A program made the position numbers and the translations under genes. From the IMG/VR virus record IMGVR_UViG_3300044611_002154: a DNA stretch of 20,000 bases. The stretch is one strand, 5' to 3'. Below the pieces are notes generated by a model, which was not told the origin of the DNA, made no database searches, and worked only from the letters and a program-made list of their open reading frames with translations. The DNA comes from an uncultured virus (IMG/VR IMGVR_UViG_3300044611_002154). Lineage: Duplodnaviria > Heunggongvirae > Uroviricota > Caudoviricetes. Position 1 is the first letter of the stretch; each line of letters opens with the position of its first letter. Below are positions 1 through 20,000 of this stretch, piece after piece.

Positions 1-9
1 GGGAGCCCT

Positions 10-387
10 ATGTCAAGAATGTTTTCCATTCCAGTAGCATTAAGCTACAACGGACGCGACTACATTGCTGAAATGGGGCCTTTTGAACGGAGCATGGAAA
101 GGGACTTTGCCCTTGTCGCCAATAAGAAAGCATTGGACGAATGTAACGACATTGATAAGCTCAAGGAGGTGGCATGGAATATGATGCAGGGCTGGAGCAA
201 CATGCAAGATGCCACTGCTTCGCTTGTCAAGGAAAACCTTGAACTGCGTCAAGCCATGCAGATTCAGCAAATGGACTTAGAAGCAGCAGATGCTTTGCTT
301 GGCGAAGCTGGAGAAGCCATCAAGACATTCGCAGAACAGCAGCAATCTTCTCAAGCCAAGCGATTTCTTTGGCCGTTTGGGAAGTAA
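10..387 (+). CDS. Hypothetical helical protein with possible NblA-like N-terminal/central region and a coiled-coil tail
   Basis: 125-aa ORF. Segment SMERDFAL...LDECNDIDKLKEV...QDATASLVK follows the hydrophobic and charge spacing of NblA (LSLEQQF...LLK), judged by eye only. Confidence 0.55.
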   Translation: MSRMFSIPVALSYNGRDYIAEMGPFERSMERDFALVANKKALDECNDIDKLKEVAWNMMQGWSNMQDATASLVKENLELRQAMQIQQMDLEAADALLGEAGEAIKTFAEQQQSSQAKRFLWPFGK

Positions 388-682
388 GCAAAAATACTTT
401 CCAACCACAAAGCATGGCTAAGTTAAACTTTCTGGCGTCTCGTTCGTAGCCAGAGCCAGTAACATGACGACCACGATTAAAAGTGCCGCCTTGTATTTCA
501 ATGAGAGAGCGAGAAGGAAGATGTGCAAAATCTGCCCTGTAACGTTTTGAACGCTTGCTTTTTGCATAGCGCTCTTGAAAATCAGCTTCCCAAGCCTCTA
601 CATCGCTGAATTCCCTAATCAATGGGAGATCGGGATAGTGAGCTTGCCAAAGCCCGAGAAACTGATCTTCTAATGCGCTCAC
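320..682 (-). CDS. PD-(D/E)xK endonuclease (DUF559/Vsr-like, possible resolvase)
   Basis: Motif RYRADFA...LIEIQGG...GRH...GYERDARKFNLA...GWKV, typical of small phage DUF559-like nucleases. Confidence 0.75.
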   Translation of the reverse strand: MSALEDQFLGLWQAHYPDLPLIREFSDVEAWEADFQERYAKSKRSKRYRADFAHLPSRSLIEIQGGTFNRGRHVTGSGYERDARKFNLAMLCGWKVFLLTSQTAKEIAWLEKIAAVLRMS

Positions 683-685
683 GAG

Positions 686-1273
686 CTATACAGCAGCAAA
701 AGCTACTTTAGCTCCTTGATTTTGATATTTACCATCGCCATAGGCGCTGGCGACATCGTTTTCTAGCTTCATAAACATCACTTGAACGATGCCTTCATTA
801 GCGTAGACCCTTGCTGGAAAAGCCAAGGGATTGACAATACAAATAGTGAGATAGCCAGACCAGCCAGGCTCAATTGGCGTAACGTTAATGATTGTGCCTT
901 GACGTGCATACGTTGACTTCCCGTCAGTGATGCCCATCACATTGTTAGGCATCGAGATGCGTTCAAGGCTAACGCCAAGAGCGTAGGAAAAAGGCGGAAG
1001 CACAAAGAACGTGCTGCCATTTTCTTGCCGAGGCGTCTGCTCTTCCATCAGCTCCGTGTCGAAGCTTTTCACATCCAGATGGAAGTCCTTACTTACGCTG
1101 TTATCAATGACCATAAAGCCTTCAGGAGAAAGGCGCAGGTCATATCCAGCATGAGACAGTCCATAAGACAATGCTTTCGTGCCATTGTCTAGTTCGCGAC
1201 GCTTCTCTCCAGTGAAAGGAAAGATGATGTCGTTTTCAGCGAGAATGCTAATTTGCTTGTCGTTAAGAAGCAC
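686..1273 (-). CDS. dcd: dCTP deaminase
   Basis: SYGLSHAGYDLRL, GKSTYARQG, NVTPIEPGWSGYLT, YANEGIVQ and GKYQNQ motifs. Start placed at GTG 1273 (MLLNDKQI); the ORF track extends to 1315. Confidence 0.95.
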   Translation of the reverse strand: MLLNDKQISILAENDIIFPFTGEKRRELDNGTKALSYGLSHAGYDLRLSPEGFMVIDNSVSKDFHLDVKSFDTELMEEQTPRQENGSTFFVLPPFSYALGVSLERISMPNNVMGITDGKSTYARQGTIINVTPIEPGWSGYLTICIVNPLAFPARVYANEGIVQVMFMKLENDVASAYGDGKYQNQGAKVAFAAV

Positions 1274-1463
1274 TGTTTGAAGAGCGAGAAAACAAGCCCA
1301 TGGAGAGCCAAACAAGAATTGCGGCAGGCCAAAAGGGCACGGACGGCCAGATTGACTGGACCGCCCATGCCCCTACACAAGCCGCTCCAAAACTAAGTCC
1401 CAAGACAATGACCAATGCCAAAAGATAGACAGGCCAGTCAGTGGGTTCGGAGCGCTTTGCCAT
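1263..1463 (-). CDS. Small membrane protein (two hydrophobic segments)
   Basis: 66 aa, two TM-like stretches; its start overlaps the upstream stop at 1463. Confidence 0.65.
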   Translation of the reverse strand: MAKRSEPTDWPVYLLALVIVLGLSFGAACVGAWAVQSIWPSVPFWPAAILVWLSMGLFSRSSNSAS

Positions 1464-1747
1464 CAGAACAGATCGTCGTTAGACGAAGACGATGCGAAGC
1501 TGCTGCCTGCACTTTCGCCGTTCTGCCAGAAGGAAGAATAAGCTTTAGGGCTATTCTCCATCTTGTTGACAGTCACTTGTCCCTTGAAATGAGGGGCAGT
1601 GTCCTTATCACGCTTGTCGTTGTTCCACAGTGCCACGCGGAAGCTGTAGTTTCCTTGCGCATTGGGACCAGCCTTTTTGGCTGCATTCAGAATGTCGGGG
1701 GTGAGATCGACAGTACCGCTGAAAACGGGGAGATTGCCAGAGGGCAT
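1463..1747 (-). CDS. Putative single-stranded DNA-binding protein (small OB-like fold, acidic C-terminal tail)
   Basis: YSFRVALW...PHFKGQVTV beta-rich core, Ser-rich linker and terminal DDLF. Lies next to the exonuclease and in the same operon as the annealase. Confidence 0.65.
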   Translation of the reverse strand: MPSGNLPVFSGTVDLTPDILNAAKKAGPNAQGNYSFRVALWNNDKRDKDTAPHFKGQVTVNKMENSPKAYSSFWQNGESAGSSFASSSSNDDLF

Positions 1748-1794
1748 TTAGTGTTCCTCAGAAGGAGAGTGGTCGGCCCTGGAGGGGCTCTAGA

Positions 1795-1822
1795 AGCATA
1801 GCTGGTGCAGACGAGGAGTCAA
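1795..1822 (-). promoter_or_regulatory. Sigma70-type promoter for the SSB-like gene
   Basis: Minus strand reads TTGACT-N16-TATGCT. Confidence 0.45.
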
Positions 1823-2583
1823 GCTCCACGGTCCATAGAAATGGTTAAGGGGCGTCCGCCTGGGTAGTGCTCAAAAAAGTACTGTTGAGTCTTCTGAGCC
1901 ATGATCCCTGCCTGCATGGCAAGGTCAGTGCCATCAAGGCTCACGATTTGAGCCTCCTGCCCTTCACCAGTATCAGGGTCGTAAATGGCAATAGCGCAAT
2001 GCGCCTCGTTGATTTCGATGCCATACATCTGCTCAATGGCTTGGCAATAGGCTCCGAGCTGCATGCGGTAGTCGCCTAGCTGCGTATCAGGCTTTTGTTT
2101 GTAGCTTGTCTTCCAATCAAGCAGGGCGATATTGCCGTTGCCCATGGTCGCAAGCATGTCAAATGTGCCTGAGTAGCCAGTTTCAGTGGAGGGGCAATAC
2201 CAAGCAATGGCACTTTCCACCAACAATGGACTGGCCACGCTAGTTAGGAAGTTGGCAATGCTGTCGAAATAAGGAACGAACAATGGATGGGAGTCAAGAT
2301 GACAGTTGATGTCCTCGCCGTTCCAGAAATCCTCTAGCACGCCGTGAAGCCAATTGCCACGTTCTACGGCAGAGCGTGTGCGACGATTGGCTTCCTCATT
2401 GCCTACTTTCTTCCTCCAGTTCATGAGCGCCGCAATCTTGCCAGGCGGCGAACACGCGCTCGCAATAGTTGTCACAGAGGGCAAAACAATGCCTTCTGGG
2501 GCATTTGGAAAATTTTGCAAGCAATAGTAACGACGGTTGTTGATCTGAAGCCGATTGGGTTCGTAGCGGGCGAGAGAAGGCAT
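1819..2583 (-). CDS. PD-(D/E)xK exonuclease (Cas4/MGME1-like phage exonuclease)
   Basis: LPSVTTI...NWRKKVGNEEA...RGNWLH, GYSGTFD, LLDWKTS and QLGAY motifs. Likely start MPSLAR at 2583. Confidence 0.9.
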   Translation of the reverse strand: MPSLARYEPNRLQINNRRYYCLQNFPNAPEGIVLPSVTTIASACSPPGKIAALMNWRKKVGNEEANRRTRSAVERGNWLHGVLEDFWNGEDINCHLDSHPLFVPYFDSIANFLTSVASPLLVESAIAWYCPSTETGYSGTFDMLATMGNGNIALLDWKTSYKQKPDTQLGDYRMQLGAYCQAIEQMYGIEINEAHCAIAIYDPDTGEGQEAQIVSLDGTDLAMQAGIMAQKTQQYFFEHYPGGRPLTISMDRGA

Positions 2584-2622
2584 AGAAAGGGCGTTGAGAC
2601 ATAGGTCGTAGCAAGGCATTGA

Positions 2623-2847
2623 TTAAAGCAGTGCGCTCATTTCATCTTTGAGCATTTCAATGTCGTGCTCTAAATGGTGAACAGTGTCACGAAGATCCAA
2701 GATGTCATTTTGCATTTCTCCCAAGAGATTAAATAGGCTTTCTAATTTCAGGCCGCGATCAGCCATTAACAAATCAGCCACTTCGTGGCCGAGTGGATCC
2801 AGAAACGATGAGGAGAGGATCGTCTCGCGGTTGTTTTTAGTGGTCAT
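2623..2847 (-). CDS. Hypothetical coiled-coil protein
   Basis: ATG at 2847 just after the HNH stop; heptad-like C-terminus. Confidence 0.55.
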   Translation of the reverse strand: MTTKNNRETILSSSFLDPLGHEVADLLMADRGLKLESLFNLLGEMQNDILDLRDTVHHLEHDIEMLKDEMSALL

Positions 2848-2854
2848 TTTTCGT

Positions 2855-3472
2855 TCAAGACATATCTGATGGAAGTAAATGCGAATTGGAAGCAATGTAA
2901 TCACCAAGTATTTGCTCTAATTGCTCTTGCCTTGTTTCTATACCTTTCATGTGCTGAATAATACTTAATTCAAGGTGTTGGTCGTTATCCAACCAGCAGC
3001 TTACATTTTTTTTACCTTCCCTAGTTTCTGGTCTTTTTGATTTAACTGGTGGAATAAAAGACGGATCGCGAAAAGACTGCATTTCCTTGCCGCTTCGCAA
3101 ATGTTCATGTAATTTTTGACCAAGGGGTACTTTTTCGTAAGGCCAAAGAGATTCAGTGCTGGAAGGTCGTATAAATTTTACCCCTAAAAAAGTTGCTCGG
3201 CGTCTTAATCCATTGCGCGAAAGATTCCATTTTTTTTCTAAGTCCCTAATAGGAATTCCTTGCTCGGGATGATTTTGTGGAATTTTTGTTCCTTTTCCAC
3301 GATTGCAGTCAGCGCATAGTACTTGAAGATTCTGCTCCACCGTGGCGCCTCCTTTGCTTCGTGGAATAATGTGGTCAATTTCAAGGCAGTTGGTCGCACC
3401 ACATGCGCAACATTTAAAACCATCACGCTCTAATATTTTGTAGCGAAGGGTTTTGGGAATTGTTTTGCTCAT
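2855..3472 (-). CDS. HNH endonuclease (CxxC...HNH...CxxCN) with C-terminal HTH- and RHH-like segments
   Basis: ILERDGFKCCACG...LEIDHIIPRSKGG...NLQVLCADCNRGKG. Confidence 0.9.
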   Translation of the reverse strand: MSKTIPKTLRYKILERDGFKCCACGATNCLEIDHIIPRSKGGATVEQNLQVLCADCNRGKGTKIPQNHPEQGIPIRDLEKKWNLSRNGLRRRATFLGVKFIRPSSTESLWPYEKVPLGQKLHEHLRSGKEMQSFRDPSFIPPVKSKRPETREGKKNVSCWLDNDQHLELSIIQHMKGIETRQEQLEQILGDYIASNSHLLPSDMS

Positions 3473-3624
3473 TTTTCATTCATGTCCCAGAAATATTCGC
3501 AGCCTTCTTCCGTATGAGGCGGCGCTGCAAAATAACTTTGGAAGCGATCAGCGGGCGCCATGTAACGCCAGCAATCTTCCTTGACAGGGCATTCGTGGCC
3601 CGTACACATTGCAATATCAGGCAA
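3469..3624 (-). CDS. Small Cys-rich phage protein (51 aa; not in ORF track)
   Basis: TTG start, translation MPDIAMCTGHECPVKEDCWRYMAPADRFQSYFAAPPHTEEGCEYFWDMNEK. Fills the gap and overlaps both neighbours. Confidence 0.75.
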   Translation of the reverse strand: MPDIAMCTGHECPVKEDCWRYMAPADRFQSYFAAPPHTEEGCEYFWDMNEK

Positions 3625-4189
3625 TTTTTTGCTCCTTTAAGACTTGAGGGACAAGGCGAATCCGCATTTTTGTATCAATACCAAGCTTGTTTTGGTGGCA
3701 AGATACATGCATGGGATAACCGCAGTATCCCGTAATTAGACAGGCATATTTATAGCGAAAGCTTTCTTTTGTGCCCGCCGCTTGACACTGTTTCCAGTGG
3801 CCAGATTTGACATTTTTCTTTCCTGCGATTGATCCTCCAATTTTTCCTGCATTTGAATACTGCTCAAAAGATAAAGCTTGACCACCTTTTGATCCAGCTT
3901 TCTTGTTTTTAATGGTCATCCACTCATGAAATAAATCCAATAATTCTGGCCAGTCATGCTCTATAAATACTTGTTCCCAGCTCCAAATACAAGGATGATT
4001 CATAACGCAAGATTGGATCACTCCATGGGCCGCATGTTGAGATGTGGTTAATTTGACTGTTTCCGTTCCGCCAAAGCACTTGGGTGTTGGATGATGTGCA
4101 TTATGCAGTAAATCTGGATCAAGCCCAATTGATTCATTGTGCTCAAGGCATTTTGATGTGAAAAAATTTAAATCATCAATTGTTGGCAT
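3617..4189 (-). CDS. HNH-type homing endonuclease-like protein
   Basis: HHPTPKCFGG...VKLT..QHAAH core followed by Gly/Lys-rich (KGG, GKIGG) DNA-binding-like tail. Start uncertain (4189 preferred; track gives 4285). Confidence 0.7.
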   Translation of the reverse strand: MPTIDDLNFFTSKCLEHNESIGLDPDLLHNAHHPTPKCFGGTETVKLTTSQHAAHGVIQSCVMNHPCIWSWEQVFIEHDWPELLDLFHEWMTIKNKKAGSKGGQALSFEQYSNAGKIGGSIAGKKNVKSGHWKQCQAAGTKESFRYKYACLITGYCGYPMHVSCHQNKLGIDTKMRIRLVPQVLKEQKIA

Positions 4190-4421
4190 TGTTTTGTTTT
4201 GAACCCATTTCAACTCGGACAAGATTACAGGAGTGAGCGATGTCATAGAAAAATTGACAGGTGTCTGTTTTGGAGTGCAAGGCAAGTTGTCCGCTTAGCA
4301 TTGAATCCGCCACCGTGGCCAGAACAGCAGCAATACGACGGTCGCTGCTAAGCGTATCGTCAGGAAAGCTCCAGAATGCTTCATGGCAGGCATCAATCAG
4401 CGTCCGTCTGTTCGTCAACAT
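4176..4421 (-). CDS. Hypothetical protein
   Basis: 81-aa ORF packed in the operon. Confidence 0.55.
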   Translation of the reverse strand: MLTNRRTLIDACHEAFWSFPDDTLSSDRRIAAVLATVADSMLSGQLALHSKTDTCQFFYDIAHSCNLVRVEMGSKQNNANN

Positions 4422-4644
4422 TTTTCAGCAGGTCCGAAAACTCTTCTGCTTGTGCATTGAAGGCATCAACAATGAGAGAACGGGAGTAACCACAGCCCAT
4501 CAAATAGCAAGCAAAGTCCTCGACAACTTCGTATATAGTTGCCTTGTAGCTTGTCACTTCAATGTCAAAGCTTGGATCGCCATAGCGATTAGTTATTGAA
4601 TGCTTCCATGAATGTTTCCATGGAGAAAGAGAAGAATCGTTCAT
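4393..4644 (-). CDS. Hypothetical protein
   Basis: 83-aa ORF; ATGA overlap with the upstream gene. Confidence 0.65.
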   Translation of the reverse strand: MNDSSLSPWKHSWKHSITNRYGDPSFDIEVTSYKATIYEVVEDFACYLMGCGYSRSLIVDAFNAQAEEFSDLLKNVDEQTDAD

Positions 4645-4781
4645 GGTAGAACTAAGCTTGCAAGGAACAGAATGAGCAAGGCTAGAGCTGTAGAGGCAAA
4701 AGCAACCAGCAGGAACAAGCCAAGAGGATCGTCAGCTAAAGAGGCTGGAAGAAATGCAATCAAGAGGGGCATGGTCTTCAT
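4641..4781 (-). CDS. Small hydrophobic membrane protein (46 aa; not in ORF track)
   Basis: MKTMPLLIAFLPASLADDPLGLFLLVAFASTALALLILFLASLVLP; its TGA overlaps the next ATG. Confidence 0.6.
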   Translation of the reverse strand: MKTMPLLIAFLPASLADDPLGLFLLVAFASTALALLILFLASLVLP

Positions 4782-4800
4782 TAAGGCAAATGGTTCCAGC

Positions 4801-4822
4801 AAAGGCCCGCGCAAAGCGGGCC
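4801..4822 (-). terminator. Hairpin/terminator downstream of the annealase gene
   Basis: GGCCCGC-loop-GCGGGCC followed by TTT on the minus strand. Confidence 0.5.
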
Positions 4823-4832
4823 GCTGCTAGAT

Positions 4833-5783
4833 CTATGGCTTTTTTGCAACGAAAGCTTTCATTGCTTCAACCATTGCCTCCGCCGTATCACAGGCGCGAA
4901 CAAGATCAATTTCCTTGGTCATCTCTGTTTTGGTGATGACCATTTGCTCTTCTTTTGCCCAGACAGTCATCATGGCTGCTGCCACATTGCCAAACTGCTG
5001 CCACGTCTTCACTTCAGTGGCACGAGACAAACCAATGGCTTCCAGGGCGGCCTTACCAAGCGCCATGCTGTTCTTCTCGTCGGCATAACCAAACGGATTG
5101 GCTTTGCAAATGGTGGTCAGGGCAGTTTTGGCATCGAAGGCCCCTGCATCATCGGCGACAGGAGCTGACGCTGCTCCAGAAGGTTCAGGAGCTGGTTTAG
5201 CTGCCGCTGGCGCCTTGCTTGTCCGCGCAGCTTGCTTCGGAGCTTCCTGTTGCAGCGGGAGTTTGGCCGTTGCTTTTTCATCTTCTTTAGGGATGTCCTC
5301 TCCTGCATAGAGACGCAGACCAAGACCAGTGAAGGTGGCAATAGCCTTGACTGCAGCACGCTGACAGTTGTCAGAGATGGCACGACCATCAAGCTCCTTG
5401 ATGGAATTGTGCTTCCTGTCCATGATCGGGAAGATCAAGGCAACAGTACGGCGGCAGCCATCAGTGAGATAGGGGCGAAGATAGTAAGCGCCTGGTGTGC
5501 CAAACACCACTTCCCCAATGGTCTTTTCTTCAAAGGCCACAAAATACGTCGGGAAATGCTCCTTCAAATAGCGGTAGGCAAAAGGCCAAGACAAATAAGA
5601 CAGGCCCTTGTAGTCTTTCTCAATGTGAGGGCCAATGTCGGGCGTGTCATAAGCGGCCTTGAAAGCTTCGGCACTGATCTCCAGGGGAGAGAAAATACCG
5701 TTGTAACGATCCATTGCAGCTTGCTGGGCAGGGTCCATGGAAGAAAAATCAGACGGGGGGTAGAGCATAAAAGAATGATTCAC
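4833..5783 (-). CDS. Sak3/DUF1071-like single-strand annealing protein (Rad52 superfamily)
   Basis: IEKDYKGLSYLSWPFAY...PIMD...I.D..QRA.VKAIA..GLGL.LYAGEDIP, then an Ala/Pro linker and helical C-terminal domain. Confidence 0.85.
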   Translation of the reverse strand: MNHSFMLYPPSDFSSMDPAQQAAMDRYNGIFSPLEISAEAFKAAYDTPDIGPHIEKDYKGLSYLSWPFAYRYLKEHFPTYFVAFEEKTIGEVVFGTPGAYYLRPYLTDGCRRTVALIFPIMDRKHNSIKELDGRAISDNCQRAAVKAIATFTGLGLRLYAGEDIPKEDEKATAKLPLQQEAPKQAARTSKAPAAAKPAPEPSGAASAPVADDAGAFDAKTALTTICKANPFGYADEKNSMALGKAALEAIGLSRATEVKTWQQFGNVAAAMMTVWAKEEQMVITKTEMTKEIDLVRACDTAEAMVEAMKAFVAKKP

Positions 5784-6043
5784 TGCTTCGACTGTGGCAA
5801 GCTCATGTATTCGCCATACATAATGACGAAATCAATGCTCATCTCAGAACCTTCGTTCTTGGTGATGATGCTCTTGCCAGGTAGGGGCCAATCAGGAATG
5901 GCGCGAATGTCAGTGGGTAGCTCGTAATACTTAGCATCGAAACCATCATCGATGGTTCCTTGCTCCCATAGGAGCTTTATGTCTTGATCGCCATGCTCAA
6001 GAAGAAATTCTTCGCAGGCAAGTTTAAGCTGAGAAACTTTCAT
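5780..6043 (-). CDS. Hypothetical protein
   Basis: 87-aa ORF; MKVSQL...HGDQDI N-terminus similar to the upstream ORF. Confidence 0.7.
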   Translation of the reverse strand: MKVSQLKLACEEFLLEHGDQDIKLLWEQGTIDDGFDAKYYELPTDIRAIPDWPLPGKSIITKNEGSEMSIDFVIMYGEYMSLPQSKQ

Positions 6044-6046
6044 TGA

Positions 6047-6292
6047 TCAGTCGTTGTTGTAAAACAGGACGGCATAGGCAGATTCTTTTTCGTCTACCTC
6101 TTGCTCTTCAATTGGCGTGCCGGGCAGGCCAGCATGCGGGCTGTTCATGATGCGCAAACCAATAATTTTGTACAAACTTGCAATACCGTTGATGTCGCCG
6201 GCATCGTAAGTGCCTAGCGCTCCAATTTCAATGTCACCATATTTAATGATTGCTTTTTCAAGCTGCCTCATTAAGTCAGAAAGCTTCATCAT
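6047..6292 (-). CDS. Hypothetical protein
   Basis: Likely start MMKLSDL at 6292; MKLSDL...KYGDIEI motif. Confidence 0.65.
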   Translation of the reverse strand: MMKLSDLMRQLEKAIIKYGDIEIGALGTYDAGDINGIASLYKIIGLRIMNSPHAGLPGTPIEEQEVDEKESAYAVLFYNND

Positions 6293-6518
6293 GTTCTGGG
6301 GAGTCAATGGAAGATGTGGAATAGTCTTCAATGAGATCAAAGGCACCGTTGGCAAGAGTGGCGCTGCCCTCCCAAATTGGCGTGGAACGAACAAGGCGTT
6401 CTAGGGTTTCGCTGAGGCTCAATCGAGCTTCATGGGCGATGTTGCCAAGATGGGCGTAGGCAGTGTCAGTTAAGCTGAAATGCCGGCCCTTTTTCAGCTC
6501 TTTGTTACCGTTTGTCAT
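6276..6518 (-). CDS. Ribbon-helix-helix (CopG/Arc-like) regulator
   Basis: KKGRHFSLTDTAYAHLGNIAHEARLSLSETLERLVR is a beta strand plus two helices; first gene of the leftward operon. Confidence 0.7.
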   Translation of the reverse strand: MTNGNKELKKGRHFSLTDTAYAHLGNIAHEARLSLSETLERLVRSTPIWEGSATLANGAFDLIEDYSTSSIDSPEHDEAF

Positions 6519-6608
6519 AAAACAGGGGGGCAAGCAGGTAGCCAATTGAAAAGCCGATAAGGCCGGCTAGCCAGAGTTCCATGAACGAGAGGCATCGGGA
6601 ACATGGCC

Positions 6609-6637
6609 AGACTAGCCATAGTTTTGAGCCCTGCCAA
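6609..6637 (-). promoter_or_regulatory. Putative sigma70 promoter of the leftward operon
   Basis: Minus strand TTGGCA-N17-TAGTCT in the divergent intergenic region. Confidence 0.45.
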
Positions 6638-6750
6638 CCGTCCAAGCTATTGTTTTCGCTTATCGTTTATTTCATTTTGCATTGTTTTAGCTTATAGGGC
6701 GGCTGCTTCTTGATTTCCTTGCTACAACGGGAGCGATTCCACCACTTTCC

Positions 6751-8787
6751 ATGGCATTCTCCATCCTGGACCACATTGAGAAGCTTGAGCCAAGTGATCA
6801 TCCAGGAAAATATATCTGCCCGGCATGCGGCGGCAATGATCTTTCTATCAATGAAAGCAATGGTGCCTATAACTGTTTCAATGATGATTCAGCCAAACAT
6901 CGCGCTGAAATTCGCAACATTCTTGCACCATTAGATCGCTGGGAACGTCCTCTTCGTGATGCACGTTCCTACACTTTCTCCTACAAAAATAAGCAAGGCG
7001 AAACCACAATCAACGTGCATCGTGATGATGCCAGTGGCAAGAAAACAATTCGCCAAGCCTATCCTTCGGTACCACAAGGCACGCATCAACGCAAGGCGTA
7101 CATTGATGAAATAAGAACTACTGTTCTTCCCTATCGCTACGACGAAGCCCTCACTGCTTGTCAAGTGACAGGGCTTCCCATTTTCATTGTTGAAGGCGAA
7201 CTCACCTGCGATAGGCTTTGGGAAATTGGCCTGCCTTCTGTAACTTTCCTTGGTGGTAGTGGACAGTATCGCGCTAACGGCGACTATTCGCTGTTGTTTC
7301 GTGGCAAGAAGATCGTTCTCTGCCCTGATCGCGATGAGCCCGGCATTGCTCTCATGCGAGAAGTGGCTTCAGACAATCCTGGAGCACAATGGCTTTATGC
7401 CGACCCTGATAATTTTGAATGGGATAGCCTTCCTCAAAATGGCGGCTACGACTTAGCTGACTGGTTAGACGATGGTGCAGACCAAGAGTTGATTCTTTCC
7501 TCCATTGTTTCCAAGGATCGCCATGAAGGCAAGGATGGTCTTCCTTCCTACGAGGAAATCATCGGCAGCTTCGAGCGCATGGTCGGCCTTTATGACAATG
7601 ATGCTCGTGTGGCTTTCCAGGCAGCGCAATGGCTAGAAGCTCATGGCGTGAAGATGAGCCAAGCCAATATTGACAAGATGATTGACGAGGCGAAGTCTCG
7701 TTTGTTTGGCAAGGAAGAAATAGAAACTATTGACGTGCTGCAGCTCATTGATGATGATTCCGTTCGTGAATGGCTGATTGCTGGGATCGTTCCTCTTGGT
7801 AGCGTTACGCTTCTTGCCGCGCAAGGCGGCACTGGCAAAACCAGCTTGGTTTACAACTGGGCTCTTGGCGTTGCCACTGGCTCCTCATGGTCTGGTCGTC
7901 GTTGCCTGCCTGGTAAATGCCTGCTCATCTCTGCTGACGAACCATTGTCAGATACTAAAGAGAAGCTTTCTATCATCGGCTATCAAGAAGCCAACATCAA
8001 GCCTGGCATGATTTCCTTCTGGGAAACCTGGCGTTTTGCTCACATGCAACAGCTTGAGCGTTTCATCAAGAAGCATCGTCCAGTGTTTGTCGTTATCGAC
8101 TCGCTCACTGCTTGCTTTGCTGGAATGAATGTTGATCTGATCAAAAGCAATGCGGGCGATTCTCTCTATGCATTGCGCGACATGGCCAATGTCTACAAAT
8201 GCTCCATCGTCATTCTTCACCACTTAAATCGTCAAGGTGGACTTCGTGACAGTTCTAGCTTTGTTGACAATGTGAGCGAAGTGGTGAAGCTCTATCGCCA
8301 GGAAGGTAATTACGATCAAAATCAGTTCATCTTGGAATGGGTGAAGAGCAGGAGTGGCTTAGCTGGTAAACACGTCTTAAAGCGCAATGCCGTGAATTAT
8401 GGATGGGATTACGCCGGGCCTCTAGGCAATTCCATCGCTGAACTTGATCGCGTGGCAAACTATGTGAACATGCGTCCGCATGAGCGTTTCAGTAAGCAGC
8501 AGGTGTCACTAGGCACTGGCATGAACGAGAATGTCACAACTGGCAAGCTCCTCGAAATGGCACGCCGTCAAGGGCTCATCACCAGCAGCTTCATTGTTGG
8601 CCCGCACGATGAACGCACTCGCATGTACCACTCATGGGACTACCAAGGCCCCGATCTGAATTTCAGTTCTCCCAATGAAGAGCAAAATATTGCTCCCGAT
8701 CAGGAAGAACTGCCAACAGCTCCGCCTGTTTCCATGGTTGCCAATGAAAATCTTCCCGAAAAGGAAGATCAGGAAGATTGGTTCTAG
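6751..8787 (+). CDS. Primase-helicase (Zn finger + TOPRIM + AAA_25/RecA-like helicase)
   Basis: CPACGG...YNCF zinc finger; IVEGE..D and PDRDEPG TOPRIM motifs; Walker A GGTGKT; Walker B VVIDS; IVILHH; acidic C-terminus. Confidence 0.92.
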   Translation: MAFSILDHIEKLEPSDHPGKYICPACGGNDLSINESNGAYNCFNDDSAKHRAEIRNILAPLDRWERPLRDARSYTFSYKNKQGETTINVHRDDASGKKTIRQAYPSVPQGTHQRKAYIDEIRTTVLPYRYDEALTACQVTGLPIFIVEGELTCDRLWEIGLPSVTFLGGSGQYRANGDYSLLFRGKKIVLCPDRDEPGIALMREVASDNPGAQWLYADPDNFEWDSLPQNGGYDLADWLDDGADQELILSSIVSKDRHEGKDGLPSYEEIIGSFERMVGLYDNDARVAFQAAQWLEAHGVKMSQANIDKMIDEAKSRLFGKEEIETIDVLQLIDDDSVREWLIAGIVPLGSVTLLAAQGGTGKTSLVYNWALGVATGSSWSGRRCLPGKCLLISADEPLSDTKEKLSIIGYQEANIKPGMISFWETWRFAHMQQLERFIKKHRPVFVVIDSLTACFAGMNVDLIKSNAGDSLYALRDMANVYKCSIVILHHLNRQGGLRDSSSFVDNVSEVVKLYRQEGNYDQNQFILEWVKSRSGLAGKHVLKRNAVNYGWDYAGPLGNSIAELDRVANYVNMRPHERFSKQQVSLGTGMNENVTTGKLLEMARRQGLITSSFIVGPHDERTRMYHSWDYQGPDLNFSSPNEEQNIAPDQEELPTAPPVSMVANENLPEKEDQEDWF

Positions 8788-8919
8788 CTCTCTCGCAATA
8801 GGAGGGAGGCTCTATTGCTAGCCTCCCCGCTGCTTACCGTCGCGAGCAGCTTGAATAGTCTAGCTTTTTCAGCAAGCGATAGTTTTCAATTACCATGAAA
8901 ATTCCATCGCAATGAAAAA

Positions 8920-9057
8920 GTGAAAATTATTTGGGACAACAGTGAGAGCGCGGCGCTTGTGGCGCCGCTTTCGCCTGAAGCACAAAAGAAGCTTGTTGAA
9001 CTTGCAGAAGACTGGTTCAAGGCTCAACCAGATTTTGAAGATGACGATGAAGAATGA
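8920..9057 (+). CDS. Small acidic hypothetical protein (45 aa)
   Basis: GTG start, MKIIWDNSESAALVAPLSPEAQKKLVELAEDWFKAQPDFEDDDEE, ending at a terminator. Confidence 0.55.
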   Translation: MKIIWDNSESAALVAPLSPEAQKKLVELAEDWFKAQPDFEDDDEE

Positions 9058-9081
9058 AAAAGGGGCCATCAGGCCCCTTTG
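9057..9081. terminator. Bidirectional intrinsic terminator
   Basis: AAAAAGGGGCC-ATCA-GGCCCCTTT between convergent small ORFs. Confidence 0.7.
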
Positions 9082-9240
9082 CTATTTGCGCTTACCTTTG
9101 AAGCTTTGAGTGTCTATCAGCTTTTTGAATTCCTCTTCTTCTTTGCCTTTACCATAAAGCCAAGCTCTAGTGCTCTGTCCAGGCTTCGGACCATTCGGTG
9201 GCAGCTTGACGATTTTGTAATCCTTGAATTCTTCGTTCAT
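9082..9240 (-). CDS. Small basic hypothetical protein (52 aa)
   Basis: MNEEFKDYKIVKLPPNGPKPGQSTRAWLYGKGKEEEEFKKLIDTQSFKGKRK; its stop abuts the terminator. Confidence 0.55.
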   Translation of the reverse strand: MNEEFKDYKIVKLPPNGPKPGQSTRAWLYGKGKEEEEFKKLIDTQSFKGKRK

Positions 9241-9340
9241 AGTTCAATTGACGACAGAGCGGGCAGTGAAGCTGAGGGATGAGACGAGGGTCGCTGTATT
9301 TGTGCTTGACCAGCCATTCAGTGATGGCTTCCTTGTCCAT
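9167..9340 (-). CDS. Hypothetical protein (CPLC motif)
   Basis: MDKEAITEWL... internal start of the track ORF; overlaps the downstream ORF by 74 nt. Confidence 0.4.
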   Translation of the reverse strand: MDKEAITEWLVKHKYSDPRLIPQLHCPLCRQLNYERRIQGLQNRQAATEWSEAWTEH

Positions 9341-9540
9341 GGGAAAAGCGGATGAGGCAATGCCATCATGGCGCCGACCAGTTCCATCTCCATTTGCCTT
9401 GTGCCAGAACAAGAAGCTGCATAAACCCGCTTGATTTTGGCTCAAACTCCCTTTACCCTCACCACAGGTCTAGCCAAGTGTCGCAAGCCCATCAGCGATG
9501 GCTCCTTAGCGCATAGGCATGGCCAGCTAGGGCTAGCGTA

Positions 9541-9683
9541 GCCCTCAAGGGCGGAGCGTTCATTCATAAGGCCAAGATCACCTATCAAAAACGATCAAAG
9601 CCCAACGATGCCTAAAACCTCCGCAATGCCGCTCTAGCCAGAGTGGAGCCCCCAAGGGCGAAACGTTCATTGCATAAGGCAAA
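9541..9683. repeat. Two imperfect ~35-bp direct repeats with GCCC-NCAA-GGGC hairpins
   Basis: gccctcaagggcggagcgttcattcataaggc (from 9541) vs gcccccaagggcgaaacgttcattgcataaggc (from 9648). Confidence 0.7.
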
Positions 9684-9738
9684 CAAGCCTTCATTGAACA
9701 AAACTCTCTTTAGTATTGCGAAGGAATTTCTCCTAACA

Positions 9739-9978
9739 ATGCTTAACGCTCCACGAGCAGTTGATCACTTGCCTCTGCTTGAACATAACGGCACTGAAAT
9801 CTTGCCAATTGTTCACTATGGATTTTCTTCTCCTAAGAAAGGGCCGCAACCAGCGGCCCGTACGCTTTACGGAGCACGGGATAACAATGGAGAGCGCCAT
9901 TGGCGCTCTAGCCTGCATGAAATTGAAAAGCTAATTGATAGCGGCTTTACCATTGAGCAGGAGGAGAACGATGCCTGA
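9739..9978 (+). CDS. Hypothetical protein
   Basis: ATG 9739 (MLNAPR) within the track ORF. Confidence 0.65.
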   Translation: MLNAPRAVDHLPLLEHNGTEILPIVHYGFSSPKKGPQPAARTLYGARDNNGERHWRSSLHEIEKLIDSGFTIEQEENDA

Positions 9979-10201
9979 GACAATCAAGAACGAATATTGC
10001 GACAGTCCTAAATCTTGCATGGCCGTAGCTTATCGCCGCGAAACTGGTGATGAGCTAGTACAAGCAGGGTTGGATGCTGCCTATGCGGAAATTATTAGCT
10101 CCTTCCATGGAGAAATGGAGGAGTTTGTAAGGAAGTATTGCCCTAAACGCTTGGTAGAGCTAGATGCCTTGATGGATCAAGCCTTTTGGCAGTATCATTG
10201 A
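9971..10201 (+). CDS. Hypothetical protein
   Basis: ATG 9971 preceded by GAGGAG; overlaps the upstream stop. Confidence 0.7.
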   Translation: MPETIKNEYCDSPKSCMAVAYRRETGDELVQAGLDAAYAEIISSFHGEMEEFVRKYCPKRLVELDALMDQAFWQYH

Positions 10202-10212
10202 TTTTCTGGAAC

Positions 10213-10235
10213 GGGGCGCTTGGTGCGCCCCTTTT
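10213..10235 (+). terminator. Intrinsic terminator
   Basis: GGGGCGC-TTGGT-GCGCCCC-TTTT. Confidence 0.7.
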
Positions 10236-10238
10236 GCT

Positions 10239-10415
10239 ATGACCATTTTTCCTGCATCGTCAGAAGAAGAGCTTTCGCAAGAAGAATGGCAAGAGCTATG
10301 TAGCTTGAAAAAAGCAATTGATGGCTATCCAGCAAGCATGGCCACCGCTCAAATGGAGCGTTTTACTGAACTATTTGTTCGCTCTCTCCATGGAAAAGGA
10401 GATACAATTCATTAG
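10239..10415 (+). CDS. Small hypothetical protein (58 aa; not in ORF track)
   Basis: MTIFPASSEEELSQEEWQELCSLKKAIDGYPASMATAQMERFTELFVRSLHGKGDTIH. Confidence 0.65.
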   Translation: MTIFPASSEEELSQEEWQELCSLKKAIDGYPASMATAQMERFTELFVRSLHGKGDTIH

Positions 10416-10431
10416 AGAATAGCGCGACGTA

Positions 10432-11184
10432 ATGGCTAAGCCTGAGATTGATTTTGAGAGCCCAGAACAGGAGCTTCAATACGCTGCTAATGCATTGAAG
10501 AAAGCCGGCATCAGTCTTACGCAATTTGAAGCAGTGCGCGATACAAAAGTGAATGGCGGCACTGGCGCTGCCGGCTATAGCAAAGAAATGCTTGGCCTTA
10601 GGCGATGGATGGTACAAGAGCTGCTTGCTGCCAGAATGAGCAATCGCCAAATTGCAAATGTTTTAAAGCTAAGCAAAGAAACAGTTAATGGAGACCGGCA
10701 TTTCAATAGGCAGTTATATACAGAAGAAATCCTTAAAAACCAAGACGTGCATCGGGCACGTCTCCTAAAGGAGCAGATGGACCTCAAGGACCTGGCGCTC
10801 AATAGCTTTGAAAGCAGCAAGAAGAAACGCACTGTCACCATCATGGAAGGCGATGGTGAAGGCAGCAAGGAGATGGTCAAAATCGAAGAGAGTGCTGGCG
10901 ATCCATCGTTCCTCAATGTGGCCAAGAACAGCTTGGTGGAACAGGCGAAGCTGCTTGGCCTTAACGAGCACAAGCCTGTAGAACAGCAGGACACGTCCTA
11001 CCGTAAATTCCTGCAAGACCTTTCTTCCACCATTGCAAAGGAGAAGGAAGCGAAGGCTACGGAAGAACGCCGGGAGAATTCTTTGCCTGCATCGGCCTCG
11101 CCAGTATCGTTTGAGACCGAGCCTGAGAAAGAAGAATGGCCGGAGACCATCCCTTTACAAACAATTAATGAGAACGACTATTGA
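10432..11184 (+). CDS. HTH protein, terminase small subunit-like
   Basis: MSNRQIANVLKLSKETVNGD HTH plus AGDPSFL...EQAKLLGL, a pattern seen in TerS-like phage proteins. Confidence 0.6.
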   Translation: MAKPEIDFESPEQELQYAANALKKAGISLTQFEAVRDTKVNGGTGAAGYSKEMLGLRRWMVQELLAARMSNRQIANVLKLSKETVNGDRHFNRQLYTEEILKNQDVHRARLLKEQMDLKDLALNSFESSKKKRTVTIMEGDGEGSKEMVKIEESAGDPSFLNVAKNSLVEQAKLLGLNEHKPVEQQDTSYRKFLQDLSSTIAKEKEAKATEERRENSLPASASPVSFETEPEKEEWPETIPLQTINENDY

Positions 11185-11209
11185 CAAAGGCCGCTAGCGT
11201 GAGCACACT
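11181..11209 (+). promoter_or_regulatory. Sigma70 promoter
   Basis: TTGACA-N17-CACACT. Confidence 0.55.
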
Positions 11210-11229
11210 GTCATTGTTGCTCCCTTCCA

Positions 11230-11664
11230 TTGTCCTCAGATTTTACTTTTTCCACTGCTGAAGCATTTCTGCGTGAAGCTGCTGCAGCAAAGCAGGGCAA
11301 GCGTGAAGCCATTTCTGCTTCCATTGCTCCCCATATCAGCGATCATGCCACTGTAGGCGTGCCTCCCAAGCTTCACGCTGCCATTGAAAGCTTCTTAGAG
11401 CACTATGGTGATGAAACCTACCGCCAGGTGGCGCTGTACTGCCTAGGGAAGTGGTTTGAAGCCCATACGGACGCAGCAGAGGACTTGTTTGGCATTGGTC
11501 AAATGCCAGAAGCAGTGGCGTGCATGATGGATGCCACTCGCATTTCAGACTCTCTCCATCTTATTTGTGAAGTGGGAAGCTTAGGCGGTGATAAGGATTG
11601 GAAAATTATGCTAGAGAAAGAACTCTCTCAAGCCATTCTTGAACACATCGAGGAAGACTTATGA
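11230..11664 (+). CDS. Hypothetical protein
   Basis: 144-aa ORF with TTG start downstream of the promoter. Confidence 0.7.
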   Translation: MSSDFTFSTAEAFLREAAAAKQGKREAISASIAPHISDHATVGVPPKLHAAIESFLEHYGDETYRQVALYCLGKWFEAHTDAAEDLFGIGQMPEAVACMMDATRISDSLHLICEVGSLGGDKDWKIMLEKELSQAILEHIEEDL

Positions 11665-11819
11665 CTCCTTGCCGTACTTTCAAAATCACCACTTCCGAAG
11701 GCAAAACTATTGCTCTAGGCGCCATTTCTCCTAAACAAGCTGAACATTTTATGCTTGCAATGCGTCCTGACATTAAGATTGCCATGATTGAAGAAATTAA
11801 GCCTCTTCCTGAACAATGA
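11661..11819 (+). CDS. Small hypothetical protein (52 aa)
   Basis: MTPCRTFKITTSEGKTIALGAISPKQAEHF...; ATGA overlaps at both ends. Confidence 0.65.
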   Translation: MTPCRTFKITTSEGKTIALGAISPKQAEHFMLAMRPDIKIAMIEEIKPLPEQ

Positions 11820-11983
11820 ACGATTTCATCGGCATTATTTGCAGCAGCGACTGGGGAGCAATGTGGTTAGGACCACTTTCAATTAGCTGGCAGAACAGTA
11901 TGGGTTCTGAAGCATTGCTTCCTCGTCGCACATGGGGCAACACGCTTGTTATCTTCAAAAACCGTGAATTCCTTTTCCATTGA
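11816..11983 (+). CDS. Small hypothetical protein (55 aa)
   Basis: MNDFIGIICSSDWGAMWLGPLSISW...; ATGA-coupled. Confidence 0.6.
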   Translation: MNDFIGIICSSDWGAMWLGPLSISWQNSMGSEALLPRRTWGNTLVIFKNREFLFH

Positions 11984-11989
11984 TTCTTC

Positions 11990-12430
11990 ATGGACACCCA
12001 TCAGCCTTCCTTCATTGTTGAAGGCACACCACTAGCACCCACGGTTCACATTGTGCTTCCTCCTGAGCTTCAAGAAGATGCCAAAGCTTTAGCGGCAGAA
12101 AACATTCATCCTGCATGGAACAAGGCTCAGCGTCGTGGACGCCATTTTGTTATCACGACCAATTCGCTAGACGATCTTTCTGAACTGGCGGACTATGCGC
12201 GAGTGGGCATTGAAGAGCCAGAGCCTGGCCTTTCCAAAAGGAAGCGCCAAGCCTTGCAAATCTTGCTTGATCGCACCAATAGGCACGTCGTGCTAGAGCC
12301 CATGGGCGCATGCCACTGCATTGCCACCAAATGGCGGGACAGACCTCTGCCAAGTCACAAGGCGGCTTATCGCACCACGCTTGAACTCAGGGAAAAAGCA
12401 GGCTCTGTTAAGTATTGTTACAACGCTTGA
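11990..12430 (+). CDS. Hypothetical protein
   Basis: 146-aa ORF in the operon. Confidence 0.65.
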   Translation: MDTHQPSFIVEGTPLAPTVHIVLPPELQEDAKALAAENIHPAWNKAQRRGRHFVITTNSLDDLSELADYARVGIEEPEPGLSKRKRQALQILLDRTNRHVVLEPMGACHCIATKWRDRPLPSHKAAYRTTLELREKAGSVKYCYNA

Positions 12431-12486
12431 CTCGGTCTGCTGAAGGCGGCATACTACAGGGCATGCGGGCGAGAGCTTGCATGCCC
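12404..12486 (+). promoter_or_regulatory. Promoter cassette 1: degenerate HLR1-like box + TTGACT-N17-CATACT + GAGA-loop hairpin
   Basis: Box 12404-12421 (reverse complement GTAACAAT-AC-TTAACAGA); -10 at 12450; 12-bp hairpin 12459-12486. Confidence 0.65.
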
Positions 12487-12501
12487 TTTCTCTTTAAAGC
12501 A

Positions 12502-12831
12502 ATGACTGCAAAGTTTTATCATTGGGGAGAGAAGCTTTCAGCCTTCACTTCTGACAATCGCTTGGTAATGAGCTTCGGCTCTCCCATTGCTAGCGTGCCT
12601 ATCACAGTGAAAGAGCTTCAAGAATTTGTTTGCACATTAGAGCAGGCAATTGACGATGAGCCGAATGTTAAGCAGCGCATTGCGCTCGGTTCTATCAAGC
12701 ACATTTTTCAGGCCTCTCTAAAGCAAGCACAAAAGGATCATGAACAGATTGTCGAAGAAACTCCTACTGGCGCAAATCTGGAAGAATATATGCTTTCTTA
12801 CTCGCGTGCCATCAAAGAAGGAGCTTTCTGA
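12502..12831 (+). CDS. Hypothetical protein
   Basis: ATG 12502 (MTAKFY) follows the promoter cassette. Confidence 0.7.
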   Translation: MTAKFYHWGEKLSAFTSDNRLVMSFGSPIASVPITVKELQEFVCTLEQAIDDEPNVKQRIALGSIKHIFQASLKQAQKDHEQIVEETPTGANLEEYMLSYSRAIKEGAF

Positions 12832-12833
12832 TT

Positions 12834-13007
12834 ATGGCCTTCTTTACTGATGGTGATTACGACAACGATCCTGAGCTTGACTGGGAACGCCCCCAACGTT
12901 TGAACAGACAGTTAAGTCTCCATCAATTGGAGGGTCGTTTAGAGCTATGGAAACAAAAGCATGAGCTTTTGTGCCTTAAACTTTACCGTGCTGCCACTGG
13001 CATTTAA
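12834..13007 (+). CDS. Small hypothetical protein (57 aa)
   Basis: MAFFTDGDYDNDPELDWERPQRL...; tightly packed between neighbours. Confidence 0.6.
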   Translation: MAFFTDGDYDNDPELDWERPQRLNRQLSLHQLEGRLELWKQKHELLCLKLYRAATGI

Positions 13008-13009
13008 TC

Positions 13010-13201
13010 ATGAACAAATTCACCAAACTTCAGCAAATGATTGCAGAAGCCATGGAAGATGACATTCTTCCTGATGATCCGCAAGTGATTGCAGTGATTG
13101 ATGTCATGGCAGAATGGTTTGAACTTGTGCTTGAAGACATGGGCCTTGAGCCTGCTTCTATTCCAGCTTTGCTGCGTTGGCAGTATTTGCATATCAATTG
13201 A
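13010..13201 (+). CDS. Hypothetical protein
   Basis: 63-aa ORF. Confidence 0.65.
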   Translation: MNKFTKLQQMIAEAMEDDILPDDPQVIAVIDVMAEWFELVLEDMGLEPASIPALLRWQYLHIN

Positions 13202-13271
13202 ACGACACAAGTGATTTGCTCTAATCACTTGGTAAGTGACCATGCAAACCAACAAGCTATTGGCATCGAAA

Positions 13272-13625
13272 ATGACTGACAATTATTCTTTTCCCATTAC
13301 CCCGCCGCCTGAGCTGTTTGCCGAGTGGCTCGCTGAGGCCAAGCGACTGCACCCTGGAGAGTCAACTGGCTTCATCGCCGGCGAAGTTGCCAGGCTCGCC
13401 TACCAAGCCGGCGCAGACACTGAGCTAGAGGCGTGCTGTGAGTGGTTCAAAGCCGATCCAGAACTTGTCGATGAACTCCGTGCTGCCCGCCGCCCCAAGC
13501 CGCCGAGCTTGAAAAAGCAGGCGCTGGATGAGCCGGATGGAATCGCAGCGGTATTTCGTATGTCTCACGGTGGCGATCTCGTATGCAACAAAATCCGCCG
13601 TGCACTGGAGCAACTCGATGACTGA
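13272..13625 (+). CDS. PITPPPEL/ELEACC/RRPKPPSLK-family phage protein, copy 1
   Basis: Shares conserved blocks with the next ORF; start at ATG 13272. Confidence 0.8.
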   Translation: MTDNYSFPITPPPELFAEWLAEAKRLHPGESTGFIAGEVARLAYQAGADTELEACCEWFKADPELVDELRAARRPKPPSLKKQALDEPDGIAAVFRMSHGGDLVCNKIRRALEQLDD

Positions 13626-13968
13626 ACACCCCATCACTCCACCACCGGAGCTGATCCAGAGGTGGTCAGAACAGTTTGAAGCAGGGAGATCACTCTATGC
13701 AATGTTTGAAGATATTTACAGAGCAGGAGCAGACGCTGAGCTGGAGGCGTGCTGTATGGAAATTATTGATGGAGAAGGACGTTTCTACATTGACGAAACC
13801 AGTGACCGTGTTCGTTTGACCGAAGATCTCTGGACGACTCGCCGTCCCAAACCGCCGAGCTTGAAGGAACAGGCGCTTGAAGCTTTGGATGAAGAGCAGG
13901 CTGAGCTGAGCATCCAGAATTACAAGCTCATCCGCGCTGTACTTGAATCTCTACCCGATCACGAGTAG
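13618..13968 (+). CDS. PITPPPEL/ELEACC/RRPKPPSLK-family phage protein, copy 2
   Basis: Start MTEHPITPPPEL at 13618; tandem paralog. Confidence 0.8.
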   Translation: MTEHPITPPPELIQRWSEQFEAGRSLYAMFEDIYRAGADAELEACCMEIIDGEGRFYIDETSDRVRLTEDLWTTRRPKPPSLKEQALEALDEEQAELSIQNYKLIRAVLESLPDHE

Positions 13969-13987
13969 TCGCTTCCCCTAATCACTC

Positions 13988-14197
13988 ATGACTGACCAAC
14001 AAAAACTTCAACGCCTTCTTTCCAAGATTCGGGAAACTGCAAATCGCGAGCACTGCCTTGACGAGTGTGGCGATGATTACTGTTCTGCAGACAATGGCAA
14101 TTATGATGATGCCTTTAGCGATGGAACAAACTATGGCGAGATTGCGTTTGCTCGTGAACTGCTTCAGTGTATTACCGACGAGCCTGAAGCCCAGTAG
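13988..14197 (+). CDS. Acidic hypothetical protein
   Basis: 69 aa, flanked by TAG-N9-CTA direct repeats. Confidence 0.7.
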   Translation: MTDQQKLQRLLSKIRETANREHCLDECGDDYCSADNGNYDDAFSDGTNYGEIAFARELLQCITDEPEAQ

Positions 14198-14206
14198 TCA
14201 CCTTCT

Positions 14207-14407
14207 CTAAAAAGCCCCATCAGGGGCCTTTTCTTTTGCCCAAGTATGATCTCCAGGAATTGGTTCCATTGAAGCTTCCCATGAATCGTAGTCTGGTTCA
14301 TTGCGAGGATCATAGATTTCCTCACTCGGTGGAATATAAATTTCTCCCCTACTAAGCCATCGTGCAAGACGTTCGCGTTCCTGCTCAGAAGACAATTTCC
14401 TTTTCAT
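14207..14407 (-). CDS. Hypothetical protein
   Basis: 66-aa ORF, convergent, ending in a hairpin. Confidence 0.55.
   Translation of the reverse strand: MKRKLSSEQERERLARWLSRGEIYIPPSEEIYDPRNEPDYDSWEASMEPIPGDHTWAKEKAPDGAF
14209..14238. terminator. Bidirectional terminator
   Basis: AAAAA-GCCCC-ATCA-GGGGC-CTTTTCTTTT. Confidence 0.6.
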
Positions 14408-14440
14408 GGAAAACCAACTAATCTTCTCTAGCTTATCTAG

Positions 14441-14660
14441 GCAAAAGAAAAGGGGGCCAAAGCCCCCGTCTCTTTACAGTCTCCGATACTCGAACACAAC
14501 TAGGGGAAAACTCCTCGCCTAGAAGGGCGGCGTGCCTCTCAGGAGAATGACTAGCTCCTTGGCGAAGCTATACAGCATCACCCACGCCACCGTCAAGCGT
14601 TCACCCTCACGGCCCGCCTTACGACAGGAGAAGCAATTAAGCCTCTAGAACCGACTGCTC
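14441..14660 (-). ncRNA. Candidate structured non-coding RNA (~220 nt)
   Basis: Extended -10 TGtTACAGT upstream (14665-14673); five or more stems; ends in GGGGGCTTTGGCCCCC-TTTTCTTTT; no ORF in the track. Confidence 0.55.
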
Positions 14661-14708
14661 ACAAACTGTAACACATGCTGCTGCTCACGACGGCATGCTT
14701 GACAGGCA

Positions 14709-14746
14709 TGGCACAATGGTAAGACCGTTGTCCGCGAGGGCGATGG
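14709..14746 (+). promoter_or_regulatory. Extended -10 promoter and 5' GCGA hairpin for rlpA
   Basis: TGgCACAAT at 14709-14717; hairpin CCGTTGTCC-GCGA-GGGCGATGG at 14725-14746. Confidence 0.5.
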
Positions 14747-14773
14747 GCCTCTCTAGTTCTTTTCACCATTTTG

Positions 14774-15130
14774 ATGCTTTCACGATTTCTTCTTTCTCTG
14801 TTCCTTTTGGCTCCTACCATCCCTGCCCATGCCGCGTCAAGGCAATGCGGCGAAGCCTCGCACTATGGTATGGGAGATGGCTACCACGGGCAACGCACTG
14901 CCAGTGGCGTCAGGTTTGATGCCTACGGTTCCATTGCTGCTCATCCATGGCTTCCATTTGGTACACGCCTTCTCGTGACAAACCGTGACAATGGAAGGCA
15001 GACAGTGGTGACGGTCAATGATCGCGGCCCATACTACGGCGGACGCATTCTTGACTTGTCCTACGGCAGTTTTTCAAGACTTGCTTCGCCTGGGCAAGGA
15101 ACTGCCCGCATTTGCTTCTCTCGCTTGTGA
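14774..15130 (+). CDS. rlpA: RlpA-family lytic transglycosylase (DPBB) with signal peptide
   Basis: GEASHYG...GQRTASG..FD...AAHPWLPFGT.L.VTN..NGR..VVTVNDRGPY..GRILDLS; N-terminal signal ending AHA. Confidence 0.93.
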   Translation: MLSRFLLSLFLLAPTIPAHAASRQCGEASHYGMGDGYHGQRTASGVRFDAYGSIAAHPWLPFGTRLLVTNRDNGRQTVVTVNDRGPYYGGRILDLSYGSFSRLASPGQGTARICFSRL

Positions 15131-15363
15131 TGACCATGCTTCGTAACGTGGCTTCTTTCGCGCTGTTTTCTTGCGCTTTTGGCATTGGTGTTTTTGCCAT
15201 TGTCGCGGCTCCTCAGGCAATGCCAAACCAAGCAGGCCTGACAGAATGCCTAAAGCTCCATCCGGAACGCTACTGCCGCATTGCCAACGGCTTCCGCGTG
15301 GCGCCACTTCGTGGCTTAGAGCTGCAAAGCAGCTCTGCTCCTCTTGACAACGCAGTTCAGTAG
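15130..15363 (+). CDS. Small exported/membrane protein
   Basis: Hydrophobic N-terminus, then CLKLHPERYC. Confidence 0.6.
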   Translation: MTMLRNVASFALFSCAFGIGVFAIVAAPQAMPNQAGLTECLKLHPERYCRIANGFRVAPLRGLELQSSSAPLDNAVQ

Positions 15364-15414
15364 ATCTATTGTCCCCATGGAAGCAAAAGGGCTCCGAAAG
15401 GAGCCTTTCCTTCC
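15344..15414 (+). promoter_or_regulatory. Sigma70 promoter with 5'-terminal GAAA hairpin
   Basis: TTGACA(15344)-N17-TATTGT(15367); hairpin GGAAG..GGGCTCC-GAAA-GGAGCC..CTTCC begins at the predicted +1 (15379). Confidence 0.75.
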
Positions 15415-15436
15415 TTTACCAGCGATGGTTCCTCCA

Positions 15437-15676
15437 ATGACTCAAACGCCTTTTCTCACGCGCTCTCAACGTGCTATTGCCCGCATGGTCAAAAATGCAG
15501 GCTATGAACTGACAAACTATTCTCAGAATGATCGTCTTGCTGCTCGCACTAAGCTTTTGGCCGTTGTTTCTAAAGCGCCTGATCATGCCCCAGCGAGCAA
15601 ACCATACAAGCGCACAAAAGCTTATTTCCGCACGTTAGCTGACAGCATGGAAGATCACGTCTGGCGTTATTTGTAA
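15437..15676 (+). CDS. Basic hypothetical protein
   Basis: ATG 15437 (MTQTPF) after the promoter. Confidence 0.7.
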   Translation: MTQTPFLTRSQRAIARMVKNAGYELTNYSQNDRLAARTKLLAVVSKAPDHAPASKPYKRTKAYFRTLADSMEDHVWRYL

Positions 15677-15867
15677 TGGCATTAAAGGACAATAGACGCG
15701 CATTGCTCGATCTTGTTAAAAAGCATGGTTTTATTCTTCATCGCAAGAATAAACACTATGTGTTTAAGCATTCTTCTGGCAAGACTCTCGTTTGCAGCAC
15801 AAGCTGTACTGATTGGCGTGCATTGAAGAATGTTGAGCGAGACATCAATCGTCTGTTGTCCTCATGA
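15676..15867 (+). CDS. HicA-like toxin-fold protein
   Basis: LLDLVKKHGFILHRKNKHYVFKHSSGKTLV...RALKNV.RDI fits the alpha-beta-beta-beta-alpha HicA pattern with conserved His. Confidence 0.7.
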   Translation: MALKDNRRALLDLVKKHGFILHRKNKHYVFKHSSGKTLVCSTSCTDWRALKNVERDINRLLSS

Positions 15868-16067
15868 AATTCTCCGTTGGCACCATTGTCGATTTATATG
15901 ACTTTGGTTTTAAACAATGGAGAGGAGAATATATTATTACAAAAGTTATTCCTGAAACTGGCTTATACAAAATCAAGAATACAAAAACAAATAGCCAGCA
16001 ATTCGTCAAGGAAAAAGCCTTGCGAATAGGGCGTCTCAAGCCTTTCCGCGTTGAGAGCCTCCATTGA
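15864..16067 (+). CDS. Small beta-barrel (SH3-like) hypothetical protein
   Basis: MKFSVGTIVDL...YIITKV...YKIKN...VKEKAL. Confidence 0.65.
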   Translation: MKFSVGTIVDLYDFGFKQWRGEYIITKVIPETGLYKIKNTKTNSQQFVKEKALRIGRLKPFRVESLH

Positions 16068-16118
16068 ATGTTACGAAATGCAACAACGGGGCCGCCAGGC
16101 CCCTTTCTCATGTATTGT
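16067..16118 (+). promoter_or_regulatory. Promoter cassette 2: HLR1-like box + terminator hairpin + -10
   Basis: Box 16067-16084 (reverse complement GTTGCATT-TC-GTAACATT); hairpin GGGGCC-GCCA-GGCCCC-TTTCT; TATTGT at 16113. Confidence 0.7.
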
Positions 16119-16143
16119 TCCTTTGTTCGCGCCTCTCGCAACC

Positions 16144-16401
16144 ATGGCCACCATCCCCACTCTCCATCTCAACGGCACCTCCAAGACTGATCTAAGAGAT
16201 GGCTACGCTGCTGCTTACGATGCCATCGAAAAAGCCATTGATGCTCTGGCAAATGCCGAGCTCAATGGCCGGGATTTCTATCCGCAAGGTCCCGATGCTT
16301 ACTACCAAGCCCGCAAGGAGCGTGATCAAGCTTTTGAAAAGCTTCGCGCCGCTCACGACTATGTAGGGGAAGTGCTCGTGGGCATCTGCGACCAAATGTG
16401 A
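16144..16401 (+). CDS. Hypothetical phage protein (PTLHLNGTS...NGRDFYPQG)
   Basis: ATG 16144 follows the cassette. Confidence 0.75.
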   Translation: MATIPTLHLNGTSKTDLRDGYAAAYDAIEKAIDALANAELNGRDFYPQGPDAYYQARKERDQAFEKLRAAHDYVGEVLVGICDQM

Positions 16402-16472
16402 AGCTTTGTAACAGCCCCCGTTTAGGGGGCCTTTCTCCTGTATTGTTCTCTAGTCGTCAGGCAGCGATGCCT
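16395..16472 (+). promoter_or_regulatory. Promoter cassette 3
   Basis: Box 16395-16412 (reverse complement GTTACAAA-GC-TTCACATT); hairpin GCCCCC-GTTTA-GGGGGC; TATTGT at 16441; AGGCA-GCGA-TGCCT at 16459. Confidence 0.75.
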
Positions 16473-16478
16473 CCTCTC

Positions 16479-16757
16479 ATGGACAAAACCACTCTCATCA
16501 AACAGTTCATCTTCAATGCTGGCAGCAGCATTGTCAGCGTGCAATTCATTAAGGCTGATGGCTCCGTTCGCAGTCTTCAGTTCAATCCTCGCGACAGCAA
16601 GGAAATTAAAGGCACCGGCACTGCCATCAAAAAGCCCAACATTGTTCGTTGCCGTGATTTCTCCATTGCTCGTAGCGTAGGTGAAGGTGCCTGGCGCTCC
16701 TTTGATTGTGAGCGCGTGATTAGCGTCAAAGCAAACGGCCAATCCATTTCCTTCTGA
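16479..16757 (+). CDS. WYL_2/DUF2693-like Sm/SH3 beta-barrel protein
   Basis: VSVQFIKADGSVR...VRCRD...WRSFDCERV motif. Confidence 0.7.
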   Translation: MDKTTLIKQFIFNAGSSIVSVQFIKADGSVRSLQFNPRDSKEIKGTGTAIKKPNIVRCRDFSIARSVGEGAWRSFDCERVISVKANGQSISF

Positions 16758-16760
16758 ACA

Positions 16761-16997
16761 ATGTTTCACAAAGTAGTTGAAGGCTGGAGAACCAGCCCTT
16801 ACTTAGCCAAGCTCGAAGCAGATCGCCAAGCACAGCATTCTGGCTATGGCGTCAGACAATTTCTCTGTGCCGATGGCTCCCAAAAATGGGAGGCTTATGG
16901 CTGGGAACGCATCACTGAATTCCAGCTCCACGACACTTCCTATGGCATCTTTGACCACAAGTGGGAAGCTGAACAGTATTTCAACAACATTCTCTGA
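16761..16997 (+). CDS. Hypothetical protein
   Basis: 78-aa ORF. Confidence 0.65.
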   Translation: MFHKVVEGWRTSPYLAKLEADRQAQHSGYGVRQFLCADGSQKWEAYGWERITEFQLHDTSYGIFDHKWEAEQYFNNIL

Positions 16998-16999
16998 TC

Positions 17000-17374
17000 A
17001 TGCCTTTCTTCATTGCAACTGCCCTGCCAGAACTGCCTCCTATGGTTCAACAGGAGCCAGTAAAAAATCGTCAGCAAGAAATCCTAGAGAAAATCATGCA
17101 GCAAGCTCCTGCTGCTGCTGAGCGTTCCTTTGGCGATTGCATGTACCAATGGGGACAATGGAAGCTAGCGAGTGATGGCGTGCGCACCACACTGCGCTCC
17201 TGCAAAGGAGAATCTGCTCAAACTCCTTCCTACATCGCCGTGAGCTGCCCTCTCCTGCAGGTGAACACCACGGAAGCTGGTAAATGGAATGGCTGGCGTA
17301 GTCCCATCGCTAAAAGCGCAAAACCAGGCGAAGCCATGATGGTGGCCACGCTCTGCGCCAACGTCACGCAATAG
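17000..17374 (+). CDS. Hypothetical Cys-containing protein
   Basis: 124-aa ORF with four Cys. Confidence 0.65.
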   Translation: MPFFIATALPELPPMVQQEPVKNRQQEILEKIMQQAPAAAERSFGDCMYQWGQWKLASDGVRTTLRSCKGESAQTPSYIAVSCPLLQVNTTEAGKWNGWRSPIAKSAKPGEAMMVATLCANVTQ

Positions 17375-17377
17375 GGC

Positions 17378-17460
17378 TTTGTAAAGCTTTGTAACAAGGG
17401 GGCTTCTGGCCCCCTTTCTGCTGTATTGTTCTTTTGTTCTGAGGCGCGAGCCTCTCCTCT
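17378..17460 (+). promoter_or_regulatory. Promoter cassette 4 with perfect HLR1 consensus
   Basis: Box 17378-17395, reverse complement GTTACAAA-GC-TTTACAAA; hairpin AAGGGGGCT-TCT-GGCCCCCTT; TATTGT at 17424; GAGGC-GCGA-GCCTC at 17441. Confidence 0.8.
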
Positions 17461-17468
17461 TCAAGACC

Positions 17469-17849
17469 ATGGCTATCCTCGACCACACCGTTGATCAGAT
17501 GATCACCGCCACTTCCTACTCTCGCTTTGAGGGCCTGGAAAGACTTTCCTTCCGCGTGGTGCTACCCGATTGGCACGAACCCTTCCCTTCTCAAGTGCGT
17601 GTATCAGCCACCAATCCTCGCGAGCTGAAATGCCACGGCCTTTATCAAGTGAGTCGCGCTTGGTATATCAATGGTCCCGTGATGGATCAATTCACCATTT
17701 CCATGGGACTAGGCCCTATCAACGTGCCCGCTGGCACCCGCATCATTAGCGAAGAACTGCCTGAGCAATGGGAAGCCAATGCAAGGGAAGCTTCAGTGGG
17801 CAAGCAGGAGTGGTGGGCCTATACCAATGGTCGCAACGACTTTTGTTAA
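17469..17849 (+). CDS. Hypothetical protein
   Basis: 126-aa ORF between two cassettes. Confidence 0.75.
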   Translation: MAILDHTVDQMITATSYSRFEGLERLSFRVVLPDWHEPFPSQVRVSATNPRELKCHGLYQVSRAWYINGPVMDQFTISMGLGPINVPAGTRIISEELPEQWEANAREASVGKQEWWAYTNGRNDFC

Positions 17850-17922
17850 GCATTGTTGCAGAGGGGTCACCAGGCCCCTCTTTCTGGTACTGTTGTCACA
17901 ACGAGGCGCGAGCCTCTCCTCT
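17842..17922 (+). promoter_or_regulatory. Promoter cassette 5
   Basis: Box 17842-17859 (reverse complement GCAACAAT-GC-TTAACAAA); hairpin AGAGGGGTC-ACCA-GGCCCCTCT; TACTGT at 17888; GAGGC-GCGA-GCCTC at 17903. Confidence 0.7.
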
Positions 17923-17932
17923 CTTTCCTCCA

Positions 17933-18163
17933 ATGACTTTCTCTGCTGAGTTCAAAGAAAACCTGCTGTGGCAAACTGCCCGCTTCATGGTTGATAGCAA
18001 GCCTGGTGAAATCATGATCATGCCTGCTGGTATCTTGGTGAAAAAGATGGATGGCAGATTCGCTCTTTCTCGTACTGGCTTGAATTTCTCTACATTGTTT
18101 GCTCCCACTAGCGATAAAATCGTTCACATCGTTGAGGGCTGGGCAAAGGAGATAGTTTCGTGA
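17933..18163 (+). CDS. Hypothetical protein
   Basis: ATG 17933 (MTFSAEFK). Confidence 0.7.
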   Translation: MTFSAEFKENLLWQTARFMVDSKPGEIMIMPAGILVKKMDGRFALSRTGLNFSTLFAPTSDKIVHIVEGWAKEIVS

Positions 18164-18342
18164 ACACAGTCAACATCCTTGCCATCTCAAAGAAAGGCAA
18201 AAGCCGCATTGGTACCAAACTCACCACTGCCATTGTTGAGCAGGATCATCACGACAAGCTTTTCGTGGTGTGGCCTGAGCTAAATCAATGCAGATGGATT
18301 AAGCGCAACAACGACCCTGATTTTTGCATTATTGAGGACTGA
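18160..18342 (+). CDS. Hypothetical protein
   Basis: 60 aa, GTGA overlap. Confidence 0.65.
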   Translation: MNTVNILAISKKGKSRIGTKLTTAIVEQDHHDKLFVVWPELNQCRWIKRNNDPDFCIIED

Positions 18343-18345
18343 ATC

Positions 18346-18687
18346 ATGATGAATCAAGAAATCAAAAAGCGCTGGATCGAAGCTCTTCGCTCTGGAGAGT
18401 ATCAACAGGGAAAAGAAAGTCTTTTCCATTGCGGTAAATTCTGTTGCTTAGGCGTGCTCACTGATCTCTACATCAAAGAGCATGGTCTTCAATGGAAGCA
18501 AGATTCTGCGGATCTGTGGACCTTTGAAGAAGAAGGAGGAACTCTCCCTCGATCAGTACAAGACTGGTCTGGCATCTTAGAGCCCAATCCTATGATTCTT
18601 GATAATTTTGCTACGGCTCATAATGATCAATACGCAGAAGATTTTGCCACCATTGCTGATTACATTGAAAAGGACAAAGGACTTTGA
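18346..18687 (+). CDS. Conserved phage hypothetical protein (WIEALRSGEYQQG...FCCLGVL)
   Basis: Recognisable recurring phage motif. Confidence 0.75.
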   Translation: MMNQEIKKRWIEALRSGEYQQGKESLFHCGKFCCLGVLTDLYIKEHGLQWKQDSADLWTFEEEGGTLPRSVQDWSGILEPNPMILDNFATAHNDQYAEDFATIADYIEKDKGL

Positions 18688-18689
18688 TC

Positions 18690-18905
18690 ATGCCTTACTC
18701 TCTCATTGTTGATGATGAATGGGGCGTGCCTTACGCCCTCAAGACTTTTGAAACCATTCAAGAAGTGCATGATGAAATTAGGACTATGGACGAAGCGTTA
18801 GATAACGTTGGCCCAGGAGCTGCTTATGCCATTCGCTGCATTATTGACCAGCTCAAAGAAATTGTCCACGAGGCTAAACAAGAGCCTGAAACCCTTCCTG
18901 ATTAG
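18690..18905 (+). CDS. Hypothetical protein
   Basis: ATG 18690 (MPYSL). Confidence 0.65.
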   Translation: MPYSLIVDDEWGVPYALKTFETIQEVHDEIRTMDEALDNVGPGAAYAIRCIIDQLKEIVHEAKQEPETLPD

Positions 18906-18948
18906 CAATGTTGCACATTGCGTCTCTTCCCGTCCTGCTTTTTGAACC

Positions 18949-19248
18949 ATGCTCACCATTTCCACTTATCAAGACAACGGCCCGTATTTCCCTCCCACTA
19001 AAGGCCGCTACCAAGCGGCCCGTTTGAGAGACCTTCTCTTCCACGTCAGGCAAGCGATGGAGGATCGGGAAGACATTATTGCCATCTTTGATCAGCAAGG
19101 CTTTTGCAGGGGCATCTGGCGCCGGGATATTGAAGGATACATAGACAGCGCTGGTGATAGCATCATTGATCATGAAGGCTATGAGCTGATGCGTCCTGAT
19201 ACCAAAGAGCAATGGTTATGGAAGAGGCTTCAGGAGGTGATGAAATAA
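18949..19248 (+). CDS. Hypothetical protein
   Basis: 99-aa ORF. Confidence 0.7.
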   Translation: MLTISTYQDNGPYFPPTKGRYQAARLRDLLFHVRQAMEDREDIIAIFDQQGFCRGIWRRDIEGYIDSAGDSIIDHEGYELMRPDTKEQWLWKRLQEVMK

Positions 19249-19658
19249 TGGGCACTAATTATTACTTACACGCTCCCAAGTGCTTTCATTGTGGCAAAGA
19301 AGAAGAACCTCCGTTGCATCTTGGCAAAGGCTCTTATGGTTGGTGCTTTGGCCTCCACGTCTATCCAGAAGATGGCATCAACAATTGGCAACAACTATGG
19401 AGCCACATTGATTATTTAACGAAAGAAAAAGACCATGAAATAAGAGATGAATATGGTGACTTTGTTGAAAATGGGAAATTCTTCTCCATTGTCTGGGACA
19501 GGAGCGGCAAGCCTGATAGACTTTTCGACAAACAATGGCTAAGGGATAACTACGCAGAAATAGGGCCTTACGGTCTTGCCAGGCATGCTTTGCTTGCAGG
19601 GCATTGCATAGGCCATGGTGAAGGGCCTTTTGATTACATCATTGGAGAATTCAGTTGA
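19248..19658 (+). CDS. Conserved phage hypothetical protein (MGTNYY...CxxCG...HLGK.S.GW)
   Basis: ATG 19248 overlaps the upstream TAA and is preceded by GGAGG. Confidence 0.75.
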   Translation: MGTNYYLHAPKCFHCGKEEEPPLHLGKGSYGWCFGLHVYPEDGINNWQQLWSHIDYLTKEKDHEIRDEYGDFVENGKFFSIVWDRSGKPDRLFDKQWLRDNYAEIGPYGLARHALLAGHCIGHGEGPFDYIIGEFS

Positions 19659-20000
19659 AAAAAGAGCTTTGGCAAGCTTTTGAAAGCGCCATTATTGTCT
19701 TCCCTTCAGGCTCCCCATGGGAGCCTTCTTCTTTGCCTTGTTTTGTCATTTCTGTTTGCTGTCCATTTAGCCTGCCTTACGACCCTGCTCGTGACTCTGC
19801 CCTCCATCGTGAAATGAAAGGCTGGCTAGAGCTGCTAAAAACGCCTCACGAGGAAATAGTGGGGCGATCTATCGACGGCCAGTGGCAGGAGCCTTGCTGG
19901 GCTATTTATGGCATCACAGAAGGACAAGCGAAGCGCTTGGGCAGGCTTTATCAGCAATGGGCAGTGTTTCGCTTTGACGAGAAGGGGAGAACAGTGTTGG
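19655..20000 (+). CDS. DUF3293-like protein, truncated by the window end
   Basis: TTG start; MKKELWQAF...FVISVCCPFS...G.SIDGQWQEPCW...AKRLGRLYQQWAVF. Confidence 0.7.
   Translation, partial: MKKELWQAFESAIIVFPSGSPWEPSSLPCFVISVCCPFSLPYDPARDSALHREMKGWLELLKTPHEEIVGRSIDGQWQEPCWAIYGITEGQAKRLGRLYQQWAVFRFDEKGRTVL

Follow-up and report, generated by a model that had tools for sequence, protein, structure and literature searches.

The window, that is, the whole 20,000-nt stretch of DNA analysed here, belongs to an IMG/VR virus record of 46 kb that is approximately 65% complete. It contains a 366-nt gap between a minus-strand ORF of 66 aa (14407–14207), hereafter called the small ORF, and a plus-strand gene coding for a DPBB/RlpA-like protein (rlpA). 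On its minus strand, the gap displays, in this order, the extended −10 motif TGtTACAGT (14673–14665), a G+C-rich stretch, a perfect 6-bp G–C hairpin (14467–14452), and UUUUCUUUU. The first-pass annotation of this DNA had read the minus strand of positions 14441–14673 as an unannotated phage non-coding RNA transcribed divergently from rlpA. This reading is supported by the viral origin of the contig, by the plus-strand neighbour with its PF03330 domain, and by the lack of annotation at the corresponding site of a cultured phage (see below). As had also been proposed, the coding potential of the element is low; it contains no ORF of 40 aa or longer. Replication and recombination genes (Sak, nuclease, helicase) lie beside the element. 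A Pfam scan of the 66 ORFs of the 46-kb, ~65% complete contig revealed no reverse transcriptase, TnpB, IscB, IS110, or Cas protein and no RNA-guided or RNA-binding protein family. The nearby proteins gave no match in PADLOC, and Tandem Repeats Finder (positions 14150–14850, minimum score 30) returned no repeats.

The RNA promoter is of the extended −10 type TGnTAnnnT, as the first-pass annotation had suggested. All 38 aligned homologues share TG, TA, and the final T; relatives carry TGCTATGCT or TGTTATGAT. In one clade, the −10 element is preceded by a TTGTCA box at a distance of 17 nt. The clade of the window is left without a usable −35 element because a 12-nt insert shifts the TTGTCA-like box away. 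The RNA promoter was not listed by the promoter scan since the latter demands a −35 hexamer. Judged from the promoter geometry, transcription would start at G14658, located 7 nt past the −10 element and coinciding exactly with the first base of helix P1, and would probably end within the T-tract of the terminator. The terminator (14467–14452 plus T-tract), described as strong in the first-pass annotation, is present in all 38 aligned sequences (alignment A2), with a variable stem sequence and a median hairpin energy of −23.9 kcal/mol. It is bidirectional owing to an A-tract, and the hairpin was found by the scan on both strands.

The extended −10 element of rlpA is located on the opposite strand, ~40 bp from the RNA promoter. 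The block at 14707–14770, in which ACAAT and CTAG are shared by all of 27 sequences, is read as the promoter (TGgCACAAT) and leader of rlpA, outside the RNA; RNAalifold predicted only a weak structure (−7.2 kcal/mol) for this conserved block upstream of the RNA promoter. Boxes of the RpaB type are enriched in the 20-kb window (15 versus 3.7 expected). No HLR1/RpaB-like box was detected at the RNA promoter. The coordinates of all features are listed in Table 1.

Table 1. Features of the RNA gene and its immediate surroundings in the window.
Feature	Position	Strand	Evidence or remark
Whole RNA, ~216 nt	14443..14658	-	Ends predicted from promoter geometry and terminator
RNA promoter, extended −10: TG (14673-14672) and TACAGT (14670-14665)	14665..14673	-	Alignment of homologues
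P1, 5' strand GCAGUC	14653..14658	-	Partner strand 14476-14481; all cells paired (100%), double changes in 4 of 6 pairs
5' domain, four-way junction	14599..14651	-	Helices 99.2–100% paired, 5 pairs with double changes
P2	14651-14648 / 14602-14599	-	Part of 5' domain
P2a, loop UUAAUU	14646-14641 / 14634-14629	-	Part of 5' domain
P2b, tetraloop GUAA	14628-14623 / 14618-14613	-	Part of 5' domain
P2c, CC-GUGA-GG	14612-14605	-	GNRA loop in all sequences
P5, 5' strand GCUUGA	14593..14598	-	Pairs with 14488-14493 (UCGAGU)
3' domain, three-way junction	14526..14591	-	Helices 96.1–100% paired
P3, 9 bp	14591-14583 / 14534-14526	-	7 of 9 pairs with double changes
P3a	14582-14561	-	Part of 3' domain
P3b	14559-14555 / 14545-14541	-	100% paired
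Conserved junction GAGAGG	14540-14535	-	Part of 3' domain
P4, variable hairpin CUAGG...CCUAG	14500..14522	-	All 43 homologues form a hairpin of 4 bp or more here
P5, 3' strand (14493-14488) and junction AUCGGA (14487-14482)	14482..14493	-	AUCGGA invariant
P1, 3' strand GACUGU	14476..14481	-	P1 pair count on alignment A3
Intrinsic terminator AAAGAGAC-GGGGGC-UUUG-GCCCCC-UUUUCUUUU, stem 14467-14452	14442..14474	-	6 G–C pairs
Small ORF, 66 aa, usual downstream neighbour, not part of the RNA	14207..14407	-	Strand and distance in relatives
rlpA-like gene with own extended −10 and conserved 5' leader, ATG at 14774	14709..15130	+	PF03330, E 9.5e-20
rlpA extended −10: TG 14709-14710, CACAAT 14712-14717	14709..14717	+	Conserved in relatives

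Comparison with the 4227 models of Rfam 15 (cmscan, gathering score) gave no matches in the whole window, and ARAGORN identified no tRNA or tmRNA genes there; in the first-pass annotation, the element had not been assigned to tRNA, tmRNA, or a known ribozyme. When the threshold was relaxed to E values up to 10, the copies from the window, Synechococcus phage S-CBS4, and locus L013 yielded terminator-like or scattered matches far below gathering score, and no family recurred over the RNA core in the three copies. At the level of literature listings and abstracts, no description of this RNA was found. A published catalogue of candidate structured RNAs from IMG/VR comprises candidates of 29–151 nt (PMC10690425). 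In its readable supplements, two words of 11–12 nt and two contig numbers did not occur; the RNA may partially overlap with one of the candidates in this catalogue. The novelty would lie in the RNA family and its fold, which no catalogued family matches.

Relatives of the locus were gathered through the flanking proteins, which resulted in 80 loci via rlpA and 20 via the small ORF. According to blastn, the intergenic region was present in 62 of 101 loci, corresponding to 39 distinct sequences, of which 38 were aligned after removal of one cut copy (L043). Identity among the homologues goes down to ~70% and the adjoining proteins are 55–75% identical; such a level is remarkable for non-coding DNA. 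A pattern scan of viral contigs matched 59 loci, 56 of which were confirmed by nhmmer (all except L255, L269, and L274). The same type of scan on metagenome contigs yielded 89 stretches, and 76 of 80 loci matched the covariance model R1 at E ≤ 0.01; no such match was obtained for L325, L352, L357, and L364. One partial match (L314, 69 bits) is located on an inverted or chimeric short contig and was set aside. The RNA was identified in 45 of the 80 rlpA loci. The 35 loci without it are mostly distant rlpA relatives; two closer relatives among them (L032 and L043) have hardly any DNA upstream of rlpA. Among metagenome loci with an rlpA match, rlpA is divergent from the RNA in 68 of 69.

The nearest cultured relative is Synechococcus phage S-CBS4, a phage of Synechococcus sp. 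CB0101, whose helicase shows 60.5% identity across 97% of the length. In this phage, a gap of 416 nt flanked by gp093 (rare lipoprotein A) and gp092 harbours the RNA copy, which matched with an nhmmer E value of 3.7e-30 and a score of 127 bits; no feature is annotated under the match in the GenBank record. Thus, the RNA has a cultured carrier, unlike most RNA motifs known from metagenomes only. Searching 151 + 8 + 151 cyanobacterial-phylum genomes with model R1 (these sets include the family of G062 with 8 genomes and the family of G013 with 151) revealed no convincing match that would mark the phage RNA as a copy of a cyanobacterial one, with the host's own family possibly not being among these; the best scores in the 310 genomes were 20.6 and 23.8 bits over ~85 nt. 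Among the listed matches of the pattern scan of genome contigs (L102–L221), none was reported by nhmmer at E ≤ 1e-3, and none of 80 genome-contig loci with flanks, again among the matches listed, scored above 15.4 bits with R1. These are G+C-rich chance matches, which are uninformative with regard to bacteria. When the region was compared with 50,697 phage records by blastn, no match was obtained, and a BLAST-based genome search missed even the copy in S-CBS4. The use of nhmmer and the covariance model was therefore necessary because sequence-only DNA searches are too insensitive for this RNA family. As far as searched, the family is confined to S-CBS4-like cyanosiphoviruses. Hosts of the carriers are freshwater and estuarine cyanobacteria of the Synechococcus/Cyanobium type.

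Folding of the minus strand of 14441–14673 as a single sequence resulted in a minimum free energy of −94.5 kcal/mol and a z-score of −2.42, with 1 of 200 shuffled controls being equally good; the z-score for the plus strand was −1.31. The structured element claimed in the first-pass annotation is therefore confirmed, since its folding energy is better than chance and pairing across homologues is nearly complete, the comparison of homologues being by far the stronger argument. The 38 distinct homologues were aligned (A1) and trimmed (A2). RNAalifold, which arrived independently at the helices of the hand-set structure described below, predicted 50 pairs on A2, 21 of them with compensatory changes; 98.9% of the cells were paired as compared to 42–55% with slid partners. 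A core alignment (A3) of 43 distinct sequences was obtained by adding L233, L239, L256, L280, and S-CBS4 to the 38; L267, a duplicate of L256, was left out. With a structure of 48 pairs in ten helices set by hand, 99.4% of 2059 cells in A3 were paired versus 39.9–54.3% when slid; since the sequences are related, counting cells makes the independent events look more numerous than they are. Double changes were recorded in 26 of the 48 pairs versus 5–10 when slid, and the covariation score was reached by none of 500 shuffles. Pair counts from the alignment A4 were left out because it was fitted to the covariance model. A mutual-information scan of A4 for pseudoknots gave a clade-level signal only and no convincing additional pairing.

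The core of the RNA is 185 nt long and contains eleven helices. Two arms extend from the three-way junction closed by P1, namely, the four-way-junction domain (P2, P2a, P2b, and P2c) and P5. The P5 arm carries the three-way-junction domain (P3, P3a, and P3b) and the variable hairpin P4, after which the invariant junction AUCGGA, the 3' strand of P1, and the terminator follow. P5 was found by eye, as six bases after P2 that pair with six bases before AUCGGA, and the test was anchored on invariant motifs. In register, 94.6% of P5 is paired versus 43–54% in the six registers that are not partial shifts of the helix; diagonal shifts gave 86% and 73%. Up to six pair types occur per position, and all four P5 pairs counted on A3 have double changes. 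The P4 stem sequences are unrelated among homologues (UCCCU/AGGGA, CUCUC/GAGAG, and CCCUGGC/GCCAGGG), with a median z-score of −2.4.

Nearly all invariant bases are located in junctions and loops: AUCGGA, GCCGYRAGGNUGRRC, GGCUUAAUUGC, GCCAAGG, and GAGG. In the 5' domain, GCCGYRAGGNTGRRC is present in 38 of 38 sequences. The junction motif ATCGGA is found in all 43 sequences as well as in the divergent loci L045 and L056. Copies outside the seed alignment, L045 (83 bits) and L056–58 (70 bits), keep P1, P2, P5, and P3 with wholly new pair sequences and also retain AUCGGA, the GNRA loop, and GAGG. The shape of the RNA is strictly preserved in more than 100 related viruses, which argues that this RNA must do something important. 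The strand is fixed by G–U pairs, as anticipated in the first-pass annotation. Eight of them occur among the pairs of the window's own RNA; in A3, columns 36/47 are UG in 43 of 43 sequences and columns 17/28 are GU in 41 of 43, and these invariant pairs would be A–C on the other strand.

Six of the eleven pairings and signals named in the first-pass annotation hold among the homologues, namely, the −10 element, the terminator, and four helices, while five pairings are not conserved. CCTGTC-GTAA-GGCGGG corresponds to P2b, GGCGTG/CACGCC is part of the 9-bp P3, and CTAGG/CCTAG is P4, whereas the end-to-end pairing GCAGTC/GACTGT, initially regarded as possible only, proved to be P1. AGCAGT/ATTGCT is 92.6% paired but has one pair broken in 16 of 43 sequences and competes with P1 and P2a. 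CCGT/ACGG and GGTGAT/GTCATT are paired in 65.7 and 62.7% of the cells, respectively. For TAGCTTC/GGAGCTA, pairing is 78.6% over five of seven pairs and 93.0 and 92.5% for the other two, which were counted separately; CTC/GAG clashes with the fully paired P3b. Accordingly, the multibranch domain described earlier retains its enclosing helix P3 but not its inner stems, the actual inner structure being P3a and P3b. P2, P2a, P2c (CC-GNRA-GG), and P5 were absent from the earlier list of stems.

Seven sequencing runs share words with the region. The four runs examined were all stored as contigs, from which transcript ends, strand, and level are unreadable and in which uncovered stretches are no evidence. 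Two metatranscriptomes from different studies (X3 and X6) contain one contig each, covering 14481/14483–14643, i.e. the RNA core only and no loose ends. Run X1, which is probably DNA, extends past both ends of this interval, and X1 and X2 cover other parts of the region. The contigs from X3 and X6 are a weak hint at a stable RNA.

The small ORF typically encodes a protein of 50–66 aa with the pattern MKLS.EQERERL..W...DPRNE...EP(I/L)PGD..W.K.K, which has no match in Pfam, PHROG, or PADLOC. Its position raises the question of a cis-regulatory leader, either a riboswitch or a protein-binding attenuator, in which the response of the structured domain to a ligand or protein would determine whether transcription stops at the terminator or continues into the small ORF. 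The order of promoter, structured domain, terminator, and small ORF is indeed kept in most genomes. Among RNA-positive loci, the ORF is co-directional with the RNA in 41 of 45 viral ones. It also follows the RNA co-directionally in 67 of 76 metagenome loci, in 65 of these at a distance of 30–143 nt and in two at 715 nt. Six of the nine metagenome loci without a small-ORF match are cut within ~90 nt (L304, L318, L329, L339, L356, and L375), two show an ORF start at the contig end (L349 and L308), and one is the rearranged L314. No convincing separate promoter for the small ORF was detected; only a TAnnn(T/A) box occurs after the T-tract. Read-through expression, with some coupling in cis where the two are adjacent, is possible. 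Glutamine riboswitches are known to precede small ORFs in marine cyanobacteria and cyanophages.

Several observations speak against such a leader, and we consider it improbable. In L056–58, the homologue of the small protein is encoded on the opposite strand, convergent with the RNA, which is the only gene on its own strand. In L045, no homologue of the small ORF follows the RNA and the next genes are convergent. The RNA is intact in these two lineages without a co-directional small ORF, and its status as a stand-alone gene rather than a leader is therefore supported. A crude test for an antiterminator, in which the duplex energy between the 5' arm of the terminator and the 60 nt upstream was compared with shuffled controls, revealed complementarity no better than chance (median z-score −0.58; 1 of 38 sequences below −2). 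The small-protein family is also encoded beside nrdB in T4-like cyanomyoviruses, where the RNA is lacking; model R1 found nothing at these loci, nor beside rlpA in S-PM2 or S-CREM1.

Further exceptions are L370, L376, and L308, in which the RNA and the small ORF are separated by an opposite-strand gene for an endonuclease VII/HNH-like protein of ~200 aa. This protein was assigned to phrog_1035 (E 1.4e-19 and 1.1e-18) and gave no match in Pfam. The inserted DNA starts right at the invariant UAUCGGA and brings a different 3' strand of P1 together with a different terminator. Because the cassette supplies this replacement 3' end, the RNA stays complete (164.3 and 160.7 bits). Immediately in front of the retained small ORF, the original AUCGGA–P1'–terminator piece persists as a remnant. 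These loci show selection to keep the RNA whole, and its maintenance even with a mobile endonuclease cassette landing inside the gene argues that it matters to the phage. Together with L056–58 and L045, they also demonstrate that the RNA is not always found in the leader of a co-directional gene, as would be required of a riboswitch.

Taken together, these data make it very probable that the element is a gene in its own right, coding for a structured RNA from a new family. We further favour, with good though lesser confidence, an independent structured ncRNA gene of S-CBS4-like siphoviruses that belongs to an uncatalogued family and acts in trans through its fold. According to this model, the RNA would be transcribed by means of signals for a host-type RNA polymerase, the extended −10 promoter and the intrinsic terminator, which flank it. 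The terminator would end the RNA, and read-through into the small ORF would be incidental or would only set the dose of its product. The complexity of the RNA and the positions of its conserved bases suggest that it acts via its three-dimensional fold, either in conjunction with a protein, as its RNA component or as a decoy for it, or as a ligand-binding or catalytic RNA; neither long antisense pairing nor service as leader of the small ORF would be its role. A function residing in the fold is suggested by the size of the RNA, its eleven helices, two multi-helix junctions, invariant GNRA loop, and conserved junction bases. Few large RNAs combine several junctions with conserved junction bases, and those whose function has been solved are usually ribozymes, riboswitches, or cores of ribonucleoprotein machines.

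A more far-reaching and rather doubtful version of the trans-acting model is that the RNA represents a new functional class of phage RNA by tertiary structure alone, either a ribozyme or a trans-acting aptamer that serves as a 'sponge' for a metabolite or signalling nucleotide. If this were true, the active or binding core would include the invariant AUCGGA junction together with P2c and its GNRA loop, and cyanophages would use an RNA sponge to reprogram or disarm their hosts. Picocyanobacteria, whose viruses carry the RNA, are major primary producers in lakes and estuaries.

Bacterial base-pairing sRNAs are also typically stand-alone units with their own promoter and terminator, and an invariant unpaired heptamer such as AUCGGAG could serve as a seed against host or phage mRNA. 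We give little credence to this option, since a seed would require far less than eleven covarying helices and conserved junctions in a core of 185 nt, almost the whole length of the RNA is paired, and the heptamer resides in a three-way junction and not in an open 5' end or apical loop. Still less probable is an RNA–protein pair with the layout of a type III toxin–antitoxin system, in which the terminator would set the ratio of the two products and the RNA would bind or neutralize the small protein. The gene order and the co-occurrence of RNA and ORF in nearly all genomes would fit, but the RNA has no tandem repeats, the 50–66-aa protein resembles nothing in PADLOC, Pfam, or PHROG, and each partner is also found alone, the RNA in L045 and the ORF family in cyanomyoviruses. 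A DNA-level element, such as an origin, a packaging or recombination site, or a single-strand initiation signal, could account for the proximity of the Sak, nuclease, and helicase genes and for the targeting by a mobile endonuclease cassette, but is highly implausible given that a conserved promoter and terminator frame the element exactly, that G–U pairs make the pairing strand-specific with a compensatory pattern over eleven nested helices, and, as a weak argument, that contigs from RNA libraries cover it.

Returning to the trans-acting structured RNA, it can be compared with several known systems. As in riboswitch leaders, a structured domain begins at the transcription start and is followed by a terminator and, usually, a small ORF. 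Unlike in these leaders, there is no antiterminator signal, no Rfam riboswitch model matches, and the downstream ORF is inverted, absent, or separated in three lineages with the RNA intact. Type III toxin–antitoxin loci of the ToxIN type consist of a promoter, an RNA, a terminator, and a protein gene on one strand. This order is shared by the locus described here, but its RNA is not a tandem repeat array, and its very small protein bears no relation to known defence proteins.

Islands that insert in tRNA or tmRNA genes replace the 3' end of the gene and leave the displaced 3' end as a remnant. The cassettes in L370, L376, and L308 resemble them in their invariant insertion site, the substitute 3' end, and the remnant on the far side. 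They differ in that ARAGORN is negative here and that the cassette gene codes for an endonuclease VII/HNH-like protein, with no integrase. The pRNA of phi29 is a phage-encoded, independently transcribed, structured RNA working in a protein machine. The RNA studied here is likewise a stand-alone phage RNA in the range of 120–220 nt, with a function that would reside in its fold. Unlike in phi29, there is no Rfam pRNA match and the contigs are ~70–77 kb in size with a portal of the Phage_portal_3 type; no evidence was obtained that links the RNA to packaging.

GOLLD, ROOL, HEARO, raiA, and OLE are orphan large structured ncRNAs that were discovered by comparative genomics, some of them being phage-borne. 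The new RNA does not match their Rfam models, either at gathering score or at E values up to 10, and has a smaller core of 185 nt. It possesses the features generally expected of a structured ncRNA gene, i.e. its own promoter and terminator, a fold supported by covariation, and no coding potential. As in GOLLD, ROOL, HEARO, raiA, and OLE, the RNA gene is self-contained, occurs in phages or mobile DNA, and specifies several multi-helix junctions with strong covariation, and the conserved bases are concentrated in junctions and loops.

The extended -10 element of the divergent gene rlpA (TGgCACAAT) stands back to back with the promoter of the structured RNA. In the rlpA leader, CTAG is invariant, and a hairpin with a T-run is located at 14736-14753, immediately 5' of the start codon; this leader block could act as an attenuator of rlpA. 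The scan of the window for HLR1/RpaB-type direct repeats revealed 15 matches with at most 3 mismatches versus 3.7 expected, a number reached by none of 200 shuffles. These are the three sites listed in the table and 12 more, with one perfect match in the set. None of the 15 matches in the window was located at the RNA promoter.

The small ORF downstream of the RNA (14207-14407, minus strand) belongs to a family without known domain. Its members display an N-terminal helix (KLS.EQERERL..W) and a C-terminal motif (EPIPGD..W.KEKAP). The family recurs inside a larger, 118-aa protein (phrog_1336; L282:2489-2845), which T4-like cyanomyoviruses, S-RIM2 among them, encode directly 3' of nrdB. In some relatives (L016, L020, and L349), the stretch from the RNA terminator to the small ORF contains two additional perfect palindromes, of types CCACTGTTGCACAGTGG and GAGCTTGTGCAACAAGCTC, which may serve as operators or form further hairpins. 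A second terminator-like hairpin, GCCCCATCAGGGGC, falls within the final codons of the small ORF and closes the leftward unit as well as the rightward operon, the latter ending at 14197.

Outside the window, the 46-kb phage contig encodes a 495-aa ribonucleotide reductase-like protein (L389:5137-6624), whose match to the Ribonuc_red_lgC barrel is only partial. Genes for sugar-modifying enzymes, namely a glycosyltransferase and a xylose-isomerase-like TIM barrel protein, adjoin the structural genes on the same contig.

Features in the window and in the RNA genes of relatives
Feature	Position	Strand	Basis or description
Conserved block 5' of rlpA	14707-14770	+	Extended -10 and leader
HLR1/RpaB-type match	14975-14992	+	Motif scan, ≤3 mismatches
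HLR1/RpaB-type match	16395-16412	-	Motif scan, ≤3 mismatches
HLR1/RpaB-type match, perfect	17378-17395	-	Motif scan
Second terminator-like hairpin, bidirectional	14214-14227	Both	T-runs on either strand
Endonuclease VII/HNH-like gene	L370:594-1330; L308:1096-1823	Opposite to RNA	phrog_1035, ~200 aa

A short metagenome contig (L314:100-420) carries the 5' half of the RNA, after which the promoter region and rlpA appear as an inverted copy; this layout most probably reflects either a chimeric assembly or an inversion. In L370 and L308, the insertion point of the endonuclease gene is precisely the invariant UAUCGGA within the RNA gene, equivalent to window position 14487. Both sides of the insert bear the segment composed of AUCGGA, the 3' strand of the end-joining helix P1, and the terminator; this duplication is represented by two differing sequence variants. 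Insertions that replace the 3' end are known at tRNA and tmRNA genes, and the arrangement in L370 and L308 resembles these.
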